Below, piece by piece: positions 1-64,000 of a stretch of 64,000 nucleotides of DNA. Location of the stretch: the IMG/VR virus record IMGVR_UViG_3300049460_000128, positions 1 to 64,000 of that record. One strand, 5' to 3'. Each line of letters opens with the position of its first letter. The stretch's first letter is position 1. The position numbers and the translations under genes are program-made. The notes under the pieces are model-generated. The model was not told the origin of the DNA. It saw only the letters and a list, made by a program, of their open reading frames with translations, and made no database searches.

Positions 1-58
1 CACAAACTTTACAGGTATTGAATTGCATAACCGACTCCGTTTTGTTTACCATGTATCA

Positions 59-87
59 AGTATAAGTTCAAATGAACCACAAATCAA
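59..87 (-). promoter_or_regulatory. sigma70-type promoter with spacer operator motif
   Basis: Minus strand TTGATT-17 nt-TATACT; spacer ends GGTTCATTTGAACT. Confidence 0.75.
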
Positions 88-100
88 CTTTTATTTGCTT

Positions 101-451
101 TTACAGGCGGGCCGCTTCTTCAGCGGTTTCCACCTTGTAGCAGAGTGGCAACGGTTCGCCGTTCTCGCCCTTGCAGAAGTCGTCATGGCGATTGGCATGG
201 CTCAGCATTTCAGCACAACCACGGCAGTAGAATTTCATGCTACCACGATTGTACCAGGTAGCTGATGCTGGCCGCAGGCATGCGCTATAGAAGCAGGTGC
301 CGCCATAAAGGCCAGCATCGGCCGGCTTCTTAGGCCGCTCATAGCGCAACGTGTCTTCACTTTTGGGAACCGACGCCCTGGAATTGTAGGAGGACTTGGT
401 GGATTTGGATTTTACTTTGACGAGCTTGCCGTTTACGGTAGTGTATGCCAT
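101..451 (-). CDS. hypothetical Cys-rich protein
   Basis: 116-aa ORF with CxxxxC and CxxC; TAATG overlap with upstream gene. Confidence 0.7.
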   Translation of the reverse strand: MAYTTVNGKLVKVKSKSTKSSYNSRASVPKSEDTLRYERPKKPADAGLYGGTCFYSACLRPASATWYNRGSMKFYCRGCAEMLSHANRHDDFCKGENGEPLPLCYKVETAEEAARL

Positions 452-660
452 TATTGTTCGTATGCCAGGATGGCGAGAGGTTTATCACCCAGCACAGTTG
501 GCTGGCCTTTGATTGCATTTGCGAGTTCATTGCGTGCCGAATCTTTCATCGACAGTTCACCCATTACCTGCGAGCGTGCCGTCTCGATATCACTTGCGAC
601 CGCAATAAAGCGGCCAATATCAGTGTCCCACAGGTAGACCGTCAAAGCATTGGTTGCCAT
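451..660 (-). CDS. hypothetical protein
   Basis: Start reassigned to MATNAL (ATG at 660, preceded by GGAGG). Confidence 0.75.
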   Translation of the reverse strand: MATNALTVYLWDTDIGRFIAVASDIETARSQVMGELSMKDSARNELANAIKGQPTVLGDKPLAILAYEQ

Positions 661-682
661 ATTTCCTCCAAGTAGATACCAC

Positions 683-711
683 ATTATAGGTTCAAATGAA
701 CCAAAGATCAA
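683..711 (-). promoter_or_regulatory. sigma70-type promoter with palindromic operator
   Basis: TTGATC-17-TATAAT; spacer contains GGTTCATTTGAACC. Confidence 0.8.
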
Positions 712-712
712 C

Positions 713-737
713 AAAAAAGCCACACTAGGTGGCTTTT
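713..737 (-). terminator. intrinsic terminator
   Basis: AAAAGCCAC-CTAGT-GTGGCTTTTTT on minus strand. Confidence 0.75.
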
Positions 738-757
738 AGGATCACACGCTGGTACCA

Positions 758-905
758 GTGACATGAAACCTTTACGCGCCAGAGCACCATTTCTGGTAGG
801 TCTACACTTGGGCACTCCGGAGCTCGTGCGCTTCTCCGGATAGGTTGATAGGACTATCTCAACAGCAGGCGATTTACGGTGTCCACCGCCACGTTTCCGT
901 GTCAC
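758..905 (-). ncRNA. candidate structured ncRNA
   Basis: Intergenic; closing helix GTGACACGGAAAC/GTTTCATGTCAC with several internal hairpins. Confidence 0.5.
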
Positions 906-947
906 CTAACCGCATGGTAATACGTCTGGTACTACCATGCAAGCTTT

Positions 948-1505
948 TTAGTCAGCATCAAAAGCACTGACGTATACTGGGCGACCCACCAGCTTAACCA
1001 GTTCCGCTGAAGCAGTTGCACGATCAAAACGGTTGCGGATACGTGGGTTGGTGCTGAACGTGTAACCGGTGCCCATGTGGCCGGGCTGGTATTGGTACGA
1101 CTTGCCAGCTTGCAGATCTGCAACGATCTTATTAAGGTCTTCTGGAGTGAAGAAACGCTTGGCAGGGCCCAGGTTGAATTCGCGGGAATTTGCCAGACGT
1201 GCTTGAGCAGCTTTGACACGCTCGATTTGTTCAGGAAGCTCTTTGGCGATAGCCGCGGCAGTATCGATATAAAAGCTATCATCGTGGCCACGGCGGCTGA
1301 ACGTGAATTCTTTGCCTTGTGCTTTGTACTTGGTATCGCAGCTTGGCGCACGATCGTTGCCGTTCCAGAAGCTGAATACGACGCTCATACCTTCGCCTTC
1401 GCGGATAAACAGCATGACGTCTTCCTCGCCGGGAATCACCATTCCGTTGTATTGTGGAGCCAGAGTTTGCAGTAGGGCAGTTACTTGATCACGAAAAGTT
1501 GTCAT
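948..1505 (-). CDS. hypothetical protein
   Basis: 185-aa ORF, AGGAGG RBS, upstream promoter. Confidence 0.8.
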   Translation of the reverse strand: MTTFRDQVTALLQTLAPQYNGMVIPGEEDVMLFIREGEGMSVVFSFWNGNDRAPSCDTKYKAQGKEFTFSRRGHDDSFYIDTAAAIAKELPEQIERVKAAQARLANSREFNLGPAKRFFTPEDLNKIVADLQAGKSYQYQPGHMGTGYTFSTNPRIRNRFDRATASAELVKLVGRPVYVSAFDAD

Positions 1506-1530
1506 ATTACCTCCTGTTTATCATGTTCGT

Positions 1531-1559
1531 ATGATAAGTTCATTTGGTGTTTTAGTCAA
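1531..1559 (-). promoter_or_regulatory. sigma70-type promoter, operator in reverse orientation
   Basis: TTGACT-17-TATCAT; spacer ends ACACCAAATGAACT. Confidence 0.7.
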
Positions 1560-2077
1560 GCATCTCGCTCGAAAAGGATGACTTCCGGATGACGTGCTGC
1601 GGCAGCAGTCATCATCCGACGCAGATACAATTCGCCGTCGGGTTCATAACGAGAATTCGAGATGTTTCGTTTGCTGGACTTAGCATATTGGAACAATGCC
1701 TCAACGATCGCTTTGGAGACACCGCCCTGCTTGTATTCATCATGGGTGCTAATGTAGCCCACACCGATGGAATTTTCATGCCAAACAGTCGTCTCTGATA
1801 TGGCCGCAACGCCGACCAATTGCTCACCGCGTAAAGCCGCAAAATAGGTACGACTTTGAGTGTTCAGGTTGTGACGATTGAAGTTCCAGATATGATCGCC
1901 GACGTCAGCGTCGCGAAGGATGTAAAGGTCTTCGTAGGTCTTAATGATGCGAACTTCAATTGGCTTAGCCCAGTTCGCATCAACTTCACGTTGCCGTGCT
2001 TGCGCCTCAGTGCCGTGTTCTGGACAGTCTGGATCTTCAGCGATCCAAGGGCCACCAATAATATAGCATTCGCACAT
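1556..2077 (-). CDS. GNAT-family acetyltransferase with N-terminal Cys/His motif
   Basis: LVGVAAI...YISTHDEYKQGGVSKAIVEAL (acetyl-CoA motif A-like); N-term CEC...CPEHG. Confidence 0.7.
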   Translation of the reverse strand: MCECYIIGGPWIAEDPDCPEHGTEAQARQREVDANWAKPIEVRIIKTYEDLYILRDADVGDHIWNFNRHNLNTQSRTYFAALRGEQLVGVAAISETTVWHENSIGVGYISTHDEYKQGGVSKAIVEALFQYAKSSKRNISNSRYEPDGELYLRRMMTAAAARHPEVILFERDA

Positions 2078-2099
2078 GATTCCTCCAAAAGTTGATTAC

Positions 2100-2128
2100 A
2101 TTGTACGTTCATTTGGGCCATTAATCAA
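2100..2128 (-). promoter_or_regulatory. sigma70-type promoter, operator in reverse orientation
   Basis: TTGATT-17-TACAAT; spacer ends GGCCCAAATGAACG. Confidence 0.7.
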
Positions 2129-2354
2129 CTTCTGGTTGAGGCTCAGGGACCAGCAAGTGTGCAAAACGCAACTTGAACAACGTGGAGGCAGCGTCATTGC
2201 CATTAATGCAAATGGGAAATATCATTTCAAAATTAACTCGAGCCGTCCACCAGTCAATTTCTTCACTGGTAGGTTGGGATTCAAACCAGTTATATATTTC
2301 TGGGTTAAATACATGCCAGCTGTCAACTGACAGATAAAATTTATTGATTGCCAT
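2121..2354 (-). CDS. small hypothetical protein (C-terminal FxL family)
   Basis: 77 aa ending DAASTLFKLRF. Confidence 0.6.
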   Translation of the reverse strand: MAINKFYLSVDSWHVFNPEIYNWFESQPTSEEIDWWTARVNFEMIFPICINGNDAASTLFKLRFAHLLVPEPQPEVD

Positions 2355-2365
2355 ATTGATGATGT

Positions 2366-2389
2366 AAAAAAGCCGCCCGAAGGCGGCTT
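2366..2389 (-). terminator. intrinsic terminator
   Basis: AAGCCGCC-TTCG-GGCGGCTTTTTT on minus strand. Confidence 0.85.
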
Positions 2390-2395
2390 AGCGGA

Positions 2396-2507
2396 TACCA
2401 CAGTGAGGCGCCACTCTCAAAGGGGGTGCGTGTCAAGGAGTCTTCGTACGCACCACCAGACGAAATGTTTCAACCCCAGCACTTAGGCTCGTCACACCAC
2501 TATAGTA
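2396..2507 (-). ncRNA. candidate structured RNA (3' UTR or sRNA)
   Basis: Closing helix TACTATAGTG/CACTGTGGTA, internal GGTGCGT/ACGCACC helix, followed by terminator. Confidence 0.4.
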
Positions 2508-2516
2508 ACAGGTATA

Positions 2517-3257
2517 TCAAGCGAGGTCACGAGCTTTGCGGATATTTTCCGCACAGTCCATGAATTGTTGATACAGCTTTGGATTACGGAAGGCTTCGAT
2601 CTCGCACAGACGAATTGCAATCTCGATGTTCGCCTTGGAATCCAGTTCAGCCGCTGCTGGGGTGGCGAAGCTTGCTACCGGGTCGTTTTCCTTAGGCTTG
2701 ACGCCCATCTGGAATGGAACGCGGTTTTCAAACGGCTTAACCACCAGTTGTGTGATCTTGGCATCGGCTGCCCAGTAGCAATAGCCCGCACCTGGATTAC
2801 CAGGCTGGATTTGCTTGCGTTGGATCAACTTGTCGTTGGTGAGGTCTGCCAAAATACCAGTTGCCGTTTCCTTAGCACCGTGGCCCAGGAGTGCAAACTT
2901 GGTACGAATTCGCATTGACGTGATACCGGGATTTGTTTCGATCAAGTCCAAGATGAAATCAACTTTCTCTTGGGCTTTGTTTTTGATTGCAAGTTGAGCA
3001 TCCGAGATACCACCGGGCAATTCAATACGATCGTTGTTGTACCAGAAGTAATAACCCTTGTGGAGCTTGTCGGCGTCGATCGGCACACGATAGAAAGTTT
3101 CGGTCTCGACCAAGCGAGCGATCAAGCTATTGACGCGATTCTTGAGCTGTTCGGTCAATGGTTCGTCGGTGGCGCCGCAGCGTATATCGAACGAAGTTTG
3201 GCCTGGGTTTGCTTTCACGTAGTCGATGATTTTCGACTTCAGGGTTGTGGAGTCCAT
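2517..3257 (-). CDS. putative DNA-binding protein with two winged-helix-like repeats
   Basis: Repeats IIDYVKANPGQTSFDI and ILDLIETNPGITSMRI, each followed by GYxxW. Confidence 0.65.
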   Translation of the reverse strand: MDSTTLKSKIIDYVKANPGQTSFDIRCGATDEPLTEQLKNRVNSLIARLVETETFYRVPIDADKLHKGYYFWYNNDRIELPGGISDAQLAIKNKAQEKVDFILDLIETNPGITSMRIRTKFALLGHGAKETATGILADLTNDKLIQRKQIQPGNPGAGYCYWAADAKITQLVVKPFENRVPFQMGVKPKENDPVASFATPAAAELDSKANIEIAIRLCEIEAFRNPKLYQQFMDCAENIRKARDLA

Positions 3258-3337
3258 TGTTTCTCTTAGTTAGTGTTGAACAATTGGTGCCAGTCTATAC
3301 TGGCATTGTGCCAAACACCAAAACTAAGATTTCAACT

Positions 3338-3694
3338 TCATGCAGAAACTTCGTCTGCCCAGTCACCCGACAACGTGGCACCCTTGCGACCAAGCGGGGA
3401 ACGCTCCAAAACGCCGTCTGGCTTGACCCATGCCACACAGTTGTCCAAAGCTACACCGAAGGCGACTTTGTCTTGGGCGCGACTGGTTACGACACGGATG
3501 ATATCCCAGCCAAGCTTATATAGCTTTGCGAAGGTTGCAATTTGCTGATCGGTGGCGAGGTTTTGCATTTTATCTTCGCAGATCCACGCAAAGCGAGCAT
3601 TGATGCCCTGGCTACCGCGCACCATATCATGCGTGAGTGCGGTGATAGACAGTTTATCTTCGCGGCTTACCTTGAATGCAATGCGTTGTGCCAT
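3338..3694 (-). CDS. hypothetical protein
   Basis: Start MAQRIAF with GGAG RBS, downstream of promoter. Confidence 0.7.
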   Translation of the reverse strand: MAQRIAFKVSREDKLSITALTHDMVRGSQGINARFAWICEDKMQNLATDQQIATFAKLYKLGWDIIRVVTSRAQDKVAFGVALDNCVAWVKPDGVLERSPLGRKGATLSGDWADEVSA

Positions 3695-3723
3695 TTGTTG
3701 CTCCGTGTCTTTAACGTAAAAAC

Positions 3724-3752
3724 ATGATAGCACCAAATGAATCAAAGGTCAA
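3724..3752 (-). promoter_or_regulatory. sigma70-type promoter with operator motif
   Basis: TTGACC-17-TATCAT; spacer ends GATTCATTTGGTGC. Confidence 0.7.
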
Positions 3753-3796
3753 CAAAAAGGCCCACCGAAGTGAGCCTCTATTGACTGGTTACCAGA

Positions 3797-4825
3797 TTAC
3801 TTATTGTTGACCGCCAGGTAATGGCACAGTGGAATCATTTCATTCCAGGTTTCGGCAATACCTGCCAGCGTAGTGCTTTTGCCTTTTTTGGCCGAGAATT
3901 CTTTCGTCCAGTCATGGATTTCACCGTTTACCGCATCGAAGCCTTCCTGCTCTTCCATCACGTTGCGCAGTGCATCCTTGGCGATATACCGGCAGTTGGA
4001 CAGGTTGGTGAGGTCGGCAGTAGTGCGTTGTTCGACCATGGTGAATTTGTTGCCCTCGATAGTGTACTTGGCGTTCTGGCCTAGGTTGCTGATGGTAAAC
4101 AGCACTGCCAGCAGATCAATTTCGGGATTGGTCATACGTCGATCAGCTTTTTTCAAAGCTGCCATCTTATCAGTTGTAATTTCGCCGACCTTGCGAGCTT
4201 TTTGCACAAGATCGTACCAGGCTTGCTGCACTTCAGGTTTCAAGGCCGATGCAAGCTGACCTTCACGCGGGTACAGATTGATGCCAGTGTGGCTTGGTGC
4301 TTCTTTGTGGTAAACGTTCAGGGCGATATGCGTGCGATGGAATTCAATCGTACCGCGCAGCGTGCCATCGGCCGAATCACCTACCGCCCGAGTTTCGTAA
4401 GATGGTTCCAGGTTCAGGCCCGCAAAATCGAAGCCGGCGAATATCTCGGCCGCAAATGCGTTCGCCTTGATGTTCCAATTACGGCCATATTCGATCATGG
4501 CGTGTTGTTGAGCCACATAAGCGGCCAGTGCGTCGATGTCACGTTCGAGCGATTGTGGATTACCGCGCTGGTTCGAGAATTCTTTTGTGTCGACCAACAT
4601 AGCCTCCAGGCCTTTGTTAACCGTTTCTTCGTAGACGATGCCATCCATTTTGGTGGGAATATCGTTATGCTGGACCTCTACAGTCACGTTATACGGCAAT
4701 TGATACGTTTCTGGGTAGCGAGTACCAAACAGACTTGCGGTTTTAGCTGACATCGGCTCCTGGTTCAGTTTTTTGAAGAATGCGGTCAGGATGTCTGCTT
4801 GTGCTTGGGTCAGATTTGGGATCAT
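3797..4825 (-). CDS. hypothetical protein
   Basis: 342-aa ORF with own promoter and terminator. Confidence 0.85.
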   Translation of the reverse strand: MIPNLTQAQADILTAFFKKLNQEPMSAKTASLFGTRYPETYQLPYNVTVEVQHNDIPTKMDGIVYEETVNKGLEAMLVDTKEFSNQRGNPQSLERDIDALAAYVAQQHAMIEYGRNWNIKANAFAAEIFAGFDFAGLNLEPSYETRAVGDSADGTLRGTIEFHRTHIALNVYHKEAPSHTGINLYPREGQLASALKPEVQQAWYDLVQKARKVGEITTDKMAALKKADRRMTNPEIDLLAVLFTISNLGQNAKYTIEGNKFTMVEQRTTADLTNLSNCRYIAKDALRNVMEEQEGFDAVNGEIHDWTKEFSAKKGKSTTLAGIAETWNEMIPLCHYLAVNNK

Positions 4826-4857
4826 GTTTTACTCGCTAGTGCGTTTAAGATGTTCCT

Positions 4858-4886
4858 ATTATAGATTCAAATGAACCATTAATCAA
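4858..4886 (-). promoter_or_regulatory. sigma70-type promoter with operator motif
   Basis: TTGATT-17-TATAAT; spacer ends GGTTCATTTGAATC. Confidence 0.8.
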
Positions 4887-4887
4887 C

Positions 4888-4911
4888 AAAAAAGCCACCC
4901 GAAGGTGGCTT
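4888..4911 (-). terminator. intrinsic terminator
   Basis: AAGCCACC-TTCG-GGTGGCTTTTTT on minus strand. Confidence 0.85.
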
Positions 4912-4929
4912 CTTGAATCAAGTATTTGA

Positions 4930-5574
4930 TTAAGCTGGGTCTGTTACCGTTACCGCGATAGTAGCAGTCACGGTATTCAGTGCAGTGCTCGTGATCGTAA
5001 TCGTTGCCGAACCAGCAGCTACCGCAGTCACCAGACCGCTTGCTGATACAGTTGCAAAGCCAGTTGCGGACGACGTGTAGGTGACAGTCTGAACAGCACC
5101 AGCCGGAACAACCGAGGCAGTGATCTGACTGGTGTCACCGACCACCAGAGTCATAGTGGCTGGTGAACGTGTGATGCTAGTTGGAGCAGGTGGTGGGGTT
5201 GGTACCACTTCCAGAGCTGCTTGAGTTGCCGATGCCGAACCAAGAGTCCACGACAGAGTTGAGCCATCAGTTGTGTTGCACGAAGCCGACATCAGTTTCG
5301 ATACGTAACGAACAGTGCTCGATGCATCAGTGATCTGGATGGTTGCTTGACCAGCAGCCAACGAGGTTGCTTGTGCGGTGGTGACCACGAGGTCAACGGT
5401 GAACATGTTTGTGCCGTCAGCGGTAACCAGGTACTTGACTGGACCCAGTTGCTTGACGATGTAGCCGGTTACGACTGCGGTGCCGTTATGGAAACGAACA
5501 CGAATTTTACCTGGCTCTGCGCCAAAGTTTGAGTTGTTGATTGGACGACCCATAAGTATCTCCTGAAAAGCCAT
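4930..5574 (-). CDS. virion protein with C-terminal Ig-like (Big_2) domain
   Basis: TLVVGDTSQITASVVP...VTYTSS...ATVSASGLVTAVAAGSATITIT; TAAATA late-type motif upstream. Confidence 0.8.
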   Translation of the reverse strand: MAFQEILMGRPINNSNFGAEPGKIRVRFHNGTAVVTGYIVKQLGPVKYLVTADGTNMFTVDLVVTTAQATSLAAGQATIQITDASSTVRYVSKLMSASCNTTDGSTLSWTLGSASATQAALEVVPTPPPAPTSITRSPATMTLVVGDTSQITASVVPAGAVQTVTYTSSATGFATVSASGLVTAVAAGSATITITSTALNTVTATIAVTVTDPA

Positions 5575-5630
5575 TTCGCAATGACATGATTATGAGGTAT
5601 TTATGACTTTTCAGTGAATCGTCGCTGAGG

Positions 5631-5858
5631 TTATTTGCCCACAAATCCTTCGGCTTTGATGGCCATACGTTCACGCCCCATAGCCTTCAGGAGACGATCG
5701 GCGCAGGAATGATGCAGCTCAACTTGATAGTGTGTGTGACGGCCAATAGTCGCCGTCGCGGAGGAGATCACCTGCCCATGGAATTCTGGTACCGGACTGT
5801 TATTGGCGATGGTCTCGATAGGATGACCACATGCGTCGCAAATGACTTGGATTGCCAT
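5631..5858 (-). CDS. small Zn-binding hypothetical protein
   Basis: MAIQVICDACG...HHSC; AAGGA RBS. Confidence 0.65.
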   Translation of the reverse strand: MAIQVICDACGHPIETIANNSPVPEFHGQVISSATATIGRHTHYQVELHHSCADRLLKAMGRERMAIKAEGFVGK

Positions 5859-5866
5859 GATATTCC

Positions 5867-6004
5867 TTAGTCGACTAGATGATAGGTGAAATAGATATGA
5901 CTGCCGTTTTGGCGTGTCATTTTGCGAGTGCGAGGATGTGCAAGACCACCCAGGGTACAAAAGTACAAGTAGGTGATTTGGTTTGCTGTCGTGCAAGGCA
6001 TCAT
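5867..6004 (-). CDS. 45-aa hypothetical protein (not in ORF track)
   Basis: TAAGGAG RBS then MMPCTTANQITYLYFCTLGGLAHPRTRK...; directly after promoter. Confidence 0.6.
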   Translation of the reverse strand: MMPCTTANQITYLYFCTLGGLAHPRTRKMTRQNGSHIYFTYHLVD

Positions 6005-6025
6005 GCGCTCCTTAATAGATGTTCC

Positions 6026-6054
6026 ATTATAGAGCCACATGAACGAAAAATCAA
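6026..6054 (-). promoter_or_regulatory. sigma70-type promoter with operator variant
   Basis: TTGATT-17-TATAAT; spacer ends CGTTCATGTGGCTC. Confidence 0.7.
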
Positions 6055-6188
6055 CTATTGTCTTTCCCTCGATTCGTCTTGATGATGAACCAGAAATTCA
6101 GTCCACACGTTAGTACCAGGGCAATTGTTGCCACCGTGACTTGGAAAACTACGCCCGCGCACTCGGCCATCATTACTTGAATTTCCAT
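6051..6188 (-). CDS. small membrane protein
   Basis: MEIQVMMAE..., one hydrophobic stretch, GGAG RBS. Confidence 0.5.
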   Translation of the reverse strand: MEIQVMMAECAGVVFQVTVATIALVLTCGLNFWFIIKTNRGKDNS

Positions 6189-6247
6189 ACAAGTGTCTCC
6201 TGTTATTTTCCACCAATATAGCATGATATGGTATTTAGAAGACAAAT

Positions 6248-6275
6248 AAAAAAGCCCGCCGAAGCGAGCTTTTTT
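6248..6275 (-). terminator. intrinsic terminator ending the tmRNA operon
   Basis: AAAAAAGCTCGC-TTCG-GCGGGCTTTTTT. Confidence 0.85.
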
Positions 6276-6280
6276 GAGAC

Positions 6281-6606
6281 TTGGATGATGAGGTATGTCT
6301 CTACCCCCACCGTTTAGGCTGCTACAGCCTGACGGAACGAAGAATCGTTTGCATTTACAACGTGCCGACTTTTATTTTCGTGAATCATCGACTTTCACGT
6401 GTTGTCATCTTCGGCTTATTCACCCTGTCGAAACCAGGTCAGGCCCATCATATAAGATTCTCTCGCTTACGTCTCGCGGGATACTGCGCTTTATCCTGAT
6501 AGTGGCCAGCGAAGTTTATCATGCGCTGCTGGTCTAACCTACCGAAAATCTATATGGTGGACCTGTGGGGAATCGAACCCCAGTCCAGAATGCCTCTACG
6601 TCCAAA
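6281..6606 (-). ncRNA. ssrA: tmRNA, circularly permuted (two-piece)
   Basis: Acceptor piece ...GGACTGGGGTTCGATTCCCCACAGGTCCACCA ends at 6555; coding piece starts GGGCCTGACCTGGTTTCGAC at 6446; G3:U70 pair; tag ORF 6352-6314 = ANDSSFRQAVAA*. Confidence 0.92.
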
Positions 6607-6668
6607 TCTGTCAGTTGCCTGACCACAACAATGTAATGCGCCTATCAGGCGGGGTAAGCCCCGTCATC

Positions 6669-6750
6669 AATGCGTATTGGTTAGAATACGTTTCCCCTGT
6701 GACCGCTCGAAGTGTCACCCCTGTACTCAGTACCCTAACCAATAAACATT
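6669..6750 (-). ncRNA. candidate small structured RNA
   Basis: Long closing helix AATGTTTATTGGTTAG/CTAACCAATACGCATT with two inner hairpins. Confidence 0.5.
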
Positions 6751-6759
6751 TGCAAAATC

Positions 6760-6898
6760 GTTTAAGCGTGAAGGGAGTCGAACCCTTGAGCGCCCTGCCG
6801 CTACGTTACCGTAGTGTCTGACTCGAACAGACCACTAGGCTCTCCATGCTCTAGTATGTACTCAACCGGGAGATGCCTACCACCCACTGGACCTAAAC
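6760..6898 (-). ncRNA. tRNA-like RNA with two T-loop hairpins
   Basis: 7-bp closing stem GTTTAGG/CTTAAAC; GTCTG-TTCGAGT-CAGAC and GGG-TTCGACT-CCC hairpins. Confidence 0.6.
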
Positions 6899-6936
6899 TT
6901 TTTGCTGGTGACACATTACTGCATCACCAAGACCAC

Positions 6937-6965
6937 AGTATATGGCAATCCATACATGCGGTCAA
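6937..6965 (-). promoter_or_regulatory. sigma70-type promoter of the ncRNA/tmRNA operon
   Basis: TTGACC-17-TATACT. Confidence 0.75.
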
Positions 6966-6984
6966 GCATTATTTACCACTTTGT

Positions 6985-7890
6985 TTAATTCATATGCGAA
7001 TAATCATCTGCCATATGAGTGCGCAGCTTCTTCAAAGCCGCCACCTCAATCTGACGAACACGTTCGCATGAAATATTGTACTTGTCTGCCATCGCCCGCA
7101 ACGGCACACCAGCCCCTTCATCATTTACCAGGAAACGTTGCTCGATGATATACTGCTCGCGTTCGTTCAACTTTTCCATGTACTTCTGGAGGCCGGTTGT
7201 CTGAAGTTCAACCATACGCATACTGGACAATACGTTGGTGGGTTCCAGCGTGTCGTCACTCAGATAATGGTATACGAAGTCATCCATATCAGCACTGTCA
7301 AGGAACTGATTGGTTGGAGGCACATCGATGGAGCTATCACCGCCACGCATACGCATTTCAACTTCACGCACGTCTTCTGGTCTGACCTCCAACGCATCAG
7401 CGGCCCATTTGATCTGTTCTTCGGTCATGCTGCGCCCTACTTCCAAACGACTACGCAGGTTGAAGAACAGCTTGCGATGAGCTTTGGTAGTGAAGCTTTT
7501 CACTATGCGAGAATTGCGAATCACATAGTCCATCATCTCTGCTTTGATCCAGGGAATCGCATAGGTGGCAAAACGCACATTCTGGGCGGGATCGAAGCGA
7601 TGAATTGCTTTCATCATTCCAATACTTCCTTCTTGAACTAGATCATCTTGGCTCATGCCGTAGAATTTCAATTGACGGGCTTGGCTCATGACCAAACGCA
7701 TATAGCTATGAGCCAGTGCGTCAATTGCCTTTTGATCATTGTTTCTCACTCGTACCCACAGCGCATCTTCTTGCGGCGGGGTAAGCATGGGAAACCGCAT
7801 GGCGGTGCTATGGTAATTGTCAATGCTGCTGAGGTTTACCGTAACACCAAGGTTCAATGGCTTATTAATACCAGTAGCGTCAAGTTTCAT
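6985..7890 (-). CDS. rpoH: RNA polymerase sigma factor, RpoH (sigma-32) family
   Basis: DLVQEGSIGMMKAIHRFDP, RFATYAIPWIKAE, RpoH box HRKLFFNLR, region 4 ISCERVRQIEVAALKKLR. Confidence 0.9.
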   Translation of the reverse strand: MKLDATGINKPLNLGVTVNLSSIDNYHSTAMRFPMLTPPQEDALWVRVRNNDQKAIDALAHSYMRLVMSQARQLKFYGMSQDDLVQEGSIGMMKAIHRFDPAQNVRFATYAIPWIKAEMMDYVIRNSRIVKSFTTKAHRKLFFNLRSRLEVGRSMTEEQIKWAADALEVRPEDVREVEMRMRGGDSSIDVPPTNQFLDSADMDDFVYHYLSDDTLEPTNVLSSMRMVELQTTGLQKYMEKLNEREQYIIEQRFLVNDEGAGVPLRAMADKYNISCERVRQIEVAALKKLRTHMADDYSHMN

Positions 7891-7919
7891 TCTTATTCTG
7901 CATTATTGTAAGTTCATGC

Positions 7920-7948
7920 AGTATAGAGCAACAATCACTTGACGTCAA
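7920..7948 (-). promoter_or_regulatory. sigma70-type promoter of rpoH-like gene
   Basis: TTGACG-17-TATACT. Confidence 0.65.
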
Positions 7949-7961
7949 TGCCGTATGAATA

Positions 7962-9020
7962 TTACATGCGAGAATTTGCCTCAACGGAGATATAGTTCTT
8001 CTCTTCAGTGGTCCAGCGCACTTTGACGTTCGGGTATTTTGCCTGAATTTCATCAACGATTTTCTGCATCTTGGCACCCCATTCGTCATCCAATTCTTCC
8101 CAGTCGTAGTCTTGTTCGTCACCATCTTCAAGTTCAGCATCGACCGGAATCTGCCAACCACCCCAGTTACGAACCTCGAAACTATAGCCCGTCCCTTCTT
8201 TTGCAATATCACGCCATTCACCAGTATAACCTGAACTATACCCAAGTTTTCCAGACGACATTGCCGATTTCATCAAGGAACGAATCCGTGATAAAACGTC
8301 TTGCATTTCTTGTGGTGATGCTTTGGCGATAGCCTGTGGTTCAGCTTTTGGCTTAGGTGCTTCTACGGGTTTTGGATCAGATTGATCTTTCAAGGCAAGA
8401 TTACCCTTACCATACGATACTCGCCCACGTCCTGGCACCATTTGAGAACTAGTCCATTCCCAACGCCCCAAAGGTTGATTGGTCTCTGGATTATAGTACA
8501 TGATGACTTGATTCTTCTTACCTGAACCATAGCTATGCAATGACGGCAAGTTAGGCGCATCAATATAGGCGATTGGAACATCGCCAAAGGTTTGCTTTAT
8601 AGCATCTTTAAGCTCCCGAATTTCAGTCCAACTGGTATATTCGTTAAATTTTGGATTGGTGGGCAATGGTGGAAGTTCTTTCTTGGGCTCGGGTTTTTGT
8701 TCCACGGCTTTCGGTTCAACTTTAGCTGCTGGTGCTTTCGTCGTTGGCGCCGCTTCTTTGCCTGGTTTCTTCGCAGGCATGAACGGTTCTTTGGCCAAGA
8801 CGTATTTGAATCCACCACCGTCTGGTGTTCGGAAACCCACAATACCAACTTTTGGATCCATGTAGTAAACCGCACCACCAGCTTGTGGCTTGCTTTCTTT
8901 CCACGCGGTAGCGCCCAGCTTACGTATGCCAGCTTCAAATTCAGCTTTGGAGGAGAGGGGATTTGCGAGGTCGAACTTGTTCTTGTAGTTCGCCTCGAGG
9001 ATGATTTGATTGTAACGCAT
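7962..9020 (-). CDS. putative internal head protein (modular, Pro/Ala/Lys linkers)
   Basis: N-term MRYNQIILE; TAAATA upstream. Confidence 0.65.
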   Translation of the reverse strand: MRYNQIILEANYKNKFDLANPLSSKAEFEAGIRKLGATAWKESKPQAGGAVYYMDPKVGIVGFRTPDGGGFKYVLAKEPFMPAKKPGKEAAPTTKAPAAKVEPKAVEQKPEPKKELPPLPTNPKFNEYTSWTEIRELKDAIKQTFGDVPIAYIDAPNLPSLHSYGSGKKNQVIMYYNPETNQPLGRWEWTSSQMVPGRGRVSYGKGNLALKDQSDPKPVEAPKPKAEPQAIAKASPQEMQDVLSRIRSLMKSAMSSGKLGYSSGYTGEWRDIAKEGTGYSFEVRNWGGWQIPVDAELEDGDEQDYDWEELDDEWGAKMQKIVDEIQAKYPNVKVRWTTEEKNYISVEANSRM

Positions 9021-9057
9021 GAAATACTCCCAATTAAGAGAGTATTTATCCGTGGCA

Positions 9058-9249
9058 TCAATCTACTGATTTGATGTTTTTCAATCGTTGCTGCTTGATT
9101 TCTTCTTCACGCTGGATTCCCCAACCGATCATTTGATCAGTAAATGCCTTGCGCATTGCAGGGTTTTCACGGAACTTTTTATCAAATCGCCAGACGAATG
9201 CTCGATAGACGATTTGATAGTCAAACCAGGCAATCAAGCGAGCGATCAT
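9058..9249 (-). CDS. hypothetical protein
   Basis: Start MIARLIAW directly after upstream stop. Confidence 0.6.
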   Translation of the reverse strand: MIARLIAWFDYQIVYRAFVWRFDKKFRENPAMRKAFTDQMIGWGIQREEEIKQQRLKNIKSVD

Positions 9250-9250
9250 A

Positions 9251-9616
9251 TTATGCCACAATGTTGTGACGTTCCATTGCGGCCTGGATGGCATCAAGGT
9301 CAACATGATGCCGTGCAATCGCACGTTTCAGTTCAGACATATACTTGATGTCCCAGAACAGATTGAATTCGTTTGGCAAGTGCGGATCGCGTGCTTGCGG
9401 GAAGTCGTTCAGTTCAGTGCGCGGTTTCCAGGACTTGAATTCGTCCATGGATACAGTATGGCCACCAGCCTCATCGTCGAAGTAATAATGGATGCGTTGT
9501 TTGGCACCATCATAGCCATAGGTCTTTGCAATACGACCACATGGTAGTTCATAAAAAATACCTACGGTATTCATTGTTATCTTTCTTGCCTCTTTGGGCA
9601 TGTTGTAATTCGTCAT
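9251..9616 (-). CDS. hypothetical protein
   Basis: 121-aa ORF in operon. Confidence 0.7.
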   Translation of the reverse strand: MTNYNMPKEARKITMNTVGIFYELPCGRIAKTYGYDGAKQRIHYYFDDEAGGHTVSMDEFKSWKPRTELNDFPQARDPHLPNEFNLFWDIKYMSELKRAIARHHVDLDAIQAAMERHNIVA

Positions 9617-9675
9617 GAGACGTCATGGTTCGTCACCAGTGCGACAAACATTAACGGGATGACCCAAGTGTCAGA

Positions 9676-9960
9676 TTAGTCTCGCCACTCGCCTATACCA
9701 TCCCAATTGGATGATAACACAGTTCTGGCAACTGAGCGAGCTACTGGATGATTGAAACGTGGATCGGATATGATGGCATAGAAGACGTCCTGCATGTCTT
9801 CCAGATTTGGCGGGAGTTGTTGACCGAATTGACGTACTTCGTTTTTGAATTGAGCAATCTGCGCACGATTGTGGGTTTTAAGCACTTCATAATCGCAGAT
9901 CACACACTCCATGAGAATGAAGAAGTCGATGACGTAATATAGACGTTCCTGAGAGATCAC
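9676..9960 (-). CDS. hypothetical protein
   Basis: GTGA overlap with upstream gene. Confidence 0.65.
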   Translation of the reverse strand: MISQERLYYVIDFFILMECVICDYEVLKTHNRAQIAQFKNEVRQFGQQLPPNLEDMQDVFYAIISDPRFNHPVARSVARTVLSSNWDGIGEWRD

Positions 9961-10169
9961 AGTGTAATCAACTCCGTGGTTTCGCCTGTTTTCGGATCAC
10001 GCCACATCACCTTGCTACCAGCGTCTTGGTGGGCAAGGATCGTCGCCTGCAAGGCCAGGGCTTTGCGCACGACTTCGGTGTATGATGATGCTTCGGTTTT
10101 GTCCTTGAGACGTTTTAACCGGTCGTATGCACTTGCGGGTAATTCCAATTGAACACGCGTCTTAGCCAT
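9957..10169 (-). CDS. ribbon-helix-helix (CopG-like) DNA-binding protein
   Basis: MAKTRVQLELPASAYDRLKRLKDKTEASSYTEVVRKAL. Confidence 0.75.
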   Translation of the reverse strand: MAKTRVQLELPASAYDRLKRLKDKTEASSYTEVVRKALALQATILAHQDAGSKVMWRDPKTGETTELITL

Positions 10170-10434
10170 TGTGTTGCTCCGGCCACAATTCATTGATACG
10201 TGCGATGAACAGATCAATGTCGCGGAATACTTCGTCAGGGTTGGAGAAGGCGATGCAGTCTTCTTGACTTGACCGCCACAGTCCATATACGTTCAGGATT
10301 GGGCGATGTGCAATGGTGTATTCTTGCCCATTGTATTGGAAGTCGAAAAACGCCTCAGCATTTGGATCATATGCACCATCGCGTATGATCGTTAAGTGGG
10401 GCAGCTCCGCTTTCAACCTATCATCAATTTTCAT
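10162..10434 (-). CDS. hypothetical protein
   Basis: Start MKIDDRL; the longer ORF start runs into the tRNA-like RNA. Confidence 0.65.
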   Translation of the reverse strand: MKIDDRLKAELPHLTIIRDGAYDPNAEAFFDFQYNGQEYTIAHRPILNVYGLWRSSQEDCIAFSNPDEVFRDIDLFIARINELWPEQHNG

Positions 10435-10449
10435 AACTGCCTTTTTGTT

Positions 10450-10626
10450 AGGCACCCCGGGTGGAATCGAACCACCGACCCTTCGATTAAATATCGACCG
10501 CTCTATCGTCAAAACTATTCAACAGGTCAACAGCGGGACGTCACTCGCTATCTTGCTGTCTAGCCGTTTATTCAATTCCACCGGCGACCGTCGTCACCTT
10601 ATGTGGTACCTCTGAGCTACGGGGCA
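10450..10626 (-). ncRNA. tRNA-like RNA (Lys-UUU-like) with ~110-nt D-loop
   Basis: GCCCCG-TA-GCTC...GAGC, anticodon loop TATTTAA, GGTGG-TTCGATT-CCACC, CGGGGT; ends CCT rather than CCA. Confidence 0.7.
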
Positions 10627-10665
10627 TTGCTTGGTTAAAAGATGATTGCTCATCTCTTGAATTCT

Positions 10666-10826
10666 TGGCGTCAACTGCCGGATTCGAACCGGACGACGGA
10701 ATACACTTTTGACCTCTATGAGGCGGGTATGCCCTTACTTTCACCGTTAGGCTGTCCACTTCTGCCCATGCCATTCAGCAAAGACATATCTGCGGCGTTC
10801 GTTCTGCCAGACTGAACTAAGTCAAC
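10666..10826 (-). ncRNA. tRNA frame with anticodon arm replaced by ~105-nt insert
   Basis: Acceptor GTTGACT/AGTTGAC-G-CCA, D arm GTTC-AGTCTGGCA-GAAC, T arm CCGG-TTCGAAT-CCGG. Confidence 0.75.
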
Positions 10827-10828
10827 AA

Positions 10829-10933
10829 GTATGGCGGGGAATTGAACCTCCAGTCCAAAATGAGCAGCACCATGGCGCCGTTTCACTTGGCCCTAGTTTC
10901 CTAGGCTGCTTCCCAAAGCAGCGTCGACCATAC
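10829..10933 (-). ncRNA. tRNA/tmRNA-TLD-like structured RNA
   Basis: GTATGGT/GCCATAC stem, GGACTGGAGG-TTCAATT-CCCC T-arm, three hairpins including CCTAG-GAAA-CTAGG. Confidence 0.55.
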
Positions 10934-11087
10934 AATGTGGGTTGGAGTAACTTGGCGATTTAATCCGGGACTCTGCATTCTTGCCCGACTTCATGTTTCG
11001 CCACCTGAAAGCTAGTTTGTCTAGTCCTCACCACGGAGTCAATAGTACAGCAAACCACGGAAGTTCGCAACACTATTGACACCACAT

Positions 11088-11939
11088 TCACTTGCGGGGT
11101 TTCTTTATTGCACTGAAAAGTAGCATCAATGCAACACCGGTAAGGAACATCACCCAACTTTCAGGCTCTGGAACAGGAGTCGTAATGGGTGGAGTGACGA
11201 TTGGCGGAACAATCGGTGGAGTAATTACAATGCAGCAACCACCGCCACCACCACCGCCATTGTCGATCGGGCTCCACGGAGTGAATCCGTGCCAACCGTT
11301 ACCGCCAGGATTCACCAATGAATTGTTGGGCTCACCTGAGCCAGTAGTGATACTCCCTGGGGCAACATTTGACGCACCACCACCCCCGCCTCCGCCACCA
11401 CCTTCAGTTGGTTCTGCGGGTTGTTCAGCTTGTGCTTGAGCAACTTCAGCAGTTTCACCACCACCTTTATGTGAACCAGTAGTTACCTGGGTTTCCGGCA
11501 ACCGCTTCACACGGCTGATATTTTGGCAAATAGTTGGTACCAGGATACAAGTTTCGCCCTCGCAGTACACCAATGCTTCCTCTTTACGAGTGGGTGACCA
11601 TTTGTCACGAGTTGTTGCCAGACAGATTTGCGGCTTAGCACTCTTGCCACCAAAGTGCATATCGGTGATGGTCGACTCATATGCGTGGATGCCAGTAATT
11701 CGATCTTTCGTGATGGTCACGACTTCATCGAACTGCTTTTTCTCCAAACGCTGTTTGAACTTAGCCCGCAGTTCAGGCGAAAGATCACGATAATGATCAA
11801 TCGCATTCGAGACGGCGCCCTTGTAGGGATTGACACCTGGGTTGTCCCACGAACAGGTGTCAAGTATTACCGCTTGGGAACTGGCCATGGTCCCCAGGAA
11901 CAAAAGTCCCATCAATGCCTTAAAAAGTTTCATATACAA
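11088..11939 (-). CDS. MHFG-type PEP-CTERM surface protein
   Basis: Signal peptide, CSWDNPG, DMHFGG, Gly-rich linker, C-term VPEPESW + TM helix + KKPRK. Confidence 0.85.
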   Translation of the reverse strand: MYMKLFKALMGLLFLGTMASSQAVILDTCSWDNPGVNPYKGAVSNAIDHYRDLSPELRAKFKQRLEKKQFDEVVTITKDRITGIHAYESTITDMHFGGKSAKPQICLATTRDKWSPTRKEEALVYCEGETCILVPTICQNISRVKRLPETQVTTGSHKGGGETAEVAQAQAEQPAEPTEGGGGGGGGGASNVAPGSITTGSGEPNNSLVNPGGNGWHGFTPWSPIDNGGGGGGGCCIVITPPIVPPIVTPPITTPVPEPESWVMFLTGVALMLLFSAIKKPRK

Positions 11940-12040
11940 TTCCTCAATTGGTTGCCCTATATATCATATGGCGCAATCGAATGGTATATTAAAATTATGC
12001 TAATTCATAAAACCAAATCATCAACTATTTGATATTTGCC

Positions 12041-12069
12041 TTGATCTGGCAACCAAATGAATGTATCAT
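12041..12069 (+). promoter_or_regulatory. sigma70-type promoter with operator motif
   Basis: TTGATC-17-TATCAT; spacer ends CAACCAAATGAATG. Confidence 0.7.
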
Positions 12070-12091
12070 GTATTCATTAACTGGAGGGAAT

Positions 12092-12520
12092 ATGAAAACC
12101 ATCTCGGCAACGGTAACTCAATATCAAGCAGATGACGGCACGCCATTCGACAGCGAAGCGGCATGCAAGCTGTACGAGGATGAACTGAAACGCACCTCCT
12201 ACTGGATCGTGTACTTCAATCCAGACCTCACGGAAGGGCGGGGCACGCAGTATTCCACGGCATTCAGTGTGGTCACGCCATACGGCAAGAGTGATGCGCA
12301 AATGTGGATGACGGACTACTGCATGCAGAAACATGGTCGCCCAGTGGCATTCGTGCAAGGCGCATCGCCATGCCCAAACTGGACTCTGAGTGAGCTCGAT
12401 CGCAAAGCATACGAAGCCCACAAGGCCCGTACTCCTGATCGTTACAACCAGCACACGGTTGGCGTGTTGAAGCTGAAAGGTGACGACAAGCTGCACTACG
12501 CCTTGACCTTGGTCAAATAG
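12092..12520 (+). CDS. hypothetical phage protein
   Basis: GGAGG RBS, MKTISAT...YQADDGTPFDSEAACKLYE...PDLTEGRG. Confidence 0.8.
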   Translation: MKTISATVTQYQADDGTPFDSEAACKLYEDELKRTSYWIVYFNPDLTEGRGTQYSTAFSVVTPYGKSDAQMWMTDYCMQKHGRPVAFVQGASPCPNWTLSELDRKAYEAHKARTPDRYNQHTVGVLKLKGDDKLHYALTLVK

Positions 12521-12524
12521 TCGT

Positions 12525-12552
12525 AAAAAAGCCCCTAGGCTAGGGGCTTTTT
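12525..12552. terminator. bidirectional intrinsic terminator
   Basis: AAAAAAGCCCCTAG-G-CTAGGGGCTTTTT between convergent units. Confidence 0.85.
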
Positions 12553-12555
12553 GTT

Positions 12556-12709
12556 TGGTGGCGAGAGGAGGGGTCGAACCTCCAATGTGCTACACATTGA
12601 CAAATATGCGTGCTCGAGGATCCGGATCCAATTGGCCGCCCTACACTCGTCAACTTAGAACACTCTCCAGCTCATCGGCTGGCGTATCTACCAATTCTAC
12701 TACCCCGCC
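12556..12709 (-). ncRNA. tRNA frame with ~80-nt variable-region insert and 6-nt anticodon loop
   Basis: GGCGGGG/TCTCGCC-A-CCA, D arm with AATTGGTAGA, CCAGC-CGATGA-GCTGG, GGAGG-TTCGACC-CCTCC. Confidence 0.75.
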
Positions 12710-12712
12710 TAA

Positions 12713-13062
12713 AATGTAATGGTGGATGACCGTTGGTGTGCTATTACGCCCAATGCTCAACGGGTCTTGTACGACATCGCGCTTACTCTAATCCCTTTAC
12801 CCTCAGCGCTTACCTAGGGGCCGTTATCCTTCGGCATCCTGTAGTCATGGGCTACGCCCCATAACATGATGACCAATTTCCTGCCAGCTGGGAAATTGTT
12901 GCCATCTTATCGTACAAACTGTACTTGTCCTTCCCCGGTGGATTATGCGCGATGATTGCCACCATCTGAAGCTGGGATCGCTTCCGCCCTTATCCACTTT
13001 GCAACTCTTTAAAGGATGGCTGCTTCTAAGCCCACCTTCCAAAAGTCATCCACCATTACATT
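12713..13062 (-). ncRNA. structured RNA containing a split mimic of 23S rRNA H43/H44 (GTPase-associated centre)
   Basis: Perfect 18-bp terminal helix; GGCTTAGAAGCAGCCATCCTTTAAAGAG (13032-13005) and GCGTAATAGCACAC (12749-12736). Confidence 0.85.
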
Positions 13063-13063
13063 C

Positions 13064-13280
13064 ATGTGCTTTGTTGGGCACCATCCGCCACCCCCATCGG
13101 GTCAGCATCCACAGCGGGATTACTAGGGACTCGAACCCTTCTTCGCTTGACTGTACGGGCCAAGCTAGTACGCTATCATGAACCATCTGCATCACTTACC
13201 GCGAATAGGCGATGTTTCCCGTTCATGCTTCCCAAATTAATGGTTTTTCACGTAGACGACTGATGTCCAACAAAGCACAT
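13064..13280 (-). ncRNA. structured RNA with T-loop hairpin
   Basis: 14-bp closing helix ATGTGCTTTGTTGG/CCAACAAAGCACAT; AGGG-TTCGAGT-CCCT; starts just after promoter. Confidence 0.7.
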
Positions 13281-13287
13281 ACATGAC

Positions 13288-13316
13288 ACTATACTGCTGG
13301 TTCAGCTACCAGTCAA
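13288..13316 (-). promoter_or_regulatory. sigma70-type promoter of ncRNA operon
   Basis: TTGACT-17-TATAGT. Confidence 0.75.
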
Positions 13317-13340
13317 GCATTCTTTTCTGGTAGCTGAACC

Positions 13341-13700
13341 TTAAATGTCCCACGGATTAGCCCAACGCTGATATTTGCGATCATCGATGAAGTCCCGCAG
13401 GTCTGGCTCATAGTCGGGATTCTGGAGGTGACGCACCAGTTCGTGCTCGTTATGAGCCCTTGCCGAATTCTTGCCACCCTTCACAGCATACCAACCATAG
13501 TATTTCTTGCTGTCGCGATGAAAGCGCCAGTAGCCTTCATCCAACTCTTTACCAGTCTTCCAAATGCGTGGGAAAGCCCACACGGTATCATGGCGACCGG
13601 AATTACCATTCCACTCATCTGGGATGGTGGTCAGGTACCTTTTAATGTTGCTGCTGCGCCCGATGCGCTTTTCGCCTTTACGGCGGATGGTTCGACTCAT
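13341..13700 (-). CDS. small basic hypothetical protein
   Basis: MSRTIRRKGEKR...; GGAG RBS inside a hairpin. Confidence 0.75.
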   Translation of the reverse strand: MSRTIRRKGEKRIGRSSNIKRYLTTIPDEWNGNSGRHDTVWAFPRIWKTGKELDEGYWRFHRDSKKYYGWYAVKGGKNSARAHNEHELVRHLQNPDYEPDLRDFIDDRKYQRWANPWDI

Positions 13701-13723
13701 GTTAGATCTCCAGTAATGGTAAC

Positions 13724-13762
13724 CTAACGAGTCGATTTCTCCTTGTATGCGTACACTTTCAT
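13724..13762 (-). CDS. putative 12-aa leader peptide
   Basis: GGAG RBS, MKVYAYKEKSTR-TAG; stop overlaps hairpin covering next RBS. Confidence 0.45.
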   Translation of the reverse strand: MKVYAYKEKSTR

Positions 13763-13808
13763 GTTTCGCTCCAGTTTGCCGCCAATCAGGCTAGCAGGTT
13801 AAAAAAAT

Positions 13809-13942
13809 GCACTGACTTTATCCTCCGCGGCGTATCAATCCTTTCGGACTAACCCACGAATGTGGGTGATCGGCGCGCTGCTATGGTCAACCCATAGTGA
13901 GGTGCTACAAGTCTAGCTTGGGTGGCATAACCTCCCCAGTGC
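13809..13942 (-). ncRNA. candidate structured RNA
   Basis: GCACTG/CAGTGC closing stem followed by U-tract; multiple hairpins. Confidence 0.55.
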
Positions 13943-13947
13943 CAAAG

Positions 13948-14074
13948 TGGATGCTGAATTTACCGCGTATCGACCTAGCTGGCTTACGGGGAGCAACTCA
14001 GTTACTCGCCACCACTGGTCACGTGGTGCAACAATTCTAGCATGGGGCAAACACTACGTCAGCCCCTGCATCCA
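13948..14074 (-). ncRNA. candidate structured RNA
   Basis: TGGATGC/GCATCCA closing stem right after promoter; multiple hairpins. Confidence 0.55.
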
Positions 14075-14083
14075 ACATGTTCA

Positions 14084-14112
14084 ATAATACGGCAAATGGT
14101 TCATTGAGTCAA
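14084..14112 (-). promoter_or_regulatory. sigma70-type promoter
   Basis: TTGACT-17-TATTAT. Confidence 0.7.
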
Positions 14113-14168
14113 GTGAATATTTCAACAATGTTGATAAGATGTTGCTCTGGTGCTGAATAGCCAGTCTA

Positions 14169-14579
14169 ATGGCAATTTTAGGAACTATCATGACTCCCAT
14201 CATTATCTTACTGGTGCTCATCCAGTTGAAACACTACCTCTGCGACTTTCCGCTGCAAACCCAAAATCATCTATCCACGAAGGGCATCTACGGCAATCTG
14301 GGTGGTATCAGCCACAGCGTCAATCATGGACTTGGTACCTATGTGGTGTTTGCCATCATGGGGCTTGGTATGGTTGAAAACAATCTGCAACTAGCGATCA
14401 TCATGGGTTTGATCGATGCTGTGATTCATTATCACATTGACTGGATCAAGACTCGCTTCGGACAAAAGGACATAACGAAAAAATCGTTCTGGAATCAACT
14501 GGGGCTGGATCAATTGGCACATCAACTCACGTATGTGCTGATCATTGGCTTGTATTTTAACGAGATCTTGAAATCCTGA
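14169..14579 (+). CDS. DUF3307-like membrane protein
   Basis: KHYLCDFPLQ...HSVNHG...HYHIDWIK...GLDQLAH. Confidence 0.8.
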   Translation: MAILGTIMTPIIILLVLIQLKHYLCDFPLQTQNHLSTKGIYGNLGGISHSVNHGLGTYVVFAIMGLGMVENNLQLAIIMGLIDAVIHYHIDWIKTRFGQKDITKKSFWNQLGLDQLAHQLTYVLIIGLYFNEILKS

Positions 14580-15061
14580 TTCTGGCTATTTCTGACTAGA
14601 AATCAATCAAGTTTCAAAATACCTACCTGGAGTTTACGACATCAGGTGTTCGATTTCTGACATAATTCTTCAAGAAATGATATTTCGATGATCCTCATCT
14701 TCCTCAAGAAGATCTCTATCATTGGTTATAGTTCGTGAAGACTATAAGGGGTTTGGTATATGGCTAGTATTCCCATATGGCGTATGTGTGATGCCTTAGT
14801 GAGTTGTAGTTGGTTGGTTACCTATCGTAGTTTCAATATCCACCTTATGGGTTTTGTTGGAGTTCGGGATATCAATTATGCTATTCGAGTTTTCTATAAG
14901 GGGTTTGAGGATCGGTTGAGTGGTAGTGGTATTTGTGTAAGGAGTTGTGTATGGGCGGGTGGTCCTTCGTGTGAGTTGATTGTGAGTTTGTGTGGTAGTT
15001 CGAGTATATTGAGTGATGACGAGTGGATTCGGGTAGTATTTTTATTGGGGCGGTAAGAGAT

Positions 15062-15259
15062 ATGATTGCGGAGATTGTGTATCAGAAGTATCGTCATGGT
15101 GATTCGATCAATGATGACGATGTTCTTCGTGGACTTGAGGTTTATTTGAGTGCTCAGGCGGCGTTACGGGGATTTGGTCCTGTGTTTCGTTTGAGTATAG
15201 AGGAGATTGATCGTGTGGTGGTATGGTTGACTGATATTCGTGCAGTGCGACGGTTATGA
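15062..15259 (+). CDS. hypothetical protein
   Basis: MIAEIVYQKY..., weak RBS. Confidence 0.5.
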   Translation: MIAEIVYQKYRHGDSINDDDVLRGLEVYLSAQAALRGFGPVFRLSIEEIDRVVVWLTDIRAVRRL

Positions 15260-15325
15260 CTATGGTTCGTCATAGATCGTCACCAGTGTGTCGTGTAGAT
15301 TTCTTTAGTGTGTTGGGGTAGGGTC

Positions 15326-15601
15326 ATGTTATCTACGGTATGGGAGTTGATTGGTGAGGTTTGGCTGTATTTGTTTTCAATGCCCAGATTAATCGTGTAT
15401 GCGACTATTCCGGTCGCATTTGTGCTTTTGGGTAAATGGTTGTATGACAATCGCCGTATACCGAATTCTATAGTGATTCAGGATATCACATATGGTGCAG
15501 CGTCGTTCAATTGTGTAGTGGTTATGATTAAAGTTGATGGTAAGTGGCGTCCTGCTGTGAGTCAGGACATTGTGCATTTACCGCCTTGGGAGATGAAATG
15601 A
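15326..15601 (+). CDS. hypothetical membrane protein
   Basis: Hydrophobic segment; ATGA overlap with next gene. Confidence 0.55.
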   Translation: MLSTVWELIGEVWLYLFSMPRLIVYATIPVAFVLLGKWLYDNRRIPNSIVIQDITYGAASFNCVVVMIKVDGKWRPAVSQDIVHLPPWEMK

Positions 15602-16074
15602 CAGAAGATCAAATGGTAGTAATAAGGAAAGCTCTTGACAATGATGATATCGAGCTAGTTAACAGCATTGTGGGGCCGTTGTTGGAGATCAATCCCAACG
15701 ATGTTGATGCTTTGTTTCTTCGTTCCACCTATACGATGGGTGATGAGACCGAGGAGGAGTTTGCGCTTCGTACTGTTGCGATGATGACGCGTGCCTGTGA
15801 TTTGGGTTATGCGCCAGCTCAGTACCAGATGGCGGTATGGTTGCATGCTGGTGAGATTATGGCCGCAGATTTAAATCGTTCTGGTCATTTTGCGAAACTT
15901 GCGAGTGATGCCAAGTATCCGCCAGGTATGTTTGAGCATGGGCGGAATGTTTTTCATGGCACACATGGTAATATCAAGGATGAGCGAGCGGGGATTTCTT
16001 TGATTGAAAAAGCGGCAATGATGGGTGATTCTGATGCTGCTTTGTGGATGCTTACCGTGGTATACGACGCGTAA
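15598..16074 (+). CDS. Sel1/TPR repeat protein
   Basis: RACDLGYAPAQYQMA, LASDAKYPPGMFEHG, KAAMMGDSDA. Confidence 0.8.
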   Translation: MTEDQMVVIRKALDNDDIELVNSIVGPLLEINPNDVDALFLRSTYTMGDETEEEFALRTVAMMTRACDLGYAPAQYQMAVWLHAGEIMAADLNRSGHFAKLASDAKYPPGMFEHGRNVFHGTHGNIKDERAGISLIEKAAMMGDSDAALWMLTVVYDA

Positions 16075-16156
16075 TCGTCACCAAACTGTCTAGTGGTGGG
16101 TGTTTAGGGTCTAGGTCATCCACTACCAGACTATCACATGGGTGACATTCTGCCCT

Positions 16157-16324
16157 TTATTGTCTTGCTTTCTTTGCAGTGTCAATCATTCGGTTGAACT
16201 TCTTCAGAATTTCTTCTTTTGTCATTCCAGCATGGAAGCAGGTGGCAGTAGCCGAGTCAAACGTTTCAGCTCTCTTGGCCATTTCTTCCATGACCTCTTG
16301 TTGAGTTAGTTCTCGGTCGGACAT
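16157..16324 (-). CDS. hypothetical protein
   Basis: TAATG coupling, MSDRELT. Confidence 0.6.
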   Translation of the reverse strand: MSDRELTQQEVMEEMAKRAETFDSATATCFHAGMTKEEILKKFNRMIDTAKKARQ

Positions 16325-16608
16325 TATTCTTTGGTTCCTGAAAAATTGATATGAAACTGGCATGGTAGGACTTGTTCTTTGCTCAAGAACAGATCAATGA
16401 AATCCATGTACATATCAACCGCACATTTGGCTGTACATGGGATCAAGTATGTGAGGTGAACAGCCGTCAGTTCTGGATGATCGTATTCGTCGATCATCGT
16501 GGTGACCTGATAGCCTTTCAGTATTTCGTTGGCTGTCTGCATCAAGGCTTTGGCGTGTGTGGAGTCAACCTTGTATTTCTTGAGTGCCTGTTTGAGTTCT
16601 GGGGTCAT
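16324..16608 (-). CDS. hypothetical protein
   Basis: 94-aa ORF, ATGA overlap. Confidence 0.65.
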   Translation of the reverse strand: MTPELKQALKKYKVDSTHAKALMQTANEILKGYQVTTMIDEYDHPELTAVHLTYLIPCTAKCAVDMYMDFIDLFLSKEQVLPCQFHINFSGTKE

Positions 16609-16874
16609 CGCTTGATCTCAGCATGCTTCATTGTTTTGCGTATTGGGGGTGCGCCGCAAGTACGGCATTTTTGACATTCTGCAACCATATCACGATCGCA
16701 TTTGTAGCACCAGAAATAGCCACCTCGTGGGTATCTGGATTTGAATCTATTCACCTTGCGTGTTTGCTCGGTCAGTTCTTTCTTGTAAGCCATATACTGT
16801 CTCCACAACATCCTGTAGGGCGTCATATTCCTGCGCCTCCATGGATTTATTCCAGATATCCATATATGCCTCAT
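16605..16874 (-). CDS. small Zn-ribbon protein (start uncertain)
   Basis: CYKC...CRTC. Confidence 0.5.
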   Translation of the reverse strand: MRHIWISGINPWRRRNMTPYRMLWRQYMAYKKELTEQTRKVNRFKSRYPRGGYFWCYKCDRDMVAECQKCRTCGAPPIRKTMKHAEIKR

Positions 16875-16964
16875 TTGCGTCCTTAAACCCTAGGGCGGTC
16901 GCATAATCGTCTTCGTCGAATGTGTCCATGCCACCATTTTACTTAGTGGAGCCATGATATCAAA

Positions 16965-17282
16965 TTATAGGTTACGCCATTTCCATCGTGAGTTATTGCA
17001 GCCATCTGCGTGTGCTTTGGCATACCAGAGGGCGACATTAAGGCTATTGGTGGAGCTTGGGTCGCCGATCATTGGTGTGAATCTACCTCGACGTTTCGTC
17101 TTATGACGCGTGGCTTGCGAAATGGGATAGAGTTTGTATTCGTACCGGAAACCGTAATAGCCATTGTTGAACATGACTATTTTGACTCCCTTATACATGA
17201 TTGTCTTCATTCGCTTGAACAGTGCGGCCTTGGGCCAAGACCGTTTCTTATAGAGGCGACGAGTAACTAGTTGTTGTCCCAT
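16965..17282 (-). CDS. hypothetical basic protein
   Basis: 105-aa ORF. Confidence 0.55.
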   Translation of the reverse strand: MGQQLVTRRLYKKRSWPKAALFKRMKTIMYKGVKIVMFNNGYYGFRYEYKLYPISQATRHKTKRRGRFTPMIGDPSSTNSLNVALWYAKAHADGCNNSRWKWRNL

Positions 17283-17332
17283 GATGAATTTGATTTTTAA
17301 TAGTCGTAGAAAAGGGCGTTGCCGCCCTTTCG

Positions 17333-17602
17333 TTATTTGCGATCTACCAACGAGCGTTCCAACAATGCCTTAAGACGCAACGTAGTATCTTGATCGAACA
17401 CCGTGGTATCCCAATGTCCGTATTTGCATTTGTAGCCAAACACGTATTTGACGGCTTTCCACACACGGATATACCATGGATCAAAGTCGTTCAAGAATAC
17501 GCTCAAGTACAAGTCACCGTCGTCGGGTTCGTATTGGAAGCGGATAGTATGTTCATCGCTGTGGCAAGAACATTCAATATAGTGGTACTCAGTTTGTTTC
17601 AA
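17333..17602 (-). CDS. hypothetical protein
   Basis: CSCHSDEH...AVKYVFGYKCKYGHWD. Confidence 0.7.
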   Translation of the reverse strand: MKQTEYHYIECSCHSDEHTIRFQYEPDDGDLYLSVFLNDFDPWYIRVWKAVKYVFGYKCKYGHWDTTVFDQDTTLRLKALLERSLVDRK

Positions 17603-17687
17603 TGTTTTCTCCAGCGTGTTGCCCCTCGTCTGAACTATTCAGATTTCTTCGGGGCCACGCATGTGTAGAGATTCGTTCATATTACTC

Positions 17688-17912
17688 CTAGCACCAAGTA
17701 AGGCGGAACAATGCTGCACCTTCTTCGGTTTCAAATTGAAGTTCACCGTGGGGGTCAGACCAATATCGATTGCCTGTGGTCAATATAAGATTTACCCATT
17801 GACCAGGGCGTAGCCGTTTGGTCAGCAAGCTTATATTTTGGGCAGTCAACCATTCGTTGATTGCAACCAGTGTATCATCATCGGTTAAAAAAGTCACGTA
17901 GAACGTTTTCAT
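17688..17912 (-). CDS. small FxLxW-family protein
   Basis: Ends FETEEGAALFRLTWC. Confidence 0.65.
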   Translation of the reverse strand: MKTFYVTFLTDDDTLVAINEWLTAQNISLLTKRLRPGQWVNLILTTGNRYWSDPHGELQFETEEGAALFRLTWC

Positions 17913-17947
17913 GTTTGGCGCATTGGTTATACGCCATCCAATATCAG

Positions 17948-18190
17948 TCAACACCACAAATGACCCCAAGTTAGTTTGAAGAGAGTCAGATCTTCTTCTG
18001 TATAGATGGAAGTTTCAATCATTGGGTTACCACTATTGAAACGAGGACACACTGTAGCTTCTGGCAAATTGACCTTGAACCATTCCATATACTCGCGTGA
18101 TTCTTCCGTTGTGGCGTAGAAAGCCCAAAAGTACCAATATGGCAGATCATTATCGTAAGCTTCTTGATGCCCGTAATTTTTGATCAGCAT
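17948..18190 (-). CDS. small FxLxW-family protein
   Basis: PRFNSGNP...EEDLTLFKLTWG. Confidence 0.7.
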   Translation of the reverse strand: MLIKNYGHQEAYDNDLPYWYFWAFYATTEESREYMEWFKVNLPEATVCPRFNSGNPMIETSIYTEEDLTLFKLTWGHLWC

Positions 18191-19203
18191 TATGGGCATC
18201 CTGGTCTCAACACACTAACGATTTGACCACGAGCTGGCGTCCAACCACTTTTCCAAGAGTTTGTGACGTCACCATCGGAAGGATTATTACCACCACTGCC
18301 AGTTGGTGTTTGATTACCACCCACAAACGAAAACTTACCGTTGTTCGCAGTATAGCAAAAATTCACGTGATGGAAACTCCACAATACCAAGTCGCCGGGT
18401 TGCATATCGGCAATCGCTACTTGCGTCATTCCCAACGATGGGCCTTTAGCAAACATCGCTTGTGCTCCTGCTTCTTTGGCATAGGCGAGGCCGCTTTCTT
18501 TCAAGGCGAAGTTCACAAAGCCCGCACACCAAGCAGTTTGATCTGACAACCATGCGCCGCTTTGTGGGAAGCCCAATGATTTCCAGATGTTCAGGATATT
18601 TTGGTTAGACTGACGACCACCCTGTCCTGATTCACGCCACAAACCATTGGATGCTTCTGCGAGTATCTTTTGCAAGAATGGAACAACCGTTGCGGCATGT
18701 CCGTTGCTACACGTCTTAGGAGGCTCAGGATCGACCATGCCAGTCGTATCTGGAGTACCAGCATAGTTTTCCTTGACGCCGTTTTCGGCAGCGACTGGGT
18801 TCTTGTATGCTGATGGGTTCGAGACATAACTGTTGGTCTTGGCCGTATTCTGCGACTCGACTACTGGATCTGCCTCAACGGGAGGATCAGCTGGTTTAGT
18901 GAATGACTGACTGACGGTCACGGATGAGTCGCCAATATCACGGGTGCCACTACCTTGAAGAATAGTGGCACCGCATGAGAGTGGATCACCCACTCGTGCA
19001 GTTTTGCGCCCATTGGTTAGCGTCAAGCTTGCGGTTGCCGAGATAGTGACAGTACCATGCCCTTTCTTGCTGCATGATGCCGTATCACCATCTCGTGCCA
19101 CACCCTTGCCTTCATCAGTCGTATCTGAGCTAGCGGACGTAATTTGTCCTGTCACTTCAGAGCCGTGACCAATCTGGTCACCCAAACGAGCGACTTTAGG
19201 CAT
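18190..19203 (-). CDS. PAAR-domain spike protein fused to a TIGR02594/CHAP-like Cys peptidase
   Basis: VARLGD, VARDGD, TARVGDPLSCGA; C-term TAWCAGFVN...HHVNF...GGNQ. Confidence 0.85.
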   Translation of the reverse strand: MPKVARLGDQIGHGSEVTGQITSASSDTTDEGKGVARDGDTASCSKKGHGTVTISATASLTLTNGRKTARVGDPLSCGATILQGSGTRDIGDSSVTVSQSFTKPADPPVEADPVVESQNTAKTNSYVSNPSAYKNPVAAENGVKENYAGTPDTTGMVDPEPPKTCSNGHAATVVPFLQKILAEASNGLWRESGQGGRQSNQNILNIWKSLGFPQSGAWLSDQTAWCAGFVNFALKESGLAYAKEAGAQAMFAKGPSLGMTQVAIADMQPGDLVLWSFHHVNFCYTANNGKFSFVGGNQTPTGSGGNNPSDGDVTNSWKSGWTPARGQIVSVLRPGCP

Positions 19204-19538
19204 TACTTGATCAGTGAACCCGCCGAAGCGATTTCAATGCCACTGGTGACAGTCAGGTACTGCTTGGCAGCATCTGCACGAGCTGCGACTGGAGCAGTCA
19301 CCATATGACTACGCAGCACTTCGTAGGTAGTGTGCATGTCGTCGTCGATGCCCATGCTGAATGGGGCAAAGGTGACGGTTGGGTGACCGGTTTCTGGATC
19401 ACGTACCAGCATCAGCACGTATGGGCGTGCCAGTGTGTACACCTCGCCTTCATGTGAGACAACCTTGGTGATGATTTCCTGGCCATTGACCAGTTTTACA
19501 GCTACTACTTCGTTTACGATGGATTTCTTCAACAGCAT
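19203..19538 (-). CDS. Sm-like fold phage protein
   Basis: VVAVKLVNGQEIITK...FAPF...YLTVTSGI. Confidence 0.6.
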   Translation of the reverse strand: MLLKKSIVNEVVAVKLVNGQEIITKVVSHEGEVYTLARPYVLMLVRDPETGHPTVTFAPFSMGIDDDMHTTYEVLRSHMVTAPVAARADAAKQYLTVTSGIEIASAGSLIK

Positions 19539-19551
19539 TTTATTTTCCTTT

Positions 19552-20058
19552 TTACAGCAGACCAGCGGCTTTCAGTACCGCAGTGGCTTTTTCATAGTTA
19601 CCACGAGATACTTCGATGGTAGTCAGGGTTGCTTTGCGAGCAGCGGCAGCGGCTTCACGAGCCACTTGTTCCAGGCGTTCTTGTTCGGCTTCCTCTTCTT
19701 CGCGCTTCTCTTGCAGTTCACGGGCTTTTTCGAGGTCAGATTCAAACATGCCTTCCACGAAGTCGTAGTCGAAGTCGAGCCCGTAACCAGTCAGGTCGTC
19801 GTAATCGAAGCCTGCCAGTTGACGTTCGAATTCAGTACGCACATCAGCACGCACCTTGATGGTCTCGCTGTCGAGACCCAGTTCGTCCAGGTCTACTTCG
19901 TAGCCCAGTTGATCCATGATGTTATCCAGGAAGTCTTCGAACAGCGAGTATGGTACATCCAGGGTCATTTCGCCGTATACGCCGCGTTTTTCACGACGCT
20001 TCAGGTCAGCCAGTACAGCAGCGGTGTCCGGAGCTTGGTCAGTTTTAATTTTTGCCAT
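19552..20058 (-). CDS. acidic hypothetical protein
   Basis: 168-aa ORF. Confidence 0.8.
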   Translation of the reverse strand: MAKIKTDQAPDTAAVLADLKRREKRGVYGEMTLDVPYSLFEDFLDNIMDQLGYEVDLDELGLDSETIKVRADVRTEFERQLAGFDYDDLTGYGLDFDYDFVEGMFESDLEKARELQEKREEEEAEQERLEQVAREAAAAARKATLTTIEVSRGNYEKATAVLKAAGLL

Positions 20059-20122
20059 TTTGTTTTTATTGTAGTGGGTTAAGAGATTGCAAGTATGCTA
20101 GGTAAGACTTGATGCATCAATA

Positions 20123-20395
20123 TTAATGTTGGATGCAAAACAGAAATGCTTCATCATCTGGTACGTTAAGGCCAAACTCAAAGTTCAAAAACGTATGAGT
20201 CTTGCCTTGTGTGCCGTAATGATTGCCACGGTCAATATTTACACATGGATATTTGGCTTGTGGCCACTCTCTACGGAATGATTCACCCATGTATTGAGTG
20301 ACCATATCCTCCACTTCTTCAAGACTTAGGGCCTTGAAGTCAAAGTGGGCGAGTGGTAGCAAGTGATACGTGAATGCGATTTTATGAATGTCCAT
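20123..20395 (-). CDS. hypothetical protein
   Basis: 90-aa ORF, AGGAG upstream. Confidence 0.6.
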   Translation of the reverse strand: MDIHKIAFTYHLLPLAHFDFKALSLEEVEDMVTQYMGESFRREWPQAKYPCVNIDRGNHYGTQGKTHTFLNFEFGLNVPDDEAFLFCIQH

Positions 20396-20489
20396 GAGGT
20401 CCTATTTCTCCTTTGCTGTATGGTAAAGATGACAGAAAGTTAAGTCAAAATAAAAGCCCACCTGAGTGGGCTCGTAAGGTCAACTAGGA

Positions 20490-21491
20490 TTAGAAATCTT
20501 CGTCAAAGCCAACATCACCACCAATACCGATGCTGTATTCAGCAACTGTACGTTCGAAGAAGTTGGTAACAGCTTGCATGTCTTGCAGTTCCATGAATGG
20601 GAACGGATTCTTGACATTGAAGCGTGGTTTCATACCCAGACGTACCGAGCGAATGTCGGCAATGAATTGCAAGTATTGCTTCATGTCAGTCTTGCTCATG
20701 CCTGCAACACCCAGATCCAAGGCATCTTCTGCGAACTGATATTCGCAATCAATAGCTTCGTCCAACATTTCGTTGACTCGTTGTTCCATGCTGGCATCCC
20801 ACAGATCTGGATACTCTGCACGCACGGTATCAACAATCTCAAATGCAACGTTCATGTGGAACGATTCGTCACGGAATACCCAGTTTGTGCCAGAACCCAG
20901 ACCATGCAACAGGCCACGTGAACGCAGGAAGTACACATACGCGAAGGCGCCGAAGAAGAACATGCCTTCGATAACAGCAGCAAATGCGATGAGGTTCAGC
21001 AAGAACTTACGACGGTCGTCTTCTGTGCGGCATTCGTCAATCTCCATAACACTGTCGATGTATTTGAAGCAGAAGTCAGCTTTCTTTTTGATCGACGGAA
21101 TGTTGTTGATTGCATCAAATGCGGCAGCACGTTCGGATTCGTCTTTGATGTATTCATCTAACAGAGTCAAGTAGAATTGAACGTGCAATTGCTCTTCAAA
21201 CAGTTGACGGCCGTAGTACATACGGGCTTCTGGGGAGTTCACGTGCTTGTACAGACTCAACACCAAGTTGTTGCCCACGATGGTGTCACCGGTAGCAAAG
21301 AATGCTACCAAGCGTTTGATGACGTGGAGCTCGGCTGGGGAAACTTTATCACGCAGGTCAGCAATGTCAGTGCTGAACGAGATCTCTTGAACTGACCAGT
21401 TGTTAGCTTGGGCATTGATGAAGTGTTGATAGAATGCTGGGTATTTCATAGGACGCAACGTTAAGTTGAATCCTGGATCTAAGATGGCCAT
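20490..21491 (-). CDS. nrdB: ribonucleotide reductase class Ia beta subunit
   Basis: FFATGD, EEQLHVQFY, IEGMFF, RDESFH, NFFERTVAEY. Confidence 0.95.
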   Translation of the reverse strand: MAILDPGFNLTLRPMKYPAFYQHFINAQANNWSVQEISFSTDIADLRDKVSPAELHVIKRLVAFFATGDTIVGNNLVLSLYKHVNSPEARMYYGRQLFEEQLHVQFYLTLLDEYIKDESERAAAFDAINNIPSIKKKADFCFKYIDSVMEIDECRTEDDRRKFLLNLIAFAAVIEGMFFFGAFAYVYFLRSRGLLHGLGSGTNWVFRDESFHMNVAFEIVDTVRAEYPDLWDASMEQRVNEMLDEAIDCEYQFAEDALDLGVAGMSKTDMKQYLQFIADIRSVRLGMKPRFNVKNPFPFMELQDMQAVTNFFERTVAEYSIGIGGDVGFDEDF

Positions 21492-21524
21492 ATATCTCCT
21501 TTTCTTTCTTATCTTTTAGGGCTT

Positions 21525-22025
21525 TTATTTAGTAAACAGTGTATCGAAGATATCTTCTTCGATTTCATACTCAAGCTCGATTGGTTCCGAGTACTCTCCC
21601 CGCAGGTAAATGGGGAAGTCAGGAACCGGCAAGGTCGAGACGTCGTAGTCTTGGCCAATATCGTAGCTGAGTGAAATGTGTGGTTTGTATTCGTCAAAGT
21701 CGTATGTGGCACCGGCTTCCATTGCTTCTTCGAAGCGTAAGCGCAAGTACGTACTGTCGTAGTGCCACACCAGACAGCGAGCACCGGATGGGGTGTCCCA
21801 GCCCTCAATGATTGAATCGGTAGTGTCTACCGTAATGTCAATCGAGTGGTTGGGTTCAAAGTCATTTACGGGTACCTTGCTGTACACGATTGTGGTGTGA
21901 AAGCCAGGTGACTTGATTGGATTTGGTATATTATAGTCAGCCAGATATTTGGCGATTCTTTGATTTGTTTCGTCATCAAAGTAAGCGGCAACATAGAGGC
22001 CGCTTGATTGTTCTTTGTCACTCAT
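21525..22025 (-). CDS. acb1: anti-CBASS 2H phosphodiesterase (T4 gp57B/Acb1-like)
   Basis: GLYVAA, HTTIVYS and HISLSY 2H motifs, GATYDFDEYKPH, EYSEP. Confidence 0.88.
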   Translation of the reverse strand: MSDKEQSSGLYVAAYFDDETNQRIAKYLADYNIPNPIKSPGFHTTIVYSKVPVNDFEPNHSIDITVDTTDSIIEGWDTPSGARCLVWHYDSTYLRLRFEEAMEAGATYDFDEYKPHISLSYDIGQDYDVSTLPVPDFPIYLRGEYSEPIELEYEIEEDIFDTLFTK

Positions 22026-22034
22026 TAGAGACCC

Positions 22035-22580
22035 TTATTGTTCTTGTTTTAGTCTGAGCAGCATCTGGAATGTCAGATCACATGCCTCATCAAGATCACC
22101 AGTAAGCTCAATCTCCGGAGCTTTCTTCTCGATGGTGTATTGGAGATATTTTTCGTTTGTGAAACCTGGTTCTATACCAACCACCACATTTTTGTGGCCT
22201 TCTTCGCCAATGATTTCACCCAATTCAAACAACGTAGTCAGGCAATAGTTACGCTTGGTGTCAACTGTTTTATTTGCCAGCCATGCCAACTTAACGCCTT
22301 TGCCGCCTGCTCGTGCGATGTGAATATGTTCCCAATCCACCTGTTGATAAAAGGTGTCATCGTCAAAGTCTTTCAAGTCTTTGAACTGTGGTTGTCGGGG
22401 ATTGAATACTACCAATTCCAAGTCTGATGAATCTTGCTGTGCCAGAAACTCCAGACGATTCTTGGCGTATTCTTGCCATTCCCAAGTCCCCAGGATGGGT
22501 CCAATAAGGAATACCGAATATGCGTTGGCGGTATGGGTTGGTTGGAAGTTTGGTGCGTCTACAAAGTAAATTTTTGCCAT
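22035..22580 (-). CDS. nucleoside 2-deoxyribosyltransferase-like protein
   Basis: VFLIGPI...WQ...VFNPR...QVDWE...TLFELG. Confidence 0.75.
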   Translation of the reverse strand: MAKIYFVDAPNFQPTHTANAYSVFLIGPILGTWEWQEYAKNRLEFLAQQDSSDLELVVFNPRQPQFKDLKDFDDDTFYQQVDWEHIHIARAGGKGVKLAWLANKTVDTKRNYCLTTLFELGEIIGEEGHKNVVVGIEPGFTNEKYLQYTIEKKAPEIELTGDLDEACDLTFQMLLRLKQEQ

Positions 22581-22673
22581 ATTGTTTCTCTCTCAGTGTC
22601 ACTATACTAAAATATTTAGCTCACTCAAAATAAAAGCCACCCGAAGGTGGCTCTTTTTTAACTTGCCATCAGA

Positions 22674-25112
22674 TCAAGTGCAGGATTCGCAGATTTCTGG
22701 ATTCTCTGGTGCCTGTTGAACCTGGTTTTCAGTTGCAGCAGTTACCTTGTTGATCTTCGTTGCCGAACGACCACGCAGGTAGTAGGTAGTCTTCAGACCT
22801 TTGCCCCATGCGTACATGTACATGGAACTCAGAACGGCAATACGACGATCTTCCGCAAATTTGTTCAGATCCATGAACAGGTTCAGGGATTGACTTTGGT
22901 CGATGTATGCACCACGTGCAGCAGCATGATCGATGACCACTTTCTGTGGAACTTCCCATACAGTTTTGTACAGTGCGTACAGCTCGGCTGGCAGGTCAGG
23001 AACAGTGGTCAGGCTACCTTCGCTCAGTTTCAGCTGATTGATGGTGTCTTGATTCCAACGACCCAATTTGATCAGATCTTGAACCAGATACTTGTTCACA
23101 GAAACAAACTCACCCGACAGAGTTTCGCGCTTCAGCAGATTGCTCTTCTGAACTTCGATACACTCTTCAGCACCAGTAATTGCCGCGATAGTTACCGTTG
23201 GAGCGATAGCAATCATGAGGCTGTTGCGCAGACCATACTTGGCGATCTCTGCTTTCAAGGCATCCCAACGAGTGGTATCGGATGGAGTAACACCCCACAG
23301 GTCGAATTGCAGTTGACCCTTAGCCGCATGTGTGTGCTCGAAGTCGCGGTGTGGACCGTGTACCTTAGCCAGTTCGCATGAGGTTTTCAAAGCCTGGTAG
23401 TAGATCTCTTCCTGAACTTGTGCCGATAATGCGATCGCTTCTGGGCTTTCAACAGGCAGACGCAGTTGGAAGAACAGATCAGCCAGACCCATCAGACCCA
23501 AGCCAACTGGACGCAGACGTGCATTCGAGGCTTTTGCTTCTGGTACTGGGTAGAAGTTACGATCAATAACACGATCCAGGTATTTCATAGCAGTAGCGAC
23601 ATTCTTGTGCAGCTTGGTAATATCCAGTTTGCCATTTTTCAGGTAACCACGACCAATATTGATCGATCCCAGATTGCACACTGCCACTTCACTACCCTGG
23701 ATTGCCTCGACGTCAAACGAGTCAGGGTTCAAACCAATCACGTTGATGTTACGTTCTACTACTTCCTGTGGAGTCAAGCGCATAAGCTCTTCTCGTGTCA
23801 GGGTGACGTATTTACCGCTTGCTGTAGGCTCGATGATCTCCGTGCAGAGATTCGAGAGGTGAACTACACTACCATTCACTGCACTGTTGCACAGCTGATT
23901 GGAGCGATCTTTGAAGCACATCCAGCCATTACCGGTCTCAGCCAAGGTCTTCATCATACGAGCAAAGATTTTTTGGGCTGGCATCTGTTCATGGTACATC
24001 TTTGCTTCTTCCAGCTCCAAATAGCGAGCCTTGTAAGCATCACCGAACAGGTCGGTCAGCTCTGGTGCAACCGCTGGATCGAACAGACTCCACATTGCAC
24101 CATCTTTCACACGTTCCATGAACAGGTCAGGAACCCAGTTAGCCAAGTTCAAGTTGTAGGCACGCTTCTCTTTCTCGCCCACGTTGTCGCGCAGTTGCAG
24201 GAAGTCCAGGATATCCGGGTGATGCGTTTCCAAGTACACGCAAGCCGCACCTTTACGTTTACCGCCTTGGTTAACTGCCACGATCGAACCCGACAGTTTG
24301 TGCAGCCAAGGGATGACGCCGTTGGATTTGCCATTTGTGCCTTTGATCAATGAACCGCTCGAACGAACGCGCGAGTACGAGAAGCCAATACCACCAGCGA
24401 ACTTACTCAAACGTGCCATGTCTTGGGTACGTTTGTAGATATCACGCAGGTCATCCATTGGCGAATCCAACAGGTAGCATGACGACATCTGGCTGTGTAC
24501 TGTGCCGCTGTTGAACAGGGTAGGCGACGAGTTCATGTACTCCAGGCTTGACAGCAGGTTGTACATTTCAATCACTTCAACGGCATTGTCAGCCAAACCA
24601 GCAGCGACGCGCATGAAGAAATATTGTGGGGTTTCGAACACTTGGCGGTTGGTTGGATGCTTCAACAGGTAGCGATCGTATACGGTTTTAATGCCGTAGT
24701 ATTCGAACAGTTGATCACGTTCTGGCTTGATAGCCGCATTCAGCTTGCGCTTGTTTGCTTGAACGAGGTCCAGGGTTGCTTGACTGATCAGACCGTTGTC
24801 GTAACCAAATTGGATAGACTGGCTGAACGACTCAACGCCTTGTGCTGCGACTTCCTTGGCAACAAAGTTGCTTTGCAGGATGGTGGTCACTTTGTGGAAG
24901 ATAGGATCTTCCAATGCGAAACCCAGGGCAGTTTGGATCGACAACAGATCCAGTTCGCGAGTGCTAACACCGTCATACAGCCCACCTACGGTTTTAATTG
25001 CGATTTTGGTGTAGTCAATCTCACCGAGGTCACCGCAAACTCGTTTCAAACTACCAACGATCTTATCCAGGTTTACTGGTTCAAGTTCACCATTACGTTT
25101 TTTTACGTGCAT
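22674..25112 (-). CDS. nrdA: ribonucleotide reductase class Ia alpha subunit
   Basis: ATP cone (VKKRNG), SPTLFNSG, SSCYL, SNLCTEI, VCNLGS, APT, GLKTTYYLR, C-term CESC. Confidence 0.96.
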   Translation of the reverse strand: MHVKKRNGELEPVNLDKIVGSLKRVCGDLGEIDYTKIAIKTVGGLYDGVSTRELDLLSIQTALGFALEDPIFHKVTTILQSNFVAKEVAAQGVESFSQSIQFGYDNGLISQATLDLVQANKRKLNAAIKPERDQLFEYYGIKTVYDRYLLKHPTNRQVFETPQYFFMRVAAGLADNAVEVIEMYNLLSSLEYMNSSPTLFNSGTVHSQMSSCYLLDSPMDDLRDIYKRTQDMARLSKFAGGIGFSYSRVRSSGSLIKGTNGKSNGVIPWLHKLSGSIVAVNQGGKRKGAACVYLETHHPDILDFLQLRDNVGEKEKRAYNLNLANWVPDLFMERVKDGAMWSLFDPAVAPELTDLFGDAYKARYLELEEAKMYHEQMPAQKIFARMMKTLAETGNGWMCFKDRSNQLCNSAVNGSVVHLSNLCTEIIEPTASGKYVTLTREELMRLTPQEVVERNINVIGLNPDSFDVEAIQGSEVAVCNLGSINIGRGYLKNGKLDITKLHKNVATAMKYLDRVIDRNFYPVPEAKASNARLRPVGLGLMGLADLFFQLRLPVESPEAIALSAQVQEEIYYQALKTSCELAKVHGPHRDFEHTHAAKGQLQFDLWGVTPSDTTRWDALKAEIAKYGLRNSLMIAIAPTVTIAAITGAEECIEVQKSNLLKRETLSGEFVSVNKYLVQDLIKLGRWNQDTINQLKLSEGSLTTVPDLPAELYALYKTVWEVPQKVVIDHAAARGAYIDQSQSLNLFMDLNKFAEDRRIAVLSSMYMYAWGKGLKTTYYLRGRSATKINKVTAATENQVQQAPENPEICESCT

Positions 25113-25153
25113 GAATATTGTTCTCTCTTCTTATTATTGTTTTGGGAATCTAT

Positions 25154-25606
25154 TTATATTTTCGACCACATATCTTGTTTCCATTGATATGCGTACTCGA
25201 CTTCGATATTTGCGTCCAAGTCATGTACTGGAACACATTTGCCGTAACTATAGTTGAGAACAATCAGGTTATCAATTTTGACCACAAAATATTCTGACCC
25301 TAGTGCATCGGCTTCACGAATCATGACCAGTTGCAGGCGTTGTGGATCCCAGCCACTGAAACGCAGGGTTGCTTCAATGCCTACGGCCACACTGTTGATG
25401 CAGTATTGGCCTTCGTAGAGCATCTCCCAGACAGACATCCATTCTTTCGGCGCAGTGGGGTCAATTACCCATCGATCAAATGGGCATTGCTGCCAGAATT
25501 CCGCAACCGCTTGGAGTTGTTCTGCTTCTGGCATAGATGGCAATGAATCTCTAAACTCGCTCCAAGCGGCAAGGCGTTGGGTCGGAGGTAACTTGAAAGA
25601 GTTCAT
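25154..25606 (-). CDS. conserved jumbo-phage hypothetical protein
   Basis: RLAAWSEFR...FWQQCP...W...VLNY. Confidence 0.7.
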   Translation of the reverse strand: MNSFKLPPTQRLAAWSEFRDSLPSMPEAEQLQAVAEFWQQCPFDRWVIDPTAPKEWMSVWEMLYEGQYCINSVAVGIEATLRFSGWDPQRLQLVMIREADALGSEYFVVKIDNLIVLNYSYGKCVPVHDLDANIEVEYAYQWKQDMWSKI

Positions 25607-25627
25607 GGTATTTCCTTTATTGATGGT

Positions 25628-26311
25628 TTATTCTTTCGCTGCTTGTTTGGCATAGAAGAGTTCTACACGCGCCTCCCACATTGCCAAATATTTGTCAAAC
25701 TCTTCGCCTTCGATAACGAAGGTCTTGAACTGTAAATCTCTACTTACCATAAAGATGACCACAGTTCGGATGTCAGTACCGTAGAGGATGTTATGTGACA
25801 ACGCATATGCACATGACTGCAAGAAGTAGTCGGTGATCATGTCTGCGGTTTTCATCTTACTGGCTGTCTTATAGTCAGCGATACAGGGCTTGCCTTGATA
25901 TACGCCGATCAAGTCAGCGGTACCAGCCCAACGTTCAGGATAGTAAAGTGGACTTTCAATGCCCCATACTTCATCCATATGAATCAAGCCGTTGGCGATA
26001 ATGGTGTCGGCCATATTTCGGGCCATTTGACGAACAAGGTTTGAACCCTTTGGGCGATCGATCTCTTGAATATGGCATTCCAAATGTTCGTGCATCAGCG
26101 AACCCAATCCCGTTGCTTCGTCGCGGATTTGATTTGCTCTAGACTCGCCCACAAACTCACGCCAGGCTTGAAGGCCCGCATTGTCTGATGTGCTGGAGAG
26201 GATGGTGGTAACACTTGGGAGTGCGCCAAATGGAGTCACGTAGACGCGTTCTCCTGTTGGCTGTGTGGATCGTTCGAGTGCTTCATAGCAGTAGTGGTTT
26301 TTGATTAACAT
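25628..26311 (-). CDS. PD-(D/E)XK exonuclease
   Basis: LPSVTTIL, GSLMH, AGTADLIG, IADYKT, QSCAYA. Confidence 0.88.
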   Translation of the reverse strand: MLIKNHYCYEALERSTQPTGERVYVTPFGALPSVTTILSSTSDNAGLQAWREFVGESRANQIRDEATGLGSLMHEHLECHIQEIDRPKGSNLVRQMARNMADTIIANGLIHMDEVWGIESPLYYPERWAGTADLIGVYQGKPCIADYKTASKMKTADMITDYFLQSCAYALSHNILYGTDIRTVVIFMVSRDLQFKTFVIEGEEFDKYLAMWEARVELFYAKQAAKE

Positions 26312-26413
26312 GATTATAGGTAAGGTTGGTTAGAGTACAAAATATCTACCAAGTATTTACCTTCATGAAAATCTCATGCCGTCAATAAAAAAGCCCGGGG
26401 TCTCCGGGCTCTT

Positions 26414-26764
26414 TCATTGTGTTGCTGCTTTTATCGCTTGTTTTGTTGCAGTCTTGGCTATCTGACTTTGTTCCTTTTCTGCCTGTTGATCACTGACCGA
26501 TCGTTCAGGCCCAGACAAACTAGGATTCAAGTATATCTTATCGCCCTCAATCTTCTTGATCAAAGGCAATTGATTAGGATCCAGAGCCTGCATGATCAAT
26601 TCACGATCGATGTGAAGACCGCTTGGGATGGTCTTCAGTTTTTGAATGACTTGTTGGAAGGTCACATATTCAACACCACTAGCAGCGATGGGAGTCAACA
26701 TATCCATGATGGATTGCTGGAACCCATCATCTGGACCTTCTGTGATTATTTCATGATATCGCAT
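26414..26764 (-). CDS. putative head-associated protein
   Basis: N-term MRYHEIITE. Confidence 0.65.
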   Translation of the reverse strand: MRYHEIITEGPDDGFQQSIMDMLTPIAASGVEYVTFQQVIQKLKTIPSGLHIDRELIMQALDPNQLPLIKKIEGDKIYLNPSLSGPERSVSDQQAEKEQSQIAKTATKQAIKAATQ

Positions 26765-26767
26765 TGA

Positions 26768-27490
26768 TTATTTGCGACCTGCATATTTGGCCATGAAGCC
26801 ATTTTCCAGGTGACGACCTTCACGTACCAATGCGATGATGTCTTCAGCATCTACACCGAACTGTTGAGCGGTTTCCTGGATCGCATCGATACCTTTCATG
26901 CCATGTTTCATACGCATTACGGTTGCGGCCAACAGGATTTGATCAGGGTCTTCTGATTCACGCAGCATATTGATAGAGCGTGCCTGAATACTTTCCTTCT
27001 TGGCACGATCTGGAGTAGGTGCATCCGAGAAGACGTCATCCAAGTCACCATTCGATACCGCTGGAGCGGCCGGGGCTGCTGGAGTTTCTGGAGCTTCTCC
27101 GCCTGCTTCAGGTGCTGCTGGTTCAGCTGGCGCCGCAGGTGCGGTTGGCAGTTCTTCGCCAGGTACGCCGGCGTTGGTTGCCATATCATTGCCTGAATTT
27201 TCACCCGTAATGACGTTTTGCATCTTATCAATATTTGCGCCAATTTGATCCTTGGCACCTTTAATTGCAGCCACGACGTTCTGCAAGGCAGCGGTGGCAT
27301 CTGCGCTCAGCTGTTGCGAGAATTCAGGGCCAAAGTTCATACGAATGGTATCCAACAATGGCATGATGTTGTTAGCTTCAAGCTTGGCGATTTTTTCGGC
27401 CATATCTTGCAGTGTATCAGTAACGGCTTTTGCGGCCAAAACTGCTTCTGCTTGGTCCATTTCGTTTTCCAAAATGATTTTCTTACTCAT
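26768..27490 (-). CDS. putative head/scaffold protein
   Basis: ILENEMDQAEAVLAAK...; Pro/Ala linker. Confidence 0.65.
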   Translation of the reverse strand: MSKKIILENEMDQAEAVLAAKAVTDTLQDMAEKIAKLEANNIMPLLDTIRMNFGPEFSQQLSADATAALQNVVAAIKGAKDQIGANIDKMQNVITGENSGNDMATNAGVPGEELPTAPAAPAEPAAPEAGGEAPETPAAPAAPAVSNGDLDDVFSDAPTPDRAKKESIQARSINMLRESEDPDQILLAATVMRMKHGMKGIDAIQETAQQFGVDAEDIIALVREGRHLENGFMAKYAGRK

Positions 27491-27762
27491 TACTTTCTCC
27501 TGATGGTTTTTCTGCGTTTAGGCGCGATTTCATATAGGTAGATCCTGAGTGCTTCAGTGATCAATACAAACTTGGTATACTCTCTACTCTGCACGCCTTC
27601 ATACAAGGCATGTTGGCGAAGTTGCTCGTATGATTTCAAAGCATCACTAGCGGCTGCTTCGTCGAGGAAAGCATCCTGTGACATTCCATAGGTTTTCACC
27701 AGTATGTCGACAATCTGTTGTAATTTGCGTTCTGAACTCGAACTAAAATCCGAAACGTGCAT
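27490..27762 (-). CDS. hypothetical late protein
   Basis: TAAATA upstream; TAATG coupling. Confidence 0.7.
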   Translation of the reverse strand: MHVSDFSSSSERKLQQIVDILVKTYGMSQDAFLDEAAASDALKSYEQLRQHALYEGVQSREYTKFVLITEALRIYLYEIAPKRRKTIRRK

Positions 27763-27856
27763 GAAACCTCTACCTGAAAATTATTAGGTATTTATGGTAG
27801 GCGCAAAAGAAAACAGCCAAGTTAACTTGGCTGTTTGAACAATGACTACGGGTGGT

Positions 27857-28522
27857 TTACACCAAATTGTTGATCTGAACAATTTGTGCCTTGTGCTTGA
27901 GAGCCAAGGCACGACTTTCTTGATAACGATCGTCGGCCACACATGCTTCAAACCGATTCTGAGATTCGTTCATGCGGCGGGCTTTGCGTTTGAACAACGC
28001 TGCTTCCTGACGCGCACGAGCGTATTGATCTTCTAGAGTCAACACTTCCATGACGTGACGATGGTTGATGCCCATGTTCTTGTTCAGCATCTTGGTAATA
28101 GCCAGTGCTGATTCATACAAGGTCAGATCACGAGCGATTGGCTCATTGGTCTTCACATTGACGATATCGTATGTTTTGTTGCCTTGATCTTCGTATACCT
28201 TGATTTCCCATGAACCAACTTTGACACCATCTTTGGTACGTTCGGTAACCAGAGCGGTGTGGAATTCACGGTCGGTGTCTTCATTTTCAGTGATGCGTTG
28301 AACACTCATGCTTGCGCCTTGATTAAAGCGTCGCAGGATTTCTTTCATGTCGTCCGTGCCGTCAGTTGACGTACCGAGTTCACGTGACGGAGTAGTAACT
28401 CCATGACTCTGATGTTCAGCGATATAGTCTTGTGCTACATCGTGTTGAACATCCTGATATTCGCCGTTAAGAATGCGGCGAATACGTGCCATTTCTTCGA
28501 TTTCTTTTACTGAAACTGTCAT
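27857..28522 (-). CDS. hypothetical (probable virion) protein
   Basis: 221-aa ORF in late operon. Confidence 0.75.
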   Translation of the reverse strand: MTVSVKEIEEMARIRRILNGEYQDVQHDVAQDYIAEHQSHGVTTPSRELGTSTDGTDDMKEILRRFNQGASMSVQRITENEDTDREFHTALVTERTKDGVKVGSWEIKVYEDQGNKTYDIVNVKTNEPIARDLTLYESALAITKMLNKNMGINHRHVMEVLTLEDQYARARQEAALFKRKARRMNESQNRFEACVADDRYQESRALALKHKAQIVQINNLV

Positions 28523-28744
28523 TTAGAATCTCCCAATATTCTCTAAGCCATTTTGCACATAGTATACTTTGTCGTCGATTTCAAGTCTATTTAAAAGCCC
28601 TCGTGACAACATCTTACATGCAACTTCGACTTCACGTTCGTCAAGCTTTTCTTCCAATAGGCCATCGAGAGCACTATCAAGGATCGTCTGCTCTTCTTCA
28701 GAAATATCGAGACGGAAACCGCCAGCAATTTCAAAGTATCGCAT
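28523..28744 (-). CDS. hypothetical protein
   Basis: MRYFEI...; coupled to neighbours. Confidence 0.7.
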   Translation of the reverse strand: MRYFEIAGGFRLDISEEEQTILDSALDGLLEEKLDEREVEVACKMLSRGLLNRLEIDDKVYYVQNGLENIGRF

Positions 28745-29721
28745 TATTTGCCCGTGATAGAATTGCCCATGCGATCAATCTGCGACATCAAATCAGCCAT
28801 CAGATTACGCACTTCGGCAAACTCGCTTACCTTGATATCACCCAGGCCTGCTTGGATTTGTTTGAACGACATGCGAATGTGTTCCATGGTCGCCCATTCT
28901 GGCAAACTGTTACTGATATCGTGGTTGACTGGTTCTGGAATCTCTTGAACTTCAACATCATTCAACGGAACATCAACGACTGACGAAATCGTCATATCGT
29001 CGTCGCATTGAATGATTGGCATATCCATCTCATCTTCCATCGGTGGACGACCAGCGAGCGTTAGCAGACGCGGCAGCATGGAATCCATGCCGGTCATACC
29101 CATAACACCTTCCTCGATCAGATCGGCGTCGAGGTCAAGGTGTTCCGTATAGTCAGTGCGTCCTTTGTGTTTGCGTTCAGCCTTATCCTGAATCCCTTTT
29201 TTGCTAGGGGTGGCTTTTGGTTGATACTGAGGTAACGCCAAAGCTTTAGCCATTGGGTCACGTGGTTTAGGTACAGGTGTACCTGGTTTTGGTGGTTTCT
29301 GTGCCATGTCTTTAAATGTCTGGAGGTTTGTATCTACTGATGCGCGCAGCTGAGTAACTTTACGGCTCAACTTATATGCGACATCGCGATCTGCGCAATC
29401 TACAACAATCACGTTATTGAGTCTATTGGTATATGGAATATTTTCATCTTCCAACCAATCAACCAATTGATCTTTTGCTGTTTGTGTTTTGAACTTAGCC
29501 GTATATTCCAGACCTTCGTTGGTTTTACGGAAGTAAGCGCTCTCACGGATAGGATCAATGAAGTCAATGATCGATGCCTTATCGCCTTGGCGCACCAAGT
29601 CGTTAAGTTTATAGATGTCGTCAATAGGAATGTTGGCCAGTTTTTCCTGAACTTCATCTTCAGTTTTGCCAGTCAATTTGACGATTGAGTCGATTAGTGA
29701 TTTATCCATAGGTCCCGCCAT
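28744..29721 (-). CDS. hypothetical (probable virion) protein
   Basis: 325 aa; TAAATA upstream. Confidence 0.75.
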   Translation of the reverse strand: MAGPMDKSLIDSIVKLTGKTEDEVQEKLANIPIDDIYKLNDLVRQGDKASIIDFIDPIRESAYFRKTNEGLEYTAKFKTQTAKDQLVDWLEDENIPYTNRLNNVIVVDCADRDVAYKLSRKVTQLRASVDTNLQTFKDMAQKPPKPGTPVPKPRDPMAKALALPQYQPKATPSKKGIQDKAERKHKGRTDYTEHLDLDADLIEEGVMGMTGMDSMLPRLLTLAGRPPMEDEMDMPIIQCDDDMTISSVVDVPLNDVEVQEIPEPVNHDISNSLPEWATMEHIRMSFKQIQAGLGDIKVSEFAEVRNLMADLMSQIDRMGNSITGK

Positions 29722-29784
29722 TTGTTTGGATTATTTAGTCAAAAAAAGAAGGGCCATATGGCCCTTCTTTTTAGCTAAAACAGA

Positions 29785-30198
29785 TTACTGTGCAGTAACA
29801 GTGATCAGAGCAGCCGCAGCAGCCAGATCAGCAGCGTCGCCAGCAGCAACGATTGCAGCAGCCAAAGCAGCTTGCAGACGGGCTACGTCAGCAGCGCCAA
29901 CGTGTTCCAGTGCGAAGGTGAAGCCTTGGGTGTCGCCGTTTGCGTCAGCAGCAGTTACTGGCAGCATGGTCAGGATTACTGGCTGTGCGAAAACGTTAAC
30001 GGTTTGCACGAAGTAGTCCAGACGTTTCTGGCCAGCGGTTTCTTTCTCGATTTCACCAGCATCAACACCGCCAGCTGGCAGAGTTGGGTTAGCGATCAGG
30101 CCTGGTTGAACATCCAGCGAAGTTTTCACTGTGAAGAATTCCAGACGCGAGCCCAGATGACCACCTGCTTTAGCGGTGAGGTAGGTTGGTTTTGCCAT
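29785..30198 (-). CDS. virion structural protein, paralog A
   Basis: LEFFTVKTSLDVQPG...QKRL...AQPVI...FALEH. Confidence 0.7.
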   Translation of the reverse strand: MAKPTYLTAKAGGHLGSRLEFFTVKTSLDVQPGLIANPTLPAGGVDAGEIEKETAGQKRLDYFVQTVNVFAQPVILTMLPVTAADANGDTQGFTFALEHVGAADVARLQAALAAAIVAAGDAADLAAAAALITVTAQ

Positions 30199-30249
30199 AA
30201 TGTATTACTCCAAAATTAAGGTTTAACTTTATTTATGAATGGTTGATAA

Positions 30250-30687
30250 TTACAGTGCGTTATAACGAACGACTGATACGTTATCTGAGGAACCATGGGT
30301 GAAAACGAAGTCCATGACTCCGTTCAACGACTCAGCCAATGATGGTGTAGCACCACTCCAAGCACCAAAGTGCTCAAGGGCGAACTTCATTACATAAACT
30401 GATACTGCACCGGAACCGGCTACTGGTAGATCCGATGGTGCTGTTTCCAATGATACTGGCTCAACACTCACAATGATAGGCTGTGCGCGCAAACCAATAA
30501 CTTCAATCAAAGCATTCAAACGAGTTTGTGATGTAGTCCCGTAAGCACCTGGAGTAATATCCAGCGTCGTACGAATAGTGTAAAAGTCGAGCTTACGACC
30601 GAAAGCTTCACTGTTAGTGGCAGCGTGCTTACGGCCCAATGATTCCACCGAATCAACTGGGACAAAAGGTGATGCTGGTTTTCCCAT
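30250..30687 (-). CDS. virion structural protein, paralog B
   Basis: LDFYTIRTTLDITPG...QTRL...AQPII...FALEH. Confidence 0.7.
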   Translation of the reverse strand: MGKPASPFVPVDSVESLGRKHAATNSEAFGRKLDFYTIRTTLDITPGAYGTTSQTRLNALIEVIGLRAQPIIVSVEPVSLETAPSDLPVAGSGAVSVYVMKFALEHFGAWSGATPSLAESLNGVMDFVFTHGSSDNVSVVRYNAL

Positions 30688-30736
30688 AAAAACTCCTTAC
30701 GAAATTATGTATTCTGTATTTAGTTAAAACTTCACT

Positions 30737-30895
30737 TTATGAACGTTTCAACACTACTGGTTTCTTGGGCTTCTTACTCGTCGTTGTCGGGTTGGTAAAG
30801 AATGGTGCTGCAACGGTAGCCACCGACGCAGATGCAGTGGCGCCCGCAGTTGCGTCTTCTTTGATGACCGGTTTTGTGATTTCGTTATATCTCAT
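30737..30895 (-). CDS. 52-aa protein (not in ORF track)
   Basis: MRYNEITKPVIKEDATAGATASASVA...; ATGA overlap with upstream gene. Confidence 0.65.
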   Translation of the reverse strand: MRYNEITKPVIKEDATAGATASASVATVAAPFFTNPTTTSKKPKKPVVLKRS

Positions 30896-31743
30896 ATTGC
30901 CCTCGGCGGAATAGGTATGTCCATTTCAGTAAGTTGGCGGCAATATAGATCCCATATGAGATCACTACACTGGATCAAGGTGGGATTTTCTCGTATACGC
31001 TTAGCCACTTCTTCGTAACTATTTACGTCTTTTTCCATTACGCCGCACCCAAACAACACTTCGCATATCTGATCAGGATTGTCCCAATGATGTTCACCCA
31101 GATACAATAGCTCTGGGAATAAGGTTGAGAAGTCAGGAGCCACTGCATCGGTCACTCGTACCATTGTTGCAGTAAAGCCATGCCCGTCTTTGCGTGGTGG
31201 GCACCATCTTGCACCATAATGCAAACCAGTATCACTCATGAGTGTATACCCAATTCTAGCCACAACTCGACCATCCCTGATTGCAGTCACACTGAGGGCT
31301 TTTGCGACGGCTTTGATCAGTTGAGTTCTATGACTGCCAGCATAGTTACTAGTTGAGGGATGTGGTGCCCAATTGGTGAATTGCAATAAGGTGGCATTGC
31401 CTATCATGAAGTCAACTTGGCAGAACTTCCGACCCTTTGTATTCGGTATTGCGACCCTACTGTACACTTGGCTGAACTGTGGCTGCACCTTCACGTTATC
31501 TTGACCAAAGGCAGTCTTGAGACGATCAATGAAATCCACGTATGAGTATTCCTTGTGATTGACTGCTAGATCAATATCGCCGCATATTGATTTCTTGCCC
31601 GTACTTCCCAGCAATGTGAAATTGATTGGGTTTACGAGCTTCCGTTTGATAGAGCGAATCACACTGGGAATCAGTGTCGCATCTATGGGTTTTGTGTTGT
31701 TAAATGCGTTACCGCCCATTGATGATTCCATTAAGTTGATCAC
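30892..31743 (-). CDS. nucleotidyltransferase (Pol beta superfamily)
   Basis: MGGNAF, LLGSTGKK..GDIDL, QVDFM. Confidence 0.75.
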   Translation of the reverse strand: MINLMESSMGGNAFNNTKPIDATLIPSVIRSIKRKLVNPINFTLLGSTGKKSICGDIDLAVNHKEYSYVDFIDRLKTAFGQDNVKVQPQFSQVYSRVAIPNTKGRKFCQVDFMIGNATLLQFTNWAPHPSTSNYAGSHRTQLIKAVAKALSVTAIRDGRVVARIGYTLMSDTGLHYGARWCPPRKDGHGFTATMVRVTDAVAPDFSTLFPELLYLGEHHWDNPDQICEVLFGCGVMEKDVNSYEEVAKRIRENPTLIQCSDLIWDLYCRQLTEMDIPIPPRAI

Positions 31744-32638
31744 GAAGACTCAGCACAGCCTCCAGATTTCGTGCGTGAACCCATTCATCCAATGTTGCCG
31801 TCTGTGGGTCAAGCAAGTATGCATCAAAGTGCTGTTGTATTGATGCCAACGCAGCATATGACGCTCCAACGATATCTTGGGTAGAATCTCGTGTGTGTAT
31901 GTCCATGACCGTCATATCGCGCATATACGACGATCTCATCAGTTTGCGACGAAGTCCTTGATTGTGAGTATTAAGTGTGGTGAAGAATGCCCGGTCCACA
32001 AGCTTCAACTGCCAGCCACTGTTATGACGGAATACCAATCCTTCAATTTTAGTTGGACCAAACATCGAAGTTCGTCCACGCACCAGTTTATCCAATAGAG
32101 TTTCGTAATCGTATGCTTCAAGTGACTTGAAGGTATCTAGCCACTCAGATGATGGAATCTCTTTCAGATCGGTCATCTGCCAATCAGTAGTTCTGGTCTT
32201 CTTAATATTGCGAATACCATCATCGGTGCTGGGATATTGGAAGTTTTTGACTTGACCTTCAGCATAGAATCCAATGTCATCAGGGTGAAATACCACGATG
32301 CGATTAACTACCTGGTCGTACTGAATTGTATTGGGATGATTGACTGAAAGGATTTCAGCTTTGATCTCAGCATTGGTGCCGTATGTTGCCACCAATTGAT
32401 CCTCGATTGATTTCAGGAAGGTATGTGCTTCGCGGAAGTCAGTAGTCCAGAAATTGAAATCCCAGCCAGTTGGTTCGTAGACATTGAAACGACCTTGACG
32501 AATTGAAACTTCGCCTTCTTCGATATCAATTTGAAATGTAGAGCCATCCACTTTTTCCTGACATATGAATTCTTCAGGATGTTCAAGGAACAGTTGTTGG
32601 CGCTTTTTGGAGAGTTTGTCGTAATGTAAAATGCTCAT
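31709..32638 (-). CDS. RNA ligase-like covalent nucleotidyltransferase
   Basis: EKVDGS (motif I), IEGLVF (motif IV), LKLVD (motif V). Confidence 0.65.
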   Translation of the reverse strand: MSILHYDKLSKKRQQLFLEHPEEFICQEKVDGSTFQIDIEEGEVSIRQGRFNVYEPTGWDFNFWTTDFREAHTFLKSIEDQLVATYGTNAEIKAEILSVNHPNTIQYDQVVNRIVVFHPDDIGFYAEGQVKNFQYPSTDDGIRNIKKTRTTDWQMTDLKEIPSSEWLDTFKSLEAYDYETLLDKLVRGRTSMFGPTKIEGLVFRHNSGWQLKLVDRAFFTTLNTHNQGLRRKLMRSSYMRDMTVMDIHTRDSTQDIVGASYAALASIQQHFDAYLLDPQTATLDEWVHARNLEAVLSLRDQLNGIINGR

Positions 32639-32674
32639 GTACTTGATAATACATGAGCATTTGTAGATTGCAAA

Positions 32675-33886
32675 TTAAGCTGCTGGTGCTGCTGGTGGCG
32701 TTTGCTCTGGTGCCGCCGCTGGAGTTGCCGCCGCTGGTTTAGGCTTTGCCGGTGCTTTGGGCTTTGCTGCTGGGGCAGGGGCGGGAGTGCGTTTCTTGTA
32801 ATCGTTGAAGGCAGTCTGCATTACCTTACGAGCCAATTCCTGTACCTCAGGATCGGTCGCAGTAACCTGACTGCCTAGATTGGTGCCAGCCGGGAACGCA
32901 TTCATGAGTTCTTTGTCACGATCACTAAACTGAATATCAACACCAGGTGCCGCTGTGCCAGGCTGTTGATTTGCTGCTGGTTGTGCTGGGGCAGCCGCAG
33001 GTTGCGGTGTTGTCGCGGCTGCTGGTGCGGGTGTTTGTGCCTCGCCTGGTGACGATCCAGGAAGTGGCTTACGAGTGACTGGAGCAGCTTGTGCAGGTGA
33101 TTCTTGTTCGGGAGCAGCTTGTTGTGCTGGAGCCGGTTGAGCCTGTGTTGGTTGTTGCGTATTCGAAGACGAACTGGTTGGAGTAATATCAACAGTTTTT
33201 TGAGCTGCTGATTTTGCTTCACCAGATTTCAAAGCACGTTTTGCCAACTGATCGAAGAATTTACGCAGTTCAGAATCTTGAACCACGTCTTCCATTACCG
33301 TTTCAATACTTTCACGAGTAGCTTTCTTGGCCTGAAGCTTGTTCTTCATAGCGATCTGATCTTTGATCTTCTGATCATTCGCTTTGGTGGTGTCATTCTT
33401 AGCCGCCGCATCTTTCTGTGCTTGCGATTGCGGAAATGGTTTACGGGTAGTTTGTTGGGCTGGCTTAGCACTTGCACGGGCGTCACGTGCTTTTTGTGCG
33501 GCAGCATCCAAGTGATCGTTCGCCGATTTTGGTGCTTCAGCGGCAGGAGCTTGACCTGGTGCATTGGCTTGTGGGGCTGCACCATTTGCCGGCCCTACTG
33601 ACGGCGCAATGAACTTTTTCAGTTCGGCGGTTTCGGTAGAGGTAAAGTCTTGGCTGAAACCCATTTTACCCATGAATTGAGTAAAGTTTTGTGCATCGAG
33701 TGGTGAATCAGTTGAGGCTGACCATTCTTTCCATTGCTGGAACATAGCATCACTCAACAGACTGGCCGAAAGCTTGCCCTTAGCAGCGCCACTACCAAGG
33801 GCACCAGCTGCCGCATACGCGCCTTGTTTGGCTTTGGTTACAAGCGAATCCCAAAAGCCTTCAAACAGGATGTGTTCATTTGTCAT
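32675..33886 (-). CDS. Pro/Ala/Gln-rich probable virion protein
   Basis: Start MTNEHILFEG; low-complexity linkers. Confidence 0.7.
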   Translation of the reverse strand: MTNEHILFEGFWDSLVTKAKQGAYAAAGALGSGAAKGKLSASLLSDAMFQQWKEWSASTDSPLDAQNFTQFMGKMGFSQDFTSTETAELKKFIAPSVGPANGAAPQANAPGQAPAAEAPKSANDHLDAAAQKARDARASAKPAQQTTRKPFPQSQAQKDAAAKNDTTKANDQKIKDQIAMKNKLQAKKATRESIETVMEDVVQDSELRKFFDQLAKRALKSGEAKSAAQKTVDITPTSSSSNTQQPTQAQPAPAQQAAPEQESPAQAAPVTRKPLPGSSPGEAQTPAPAAATTPQPAAAPAQPAANQQPGTAAPGVDIQFSDRDKELMNAFPAGTNLGSQVTATDPEVQELARKVMQTAFNDYKKRTPAPAPAAKPKAPAKPKPAAATPAAAPEQTPPAAPAA

Positions 33887-34133
33887 TCTTTGGTTCTCTG
33901 ATTTGACGAATTTTACGGCAGAATTTCTCCGTGTCATCGTTCTTGATTGCACTGAGCAATCGTTTGGTTAAGTCGTCTGCTGTTTCTTTATCGAAACTGT
34001 CTTCCACCAGTTTTATCAAATGGCGAGCACTGGCGATTACTTGTTGCGCACGACCTTCGATAAAGGTGTTTTTGTTTTTGGTAGGCACATAGGTGTTGAG
34101 TTCGTCAACTATGCTTTTGAACTGTTTGTCCAT
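33876..34133 (-). CDS. conserved hypothetical protein
   Basis: IEGRAQQVIASA...RLLSAIK. Confidence 0.75.
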   Translation of the reverse strand: MDKQFKSIVDELNTYVPTKNKNTFIEGRAQQVIASARHLIKLVEDSFDKETADDLTKRLLSAIKNDDTEKFCRKIRQIREPKNDK

Positions 34134-34135
34134 TT

Positions 34136-34402
34136 TTAGCCTCTTAATCTTTCAAGCAAATTTTCAATCATTTCGGCTGCGCGGGACATTCCTGACTCTA
34201 CACCATCAGCAAACTCCCCAGGTTCCGGGTCACGGTAGCTGCGGAGTTTGAAGATGAGTGATCGGATCTGTTCGTCAACTTCAGAATCCAATACTGGTAC
34301 TGAAGCCTCAGTAATCATGATATCCTCGCGAACGATTTGTTCATTTTCGGTAAGCATGATACTGGCAATCTCAATAAAGTTTCTGATTTTTTCGTTGTTC
34401 AT
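34136..34402 (-). CDS. hypothetical protein
   Basis: TAAATA upstream. Confidence 0.7.
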   Translation of the reverse strand: MNNEKIRNFIEIASIMLTENEQIVREDIMITEASVPVLDSEVDEQIRSLIFKLRSYRDPEPGEFADGVESGMSRAAEMIENLLERLRG

Positions 34403-34466
34403 CCGAATTAAAGCAAGGGTTTATGGTCTATTTATGAAGTAATAAACCACGTAATAACTGCTACTA

Positions 34467-35897
34467 TTACTTATTGCGTACCTTGTTCAGGATGTCCATC
34501 ATGTTAGCCCTTACTGCACTCGACTGTGGCATAGGAGCCGTGCCTGCACTTGTGGCTGGCGTATTGGCTACCTGACTCTTTTGTTTCAAGTCTTTGGTAA
34601 TGTCCGCATTCGACTTCACTTCCGTGATATCACGATCTGGATCTGGATCAGTAATCCGCAATGTACGTTGATCGAAGCCCAGTTCAATACGATGGCCCAC
34701 ACATGAAGCTGAACGTGCTTTCAATACTTGCAACTGATACTCACCGCGTTCCTTCATAGCCATACTGGTGTAGATACCAAACACGTTGTCGGCGGTGTTG
34801 ATCTTGGAAATACCACCAGCAATGTGGCTGTGATCAAACTCTTGAGCCTCAACGGAGGCACGATTCAGCTGAGATGCGGTGGCGAACAGCAAGTTGTATT
34901 CACTCGCCAGTGCGCGCAATTCTTCAGCCACGAATTTATCTTTGACGAACATGTCAGACGGATTGATCTTCGCATTGTTGGGATACATCAAATCCAGGTA
35001 ATCGCAGATCACAGCAGTAGGTCGAACCCCAGTTTGAATTTCGTATTCTTTCAGATAGGCTCTGAGTTCGTTGGTAGTAGTACCAGCTTCACTCATCTTC
35101 TTGATCTTGAGGTCACCAGCTTTCTTACCGGCCATACGCACCTTGAGGTCAACCTCATCAATCTTGCGGAATACTTCCTTGGTACCATATCCAGAAACCA
35201 TACTATCCAGACGAGCAGCAACCAGGTTTTCGGCCAACTCAAGCGAGAAGTAGATCACGGTATGACCCATGAATGACCAGTTCAATGCTAAGTTTTGCAG
35301 GAACAAACTCTTACCTGAGCCTGAACCACCAGCGAAGATATTGAGTGCGCCTTTGGTGAAGCCACCATACAGTTTGTCGTCGATTGCTTTCCAGCCTGTA
35401 GAAACCATATCACTACGGTCCAATACTTGTTGGATACGAGTTTTTGGATCATCAAAGTAGCTAGTACCAAGATCAGTCGTAAGCGTGATCGTCAGTGCTT
35501 CTTTGAGCTTGGCTTCATATTCGGCATAACGACCTTCAGTGATGAGATCTGCTGCCTCAAATGACACGTTTTCGATTGCTCGGTGTCGGCAGAAGCCTTC
35601 AATCTCAGCCATAAACCATTCTGAGTGTTGAGGTTGAATATCTTGCACGAGATCAATTGCAACTTTGGTCTCAGCTTTGACTTGATCCGCAGTTGGCAAC
35701 GATCGATACTCGTCGCTGAAGCTCATGATATATCGGACAGCTGGCTTCAGACGATCGTGGAAGTATTCATCTTTGATGATGGATCGCGCCCGGATGAACG
35801 AATTGGGATCGCTCATCATGAAATTCAAGTACAGGGCTTGCAAATCAAGGTCATAGTTCTTGACTTGCTCGCGTTTATTTTTATTGTTTTCGCTCAT
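34467..35897 (-). CDS. replicative DNA helicase (T4 gp41/DnaB-like)
   Basis: GGSGSGKS, SLEL, DYLDL, TASQLNR, KAR. Confidence 0.93.
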   Translation of the reverse strand: MSENNKNKREQVKNYDLDLQALYLNFMMSDPNSFIRARSIIKDEYFHDRLKPAVRYIMSFSDEYRSLPTADQVKAETKVAIDLVQDIQPQHSEWFMAEIEGFCRHRAIENVSFEAADLITEGRYAEYEAKLKEALTITLTTDLGTSYFDDPKTRIQQVLDRSDMVSTGWKAIDDKLYGGFTKGALNIFAGGSGSGKSLFLQNLALNWSFMGHTVIYFSLELAENLVAARLDSMVSGYGTKEVFRKIDEVDLKVRMAGKKAGDLKIKKMSEAGTTTNELRAYLKEYEIQTGVRPTAVICDYLDLMYPNNAKINPSDMFVKDKFVAEELRALASEYNLLFATASQLNRASVEAQEFDHSHIAGGISKINTADNVFGIYTSMAMKERGEYQLQVLKARSASCVGHRIELGFDQRTLRITDPDPDRDITEVKSNADITKDLKQKSQVANTPATSAGTAPMPQSSAVRANMMDILNKVRNK

Positions 35898-36914
35898 TTA
35901 TTTCATCTTTTTTCTTGCTAAATTTATTCTCAACTTGTTGTCAGTCGCGCTATCAATTATGGTTCGTACCGTGTATAACTGGCCATATTTGATTACAGCA
36001 TCGTTGGCGTCCTTTACTTCGTCATCCCATTCTGGGAAACTGACCATCCAGTCATGCTTCAATGCCAAGTCAACCATTTTTTGTCCTGCCTCATCTCGGT
36101 CGGGAAGGACGATGATTTGCTTGCCTGTGTCTTTAAGCCAGTATGCCTGTTGATCTGAAAGCTTTGCACCTTGTGTGGATACTGCATCTATGGCCAGTGC
36201 GTCAAACTGACCCTCGACCAGAACAATAAATTTCCGGTCTTTGTACATGTTGATGTTGTTGAACAGAAAATGGCCTGGTGTATTAGTCATATAGCGCGGC
36301 AGTATCGTGCTATCGATTGCTCGTCCGGTCCAACCAACTATTTTGTTTCTCCAGTAGAATGGTATAATCAACCTACGATTCATACTATTAGTTTTATCAG
36401 GACTCCAATAAAACTCATTGTTACCAAAAACGTGATCGCCACGTGTCATCGCGTAACTGACCACATCCAAGAAATCTGAATCTTCGCATTCCATTGATGC
36501 CCATTGGCTGATTGGCATTGCATCGGCGGGCAATTCAAGTTCAACAAAATTCGGAATGAAGATAGGGCTTTCGCGTTCGATAGCCCCTTCAAAATTTTGT
36601 GATAATTGCCACGCGGTGAAATTCAGCTGTTTGATTTCAAGATCATTCGCGCCAATGTTCTTCAAAAAATGTCTAATGCCCGTACCTATACGAGAACCAG
36701 GCGTCCATCGGCTTTTGAAACCACAATTGAAACAGTTGATAGAAATTGAACCATCGGCAAAGGTCCTAATACCACAGCGCTTCTTGGTATCAGGGCGTGC
36801 TTCGCCTCGGGATAAACACATTGGGCAGTCAATATTGACTGATCCATTAGGTGAGCGTTTTCGCTGACCTGGTAGGAGGTTGATTAGTTTTTGGCTGAGG
36901 AAGTCGTTTTGCAT
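35898..36914 (-). CDS. DNA primase (Zn finger + TOPRIM)
   Basis: CPMC...CFNC, IIPF..GWTGR, VEGQFDA, PDRDEAG, KDAND. Confidence 0.9.
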   Translation of the reverse strand: MQNDFLSQKLINLLPGQRKRSPNGSVNIDCPMCLSRGEARPDTKKRCGIRTFADGSISINCFNCGFKSRWTPGSRIGTGIRHFLKNIGANDLEIKQLNFTAWQLSQNFEGAIERESPIFIPNFVELELPADAMPISQWASMECEDSDFLDVVSYAMTRGDHVFGNNEFYWSPDKTNSMNRRLIIPFYWRNKIVGWTGRAIDSTILPRYMTNTPGHFLFNNINMYKDRKFIVLVEGQFDALAIDAVSTQGAKLSDQQAYWLKDTGKQIIVLPDRDEAGQKMVDLALKHDWMVSFPEWDDEVKDANDAVIKYGQLYTVRTIIDSATDNKLRINLARKKMK

Positions 36915-36982
36915 AATTGATAAGTCTCTAAGGACATGATACGTAGCAGTACCAGTTCTATCAATTTATAAAACGACTTGAT

Positions 36983-37795
36983 TCAGTTCTTGAAGAGCAC
37001 CTTGCTAACGGTGCCCGTATTTGTTGGGTCTGGAATATAGATGAAGCGCACCCACATGAGGCTTCCCTGGAAAGTCATAGCTGTGATACCGGAGACTTGG
37101 TCCAAGGTGATGTTCGCCCCCTCAACATCAAACCAGCCCATATCATCAGTTGGTAGGCTGTTATCCAGACTAGCCTGCACTTTGAACAAGCCCTTAAAGT
37201 TCTGGCTATAAATAGCAACTGTGTGCTGACCCGCACGATTGTCACGTTGGGCGGCTCCTGGTGTGCCGCCTGATACTCGGTAAGGAATACCCGATACTGG
37301 TTGATTGGTTACGCCATATGTTTGATGGGCAAACTGATCATCACCAATCTCGTAGATGTTGTTTGGGGGTGGTAGTGGGCCAGCCTTTACTTCCAGAAAG
37401 CCGTACGATGACCGATTCTGGTCGCAGTAAATAAGGATCTGAGAACCATCTGTTCTCTCAAGTACCAAACTGTATGAGTAGTATGCTTCAGCCCACTCAC
37501 CAATATCAGATGGTGAAATGGTTAAGCGGCAGTGGCCGCGAGCATCGTTGATGACTTGGAGATTTTTTTGCAGTTTGAGGGTTTGGGAATCTGAATCCAC
37601 GACGTACATTACGATCGACTTGTTTGCCAAACTAATTGGCCGACGATCGATATCTTTGAGTAAGAATTCGATTTCATTGGTGACGTTTTTGCTCAGATCG
37701 AAGTCGATGCGGGTTGTGGCGGAGTTGACTCCGGTCGCTCCAGCTCGTGTGATCTGCGTCACTTGCGGTATTTGATAAACAGTAAGACTTGGCAT
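36983..37795 (-). CDS. virion structural protein
   Basis: Beta-rich; TAAATA upstream. Confidence 0.65.
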   Translation of the reverse strand: MPSLTVYQIPQVTQITRAGATGVNSATTRIDFDLSKNVTNEIEFLLKDIDRRPISLANKSIVMYVVDSDSQTLKLQKNLQVINDARGHCRLTISPSDIGEWAEAYYSYSLVLERTDGSQILIYCDQNRSSYGFLEVKAGPLPPPNNIYEIGDDQFAHQTYGVTNQPVSGIPYRVSGGTPGAAQRDNRAGQHTVAIYSQNFKGLFKVQASLDNSLPTDDMGWFDVEGANITLDQVSGITAMTFQGSLMWVRFIYIPDPTNTGTVSKVLFKN

Positions 37796-37875
37796 TGTTG
37801 ACCTCGTTTTTACCTATTTAGCGGAAGCGAAAATTCATTTCACTAAATACACCACGACTATAAGGACTAACCTTC

Positions 37876-38247
37876 ATGAATGAAAAAATACAACAGATCT
37901 TGGATGCGTTTCCGTTCTTGAGTTATGGCGTTTTCGATGGCCGTGACTACTTGGGTATCATCCAAAATTCTGATAACAAACTGCTGTCTATCTATTTACT
38001 AGATATGATCCCAACTGAGGAACTGCGTCAACAATTTCTCAAGTGTGGCGAAGAGTGGTGGTGGTCAAGCAATCGCCAGATTCCGATCAACATCTTTCTG
38101 AAAGATCAGTTTGCAGTTTATCGTCCATACATCAAGCACTTCTCGCGTAAGGACTTCAATCTGGTGCATGGTCATGCCGTAAGCTTGGCTGATACTATTG
38201 CCCGTCGAATCAGAAAGCGTCAGATCACTCTGATCCGTAAGATATAA
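37876..38247 (+). CDS. conserved hypothetical protein
   Basis: FPFLSY...WWWSSNRQIPINIFL; CTAAATAC upstream. Confidence 0.8.
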   Translation: MNEKIQQILDAFPFLSYGVFDGRDYLGIIQNSDNKLLSIYLLDMIPTEELRQQFLKCGEEWWWSSNRQIPINIFLKDQFAVYRPYIKHFSRKDFNLVHGHAVSLADTIARRIRKRQITLIRKI

Positions 38248-38272
38248 TAATGGCACCTTAGGGTGCCATTTT

Positions 38273-38461
38273 TTATGGAAGGGGACAGCCCAACAGCTTG
38301 ATCTTTATTGCCGTCCAATCATCCTCGACTCTGATGTGCCATGAATTAATGTGGCTGTCAGTGATGGGCGGAATGAATTTGAATGGAATTTGATGCTGCC
38401 ATAACCAGTTCCGTACATCCTCGCGTGCGATCCATCCTGAACCAATATTGATGTCGGTCAT
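38273..38461 (-). CDS. small hypothetical protein
   Basis: ATGA overlap; ends DDWTAIKIKL. Confidence 0.55.
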   Translation of the reverse strand: MTDINIGSGWIAREDVRNWLWQHQIPFKFIPPITDSHINSWHIRVEDDWTAIKIKLLGCPLP

Positions 38462-38664
38462 TGATGTAGTTTGAACGGTACATGTTCGACCGTTGCTCCC
38501 CATGCTATTTTAAACATAGTTGCCAAATTCTCATCTGGAATGTCAATCGTTAACCAGCCATGCCATGGAATAAGGGTATAGTCAGTATCGAGAAAATTTA
38601 CAGCCAGCCATGTGTGAATTTCTTGTATAGTTTCAAATGTTCGTATGACCACCTTAAAGATCAT
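38458..38664 (-). CDS. small FxLxW-family protein
   Basis: DENLATMFKIAWG. Confidence 0.65.
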   Translation of the reverse strand: MIFKVVIRTFETIQEIHTWLAVNFLDTDYTLIPWHGWLTIDIPDENLATMFKIAWGATVEHVPFKLHQ

Positions 38665-39064
38665 ACGAACCTCGATAGTAGCCTCGATTCAAGGCAAAAC
38701 ACACCAAATAGTTGTCGGCGTCTCGTTGATCATCAAATGACACCAACATCTCACGTTCCATATGCCAATGATGGGACTGTGCGTTCAATTCTATATTCCA
38801 TCTTGCCGTACAGTTATCCGCGCACCAGTCAATCGTACTATGAATGAATGACTCTTTCTGCACATCATCACTAACAAACGGTTGGGTGACGATTTGGCAA
38901 GCCTTATCGGACCATAACGCAAAACGTCCTGCATTCAATTCCAACTCATTGTCAGCCAAATACATGACTGGCCGCATGAACATATAGCCATTGTACATAC
39001 CACCAATAGCTCTGAGCATTTTACGTTTCGGCAACACTTCAAAGTACGATACCACGTCACTCAT
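38654..39064 (-). CDS. hypothetical protein
   Basis: DWCADNC..RW...FDDQRDA. Confidence 0.65.
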   Translation of the reverse strand: MSDVVSYFEVLPKRKMLRAIGGMYNGYMFMRPVMYLADNELELNAGRFALWSDKACQIVTQPFVSDDVQKESFIHSTIDWCADNCTARWNIELNAQSHHWHMEREMLVSFDDQRDADNYLVCFALNRGYYRGSYDL

Positions 39065-39645
39065 TTTTTGCTCCATGATTTTTCAACAATGGCATTCAGT
39101 TGGACAACAATTGATACCGCATAGGCAACCGCATGGGCCTTCTTGTAGTGATAGCTACCATCAGATGGTCGCTCCCATATTTCGGCATCAATTTCTGCAC
39201 GAGATTTATGTAACAGATGGCGCTTGGCAGGGCGAATCAATGCCAACACCACTGACAAATCTTCAACTGATTTTGGCTTAATGATATTAACGATATCGAA
39301 GTGGCTATGGATGTGGACTAACATCGAAACAATGTCTGGATCATCCAGCAACTCCCATGTTGGCTCCATGGCCAGTAATGTCTCCAGGTGTTCTGAATCT
39401 CGAATGTCGGTGTAAACCGTATTGTTGATGAAGTCCATCTTGAAGTATCCCATATCTTCAGCTTTGAGGTATGTGATACTGGCTTGATCTGTCAGTGGGT
39501 CGACTGGGATATTATGGAAGTACACCCCAGTATTATGTCGTGTGACTTTGCCCTGATGCGACATGGTGGCTGGGATATGTGGCAAAACGCTCAAGGCCGC
39601 GTTGCGGTCCTTGAGATCTATATCGATGTCAGTTTTGAGGGTCAT
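39061..39645 (-). CDS. miniature DnaE (Pol III alpha)-like protein
   Basis: DIDID, HNTGVY, GYFKMDF, LALIRP, YKKAHAVAYA. Confidence 0.8.
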   Translation of the reverse strand: MTLKTDIDIDLKDRNAALSVLPHIPATMSHQGKVTRHNTGVYFHNIPVDPLTDQASITYLKAEDMGYFKMDFINNTVYTDIRDSEHLETLLAMEPTWELLDDPDIVSMLVHIHSHFDIVNIIKPKSVEDLSVVLALIRPAKRHLLHKSRAEIDAEIWERPSDGSYHYKKAHAVAYAVSIVVQLNAIVEKSWSKK

Positions 39646-40126
39646 TCTTGTCAGTGTTGTCAACTACAATTTTAAGACCAGATTTTGGCGCAGCAGGCAA
39701 GGCCAGCATTTGCTTGCGATCCGAAATCATGGAAATATTGAACTCGAAGCTTAGTTCATTGGAGTTGATACGCATCACGCGCATTTGATCCACTGCTGCT
39801 CCGGTTCTCAATTGTATGCAATAGGCCAAGCCCATCAATAAAAAGTACAGGCTTTGGATCAAAGGATTGTTTTCGTCAAAGTGTTCTTTAGCTTTGACCT
39901 TGTTGTCGCGTGATGAAAAGACAGTCAGGATCAGCATCTTGAAGTGCGCAGGTTCAAGTTTACTCCAGGTATCCTTACCAGCAAAGATATCCCATGCTTG
40001 TAGTTCAGTCAAGAGCGGATCTGTACTTTTCCATTTGTCAATCACTGTTTTAAATTGTGATTCATTGAACATCAGGGATGATCGTTTGTTGATAACGTAG
40101 TCATCGATTATGCAACTGGTTGCCAT
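39629..40126 (-). CDS. hypothetical protein
   Basis: AAGGAG RBS; C-term LKIVVDN. Confidence 0.7.
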   Translation of the reverse strand: MATSCIIDDYVINKRSSLMFNESQFKTVIDKWKSTDPLLTELQAWDIFAGKDTWSKLEPAHFKMLILTVFSSRDNKVKAKEHFDENNPLIQSLYFLLMGLAYCIQLRTGAAVDQMRVMRINSNELSFEFNISMISDRKQMLALPAAPKSGLKIVVDNTDKNDPQN

Positions 40127-40134
40127 AAATCTCC

Positions 40135-40467
40135 TTATAGTTTGTCAATTTTGTTATCCAGCTCACGTGCCAGCTTCGTGATATGGTTTGACATCTTGGT
40201 AAGTGCCAATTTCAATTGGCGATTTTCACTGGCTAGCTGATTTACACGAGTTTTCAACGAATCAACTTCCTTGGATATTTCCTGAACATGACCCACCGTC
40301 GGAACAGCAATCGCTTGTTTGTTGATCTTGATGATCGTCACATTGCGACGTGGTTCCAAGCTTTGCTCGTTTACTTGAATCCGTTCTTGGACTTTTTCAA
40401 CTATCTTTTTAGCACCGTCACCACTAAACATAGCAGCAACAATGCGTGAGTCATTTTTGTCAGTCAT
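40135..40467 (-). CDS. coiled-coil hypothetical protein
   Basis: Heptad pattern in C-terminal half. Confidence 0.7.
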   Translation of the reverse strand: MTDKNDSRIVAAMFSGDGAKKIVEKVQERIQVNEQSLEPRRNVTIIKINKQAIAVPTVGHVQEISKEVDSLKTRVNQLASENRQLKLALTKMSNHITKLARELDNKIDKL

Positions 40468-41195
40468 AAACCTGCTTCCTTTAGAAGTTCTCTGATGAAT
40501 TTCACATCTTCTGGGTGTTCCTTCAATTTGCGATCCCAGAATATTGGGGTGACATATTGTTCGATTAAGACCATTTGTTCTTCGGTCATACGACCCAAAA
40601 GATCCATTGCACTATCGGCGGTGTACAGCAACCATGGGCTCAGTCGGCCAGCGCGTATGAGTGCGGTTGCTGAGTTAGTATTGACCTTGCGGAAGAAATC
40701 GTACCAGGGCTCGTTGTTGTCAGTTTCCCACTGCTTCATAATGAGAATGTTACGTTCGAATGCAGCATCAGCGGGTTCACGCTTGGCCAACTCACGAACA
40801 AACTGCTCATATACAAAACCAGCCTCCCAATTTTTCATGGGGACTTCAGCCTTAACCAAAAACTCCACAAAGGCCTCAGGGTTCAACGCCTGGATTTCAT
40901 GCAAATAACGACCGAACCGAATGAAGCCCGTATAGTGCGGACTATCCATAAAGTCCTGATACGTGCGTGGTTTGTTATTGCGATATGACACCTCGTAAAA
41001 CTTCCGAAACACCAAAAAAGCCATACGTGAATACTTGTCGTCCTTATTTAACCAACGACGTTTCTTCTCACAGATGTGATTCAGCAACGTGGTACTTTTT
41101 GAGAATGACTTATTGCAGAATTCACAAGTGTTTTCCGCATCCTCATTTTTTGGTTTTTCGGGCTTTTTCCGGCTTGCTACCAGTTTCTTTGTCAT
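40464..41195 (-). CDS. C2HC zinc-finger conserved phage protein
   Basis: CEFCNKSF..TTLLNHICE. Confidence 0.75.
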   Translation of the reverse strand: MTKKLVASRKKPEKPKNEDAENTCEFCNKSFSKSTTLLNHICEKKRRWLNKDDKYSRMAFLVFRKFYEVSYRNNKPRTYQDFMDSPHYTGFIRFGRYLHEIQALNPEAFVEFLVKAEVPMKNWEAGFVYEQFVRELAKREPADAAFERNILIMKQWETDNNEPWYDFFRKVNTNSATALIRAGRLSPWLLYTADSAMDLLGRMTEEQMVLIEQYVTPIFWDRKLKEHPEDVKFIRELLKEAGL

Positions 41196-41778
41196 AGGTG
41201 TCGAGGGTGGTTTTAAGCTCGTCGTCTGTGGCGCCGGTGGATTTAACGAAGTTTTCAAAGTCGTCTCGATTCATAGAGTTGATTATCATGTTCAGTTCAT
41301 CATCGTTGGCACTTGGATACCATTGAAGGAAAAACTGTTGTAGCTTACTTATCTTTTTGCGCTGTGACATAGCCAGCCATTGATGCCGTTGAACCTTACC
41401 AGATCCACATGCTGCCATCAATTTCCATTGTAAGTCAGGATAATCTTTCAAGTTCCAGAAGTTGAGGTTCATGATCTCGTTTGTGAGGATCAAGTGATAG
41501 TCGCGCATTGGTGAGCTATCAGCCACTGTACTAAACCAACGCATCGCCACCAAGGGTGAGAATGTACTGGCCATTTCTGGAGTCTGCTGATTCAGGTAAT
41601 CAAGATTCTTCAAGTCTGCATTTTTCATCTCATCAAAGATGTCAAGGCCAGGTTTCTTGGCAGGCTTGGTGCCTTTGTTTTTTCCTACATGATCATCGAA
41701 ATCGAATTCAGAATTGTCAACGGTCCAGCCGGAGAACATAAGATTGTCATTTTCGGACGATGTTGATTTTTCACTCAT
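41143..41778 (-). CDS. putative clamp-loader small subunit (gp62-like)
   Basis: FSPLVAMRWFS...YPDLQWKLM...HQWL; context. Confidence 0.5.
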   Translation of the reverse strand: MSEKSTSSENDNLMFSGWTVDNSEFDFDDHVGKNKGTKPAKKPGLDIFDEMKNADLKNLDYLNQQTPEMASTFSPLVAMRWFSTVADSSPMRDYHLILTNEIMNLNFWNLKDYPDLQWKLMAACGSGKVQRHQWLAMSQRKKISKLQQFFLQWYPSANDDELNMIINSMNRDDFENFVKSTGATDDELKTTLDTYDKETGSKPEKARKTKK

Positions 41779-41914
41779 TTGTCATACTCTATGGGGTGAT
41801 TGAATAAATATTTGTACAAGATACTATGGCAAACATGAGTATCAAAATTGTTGTTCCTGAGTCTCCCAAAAACACAGGTGAAAAAGCCCTTGGTTGGTTC
41901 CAAGGGCTTTTTCT

Positions 41915-42124
41915 TTATAGGACTTTCCACGCATCGAACAATCGTCCATCAGGGTGGTAATACACATAGGCGGTATGTGTATGTTGATAAATCGTGCCCA
42001 ACAGGTCATCTGATCGCGGAAAAGGCCAAGCAGTTTTTGCTCCAGGAGTTACGGGCATAAGCTCATCACCAATACACCATTTCTGTGTGACTCCTGGCTG
42101 AGTCACAATCGTTCCTGGCTTCAT
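41915..42124 (-). CDS. hypothetical protein
   Basis: ATGA overlap. Confidence 0.55.
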   Translation of the reverse strand: MKPGTIVTQPGVTQKWCIGDELMPVTPGAKTAWPFPRSDDLLGTIYQHTHTAYVYYHPDGRLFDAWKVL

Positions 42125-42621
42125 ACAATCTTGGTGATGTCCAGCACTTCAGGCAGTTTGTTGATGTCTTTGACAACGAAGATACACAGCGGTGATTCGC
42201 CATCTTCCAATGGAATAGCCAACACATGCCCATACTTCAGCTTAGGGAAGAACCAGTTTACATCTGGGTAGATGTTGACGATTTGAATGTCAAGGAAATG
42301 TGGCATGTAGCCATCTAACGGGTTATACGCAAAGGCGTCAAACTGACGATCGTTGATGTTTTTGAGTTCCAAAACTTCCATGGCACCAGACTCTTTGTCG
42401 CAGATAACAATGCTCCAATCAAGTGGCAATTGAATGCGATATGGGCCCAACTGCAAGTCAGCAGCAGGGCGTGGGAAGTTGTCAAGGAAGATCAGTGGAA
42501 TCCAGTAGAAGTCAACATCTGCGGGGTCACTGTAATCAAGAACACAATAACGAACATCATCGATCTCGTCGGGAATGTTATTCATTGAAAATGAATTGTT
42601 TGAGGGTAAGAGGATATTCAT
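42121..42621 (-). CDS. conserved hypothetical protein
   Basis: 166-aa ORF next to uvsW. Confidence 0.75.
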   Translation of the reverse strand: MNILLPSNNSFSMNNIPDEIDDVRYCVLDYSDPADVDFYWIPLIFLDNFPRPAADLQLGPYRIQLPLDWSIVICDKESGAMEVLELKNINDRQFDAFAYNPLDGYMPHFLDIQIVNIYPDVNWFFPKLKYGHVLAIPLEDGESPLCIFVVKDINKLPEVLDITKIV

Positions 42622-42726
42622 AGAACCTTTTTGTTATGGTTATGACTTGATATTACTTGAAGTGGTATCAGGTATCAATTTCTACCTGATACAGAAAAGA
42701 AAAAGCCCGGAACTTCCGGGCTTTTA

Positions 42727-44271
42727 TCATTCGGCTTTCGCTTTTTTGGCTTCCGCTTTTGCTTTCTTCTCCAATGCTTCAACTACCACATCCTCGACCT
42801 TAGTGGCCGCGCTTCGGTAATCAACCTTGGACAGCGTAATTGGATATTCGGCATCACGATAGAACTCTTTCCGCTTAGTCAAGTGCTTGGCACTGAACTT
42901 CATATTGCTGGTAAGATCCCAGATGTCAACCGCATCCTTATCGTTTGCTTTACGAATACCACGACCGATGGTCTGAATAACCCTCACGAAGCTCTTGCCA
43001 GGCTCAACCATGATTACGTGAAACAATCGAGGTACGTTCAAACCAACCGCAGCCACGCCATATGTTGCAATCAATACTTTGTTGGTTGCCGTTTGGACTT
43101 CCTTGTATTGATCCACACGATCTTGGTTCTTGGTGCCGCCATTCACGAATGCACTATCTGGAATCATGCTTTGGAGCAGTTCACCAGTTTCGATCTTGTT
43201 GACCAGAATTAACGTGTTGCCTTGTTTTGCAATCTCTTGTGTGAGCTTTGCCATCCATTCAATTCGCTTGTAGTCGGTAGTCAGGTACATACTTTCACTC
43301 GCGTAATCGTTGTACTCAACATGACTGTCATCTGTCTGAATAGCATGCACGTGACATTGTGCCAATACACCTTGTTCTTGCAGATCGGATGCACGGATCT
43401 CGCCTACAATCGGTCCAAGGCTTGACAACAGTGTCATCTGCGCGTCTTCTTCCTTCGGAATAGTACCTGTGAGGCCGATTCGAATTGGAATGTGCGCCAT
43501 GGGCCCTACCAGCAATTCTTTTAAAACATTGCCTTTTGCGCTGTGGACTTCGTCGACGATAATTGCCGCAACACCGTCTACCATATCCCAAATCGTGAAC
43601 TCTTCTTCAAGTGCATCCTTGCTGTTTTTCATCAAGGCTGATACGCTTTGCCAAGTACAGATCGTGTGGGTACGACCCAGTTCTTTCCGTTCGCCAAAGA
43701 ACACACCAACGTCAAGGCCTAAGTTCACATAGTCTTCTTCAGTCTGTACCACCAAGCTCTTACTTGGAACGATAACGATCGACCGACCATATTTCTCGGC
43801 AAGGATGGACAGCGTTGCAGTCATCAGCGTTTTACCCGCACCAGTACTGATACTCTGGATACATTGCTGATGCTTCATGTAGCGATTGACTGCATCGACC
43901 TGATAGTCGCGCAGCATGATTGGTTTACCTTCAGCCACGTGACCTTTTGGCCATACGCGATCAGCCAGGAACAGCTCATCAACCTCTTCGAATTCGTAGG
44001 TGATTTGTGGACGCTCATCTTGAATGTCAACTTCGTATCCTTCACCAATTACGATCGGCAACAGAATATCAAGCAGGTTCAAATATGATGCACCACTCAC
44101 TTGGAAGAACGAGATGGTTCCGTCCCATCGACCCAGTTTGAATGCTGGTGTATGACGTGCATGAGGGAGGAAAAATTTCACACTCTCAACCAGTTTACGG
44201 CGAGTGTGAGGATCAAGGTCAACAAACTTAATGTTGACTTGATCAATGATTCGTAATGTACATTTTGCCAT
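42727..44271 (-). CDS. uvsW: UvsW-like SF2 DNA helicase
   Basis: LRDYQ, STGAGKT, DEVH, GLTGT, QTIGRGIR. Confidence 0.9.
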   Translation of the reverse strand: MAKCTLRIIDQVNIKFVDLDPHTRRKLVESVKFFLPHARHTPAFKLGRWDGTISFFQVSGASYLNLLDILLPIVIGEGYEVDIQDERPQITYEFEEVDELFLADRVWPKGHVAEGKPIMLRDYQVDAVNRYMKHQQCIQSISTGAGKTLMTATLSILAEKYGRSIVIVPSKSLVVQTEEDYVNLGLDVGVFFGERKELGRTHTICTWQSVSALMKNSKDALEEEFTIWDMVDGVAAIIVDEVHSAKGNVLKELLVGPMAHIPIRIGLTGTIPKEEDAQMTLLSSLGPIVGEIRASDLQEQGVLAQCHVHAIQTDDSHVEYNDYASESMYLTTDYKRIEWMAKLTQEIAKQGNTLILVNKIETGELLQSMIPDSAFVNGGTKNQDRVDQYKEVQTATNKVLIATYGVAAVGLNVPRLFHVIMVEPGKSFVRVIQTIGRGIRKANDKDAVDIWDLTSNMKFSAKHLTKRKEFYRDAEYPITLSKVDYRSAATKVEDVVVEALEKKAKAEAKKAKAE

Positions 44272-44432
44272 TTGTTATTTTTGTTATGTGGTCTCTTTCA
44301 TGATTCGAATACTCAGCAGACAGCATTATCGTACTGTGAAGTATTTATTGGGTGGGGAGTTTGTTTGATAGAATCAAACATGACACAAACCTGAGTTATG
44401 ATACTTGATAGACTCAGGTTTGCAAAATTGAA

Positions 44433-44669
44433 TTAACGGTATTTGTTGAAGGTGTAGTGCGCGGAAAGTTCATACATGTCTACCTGAAGCTCTTCAGACA
44501 TGCGTCGTACGGCCTCTACTTCGGCTTCGTTTAAGGTAGCGATTACGGTACGATTGGTTGCAGTTTGGGCGCCCATCGAGGCGGCGATGTCCAGTCGCTG
44601 TCGATGCGTGGCAACGACTTCGGGACTATTGAGAAAGCGGGTTTGGGATGAGTTTAAGATGGTTGGCAT
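44433..44669 (-). CDS. hypothetical protein
   Basis: AGGAG RBS. Confidence 0.65.
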   Translation of the reverse strand: MPTILNSSQTRFLNSPEVVATHRQRLDIAASMGAQTATNRTVIATLNEAEVEAVRRMSEELQVDMYELSAHYTFNKYR

Positions 44670-44717
44670 ATGATCTCCTATATGCCAACACTACATGGAT
44701 CACGAGTTGATTACAAA

Positions 44718-45020
44718 TTATTTCTCGCAGTTTTGATAGCCCAAACGAGCCGCCATCTGAAACGGCAAATGGCCATCTAGCATGAATGTGGTCAACTCAG
44801 CCAATTGTGCATCCGAGAGGCGATACCGCGAGTTACAGAGTTCATACAAGGCGTTGTGGGATTGAACTGAGCCAGACTTGTTGCGATGATAATAGGCCAT
44901 GGCTCCCTTCTCAGCAGCCAATTGAATAAGTCTAGCCAATGACAAGAATTCAGGCTCCATACCAGCCTGTATGAAACCCTGCATGTCAGCTGTCGTCAGT
45001 ATGTGTTCATTTTTCTTCAT
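44718..45020 (-). CDS. hypothetical protein
   Basis: Start MKKNEH. Confidence 0.6.
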   Translation of the reverse strand: MKKNEHILTTADMQGFIQAGMEPEFLSLARLIQLAAEKGAMAYYHRNKSGSVQSHNALYELCNSRYRLSDAQLAELTTFMLDGHLPFQMAARLGYQNCEK

Positions 45021-45879
45021 TGTCTTCTTCAAAGAAGTATGCACGCGAGGTCAGCATGTCAACGTTCACATTGAGGATCTTGCCAATTTTCGATGGCAAT
45101 ACTGTTGTCAGACCAAGCCCGGCAACCTGCGACTTATTGGTGTTGTCCGGGGCCAATGCGCGGGCGATGCGATTACTTGAATTGATGGCATCGATCATGG
45201 CAACTACACGTTTTTCCGTTGACCAGTATTTGATACGATTAACTGGCGTATGCAGATCCAAGTAGAAGCCCATCACACAGTAGGGGAATTCTTTGGCAAG
45301 ATTTTCCAATGTGTAGCTCAAACGCGGCTTATTGCGGTGCTGTTGACGCTGACCGTCGTCGTTATTATGCCATACCATGAAATCGTAGTGATGGGGCACA
45401 AAAATCAACACACGATCACGCGCATGGTTTTTCATTGTCATCAATGTCTTGTCGTCCTTGACTACAATGACCTTGGCCGTGATTGGTTGCAGGGGATCAA
45501 CAACTGTCTGATATTCGATACCAAAATGCGGTAGCAGCACTTCCCACATCACACTGTCTTGATCATCCAATATGACAACGTCTCGTCCACTAGACAATGC
45601 CCCAATGAGAACTATTTCGCAAATCTCAAGATCAGTCATGGATCCAATTACCGCACGATAATCAGTATCGGCAATGAACTGCACGACCTCTTGTTGCCTT
45701 GCATTCAGCTCGTGATTGAGATTACCAACTAGCTGTTCTTTGACAAATGCTGGATCCAGCAGGTCGCGAGTTACATGATTCATAATCCGCGGGTCGAGGT
45801 CGACCGGGATGATAGAATTCAGATACGAGAGACGACGTGCCACCTTACCCGACATAGGGATTTTGAAATCCAAATTCAT
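45007..45879 (-). CDS. hypothetical protein (possible degenerate helicase lobe)
   Basis: ELNARQQEVVQFI Q-motif-like, no Walker A. Confidence 0.65.
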   Translation of the reverse strand: MNLDFKIPMSGKVARRLSYLNSIIPVDLDPRIMNHVTRDLLDPAFVKEQLVGNLNHELNARQQEVVQFIADTDYRAVIGSMTDLEICEIVLIGALSSGRDVVILDDQDSVMWEVLLPHFGIEYQTVVDPLQPITAKVIVVKDDKTLMTMKNHARDRVLIFVPHHYDFMVWHNNDDGQRQQHRNKPRLSYTLENLAKEFPYCVMGFYLDLHTPVNRIKYWSTEKRVVAMIDAINSSNRIARALAPDNTNKSQVAGLGLTTVLPSKIGKILNVNVDMLTSRAYFFEEDNEEK

Positions 45880-46544
45880 ACTACTTGGCCGTTCATTAAA
45901 TTGAATACAACATGTGCAAGGAGAGGATTATTACAGATATTCACGTATACTGTTTCTTCATCATCATCCATCACCACGGTACTTGGTTGTGTCTTGCTAT
46001 TCGTACAAAGGGTCAGATACTCAGCAGTGTCATTATCAAAGTTGAATTTGTGACGACGAATAACGTCGAATACGCGCTCAAGGTTATCTTCAACTACGGG
46101 CACAATCCAGATGCGTTGCTCTGGATTCCAGCAGGTATTTGAACCAAGCTGCGACTTTTGATGAATGAATGGTTGCTTGACTGACAGATTGCGCAAATCG
46201 GAAACTACCGTGGGATCACGCTTGAAGCGGAATGCCAGCTTGTTCATTCCCACATAACGTACCTCGCGTGGCACGTTCGTGCTTTGATACGGAGTTCTTT
46301 GGTAGCGGGGATTTTGAATGGCAGCAGTCACATCGTCACGCGAAAGTCGCATGACCTTGGCCAAGCTAGCCAAGTGATTGCTTGCATTCTTGCAAATTAT
46401 TTCACTTTGCTTGGTAGACAACGCATTGCCATTTTGCAGATGTGATGCCACATTGCCAACAAAGTTCGTCAGCCAGTTATCACGAATTGTTTGATTAGCA
46501 ACCAGCAGCGTGAGGCCACGGAGTAAATCTTCTACTGAAGTCAT
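45876..46544 (-). CDS. hypothetical protein
   Basis: ALSTKQ; WNPEQRIWIV HARP-like segment. Confidence 0.7.
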   Translation of the reverse strand: MTSVEDLLRGLTLLVANQTIRDNWLTNFVGNVASHLQNGNALSTKQSEIICKNASNHLASLAKVMRLSRDDVTAAIQNPRYQRTPYQSTNVPREVRYVGMNKLAFRFKRDPTVVSDLRNLSVKQPFIHQKSQLGSNTCWNPEQRIWIVPVVEDNLERVFDVIRRHKFNFDNDTAEYLTLCTNSKTQPSTVVMDDDEETVYVNICNNPLLAHVVFNLMNGQVV

Positions 46545-46618
46545 TGACCTTATCCCAGTTAAAAACGCCACCATAGTATAACATCACAGTGGCGTTTCAG
46601 TGGTATCAGTTTGCCACA

Positions 46619-47953
46619 TTATCCAACATTCACTTGGGCAGCTGGCGTTTCCTGCGAAGCGATGACCTCAGACAGATCAATGATCTTGGGTTCGTATGCT
46701 TTTGTCTTGCCGCTGTCGGATTCGTCACCAGGCACGCTTGCGACAAGTTTGCGCTTAGTGAACGTAGTATCGTTCAAAAGAGCGCGGGATGACAACAGGG
46801 TCAAGTCTGCAACTCGTGCCCAATTACCATGAAGCAAACACAGCTTACCAATCTTCTCTACTGAGCGAATGCTAACCTCACGCAGGTTAAGAAGATTCTG
46901 GGTGAAGTAATCCATGGTCTCTTTCACCTGCGGCGCAGCCAAGCCCAATTTCTCCAACACATCCTTGTCTTTGCACTGGTGCTCAATCCACAAGAACTTG
47001 TCACGCAGCGAGTTCATGGTCAGATCCAGATAATACGTGCGATCCATCAAAGCCCGTAAGTGTTCCGTGAGAGCATTTTCACGCTTACTATCAAGATCAT
47101 CGAAGTTGATATTGGTAATAAAGATGATAGATCCCTTGAATACAAAGCGAGGCGGAGCTTCCATGCGATTGATGTATGGCGAGCTCCAGGTGAGTACGCG
47201 ATCTTTGCCGGAAATGTCCATTGCTTTCTTAAGCAAATTCAACGAGTCCTCGTTCTGCAATACGCTATCGCAGTCGTCAAATACCACGACTGACCGTTCT
47301 TCGGCAGCTTTCCACAAAATATCATACAGACCAGTTGGGCTTACTTTGCCGGAAATGAACTTGTAGCGAAGGTCGAATTGTTCCGCATATTTGGTTTCAT
47401 CTACTGGTTCCAATTTCTCACCCAAGTAGGTGGGAACAAAGTTCAACCGCTTCATAACGTCAGGTTCGTACAAAACATTCATGAGCGAGTTTTCAACACC
47501 CCAGCTTTTACCAACCCCGGGCGGACCACTGATGATAACACTTGTGATGTGACCCTCAGCGGCACTTTGGACCAGATAGTTCATGGTGTCAAAGCGTTCA
47601 GCAATACGAGCCTTAATGTATTCATCGTCGGGTCCATGCAGACTATCAATGAAGTCATCCATTGTGGCATCTGGTGTTTCAACCAATACCGTGGGTGCTT
47701 TCACGATGTGACTGATCTTAGGCAATACTTGCAGCTCGCCTTCCGTCACAGCAAAGTCACTTTCGCCGTTGATGAAGATTTTGAACACTCGTTTGGGAAA
47801 GCCTTTGACTGGCACGCCGTCAACCTGGATATAGCGCCCTTTCTTATTGGTGCCGATAGTGCTGTCAATGAGAGGGAATTGCACATTCAGGATGTCACGG
47901 AATTTTTCCTTACCAGTGCTGAACTTACCGCGATGTACTGTTACTAGTTTCAT
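46619..47953 (-). CDS. AAA-type P-loop ATPase
   Basis: IISGPPGVGKS, VVFDDCD, IIFITN, ALMDR. Confidence 0.88.
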   Translation of the reverse strand: MKLVTVHRGKFSTGKEKFRDILNVQFPLIDSTIGTNKKGRYIQVDGVPVKGFPKRVFKIFINGESDFAVTEGELQVLPKISHIVKAPTVLVETPDATMDDFIDSLHGPDDEYIKARIAERFDTMNYLVQSAAEGHITSVIISGPPGVGKSWGVENSLMNVLYEPDVMKRLNFVPTYLGEKLEPVDETKYAEQFDLRYKFISGKVSPTGLYDILWKAAEERSVVVFDDCDSVLQNEDSLNLLKKAMDISGKDRVLTWSSPYINRMEAPPRFVFKGSIIFITNINFDDLDSKRENALTEHLRALMDRTYYLDLTMNSLRDKFLWIEHQCKDKDVLEKLGLAAPQVKETMDYFTQNLLNLREVSIRSVEKIGKLCLLHGNWARVADLTLLSSRALLNDTTFTKRKLVASVPGDESDSGKTKAYEPKIIDLSEVIASQETPAAQVNVG

Positions 47954-48038
47954 AGACTGTTAGTGTTGGGTTATGGCACCATTAGACAACATGGAGTTGA
48001 ATCATACAAGTCGCAGACATGAATAATCAATGAATAAA

Positions 48039-48410
48039 TCATTTGACTTGCAGTAAGCCATTTAGTTTCAATATGGCCGCGTTTGCATCATCGAGCTGTA
48101 ACCAATATCCGTATCGCCCGTTAGGCTCGTACTTACTGTCGGGGAAGTGGCGGTAATGGTAGTCGTATGGATCCATATCGTGTTCGTGGCCCGCCGTTAT
48201 CGACCATCCATCACCCATTTGTGGCAATCGATAAAGTTCTGAAGTGGCTGGCCCCACGTTAGCAACCAACCACTGCACTAAGGCAATATCACGAGCACTC
48301 ACACGCCAATACCGCCTCTGTTCCTTTGCGTCAAAATCGTAGATGAAGCCAGTCGTGTACCTGAAATTTGGTATTTCAAGTTTTACTGTAGCGTGGTGTT
48401 GTTTTGACAC
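48039..48410 (-). CDS. hypothetical protein
   Basis: WLVANVG...GDGW...DDANAAILKL. Confidence 0.6.
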   Translation of the reverse strand: MSKQHHATVKLEIPNFRYTTGFIYDFDAKEQRRYWRVSARDIALVQWLVANVGPATSELYRLPQMGDGWSITAGHEHDMDPYDYHYRHFPDSKYEPNGRYGYWLQLDDANAAILKLNGLLQVK

Positions 48411-48798
48411 TGTCGATTACCTTCCAACGAAGATCGTGACACAATAGACGAATATAGTGCATGACCAGAATGTTTACTGATTCCATAGTTAGCACCAATT
48501 CGCCGTGGTTATCAGGTCGAACCAATGCAGTGGCTAATTGATCATCCACAAACATTTCTTTGAGACGGATCATCCAGTCTTCTGATATGCACACTAAACA
48601 CTCATAATCTTCACGCCGCGCATGAGCGTTATCGGCCAAGTCTGATATGTTGAGATCGTACATCTTGGTGGCCATCTGATAATAATCTTGAACCTCTTGC
48701 ATGGTTTTATTGCAATAAAATGAGGTCTGCAAACGAGTTACATCCATGGTGAGGCCAATAGTGACAATGTTCGTCAGATCAGTCGTAGAAGTGTCCAT
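48376..48798 (-). CDS. paralog 4 of tandem family (diverged)
   Basis: FYCNKT..V...Y...YDLNI...YIRL...DLRW. Confidence 0.65.
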   Translation of the reverse strand: MDTSTTDLTNIVTIGLTMDVTRLQTSFYCNKTMQEVQDYYQMATKMYDLNISDLADNAHARREDYECLVCISEDWMIRLKEMFVDDQLATALVRPDNHGELVLTMESVNILVMHYIRLLCHDLRWKVIDSVKTTPRYSKT

Positions 48799-49192
48799 AA
48801 CCACCAATGTGAAGAGTTGCTCTGCGATCGTATGCCCGTTTCCACTGCAATTCTGGGTCTGACAAGCTAGCAATAGCCAGGAATATTTCACCATGTTCGT
48901 CAGTGCCAATCTTGTTGTCGGCGTCAACCAAGCTCAAAATCTTTTGGTTATCAGCAAACAGTTCATGGAAAAGATCCATGAAATCATCACTCAAAGTGCT
49001 GTCTTCATAGTCTTCACACTCGCTCGTAATGTCGATGCCATGGGCTTTCATAGCAGCATCGTACAGTTTTTCTACCGTCTGGGTGTCACGATTACACGCA
49101 TAGGTATGATTGACAGTTGAGCCATGCCCATCGCCACCTGGATCGCCCATGACCAGAACGACGCTGTGTTTCAAATCAGCAGTAGTAGCCAT
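48779..49192 (-). CDS. paralog 3 of tandem family
   Basis: GDPGGDGHG...CEDYED...SDPELQW...IGGYG. Confidence 0.8.
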   Translation of the reverse strand: MATTADLKHSVVLVMGDPGGDGHGSTVNHTYACNRDTQTVEKLYDAAMKAHGIDITSECEDYEDSTLSDDFMDLFHELFADNQKILSLVDADNKIGTDEHGEIFLAIASLSDPELQWKRAYDRRATLHIGGYGHFYD

Positions 49193-49595
49193 ATCCGCCC
49201 ACATCGATTGTATTATTGTGCGTGCTTTCTTCTTTCCACACTAGCTCTGGATCCGACAGACGTGCAATCTCCCAGTAAATTTCCACATGAGTATCTAAGT
49301 CGATACGGTTTTCACCGTAACCAGCATCCTCGATCAACTTGAGGATTTCTGGTTGATCTTTGAAGACCTCATTGAACTTGGCCACAAACTCATCGCTGAG
49401 GGTATTGCATTCATATTCCTCGCATTCGTCCACGATGTTGATGCCATATTGCTTGACAGCGTTGCCATACAGTCGACGTACGTCAGCGGCTGAGCGATTG
49501 CATGCAAAGGTTGTACTATCTGATTGTCCATGACCATCGCGACTGGTGTCGCCAGTGTCGATGATGATGGTGTGTTTAAGAGTAGAAGAGTCCAT
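49176..49595 (-). CDS. paralog 2 of tandem family
   Basis: GDTSRDGHG...CEEYE...SDPELVW...VGGYG. Confidence 0.8.
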   Translation of the reverse strand: MDSSTLKHTIIIDTGDTSRDGHGQSDSTTFACNRSAADVRRLYGNAVKQYGINIVDECEEYECNTLSDEFVAKFNEVFKDQPEILKLIEDAGYGENRIDLDTHVEIYWEIARLSDPELVWKEESTHNNTIDVGGYGYYC

Positions 49596-50007
49596 ATCCG
49601 CCTATGTAGTGAGGAGTAATATCAGGTTCAGTGTGAACCCACGTTAAATCGCGATCAATCAAACGAGCAATCATGAAGTACAATTGAACATACGTGGCCG
49701 CATCCAGCCACAAGATGTCAAGCTCGTCTTCATCTGAAGTACCAAAATTTGCATCGTAGATCCTTTGAAAATCAGCATCGTCTTTGAACACTGCTTTGAG
49801 TTGATCGAGAAAGTCATCAATCAACCAATCCGCCTCATGGTTATCGCATTGTTTAGTGAGGTGCAGATCATACATGGCACTGGCCATGGCATAACTGCTA
49901 CGCACTTCATCAATTGTGCGATTGGAGCTATAATGGCGAGTTTCACTTTGGCCATGACCAGTGCCATGTTCTGAGCCGATGCGAAGAGCGATAATATGTT
50001 GTGCCAT
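49576..50007 (-). CDS. paralog 1 of tandem family
   Basis: GSEHGTGHG...IARLIDRDLTW...IGGYG. Confidence 0.8.
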   Translation of the reverse strand: MAQHIIALRIGSEHGTGHGQSETRHYSSNRTIDEVRSSYAMASAMYDLHLTKQCDNHEADWLIDDFLDQLKAVFKDDADFQRIYDANFGTSDEDELDILWLDAATYVQLYFMIARLIDRDLTWVHTEPDITPHYIGGYGLFYS

Positions 50008-50107
50008 TTGATGCTTGTTTGTTTGCGATATCACAGAGTAGTGGGCAAACATGGCAACACAAAATTAAGTTGAAATTACCATAATACTAAATAGGTAATG
50101 AGGATAG

Positions 50108-51049
50108 GTGAAATTTATGAGACGATTGACTAACGACGAATTTGTAACAAATGCCAAACAGGTGTATGCAGACCAATACGATTATTCATTGACCGCATAC
50201 ACGACAATGATTGTCAAAGTCAAAGTACGATGTAAGAAACATGATTACGTTTTTGACGTGGCCCCAGTAAAGCACTTGAGTGGACGTGGGTGCCCAAAAT
50301 GTAAAACTGAAAAAATGTCAATACTGCATAAAATAGACACTACTGAATTTATAAAAAGAGCTCGAGCGGTACATGGCACTGAGTACGACTATACAAATAC
50401 GGTATATGTGAATAGTGCTACCAAAGTTGAAATACGGTGTGTTATACATGGCCCGTGGATGGCATCGCCCAATAATCACACAAGCAAAGCGAATAAATGC
50501 GGGTGCCCATCGTGTGGTCATACAAAAATTTCAACAAGTAAAATCAAAACAACTGACTGGTTTATATCGCAAGCAAAATCAATACACGGCGATAAATTTG
50601 ATTATTCAACTAGTCGGTATGTTGATTGGGCCACCCCTATATCGATTATCTGTCGTATTCACGGAATATTTGAACAAAAAGCCTATCAACATTTCACAAG
50701 CAATGTATGCTGTCCACAATGTACCCCGTCAGTAAGCATTGGCGAAACTGAATGGTTGGACCACATGAATATAGCGCCTGACTTTAGACAAAAACGTCTG
50801 TTCATCAATGGTAGAAACCTGTCAGTTGATGCCATAGACTATCGTACAAATACCATATACGAATACTACGGAGATTATTGGCATGGCAATCCAGAAACCA
50901 CTCACTTAGATAAAATGAATGAACATGCCAATGCTACATTTGGTGAATTATATGCCAAAACTTTAGAACGTGAGAATTTTCTAAAAGCAAATGGCTACAA
51001 CGTTGTAGCCATTTGGGAAAACGATTGGAAGAAGCTCAAGTTACAATGA
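50108..51049 (+). mobile_element. free-standing homing endonuclease (three Zn-binding repeats + C-terminal PD-(D/E)XK/Vsr-like domain)
   Basis: Repeats FI..A..VHG..YDY...C..HG...CP.C; C-term VDA...YEYYGDYWHG...IWE; AT-rich, opposite strand. Confidence 0.8.
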
Positions 51050-51508
51050 AGCGTCTTCTATTCCGGCGATTCTGAGCTTCACGACGTTGGATATTTGGTA
51101 ATGCAAGTATTCAATACCTTTACTGATGCCCAGGAATTTGTTACGCAGCAATGCCACATGATTGATCATCAATGCAAGGTCAACCACTTCAGTATCACCA
51201 GCAGCAAATTTGTCAGCATCACTAGATTTCAATTCACGATCGTATTTTTCCATGTAGAAACGGAAACGGCCAGCTCGAACTTTATCCATACGAATGTTCA
51301 GGTACTTCAAAATAGCTTCGAGCTCTTGAAGCTGATTGAATCGATACTCAGCCATACCAGGAAGCTTTTTGGCCATGACTTCGATACGACCCACGACATC
51401 TAAATCCTCCCTAGCCTCAATGAGTTGTTTCTCATAGTAGGCAAAGCAATCGACCAGGGGAGTTAGATCATCTGGGTCGGCAGTAATTTTATCATACCAA
51501 CCGCTCAT
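51041..51508 (-). CDS. uvsY: UvsY-like recombination mediator
   Basis: RFNQLQELEAIL...YDREL...KLRIAG; next to uvsX. Confidence 0.75.
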   Translation of the reverse strand: MSGWYDKITADPDDLTPLVDCFAYYEKQLIEAREDLDVVGRIEVMAKKLPGMAEYRFNQLQELEAILKYLNIRMDKVRAGRFRFYMEKYDRELKSSDADKFAAGDTEVVDLALMINHVALLRNKFLGISKGIEYLHYQISNVVKLRIAGIEDASL

Positions 51509-51510
51509 GA

Positions 51511-51762
51511 TTAATCCTCTCCCGAGTAACCGTCTTCGTCGTATTCGTCAACCGACTCTTCCACTTCTTCTTCATACAGCGTCTTGTATGCTTCTTCCAA
51601 ATACTTGTCTTCGCCGATCAGATCAGCCATATCTTCGATATCGAAGCCATATTCTTCAAACGCACGTAAATGCTGTTGGGCGATCTCCGCACGTTTTGGT
51701 GCAGGGATGATATCCCGTACAGTTTCCCAAATTTCAGAGATCAGTCTTGCTTCGCTATTCAT
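51511..51762 (-). CDS. small acidic conserved protein
   Basis: 83-aa ORF between uvsX and uvsY. Confidence 0.75.
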   Translation of the reverse strand: MNSEARLISEIWETVRDIIPAPKRAEIAQQHLRAFEEYGFDIEDMADLIGEDKYLEEAYKTLYEEEVEESVDEYDEDGYSGED

Positions 51763-52037
51763 CTTGTTCCTTTTTTATTATCAATGCGGCCGAATGTAAG
51801 GACCGCACACATTGTTGGTGATCCGCAGATCCATACCATTTATGATATCAGCAATGTTTGTCTATGCGTCATTATGCGACATGGCAAATTTACGTCAATA
51901 AACTTTTTGTTCTTTTCATGTCTGGAGGTCAACGAGATCGTCACCAAACACGACTTTGATGTGGAGATGAGGCCAACATCATTCGCCAATAAAAAAGACG
52001 GTAAACGTTTACCGTCTTTCCCATTAAGCAAGTTAGC

Positions 52038-53144
52038 TTAGTTGGCCAGTGCAGCCAAGTCGTCGTCGCTTGGGGCTTCCAGTTCAACGATGCCTTCAGC
52101 AATTACACCATCAGCATCTGCTTCTTGACGAGCATCAAACTCTTGCATCATCTGCATCAACAGTTCATCGCTGATCTGTTTGCGGAAGTGCTTGTGTTCG
52201 ACACCTTTCATGTCAATGTACTTCAGCTTATTGCCGTCCTTCTGGAACACGCCTTTCTGTTCGAAGAACTCAATCAGACCGCTGTATGGGTCCATACCAG
52301 CTTCGTATGGAATCTTGATTTCCATAGTCTCGAATGGCTTGGCGTAACGCGACTTCATGATCTTGATTGCAGCACGAATACCGTTAACTTCAGAAGTCTT
52401 GTTGCCGTCTTCGTCTTCCTTCAGCTTACGTTTGTCCATCGCAACAACGATCGATGCAGCGTAAACGATACCAGCACCACCTGACATTTTTGGATCAGGG
52501 TCAAACATGTCTTGTGACGCGTAGGTGTGGTTAGTTGCGACCATACCAATGTCGTATTCACCGAACATGTTGGTCACGTTTGTAACCAGTGCCTTGAGGG
52601 CTTTTGGCTTACGACCCATGTCGCCCTTCATTTCACCACGTTCGAACTGGTCGACGTCAGTTGCAGTCATCAACATACCCAACGAGTCAACAACGAACAT
52701 GACTTTCGGACGATTTTCCTTCGGCTCGCTTGCGTAGTTGCTCTTGTAGTCTTTCATGAAGTCACTGATGATTTTTGCCACATCATCAATCATGGAAGCG
52801 CTAATACGCAGAATTTTGTCTTCAGCGGTATCAACACCAAGAGCTTTCAACCATGCTTCGTCCAATGCGTTTTCGGTGTCGATCAGCACCACGAAGATGC
52901 CCATCTTTTGAGCTTCGCGTACGACGTTACCCGACGCGATGAAGCTCTTACCAGAACCCGAGGCACCGCCCAGGATGGTACTTTTGCCCAGCGGAATACC
53001 TTTGAAGAAGGAATTGCTGATCAGTTTGTTCAAGCAATAGTTGCCTGTAGGAACCCAAGTTTTTGGGTCATTAAAGCCAGTGCTGATATTCGGGAGTGCT
53101 TTTGTGAGGTCCTTTCGGAATTTACTGAGATCAAGAGGTTTCAT
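52038..53144 (-). CDS. uvsX: RecA/UvsX recombinase
   Basis: GASGSGKS, IDTENA, VVDSLG, TNHTY, SGG, KSR; start MKPLDL. Confidence 0.92.
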   Translation of the reverse strand: MKPLDLSKFRKDLTKALPNISTGFNDPKTWVPTGNYCLNKLISNSFFKGIPLGKSTILGGASGSGKSFIASGNVVREAQKMGIFVVLIDTENALDEAWLKALGVDTAEDKILRISASMIDDVAKIISDFMKDYKSNYASEPKENRPKVMFVVDSLGMLMTATDVDQFERGEMKGDMGRKPKALKALVTNVTNMFGEYDIGMVATNHTYASQDMFDPDPKMSGGAGIVYAASIVVAMDKRKLKEDEDGNKTSEVNGIRAAIKIMKSRYAKPFETMEIKIPYEAGMDPYSGLIEFFEQKGVFQKDGNKLKYIDMKGVEHKHFRKQISDELLMQMMQEFDARQEADADGVIAEGIVELEAPSDDDLAALAN

Positions 53145-53333
53145 TTTTGCCTTGTTATTTTTGTTATAGTGACTCAACTTCAAGTCATGTTTCATGATAG
53201 TGTGGTATCAGCATTCACTCAATATCTTTTCAGATTTTCCTGACAGGTATACCGTGAGGGCAAACATGAAAAACTTGAAGGGATGAAACTCAAAATAACG
53301 GCGAGAGGTTTTCTCGCCGTTATCGTTACCAGA

Positions 53334-54311
53334 TTACTGGTTCAGCGTGCGCTGTTTGATACGCGCCAGGATGTCCTGTGCGTTTGGCTTAGCGCCGTCA
53401 GCTGCTGGAGCCGAAGGAGCTGGTGCTGCTGGTGCTGCTGGAGCATTGTAGCTTGGTGGTACAAAGTGGCTCGAGACCGACTGTGCTGCTGGAGCCGCTG
53501 GGGCACCACCACCATCACCACGTGCGCCGTTTGCACGGTATACCGCGCCGTACGATGCGGTGTCGAATGGACGACCAGCCAGCGAGTCTTCGAACATCGC
53601 TTTGATCATTTCGATACCATCTTTGTCTGGACGGGTGCCCAGGAAAGATTTCAGATCGTACAGACCAAACTGATCAATTGCACCCAGTTCGTCAGCACTC
53701 AAAGCGCGGGTACGCATCGACCACGACGAAGTGCCGTAGTTGGCGTATTCGCCTTTCTTGATTTTTGCCAGTTTGAAGTCACGGCCACCAACGTAGTCGG
53801 TTGGCATGTCTTCCATTTCTGGGTTCATCAACGAGTTCTTGATGATTTCGTAGATCGATGGGTTGATCACGAAACGACGGATTGGATTTTCTGGAACGCT
53901 TGGCTCTTCGAACGGGCTAGCAACCACGAAACCTTGGAACAGGAACGACTTCTTCTTGTAGTAGGTACGTGCCAGGTCTTTCTTGCTGTCATCTTTCCAC
54001 CAAGGACGGATGTGAGCAGTGATCGGGCAAGCATCGCCGAACATGTCAACGCAAGGAACCTGAACTTCAACTGGACGGTCATCGCGACCAACAACGCCCT
54101 GGAAAGGCAGTTTGATGATCTGGCGTTCAACCCAGAAGAAAGTGTTGTCAGGATCTGCGTCAGGCAGGAAACGGATGGAAGCTGAAGTGTTCTCTGGAAT
54201 GTTCCAGAATGGGAAACTAGCGTTATCGCCACTGTAGGCGCCGGTAGTTTTGGTGTCGGTTTTTGCTGCTTGAGCGAGGAGTTTAGCTTGGATTTCTGCC
54301 AACGATGCCAT
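53334..54311 (-). CDS. single-stranded DNA-binding protein (gp32-like)
   Basis: IRFLPD, VPC..MFG..CPI, GRDFKL.K...YANY..S. Confidence 0.9.
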   Translation of the reverse strand: MASLAEIQAKLLAQAAKTDTKTTGAYSGDNASFPFWNIPENTSASIRFLPDADPDNTFFWVERQIIKLPFQGVVGRDDRPVEVQVPCVDMFGDACPITAHIRPWWKDDSKKDLARTYYKKKSFLFQGFVVASPFEEPSVPENPIRRFVINPSIYEIIKNSLMNPEMEDMPTDYVGGRDFKLAKIKKGEYANYGTSSWSMRTRALSADELGAIDQFGLYDLKSFLGTRPDKDGIEMIKAMFEDSLAGRPFDTASYGAVYRANGARGDGGGAPAAPAAQSVSSHFVPPSYNAPAAPAAPAPSAPAADGAKPNAQDILARIKQRTLNQ

Positions 54312-54385
54312 ATGAATTACCTTTTATTGTTATTTTTGTTTTGTTGTTTTTGTGTTTCAGTTTTTACTACAAGATCAAGTATATT

Positions 54386-54958
54386 TTAGTTTTCAGGTTT
54401 CGCAAAATAAAAACTACCATCTTCTCGATAAATTCTTTTCTTACCTGTTGTCGGACATTTCTGTCCTTGACGAGCCAAAGACAATGCATCTTTTTGCTCT
54501 TGAGTATATCGATATCCCTTATTGCTATGCTGCCCAATATGAGTTTGACGTAATTTCTTCTTTGTTTCTTCTGCCACTGGAGCGACCCGGTTATACTTGG
54601 ATCGATCCGCCTTTCTCATCTTCTCTTTTGTTTCTTCGGTATGCTTATGGCCACTAGTGCCTTCTCCGCCATCAGTCAAGTTTCTCAATGGACCCTTGCC
54701 AAGATCTTTTCTACCATATTGCGCAATCAACTCTTTTTCTTTCAAGAATGCCAACTCTTCAGTTAGGTCTTCCAGCAAGTACACAATGCCAGGTTCAAGT
54801 CCGTCTGCACGGATAGCTTTGATGGCACTTTGTTTTGAGTTGCATTCACGATTGGCTGATACAGTTAAATGATTCGTTGCTCGATGACCATGACCTTTCC
54901 CAATATAGAAAATTTCATTATCTTTGCGCGGATCAGTTAAAGCGTAGACGTAAAACAT
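54386..54958 (-). mobile_element. GIY-YIG homing endonuclease with NUMOD3 motifs
   Basis: FYVYAL.DPR...FYIGKG...R; NLTDGGEG; HTEETKEKM. Confidence 0.85.
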
Positions 54959-55254
54959 ACGTTACGATTGATAGTACCTTACGATACTAGATGATGAGAG
55001 AGTTTTCATAAAATTTGCCTATTATTTGTAGTTGTTTGCCAATTGAAGAATTTTCTTCTTCAAATCTATTTAGGAAACCGCATCATATTACATGTGCAGT
55101 TATCGTCTACTTGGCGTTGCAGTTGTCTTAACCACGAATCAATTCTATACAGTCACATCATCTTTCGCAAATTAAATTCTGATTCTTTTTAGATATTTCT
55201 GACACTCAAAAATATGGCCCGGGATCACCGAGCCATATTAAATTCACTACCGTA

Positions 55255-57864
55255 TTACTTGAGGCCAGCCAATGCCTTCATACGTTTGATGTAAGCCAGT
55301 TGCTGCTCTTCACCATTGCGGCCACCGACTTCAATCTCATCTTCCAGACTCTTCTGCTGATCGCGTGGAACTTTAACTACTTGTTCACTTTCTTCTACGC
55401 CAACATCGCCCATCTTGGCTACATGTACCTTGCCGTCATCATCAACGCCAATCACGCCCCAGCCACTATTCTCTTCCATGAAGGCATTTGCAGCAGCATC
55501 AGTATCGAACACGTAGGTGTTGAATACTTTACCCCAAGTCTTATAGGTGCCCTTGGTCAAACCACTACCGGCCGCATCAAAGTAGTCGGTGACGCGTTTA
55601 TCCAGGTAATCTGAAGCAGACAAGCCGTCGTCGCTTTCTTCCATCTGACGATCCTTCCATTGCTGGTATGGATCATGGCTAGAACCATGCAGATCATCAG
55701 CCCCTTCACCAGCATCTGCACAGCCTTGTTCCAACATGGCGCGTTGCTCTGATGTGATCGACTTGGTGATATCTTCGCCTGTGTCATCACGAGTAATCTT
55801 GGTGATATTCACCATAGCACCACTTGGTTCATCGCGGCCGCCATCGTGATATTCGTACGTGTATTCAACAGTAACATCAACATCGTCAGTCTCGTAGTCA
55901 GGATCGTCAACTGGCAGTTCCAATGTCGAATTGCGAACCTTAGCGTGTTCTGCTTCTTCCAACGGTTCTGCGTCATCTTCTGATTCCTTGATTGCCATAC
56001 CAACCTTAGCCAGTTCATTAAAGGCCAAACGGGCAATAGCTTCAATGTCGTCAGCCGTTTTGCCCAATTTGGCAATCATTTTGCTGACCCACTTTTCTAC
56101 AACCGCGTAGGTGAGGTTGGGCAAGCCCATGATCTCGTGAACAACTTTACGGGCAGCACGTTGATCGCTGATTGGTGCTTCTGCGGGACGCATATCTTCG
56201 TCCAATGATTCGTTGGCTTTGTTCCAGATATGACGATCAATTGCTGCTTGATCATTCTCTTCTTTGGCATAGGCCAGATAATCTTGGTAACATTCATCTT
56301 CAACAGTCACGAGATCTGCTGGATTGATTTGACCTTTGATGTCTTCGTTTGTGTCTTGGCGATTTACCGAACGAATAACTGCATAGCTGCCGTCATCGTC
56401 ACCATCAACATCATAGTGAACCACAACATCAATGTCGTCTTCCTCTGAAGTTGAAACCAGGGTCTTCAATTCGAATTGACCATTTTGATCACTCTCGACC
56501 ATTGGAGTATCACATTCAGCCATTTCACTTTCGTCGAAATGTGCGTGGAAGCATTGCGACGTAAGGTTGTATGAGTCAATGACACTCAATTGTTCTGGTT
56601 TGATGGTTTCACCAGTATCCAGACGCGTAACCTCAATCAGTTCGATTGGCGAGTCGTCGCCATTTTCCTGATAGGCATACGTCACTTCGACATTTACCGG
56701 GTGTCCTTCGATGTCCAGAACTGCCTGTGCTTTATCACGAGCCATATCGATAGTTGCTTCGCTACCTTCAGTCATGACGTCGCCATCTTCGCCAATCTCA
56801 CCATCAGCACCATCGGTACTTTCGATTTCTTCTGCTTCAGAGACGTCAGCATCACCAGCACTCATTACCGTAGTGGTGTTGCTTTCTGGTTCATGCTCAC
56901 AGTCATCTTGCGTTGCAGTTGGGAAGCCATACAGGTGTTCACGAGCACGTTTGAAATGTGCATTCATGATCTCACGGTGTTTACTTGATTCATTCATATT
57001 TTTATAATCCACAAATTTACCAATTGACTTCAGCTTTTCAACAAATACATGAACAATTGATTTTTGTTCTTCTTCTGTTTTATCACTGAAATTGGTTTTA
57101 ACTAAAGTTGTTGCACGATCGAGATTGATCGCACCATAATTCTTCATTCTGGCTATCAAGTATGAGGCGTCACGGTCAGCCTCAACATCGACCAACGGGC
57201 CCATAACAACAGGGTGTCGTTTGCGTTTGGCTTCAAGCTTCTGGTACTCAGTAGCTTCATCAACACCCATATTGTCGCCTCGAATATTACGACGAGCAAA
57301 TTGGTGAATCTGTTTGGCTAAAGCCAACTCTTCAGCATGTTTCCGTTGATGTTCGCCAGCTGACATACTAGACGCACGCTCATCGGCAGCGGCCAAAGCA
57401 TGTACGTCTGGGGTTTCATTAACTGGGGTACTGACAAACTTACCATCCAGTTTCAGGTATTTAACGAAACGCAACAGAGTATCGTGAATATCTGGGCGAC
57501 TTTTCTCGCCATCATACTTACGATGTACTAACTTGGTAGCACGGGACAGATTTATTGGCTGATACCTACGCATCTGATCACGCAAGTACAAAGCCGCTTC
57601 TTCATTGGCTTCAGCATGGATAGTTTCATCGTCCATAGCAGCCAATGACAGCTCATCCAACATGCTTTCATTCATCTTGCCTTCAGATGCTAGAATTTCA
57701 GATACACGTTTGGTCACATAGCCCAAATCCTGTGGGCGATGGCCCATCATAGACAAGACACGCATGATCATGCCTTTGACATTGTGAGGAGTGATATCCG
57801 GATATGCGCCGATCTTGTGGGCAATCAATTGTGCGACGTCGTCGTCGCTACCATAATCAATCAT
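55255..57864 (-). CDS. large acidic modular protein, probable internal head protein
   Basis: Repeated modules separated by xxE(S/G/A) motifs; ends KRMKALAGLK. Confidence 0.7.
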   Translation of the reverse strand: MIDYGSDDDVAQLIAHKIGAYPDITPHNVKGMIMRVLSMMGHRPQDLGYVTKRVSEILASEGKMNESMLDELSLAAMDDETIHAEANEEAALYLRDQMRRYQPINLSRATKLVHRKYDGEKSRPDIHDTLLRFVKYLKLDGKFVSTPVNETPDVHALAAADERASSMSAGEHQRKHAEELALAKQIHQFARRNIRGDNMGVDEATEYQKLEAKRKRHPVVMGPLVDVEADRDASYLIARMKNYGAINLDRATTLVKTNFSDKTEEEQKSIVHVFVEKLKSIGKFVDYKNMNESSKHREIMNAHFKRAREHLYGFPTATQDDCEHEPESNTTTVMSAGDADVSEAEEIESTDGADGEIGEDGDVMTEGSEATIDMARDKAQAVLDIEGHPVNVEVTYAYQENGDDSPIELIEVTRLDTGETIKPEQLSVIDSYNLTSQCFHAHFDESEMAECDTPMVESDQNGQFELKTLVSTSEEDDIDVVVHYDVDGDDDGSYAVIRSVNRQDTNEDIKGQINPADLVTVEDECYQDYLAYAKEENDQAAIDRHIWNKANESLDEDMRPAEAPISDQRAARKVVHEIMGLPNLTYAVVEKWVSKMIAKLGKTADDIEAIARLAFNELAKVGMAIKESEDDAEPLEEAEHAKVRNSTLELPVDDPDYETDDVDVTVEYTYEYHDGGRDEPSGAMVNITKITRDDTGEDITKSITSEQRAMLEQGCADAGEGADDLHGSSHDPYQQWKDRQMEESDDGLSASDYLDKRVTDYFDAAGSGLTKGTYKTWGKVFNTYVFDTDAAANAFMEENSGWGVIGVDDDGKVHVAKMGDVGVEESEQVVKVPRDQQKSLEDEIEVGGRNGEEQQLAYIKRMKALAGLK

Positions 57865-57926
57865 ATTAATTCCTTTGAATGGTACAAAAGCCGACTTAAC
57901 GGCCTTTGTACTCTTGTGCAGCTTAT

Positions 57927-60900
57927 TTACTTCTTGATGGCACGAACCGAATTTGGATCAATGTTTAGGCTAGAAGCTTCAAACCATTTTTCCTGACCTT
58001 CGGCTGTTGTAACCAAAGCCTTGGATTCATTGATGCTCTTGCAGAACAGCAATTCACTTTCACCCAGGAGCTTGAAGAATGTGCCAGCAGTCAATGCAAC
58101 AGACTCTTTGACCTTCTTGCTTGCAGCCAGTTCCTTCTTGGCTTTGTCCAACTCAGCCTTGATTTCGTGACGCGCAGTTGGGAAGTCATCGCAGTCAGCA
58201 TACTCTTTCTGGAGTCGTGCCACTTTGTCTTCCAGAGTTTCCTTGCCTTCAGACACTTGTTCGCGTTTCTGCTTGGAGCCTTCCTTGCGCTCTTTATCAG
58301 ACTTCTTCTTGTCTTCGGCATCATCATCCTTACCACGCTTGAATGTCTTGCCTTCAGAAACCATATCACCCAGTTCGGTGTGAACCAGAGCAGCCAAGTG
58401 TGGCACATCAGATTCTGCTTTGTCGACCATAGTCAGGTAACGAGTTACCATTGCTTTGATCTTTGGCATAGTCAGATCAGGAGTGCCCTTGATCTTGTCG
58501 GCGATCTTTTTGGCTGCAACTTCGTCGCTCATACCCATTGCAGCTTCATCGATTGGTTGCTTCTTGGCATCACGTTTCTTCTGGTCGTCTTTCTTCTTGG
58601 CTTTGACGTCCACTTCATCATCGTCATTGCGTTTGAAGCTTTTACCTTCTGATACGCCTGATTTGTACACGCTGCCTTTCTCGCCATCCCATTCACCGAT
58701 ACCCTTGGTCTCGCCGCGTTTGTATGGGTTAGGGCCAACCATAGCATTGCAAGTTTCTTTGTCACCATCAAACCACACAGCAGCGTCGGCTTTCTTTGCA
58801 GCAGCTTTCCAACCAGTATATGTGCCGTATTCGTTTTCGCCCATATGATTTTTAGCTTCAGAGACTTTCTCGCCCAATACTTTAGAGGTGAAGTCAACAC
58901 CCGCGTAACCATTCGCTGCCGAATTGTTCACAGCATTGTTGAGATTCTTGACCAAGGCTGCGATGTTTTTTGGATTCTGGTTGATCTTCGAGTTACCCTT
59001 CTCGTGTGAGTAGCTTGCGCCAACTTCCAACGTGTAGCTATAAGCCTTGAGCAATTCAGCGAGCGTGCCTTCTTGCTTGTAGGTACGATCGCCCTTTGTC
59101 TTAGTGACTTCGTAGCGAGTTTCCTTGCCTTCATTGATTTGAACACTTTCAGTCATGGCCATCAGATCTTTTTCACTGACTTGCAGAACGGTATACGGAC
59201 TGATATCGTTACGATACTTGATCTTGATATCAAATTTCGTTTTACATGGACCATCAACCACCGATCCCTCTTCAGAAAAAGCATACCATCCTGGTTCGGT
59301 TACCTGGTCAATCAGATCTTTCATTGCGCCTTCAGTCAATGACTTCTCAAAGCCAAAGCGGAATGCACCTTCAGTCATAGCTGGTTTGAACTCGAAGCTT
59401 GAACGCATTGTTTTCTTGTCTTCGCCATCGACATTCAGAACCCACTGATCTTTAGGATTAGTAGGCACCGTTACGACAGTTGCAGTCTTACCCTTGTACT
59501 TACCCGCAGTGGTAACAGTTACGGTGTCACCAGCCGTCGGCTCAGGGTCAAATGCTTCGTGAACTGGAGTGGCGTCATAGATTGCTTTCAATTCGCTTAC
59601 CAGTCGTTCTACGCGCTCTGGTGACAGCATGTCAACACAGTCGGCAATCGACTTTTCATTCTTTGGGTCAACGATATTCAGGCACGAGTTCAACACGCTA
59701 TTGAATTCATCGCGACTACCTGGTGCCACACTAGTGTTCATGTGTTCGATGTCGGCAATTTGTGTCGAGTAATCTTGTTTCGGACCATCGTATGGTTTTG
59801 TGAACATACTTGGGCGCAGATCCTCGTCTACTTCTTCGCCTTTATCACGTTGACGCGCTTCTGCGGCAGCTTTGTCAGCTTTCCACTTGATATCTTTTGC
59901 GCGCTTCTTCTCATCAGCAGTGCGATCGATATTACTGGAAGCCAGACGGCTTACCTCATTGTAGGCACGCGAACCCACACGCAGCGCACCTTCATCCATT
60001 ACTGGGTCTTCCGTGCCAGTGATCACGAAACGTTCGTCATTTTCATGGTCAGCAATCCAGTCGTCACGGGCGGCTTCGTCATCGAATTTCTTCTTGAATT
60101 TGCCATTAATACCCATTGTACCAAATACGATCCACTTGTCTTGTGCCACTGGTGGAGCCATGTCTTCCATTGCCATTTCTGGTTCTGCTACATTGACCGA
60201 CATCAGTTGCGGGGCATCGAAATTACGACGTGAGATCTGGAATGGTTTACCAGCCAGCATCACAACATATACGCCGTCAGGATCAGTTGGCACCTTTGCA
60301 ATGACTGCACTCTTACCAAAGTGATCACCACGAGCTGTGATCGTTACCGTGTCACCATCTTCCAGTTTGCCCTGGAATGTTTCTTCAACTGCTTCTTCGC
60401 CAGTATCGCCACTCATGTCGTCGTCTTCGGCAACCGGCTTGCCACCAAACATGTTATCTGGGTCGAACGATTCCAGCCAATTATCAAACTGCTTGATTGC
60501 TGGGTGATTTGAGCACTCGCCCAACGAATGACCTGGCACCTTGAAGCGTACGGTTGCTTCTTCCATATCGTCCATATCTTCGCCCATAACTGCCGAGCCA
60601 ACTTCAGCATCGAGTTCAGTATCCAGCTCGTAGCACCACATACCAAACTCATGGTTAAGCTGTGCTTCTACGGTTGGATCGATTGCTTCGCCGCCGCCGA
60701 AGTGTGGGAAGAAGAAGACCACATAACCCTTCAGGTCGACGCCTTCGATGGTCAATGCTTGGTTGTTTTCAACAAAGTCACTCATGATGCGATCAGTCAA
60801 TTCTGCTGGAGGCATTGCACGAACCAGTGGCGCATCTTCTGGGATTTCAGCTTTGTACATTGGAGTAACATCTTCAGCCAGATCCATACCGTCGCCTTCA

Positions 60901-62030
60901 TCTTCCGACAATGGTTGAGTCAGAGCTTCCAGAGTTACCACGCGGGCAACAGTCGCGATTGCATCTGCATTTACACCTTCGCCCAGCATTTCAGTAACAC
61001 GAGCGACGCGCTCATTGATAGCATCAACATCTTCGCTCAGTTGTTCGCCAGTAACCAAACGGGCTGCTTCTTTCATGTAAGTTTCTACCACATACAGACG
61101 ATCGAACGAACGTTTGAAGCCGTGCATGGATTCAAAAATAGACTTACGCAGTGCCAACACTTGAGTAACTGCTTCTGATACTGGTTGTTCAACTTCACTT
61201 GATGCATGAACTTCAGCATCGTTTTCATCGCACCATTTATTCATGGCCTCTGAGTTCTTGAAGATCTTACGCCATGGTTTGCTGGTGAGACCTTTTACGC
61301 CGTATGCTTCGATTTTTGGTTCTTTCTTCTTTGCTGCTTCCGCGATACCAGGCATCACATTAATGTGACCGGTAACTTGGGCCAGATCGCTGAAGTCACG
61401 GGCCATACGAATGATTTGCGAACCAACTTCATCCGCAAAAGTACCGCCGTTGCTAACGTGTTGAGTCATAGCACGAGCACCGCTCAGCATGTTGACTGGG
61501 AAACGCAGACGTTCACCTTCTTGATTCTCAACGAAAATAGCTTGAATGTGACGACCACGGTCACCAATCACTCGCTCATTTACACGCGCACTGTGGCGCA
61601 CGATCATACGGGCATTTTCCAGCTTGAGGTAAGAGCTCTTGCTTGTGCCGTACAGACCTTCCATAATATTCATGTGATTCTCCTGTTGTTCTTCGATTGT
61701 TGCTTGCATGGCAAAATCTTTTGGTTTGATTTCCTTGTTATATTTCTTCACATGAAACAACAAGTTTGATTGCACGGAAATTGTGCGCAGCGTATCCAAC
61801 AAGCCCTCAACTTGTGAGAGGTTGAATGACGGGCTAAGGTAAAATTTCAATGCACTATTATCGCCATCTTCCACAATTGATACCAAGAGATTATCGCCAA
61901 TCACATACATGCGGCGCGCATCTCCCGGCTCAAACACTCGTGTGCCATTCTCGTCGTAAAGGACGATTTCCTTTTCATACGAACGGAGGATCTGGAAGAT
62001 TTCGGTACTGAAGGCGTTAAAGTCGATCAT
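57927..62030 (-). CDS. very large modular virion/head protein
   Basis: N-term GTSKSSY...IFVEN.EGER.RFP...GARAM.QH; TAAATA upstream; repeated modules. Confidence 0.75.
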   Translation of the reverse strand: MIDFNAFSTEIFQILRSYEKEIVLYDENGTRVFEPGDARRMYVIGDNLLVSIVEDGDNSALKFYLSPSFNLSQVEGLLDTLRTISVQSNLLFHVKKYNKEIKPKDFAMQATIEEQQENHMNIMEGLYGTSKSSYLKLENARMIVRHSARVNERVIGDRGRHIQAIFVENQEGERLRFPVNMLSGARAMTQHVSNGGTFADEVGSQIIRMARDFSDLAQVTGHINVMPGIAEAAKKKEPKIEAYGVKGLTSKPWRKIFKNSEAMNKWCDENDAEVHASSEVEQPVSEAVTQVLALRKSIFESMHGFKRSFDRLYVVETYMKEAARLVTGEQLSEDVDAINERVARVTEMLGEGVNADAIATVARVVTLEALTQPLSEDEGDGMDLAEDVTPMYKAEIPEDAPLVRAMPPAELTDRIMSDFVENNQALTIEGVDLKGYVVFFFPHFGGGEAIDPTVEAQLNHEFGMWCYELDTELDAEVGSAVMGEDMDDMEEATVRFKVPGHSLGECSNHPAIKQFDNWLESFDPDNMFGGKPVAEDDDMSGDTGEEAVEETFQGKLEDGDTVTITARGDHFGKSAVIAKVPTDPDGVYVVMLAGKPFQISRRNFDAPQLMSVNVAEPEMAMEDMAPPVAQDKWIVFGTMGINGKFKKKFDDEAARDDWIADHENDERFVITGTEDPVMDEGALRVGSRAYNEVSRLASSNIDRTADEKKRAKDIKWKADKAAAEARQRDKGEEVDEDLRPSMFTKPYDGPKQDYSTQIADIEHMNTSVAPGSRDEFNSVLNSCLNIVDPKNEKSIADCVDMLSPERVERLVSELKAIYDATPVHEAFDPEPTAGDTVTVTTAGKYKGKTATVVTVPTNPKDQWVLNVDGEDKKTMRSSFEFKPAMTEGAFRFGFEKSLTEGAMKDLIDQVTEPGWYAFSEEGSVVDGPCKTKFDIKIKYRNDISPYTVLQVSEKDLMAMTESVQINEGKETRYEVTKTKGDRTYKQEGTLAELLKAYSYTLEVGASYSHEKGNSKINQNPKNIAALVKNLNNAVNNSAANGYAGVDFTSKVLGEKVSEAKNHMGENEYGTYTGWKAAAKKADAAVWFDGDKETCNAMVGPNPYKRGETKGIGEWDGEKGSVYKSGVSEGKSFKRNDDDEVDVKAKKKDDQKKRDAKKQPIDEAAMGMSDEVAAKKIADKIKGTPDLTMPKIKAMVTRYLTMVDKAESDVPHLAALVHTELGDMVSEGKTFKRGKDDDAEDKKKSDKERKEGSKQKREQVSEGKETLEDKVARLQKEYADCDDFPTARHEIKAELDKAKKELAASKKVKESVALTAGTFFKLLGESELLFCKSINESKALVTTAEGQEKWFEASSLNIDPNSVRAIKK

Positions 62031-62058
62031 TGCTATCCTGGGAAATAATAATATGTTT

Positions 62059-62066
62059 TATTTATC
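62059..62066 (-). promoter_or_regulatory. late-promoter-like TAAATA motif (example of a recurring motif)
   Basis: TAAATA also precedes genes at ~5600, 9045, 27790, 29733, 30232, 30719, 34431, 37816, 63742; resembles T4 TATAAATA. Confidence 0.6.
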
Positions 62067-62091
62067 AATTGAACTGGTAGTTCTACGGATT

Positions 62092-63675
62092 TCACATAAT
62101 TGCAAGAGGCATTGAGTCATCATCTTCTGGACTGACAATCTCTTTCAAGCTTTCGCTGTAATCTTCGTTAAGCCAACCAATAATAGCATCAAGAATACGT
62201 ACCACCAATAAGGTGGCTGAAATCAAATCATCATGTTCGCCACTCTTAGCCGCATAGCTGGCGCCGCTACTTACGAAGTTCTTGAATTGACGAATCAGTG
62301 ATTGACTGTTGACTTGCATACGGCCACTTTCCATCAATGATTTCAGCTTACTGCATGCACTCAGTTTCTTCGCATTGCTGGTGTTCAGACCCTTGCGGAA
62401 ACGACCACGACCCTGTCCAGCCACACGTTTTTCACTCACAAAGATACCTGGGAAGTTATGCTCACCCGTATCTTCAATGATTTGCAGTACAGCTTCGCCG
62501 ATACTGTTGTTTTCAACAGTCCAGAATATCTCAGGCTCTCCTTGTTGTTCTGGATTCTCCAGCAGACTTTGATTCAACATCAACAAGGTTTGCATGAGAA
62601 TTTTGATCTGCCCTCGTGGTGGAGTTTTGTTGTGCTGCCACTCAGCAACTTGAATCATTTCAGGTACTTGAAATACCTGAATAGCCGCATAGTCACCACC
62701 TGTACCCAAACATGGATCCAATCCCAACAGGAAGGTCTTATTTGGTTCAGGCTCGCAGAACCAACGTACTTGACCGGTATAGAATTCTGGTTCGCTGTAA
62801 CGCAGTTGCACCAATGTCAGAGCATCAATTAAGGTCTCGTCATCTGATACGAATTCGCATTCAAATTCCTGTTGGAATCGTGCGGCACCCAAACTGGCGC
62901 GGAATGGTGCAGCCCATGCTTCATCTCGATCTGGGTGACGATCCCACTTGACCTTGATAGGAAAGAAACCATTTGCACCTTCGCCATTTGGCAGCTGATT
63001 ACCAAATTCGTCAGTATTTTGATTTGCTCCACGCCAGATCTTAGCAAATTGGTCTTCGTCATTCTTTGGCGTTGATGTGATAATGCAGCCACCACCAGTA
63101 GCCAGAACAGGCTGAATAGCAGTCCAGAATTCGTTTGCCATACTTGGACGCACGAATGCAAACTCGTCGCAGTACAGAAGGGTAATGGACAGACCACGAC
63201 CAGCATCGGCGGTGGTTGCACGCGCAGTAATGGCCGAACCATTGTCGAATGAGATGGTACCTTTGTTGTACTCCATCACACCAGCTCGTAAATGGTTTGG
63301 GCATTCCTCGTAGCCGTATCGAATACGGTCCATAATCTCCATAGCCTGATTGAACTTATTAGCAGCAATCAGAATCTTGGTGTCTGGGACAAACATTGCA
63401 CGCCACAGCAGATATGCAGCAGCCACGGTAGTTTTACCCATTTGTCGTCCAGTCAATGATACACAGAAGCGATGATTGTGGTACGCTTCAATCATCTCGT
63501 GCTGGAATGGATACAACACGAGTGGAATAGAGCCCTTGATTGGGTGCTGAACTTTCAGGAAATTCTCGATGAAATAAAGTGGATCATCCAGGCATTTTTC
63601 CAGTTCTTCTCGTTGTGTTTTGGTGAAAGGAACCTTACTGTGTCCTTTCTTGGTGAGTTGATACTCGTTAGCCAT
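62092..63675 (-). CDS. terminase large subunit (T4 gp17-like)
   Basis: LYPFQ, GRQMGKTT, YCDEFAF, ITSTP, FQQEFEC, GLDP..G.GGD, HDDL. Confidence 0.95.
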   Translation of the reverse strand: MANEYQLTKKGHSKVPFTKTQREELEKCLDDPLYFIENFLKVQHPIKGSIPLVLYPFQHEMIEAYHNHRFCVSLTGRQMGKTTVAAAYLLWRAMFVPDTKILIAANKFNQAMEIMDRIRYGYEECPNHLRAGVMEYNKGTISFDNGSAITARATTADAGRGLSITLLYCDEFAFVRPSMANEFWTAIQPVLATGGGCIITSTPKNDEDQFAKIWRGANQNTDEFGNQLPNGEGANGFFPIKVKWDRHPDRDEAWAAPFRASLGAARFQQEFECEFVSDDETLIDALTLVQLRYSEPEFYTGQVRWFCEPEPNKTFLLGLDPCLGTGGDYAAIQVFQVPEMIQVAEWQHNKTPPRGQIKILMQTLLMLNQSLLENPEQQGEPEIFWTVENNSIGEAVLQIIEDTGEHNFPGIFVSEKRVAGQGRGRFRKGLNTSNAKKLSACSKLKSLMESGRMQVNSQSLIRQFKNFVSSGASYAAKSGEHDDLISATLLVVRILDAIIGWLNEDYSESLKEIVSPEDDDSMPLAIM

Positions 63676-63743
63676 AAAGCCTCACAAATCAATAGTCGTT
63701 AAAAAAGGCATCATGGATGCCTTTTCATATGGTTGACTTGTAT

Positions 63744-64000
63744 TTAGTCGCTCAATTTCGAGATATACTCAGTCAAGCTAGATTTGAAGTCATTGATCAA
63801 GCCGTTGAAGTGTTGGGCAGCAACCTTACCCTCAACATCGCCATCTTTCATAGCCTGGTTGTACATGCTTTGGATCTTGGTCTTCATCGCGGTCAAGTCA
63901 GCATTCAAGCTGCTAAGGGCGTCAACTGATTGTTGTGATGCACCGAAGAAATTATTCACGGCCACATCTTCGTCAATTGATTGCTCACCGCTTTCCATGA
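63744..64000 (-). CDS. hypothetical protein, probably 5'-truncated by window edge
   Basis: Open frame reaches the window end. Confidence 0.6.
   Translation of the reverse strand, partial: MESGEQSIDEDVAVNNFFGASQQSVDALSSLNADLTAMKTKIQSMYNQAMKDGDVEGKVAAQHFNGLINDFKSSLTEYISKLSD

Follow-up and report, generated by a model that had tools for sequence, protein, structure and literature searches.

The 64,000-nucleotide stretch of viral DNA analyzed here (the window) carries on its minus strand an RNA element of a jumbo phage that copies 23S rRNA's GTPase-associated center (GAC) in two separated halves. Our results show that this element belongs to a large family of phage non-coding RNAs that had no name before. 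As read from their sequences, the members reproduce the 58-nt GAC with its tertiary fold (H43, H44, and the upper part of H42), and each of them combines this core with an insert that varies by lineage and separates position 1090 from 1091, an ordinary closing helix, and a location on the tRNA strand of phage tRNA arrays. The best explanation, which we put forward tentatively, would be a trans-acting mimic of the ribosomal stalk base that most likely binds host uL11.

The features of the element and of its surroundings are listed in Table 1. The inverted-repeat arms (12713–12736 and 13039–13062) are 24 nt long and 92% complementary; they comprise a perfect 18-bp outer stem, which the first-pass annotation had described as closing a minus-strand element, and a 4-bp inner stem, UUGG/CCAA, that covaries across the family. 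A blastn-short search against E. coli 23S rRNA matched the H43 part at 26 of 27 positions (E = 6e-8, one rrn operon), the figure given in the first-pass annotation, and matches of the same part to 5,426 E. coli genomes were confined to 23S rRNA in all of them. For the H44 part, BLAST aligned GCGUAAUAGC with E. coli 23S rRNA at 10 of 10 positions, and comparison by eye of GCGUAAUAGCACAC with E. coli GCGUAAUAGCUCAC gave 13 of 14, again as first proposed. The suggested compensatory change of AUG/CAU to AGG/CCU is the 1058–1080 pair switching from U-A to G-C. Together with 1057–1081, 1059–1079, 1062–1076, 1063–1075, and 1064–1074, this pair is present in the window, and all six are either covarying or invariant in the family, with covariation seen at 1057–1081, 1058–1080, 1062–1076, and 1064–1074. 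The junction strand holds the U1082–A1086 tertiary pair, provides A1088 as the predicted partner of U1060, and pairs U1090 with A1101. The loops of A1067 and A1095 are intact in this copy, as had been claimed, although other family members can differ at position 1067. The insert, estimated earlier at about 255 nt and placed at the bulge between the two halves, is real and measures 253 nt, but it interrupts the 5′ strand of H44, where it parts U1090 (13004) from G1091 (12749). Within 12500–13330, BLAST revealed no further rRNA likeness outside the GAC halves, which agrees with the earlier statement that no other rRNA flanks the element.

Table 1. Features of the GAC-like element and of the RNA cluster that contains it, in window coordinates
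Feature	Position	Strand	Remarks
Promoter candidate, sigma-70-like, TTGACT-17-TATAGT	13288..13316	-	Consensus scan 10/12; upstream of the non-coding RNA cluster
Element X, stem-closed, ~220 nt	13063..13285	-	Inverted repeat; T-arm-like GGGUUCGAGUCCC; fold z-score -3.5
Stem-closed RNA	12713-13062	-	Ends jointly copy 23S rRNA helices 43/44 (L11-binding GAC)
Outer closing stem, 5′ arm	13045..13062	-	Perfect 18 bp
Inner closing stem, 5′ strand UUGG	13039..13042	-	= 23S 1052-1055; partner 12733-12736
H43-like hairpin	13013..13037	-	= 23S 1057-1081; U1060 = 13034, A1067 = 13027, G1071 = 13023, C1072 = 13022
Junction strand UUAAAGAGU	13004..13012	-	= 1082-1090; U1082 = 13012, A1086 = 13008, A1088 = 13006, U1090 = 13004
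Variable insert, 253 nt, class II	12751..13003	-	Base helix UGC/GCA; blocks GGGGAAGGACAAGUACAGUUUG and AAGACCCNUUGAGCA; several hairpins; 3′ U-rich linker
3′ half	12733..12750	-	Linker G; H44-like hairpin GCG-UAAU-AGC (1091-1100); A1101, C1102, A1103; closing strand CCAA (1104-1107); C1092 = 12748, A1095 = 12745, G1099 = 12741
Outer closing stem, 3′ arm	12713..12730	-	
tRNA-like gene	12559..12709	-	Cloverleaf; ~80-nt arm in variable region; odd anticodon loop; encoded CCA
Intrinsic-terminator-like hairpin GCCCCU-AGCCU-AGGGGC + U run	12526..12552	-	Inverted repeat; weak terminator-type Rfam matches

A search for homologs, as the first-pass annotation had proposed, returned hundreds of sequences that keep both halves and the closing helix, and the split architecture is common to no fewer than 240 distinct sequences from phages and prophages, none of which is located within a 23S gene. 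Eleven carriers are cultured phages, with hosts in Pseudomonas, Xanthomonas, Aeromonas, Acinetobacter, Ralstonia, Cronobacter, and Pectobacterium. Among the matches listed for the H43 pattern, 82 of the 83 viral stretches were split and one was contiguous rRNA. Independent scans anchored on the 3′ half added at least 107 further unique C-type elements and at least 72 U-type elements. Contigs that matched the 18-nt 3′ pattern were mostly chance finds, their 5′ halves differing at 12 positions or more, and real elements were present at 35 loci among the matches listed; a match in Paenibacillus phage Pd_22F was left out because that record ends in genuine 23S rRNA. With our covariance model R1, the window reached 66.9 bits (E = 5e-18), and the scores of nine cultured phages ranged from 58 to 92 bits. 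The hallmarks of the family are the closing helix, an H43 half ending in AAAGAGU, an insert with a covarying base helix, a UUU-R linker, a GCG-UAAY-AGC-ACAC half, and co-orientation with tRNAs. The window has every one of them, its sole deviation being a UUG linker at the end of the insert in place of the UUU of most relatives. Chance resemblance is excluded at the level of the family.

Covariation was assessed in two ways. RNAalifold found the helices that were expected, and 14 of 18 pairs showed compensatory changes. In 101 sequences, none of which was a seed of the model, 96.6% of the pairing cells were paired, compared with 68.8% in shuffles, and two-sided changes occurred in 17 of 18 pairs; the covariation score was 0.709 versus 0.164, with none of 500 shuffles as high and slid controls at 0.164 or below. 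The tertiary contacts of the GAC were followed among the matches listed. There, the 1082–1086 pair was CG in 42 sequences, UA in 42, and AU in 13, and the base triple 1072·(1092–1099) was C·(C-G) in all 107 C-type elements and U·(U-A) in 71 of 72 U-type elements. From rRNA, the 1082–1086 mini-hairpin contact with stacked A1084/A1085 (PMC2952862) and the triples G1071·(G1091-C1100) and C1072·(C1092-G1099) (PMC2952862, PMC8614978) are known. G1071 was kept in 106/107 C-type and 71/72 U-type elements, A1084 in 106/107, and A1085 in 107/107, again among the matches listed, whereas U1060 (106/107) and A1088 (105/107) varied too little in these matches for covariation to be scored, a pattern that agrees with their pairing. 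Besides U1060 and A1088, the near-invariant positions are G1071, A1077, A1084–A1085, and G1087. These comparative data support every helix and two tertiary contacts of the predicted GAC fold, the 1082–1086 pair and the 1072 triple.

The loop tips are kept less strictly than the fold-defining contacts. Position 1067, which stays a purine, was A in 80 and G in 25 of the matches listed (G in about 23%), and position 1068 was G in 75 and A in 31. Positions 1096–1097 are variable, making the tip of the H44 loop the most variable part of the core. Other loop positions are well kept among the matches listed, namely A1095 (55/57), U1066 (105/107), and A1069 (100/107).

Across the family, the insert ranges from 15 to 368 nt, and its base helix covaries. 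Several classes of insert can be distinguished, each kept across unrelated contigs, and some inserts combine classes. Class I has a 3′ module, CACCCCG-GNRA-YGGUAAGG; class II, to which the insert of the window belongs, carries GGGGAAGGACAAGUACAG; and class III carries GCGAAAUG...GGGAAAAUG. The inserts of 13 relatives, which form one subfamily, contain a near-exact hairpin of the sarcin-ricin loop (SRL), (A/U)GUACG(A/G)GAGGA(A/U) with its flanking stem, located 230–258 nt past the H43 half. Most family members lack this hairpin, and a regular-expression search of L066, the twin of the window's element, did not find it in the insert. Other rRNA-like pieces in the inserts were 10–12-nt matches at chance level, so that only the SRL hairpin stands out. 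The idea that class I or class II blocks resemble other segments of 23S rRNA was unsupported and was dropped.

In the window, the order of the cluster is a promoter-like site, element X, the GAC mimic, the tRNA-like gene, and a terminator. Promoter-like sites are no more numerous in this region than in shuffled sequences, and the promoter candidate is a consensus match only; the same holds for the terminator candidate, which closes the cluster and is palindromic and hence would act in both directions. Element X lies on the same strand as the GAC element and directly 5′ of it. It had no match in Rfam and none among phages by BLAST, and a 20-mer scan returned only the window's own contig. The tRNA-like gene starts 3 nt downstream of the GAC element and scores 31.5 bits with the Rfam tRNA model (gathering score 29), whereas ARAGORN makes no call. 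Two open reading frames of 65 and 78 amino acids overlap the GAC element.

This arrangement recurs in the relatives. Among the matches listed, a tRNA lies within 200 nt of 91 of 163 unique elements; the nearest tRNA was on the same strand in all 108 elements that have one within 1 kb, and all 1,021 neighboring tRNAs in the loci surveyed were co-oriented with the element. The strand and the presumed co-transcription with the tRNAs are fixed by the tRNA context. Genes for tmRNA adjoin the element in the window and at some other loci. No conserved protein partner was found beside the element, the commonest neighbor families (homing endonucleases, PNKP, AAA, and TerD) each occurring at no more than 10 of 194 loci. 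No L11 homolog was found in any RNA-carrying phage examined, and the 64-kb window has no gene for L11, L10, or L12. Given the lack of a phage L11 homolog and of a conserved neighboring protein, a protein partner would be the host's.

The family is absent from Rfam 15 and from the literature searched. At the gathering threshold, no Rfam 15 family matches 12713–13062, and only noise appeared up to an E value of 10. Full-text searches of the literature on the GAC, L11, rRNA mimics, tRNA arrays, and phages turned up no earlier account of the element; a 2026 preprint on phage non-coding RNAs that came into question proved unrelated on inspection. A group I or group II intron or an intervening sequence was rejected, as no intron model matches, inserts can be as small as a 15–28-nt hairpin, and there are no rRNA exons. 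A ribosomal-protein leader was likewise rejected, since tRNAs, a tRNA-like gene, or a terminator lie downstream and the window encodes none of L11, L10, and L12.

Compared with the GAC in 23S rRNA (H42–H44, nt 1051–1108), the phage RNA has the same secondary structure and a near-identical H43, junction, and H44 hairpin; the 1082–1086 pair and the 1072 triple vary as in the phylogeny of rRNA, the triple G1071·(G1091-C1100) is retained, and U1060 and A1088 are near-invariant. It differs in being a free-standing RNA of about 90–480 nt that is encoded among tRNAs, outside 23S genes. Its H44 is split at 1090/1091 by the insert and the UUU-R linker, pair 1090–1101 is U-A, H42 is swapped for a generic helix, and the loop tips are less constrained (A1067G in 23%). 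Oligonucleotides of the GAC and SRL in isolation ("ribosome in pieces") bind L11, thiostrepton, or EF-G, and expressed rRNA fragments sequester antibiotics. Such laboratory decoys show that the isolated GAC, like the SRL, is an autonomous ligand-binding module, the very property that the phage RNA would exploit; unlike them, the phage RNA is natural, evolving, virus-encoded, and equipped with an insert. Non-tRNA passengers of phage tRNA clusters include the stable RNAs C and D of T4. With tmRNAs, GOLLD/ROOL (PMC12286853), and theta ribozymes (PMC10879173), the element shares the tRNA-cluster niche and, presumably, co-transcription and processing, but by Rfam search it has no sequence or structural kinship with these passengers, and only the split-GAC family copies an rRNA domain. 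The L10 leader (RF00557) and the L1-regulated leader of the L11 operon also imitate an rRNA site away from the ribosome; these leaders, however, are cis-regulatory and only partially rRNA-like, whereas the phage RNA is near-exact and is not upstream of a ribosomal-protein gene, and no leader family of Rfam 15 matches the element. The proposed logic of an abundant RNA that competes for a protein by imitating its nucleic-acid partner is shared with 6S RNA, CsrB/RsmZ, and pseudo-ToxI, a phage RNA that mimics an antitoxin RNA (PMC3475682). Target and fold are different in those cases, none of which imitates an rRNA domain, and titration by the phage RNA is our inference.

How could a free copy of the stalk base act? 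The RNA would be made abundantly alongside the tRNAs and excised by tRNA-processing enzymes, and with its long closing stem it could also be a substrate of RNase III. Its action would then be in trans, as a replica of the stalk base detached from the ribosome. Host uL11 is the most likely direct ligand because the isolated GAC is its autonomous binding site and the contact nucleotides are the best kept. Binding would draw L11 off ribosomes or build an L11–RNA particle, and L11-dependent steps, such as RelA activation with the stringent response, termination by RF1, and the GTPase cycles of factors, would be altered in favor of the phage. Because L11 abundance matches that of ribosomes, the RNA would have to reach tRNA-like copy numbers to work as a sponge. 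Binding of L11 requires the tertiary fold of the GAC (PMC6239185), and the positions of the L11 C-domain interface (1058–1060, 1062–1065, 1075–1083, and 1088; PMC1802607) are conserved or compensated in the family. The looser positions (1067, 1068, and 1096–1097) belong to the thiostrepton/factor pocket. This pattern of conservation favors a predicted requirement for the fold and for binding of the L11 C-domain. The nucleotides that contact L11 are largely those that build the fold, and conservation therefore cannot separate binding of L11 from a need to fold. Further points speak against L11: H44 is broken by the insert at a distance of one residue from A1088/G1089, where it might get in the way of L11; the near-invariant A1095 and U1066 and the purine at 1067 are not explained by C-domain binding alone; and relatives carry a copy of the SRL, which L11 does not bind.

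Two other functions are live rivals of L11 binding, and the SRL-like hairpin of the relatives keeps both alive. One, which we regard as unlikely, is that the RNA is a decoy or competitive substrate for enzymes that hit the factor-binding site, that is, for abortive-infection, toxin–antitoxin, or interbacterial toxins that modify or cut H43/H44 or, in the subfamily, the SRL; an abundant phage RNA would soak up these effectors while ribosomes keep translating phage mRNA. The SRL is classically attacked by ribotoxins and by some VapC toxins, and its addition in the 13 relatives fits such a role, as does a home in tRNA arrays near tmRNA genes, a setting for translation-repair and counter-defense cargo. 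Shielding ribosomes would also benefit the phage, which would itself suffer if an essential factor were sequestered. To our knowledge, no anti-phage system targets the GAC, and none was found in the literature searched; moreover, no linked immunity-type gene was found among the neighbors, a stoichiometric decoy would be weak against a catalytic toxin, and the tip of the H44 loop, where such an enzyme would be expected to act, varies more than any other part of the core. Tre23 is a known bacterial toxin whose ADP-ribosylation target is H44 of the GAC (PMC8661411), and a phage RNA that mimics an antitoxin offers a precedent (PMC3475682). The other rival, less probable still, would have the GAC, alone or loaded with L11 and joined by the SRL in the subfamily, serve as a ribosome-free docking site that acts as a decoy or regulator of translational GTPases or RelA, with EF-G, IF2, RF3, HflX/BipA-type factors, or the RelA–tRNA complex being titrated or mis-activated. 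Munishkin and Wool reportedly found in 1997 that EF-G binds isolated GAC and SRL oligonucleotides. The factor-contacting elements of rRNA are the GAC and the SRL (PMC8661411, PMC2896532), and the 13 relatives have both on one RNA, with the SRL in a fixed position; the conservation of A1095, U1066, A1069, and a purine at 1067 among the matches listed points the same way, and phages are known to encode stalk proteins with L7/L12 domains (bioRxiv 10.1101/174177). On the other hand, A1067 is replaced by G in about a quarter of the elements and G1068 by A in about 30%, although factor function on the ribosome depends critically on both, most members, including that of the window, lack the SRL hairpin, and titration of EF-G or IF2 would cripple phage translation as well.

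It is also conceivable, but quite improbable in our judgment, that the GAC is a structural platform, a stable and nuclease-resistant three-way-junction clamp with L11 perhaps as a passive chaperone, and that the insert is the functional module, which could be a lineage-specific aptamer, ribozyme, or protein-binding domain. The conservation of each insert class across unrelated contigs and the stricter maintenance of fold contacts than of loop tips would suit a platform. Yet the full core is kept even where the insert is a mere 15–28-nt hairpin, exposed positions that folding does not need (A1095, U1066, and the purine at 1067) stay rRNA-like, and a generic clamp need not remain so across phages of many phyla. 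Almost no credence is left for an element without function, whether a captured fragment of host 23S rRNA, an rRNA gene with an intron or intervening sequence, or an assembly artifact. Genuine rRNA does occur in some phage-labeled records, at the end of that of Paenibacillus phage Pd_22F and in L071, but rRNA similarity beyond 60 nt was found at none of 193 element-bearing loci, the identical split architecture recurs across hundreds of contigs of varied kinds, covariation of both the compensatory and the tertiary sort is found throughout, intron families give no match, and co-orientation with tRNAs is strict. With H44 interrupted by 15–368 nt and no rRNA flanking the element in the 193 loci, it is therefore a mimic and not rRNA. 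The first-pass annotation had already proposed a selected GAC mimic rather than stray rRNA, a view now borne out by the homologs, the 17 of 18 compensated pairs, tertiary covariation, the tRNA context, and the lack of an Rfam match.

Taken together, it is quite possible, if short of probable, that a replica of the GAC, with the SRL added in one subfamily, is dispatched from phage tRNA arrays to vie with ribosomes in binding host uL11, translation factors or RelA, or immune toxins that target the ribosome. If so, it would be the first natural viral decoy of a functional center of rRNA and would add a fresh layer to the conflict over translation. As a stalk-base mimic, it would define a new class of viral effector, the rRNA-domain decoy, beside phage tRNAs, tmRNAs, and ribosomal proteins. 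Phage control of L11-dependent stringent signaling or termination and an attack of immunity on the GAC or SRL would become testable in cultured systems such as the Pseudomonas phages pf16 and UNO-G1W1, along with GAP32, CBB, and XacN1. Annotation pipelines miss the element or mislabel it as small open reading frames. In practical terms, the RNA may offer a compact natural scaffold of the predicted L11- and thiostrepton-binding site that tolerates insertions at a defined position. The family is also a natural deep mutational scan of the GAC, an rRNA domain conserved universally, once freed from ribosomal constraints, including clean covariation of a base triple, in which the needs of folding and of factor binding may be separated.

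The element on the minus strand of the window is closed by a perfect 18-bp inverted repeat and, as the first-pass annotation had proposed, carries two parts resembling H43 and H44 of the GTPase-associated centre (GAC) of 23S rRNA. In a BLAST comparison with an E. coli rrn operon, the block just inside the 5' arm, UUGGAAGGUGGGCUUAGAAGCAGCCAUCCUUUAAAGAGU, gave a 27-nt match at 23S H43 with one mismatch (E 6e-8), and within the block just inside the 3' arm, GGCGUAAUAGCACACCAA, the stretch GCGUAAUAGC was matched at H44. No further rRNA-like sequence was found in window 12500-13330 against this operon, in keeping with the claim that no other rRNA flanks the element, and in 5,426 E. coli genomes the BLAST matches were confined to 23S rRNA. 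The equivalents of A1067 and A1095 are kept, and the 1058-1080 pair is G-C rather than the U-A of E. coli, the compensatory change that had been suspected. The large insert splitting the two parts is also present, but it interrupts the 5' strand of H44, between U1090 and G1091, and not the bulge between the helices where it had been placed. Compared with shuffled sequences, the complete element has a folding z-score of -5.2.

Features of the window around the GAC mimic
Feature	Position	Strand	Remark
Candidate sigma-70-like site	13316-13288	-	heads the local RNA cluster
Element X	13285-13063	-	stem-closed, ~220 nt; directly upstream of the GAC mimic, unrelated to it
GAC mimic	13062-12713	-	between element X and the tRNA-like gene
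Outer closing stem	13062-13045 with 12730-12713	-	18 bp
Inner closing stem		-	UUGG/CCAA, 4 bp; after an interruption inside the outer stem
A1067 equivalent	13027	-	
Insert	13003-12751	-	253 nt
A1095 equivalent	12745	-	
tRNA-like gene	12709-12559	-	~80-nt arm in variable region; after the GAC mimic
Terminator-like hairpin	12552-12526	-	last in the local cluster
Permuted (two-piece) tmRNA	6247-6645	-	tag ANDSSFRQAVAA

BLAST of GenBank phages revealed the same H43 block, unannotated, in Pseudomonas phage UNO-G1W1 (between tRNA-Trp and tRNA-Arg), phage pf16 (between tRNA-Asn and tRNA-Pro), and Xanthomonas phage XacN1 (after a 2'-5' RNA ligase gene). Searching IMG/VR with an H43 pattern gave 83 stretches among the matches listed, of which one was contiguous rRNA and all others were identically split. 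Since this pattern presets the H43 sequence, further scans took the 3' half as anchor; these added at least 107 unique elements, of which 74 are viral and 33 come from bacterial genomes or MAGs spanning many phyla, and the U1092-A1099 variant of the scan at least 72 more. The predicted homologs, with both GAC halves around a variable spacer, thus number at least about 240 unique elements, and rRNA similarity longer than 60 nt was found at none of 193 element-bearing loci.

R1, a covariance model seeded with 25 short members, detected a single element per locus in 99 further loci (L251, with two, being the exception) and scored the window element at 66.9 bits (E 5e-18), compared with 38-60 bits for genuine rRNA GACs. 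The two elements of L251, a MAG contig of Candidatus Limenecus, lie ~1 kb apart (3997-4343 and 5205-5385) and have different inserts. Among cultured phages, R1 confirmed Milchi, UNO-G1W1, pf16, XacN1, GAP32, Aeromonas 4_4572, CBB, RSP15, and ME3; for XaC1 and Astolliot the match comes from BLAST only. Paenibacillus phage Pd_22F (L312, MZ092003.1, ~83.3-84.7 kb) was rejected as a mimic: it has genuine 23S rRNA at the record end, a fragment of the host or else a contaminant from assembly.

All members share one architecture. A closing helix of generic sequence (4 to >25 bp) is followed by G/A1056 and H43, and the junction closes with AAAGAGU (1084-1090); then come an insert beginning with a helix, a UUU-R linker, the H44 hairpin GCG-UAAY-AGC, A1101, C1102, A1103, and the closing strand. 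A1101 pairs with U1090 and C1102 with G1087 across the insert. RNAalifold predicted exactly the expected family helices, and these covary: in 101 sequences, none an R1 seed, 96.6% of cells pair compared with 68.8% in shuffles, 17 of 18 helix pairs show both-sided changes, and the covariation score of 0.709 (versus 0.164) was reached by none of 500 shuffles, slid controls staying at or below 0.164.

In rRNA, a U1082-A1086 pair (C-G in Haloarcula) closes the J31 mini-hairpin of the GAC, and C1072/C1092-G1099 and G1071/G1091-C1100 form base triples (PMC2952862, PMC8614978). Tertiary contacts were counted in the elements found by 3' anchoring, a sample that leaves the 5' half unbiased. Positions 1082 and 1086 form C-G 42 times, U-A 42 times, and A-U 13 times, and each of the residues U1060, A1088, G1071, C1072, A1077, A1084, A1085, G1087, G1089, and U1090 is retained by 104 or more of the 107 elements. 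Position 1072 is C in 107/107 elements with C1092-G1099 and U in 71/72 with U1092-A1099, a pattern repeated (3/3 and 8/8) in a third sample, for which neither half served as anchor; the partners of the triple sit on different halves, up to ~390 nt apart in sequence. Since these covarying or conserved contacts are the ones that define the rRNA GAC, the RNA is under selection for GAC-like folding, beyond mere resemblance. This is our strongest result, and it upholds the original proposal of a selected mimic.

The tertiary fold is needed for L11 binding (PMC6239185), and the uL11 C-domain contacts rRNA positions 1058-1060, 1062-1065, 1075-1083, and 1088 (PMC1802607). Family members show no variation at these positions other than compensatory changes. 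The factor/thiostrepton pocket is looser: 1067 is nearly always a purine (A 80, G 25), 1068 is G (75) or A (31), 1070 is A (90) or G (17), 1096 is A, G, or U, and 1097 is C, U, or A. Pocket positions A1095 (55/57) and U1066 (105/107) are still constrained, and 1061 varies, as it does in rRNA.

A tRNA lies within 200 nt of 91 of 163 unique elements and within 1 kb of 108; all 108 nearest tRNAs, and all 1,021 tRNAs of the loci, are on the strand of the element. This strict co-orientation establishes which strand is transcribed and speaks for co-transcription with the tRNA arrays. No recurring protein family was found beside the element among the loci examined, and no carrier phage has an L11 homolog. 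A tRNA with a CUA anticodon (amber-suppressor type) shares the array in 14/163 loci (L011, L052, L077, L080, L096, L099, L118, L131, L148, L151, L158, L182, L195, L298), a point of potential relevance given the influence of L11 on RF1 termination.

The source of the window is a jumbo phage (~297 kb; twin contig, L066), distantly related to PA5oct- and Rak2-like phages and encoding terminase, ribonucleotide reductase, DnaB, and a sigma factor. Element X has a 15-bp closing stem, a fold z of -3.5, and a T-arm-like GGGUUCGAGUCCC; it gave no Rfam or phage BLAST match, and a 20-mer scan recovered its own contig only. The tRNA-like gene, with an encoded CCA end and an anticodon loop lacking U33, is barely over the Rfam threshold and is not called by ARAGORN. 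Between the upstream ORF (13341-13700, minus strand) and the RNA cluster, a hairpin with 19-nt arms and a 4-nt loop (13299-13340) overlaps the promoter-like site; having no following U tract, it is no plain terminator. The tmRNA scores 93.5 bits with the permuted model and 87.6 bits with the betaproteobacterial model, the latter perhaps a hint at host lineage; tmRNAs also occur near the element in two other loci, L019 and L047.

Inserts span 15-368 nt, from plain hairpins to longer forms that sort into recurring, themselves conserved classes (e.g. L002 2620-2660, L003, L007, L029), sometimes combined. Class I carries a 3' module CACCCCG-GNRA-YGGUAAGG, with the fuller end GRCACCCCG-GNRA/UAAC-YGGUAAGGNY ~10 nt before the base helix in roughly 45/163 elements. 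Class II, which includes the window, XacN1, L011, and L013, is marked by GGGGAAGGACAAGUACAGUUUG and AAGACCCUUAGAGCA together with a long-range helix that covaries, and class III reads GCGAAAUG...GAUGUGC...GGGAAAAUG. In a large-insert branch of class II, a hairpin with the loop (A/U)GUACG(A/G)GAGGA(A/U) reproduces the sarcin-ricin loop almost exactly (SRL; AGUACGAGAGGAC in E. coli); this hairpin first showed up through insert BLAST matches to 23S rRNA at ~position 2657. Of 32 stretches recovered by an SRL-motif scan of viral sequences, 13 fall within split-GAC elements (L023, L122, L128, L162, L316, L317, L318, L319, L329, L332, L334, L337, L340), invariably 230-258 nt beyond the point where the H43 half starts and with covarying flanking stems (e.g. 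L317, reverse strand, ~6126-6148 in oriented coordinates); GAC halves and stems are both missing from the other 19. Inserts of this subfamily measure about 310-400 nt, and the window copy has no SRL hairpin. A single RNA of the subfamily thus copies both GAC and SRL, the two rRNA halves of the translational-GTPase binding site.

No family in Rfam 15 matches the window element, and we found no description of such an RNA in openly accessible full-text literature. Across the GenBank phage records we inspected, the element invariably lacks an annotation or lies under small hypothetical ORFs; opposite-strand "hypothetical protein" ORFs over the element in Pseudomonas phage Milchi (L313 730-861) and UNO-G1W1 (L002 2572-2679) are probably annotation artefacts. 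Ribosomal-protein leaders, 6S, CsrB, and phage pseudo-ToxI are akin in logic, but no member of this group is a free-standing copy of an rRNA functional centre encoded by a virus.

These data establish a conserved, structured, tRNA-co-oriented phage RNA that keeps the secondary and tertiary structure of the GAC. A functionless rRNA remnant is excluded, its probability being negligible. A protective decoy for ribosome-directed toxins has a precedent at H44 in Tre23, which ADP-ribosylates this helix, and is favored by the SRL copy of some members and by the counter-defence flavor of tRNA arrays; even so, we consider it unlikely. We give less credence to a decoy for translational GTPases or RelA, and less still to the GAC fold acting purely as a structural clamp that holds a functional insert.

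The split-GAC RNA would act in trans as a ribosome-free stalk base. We rank host uL11 as its likeliest direct ligand, at a little under an even chance: uL11 binds the GAC autonomously when this is isolated from the ribosome, no other surface is preserved as well as the uL11 interface, and the phages supply no partner of their own. Speculatively, the RNA might relieve RelA-dependent stringent control, alter RF1 termination, or form an L11-RNA particle.
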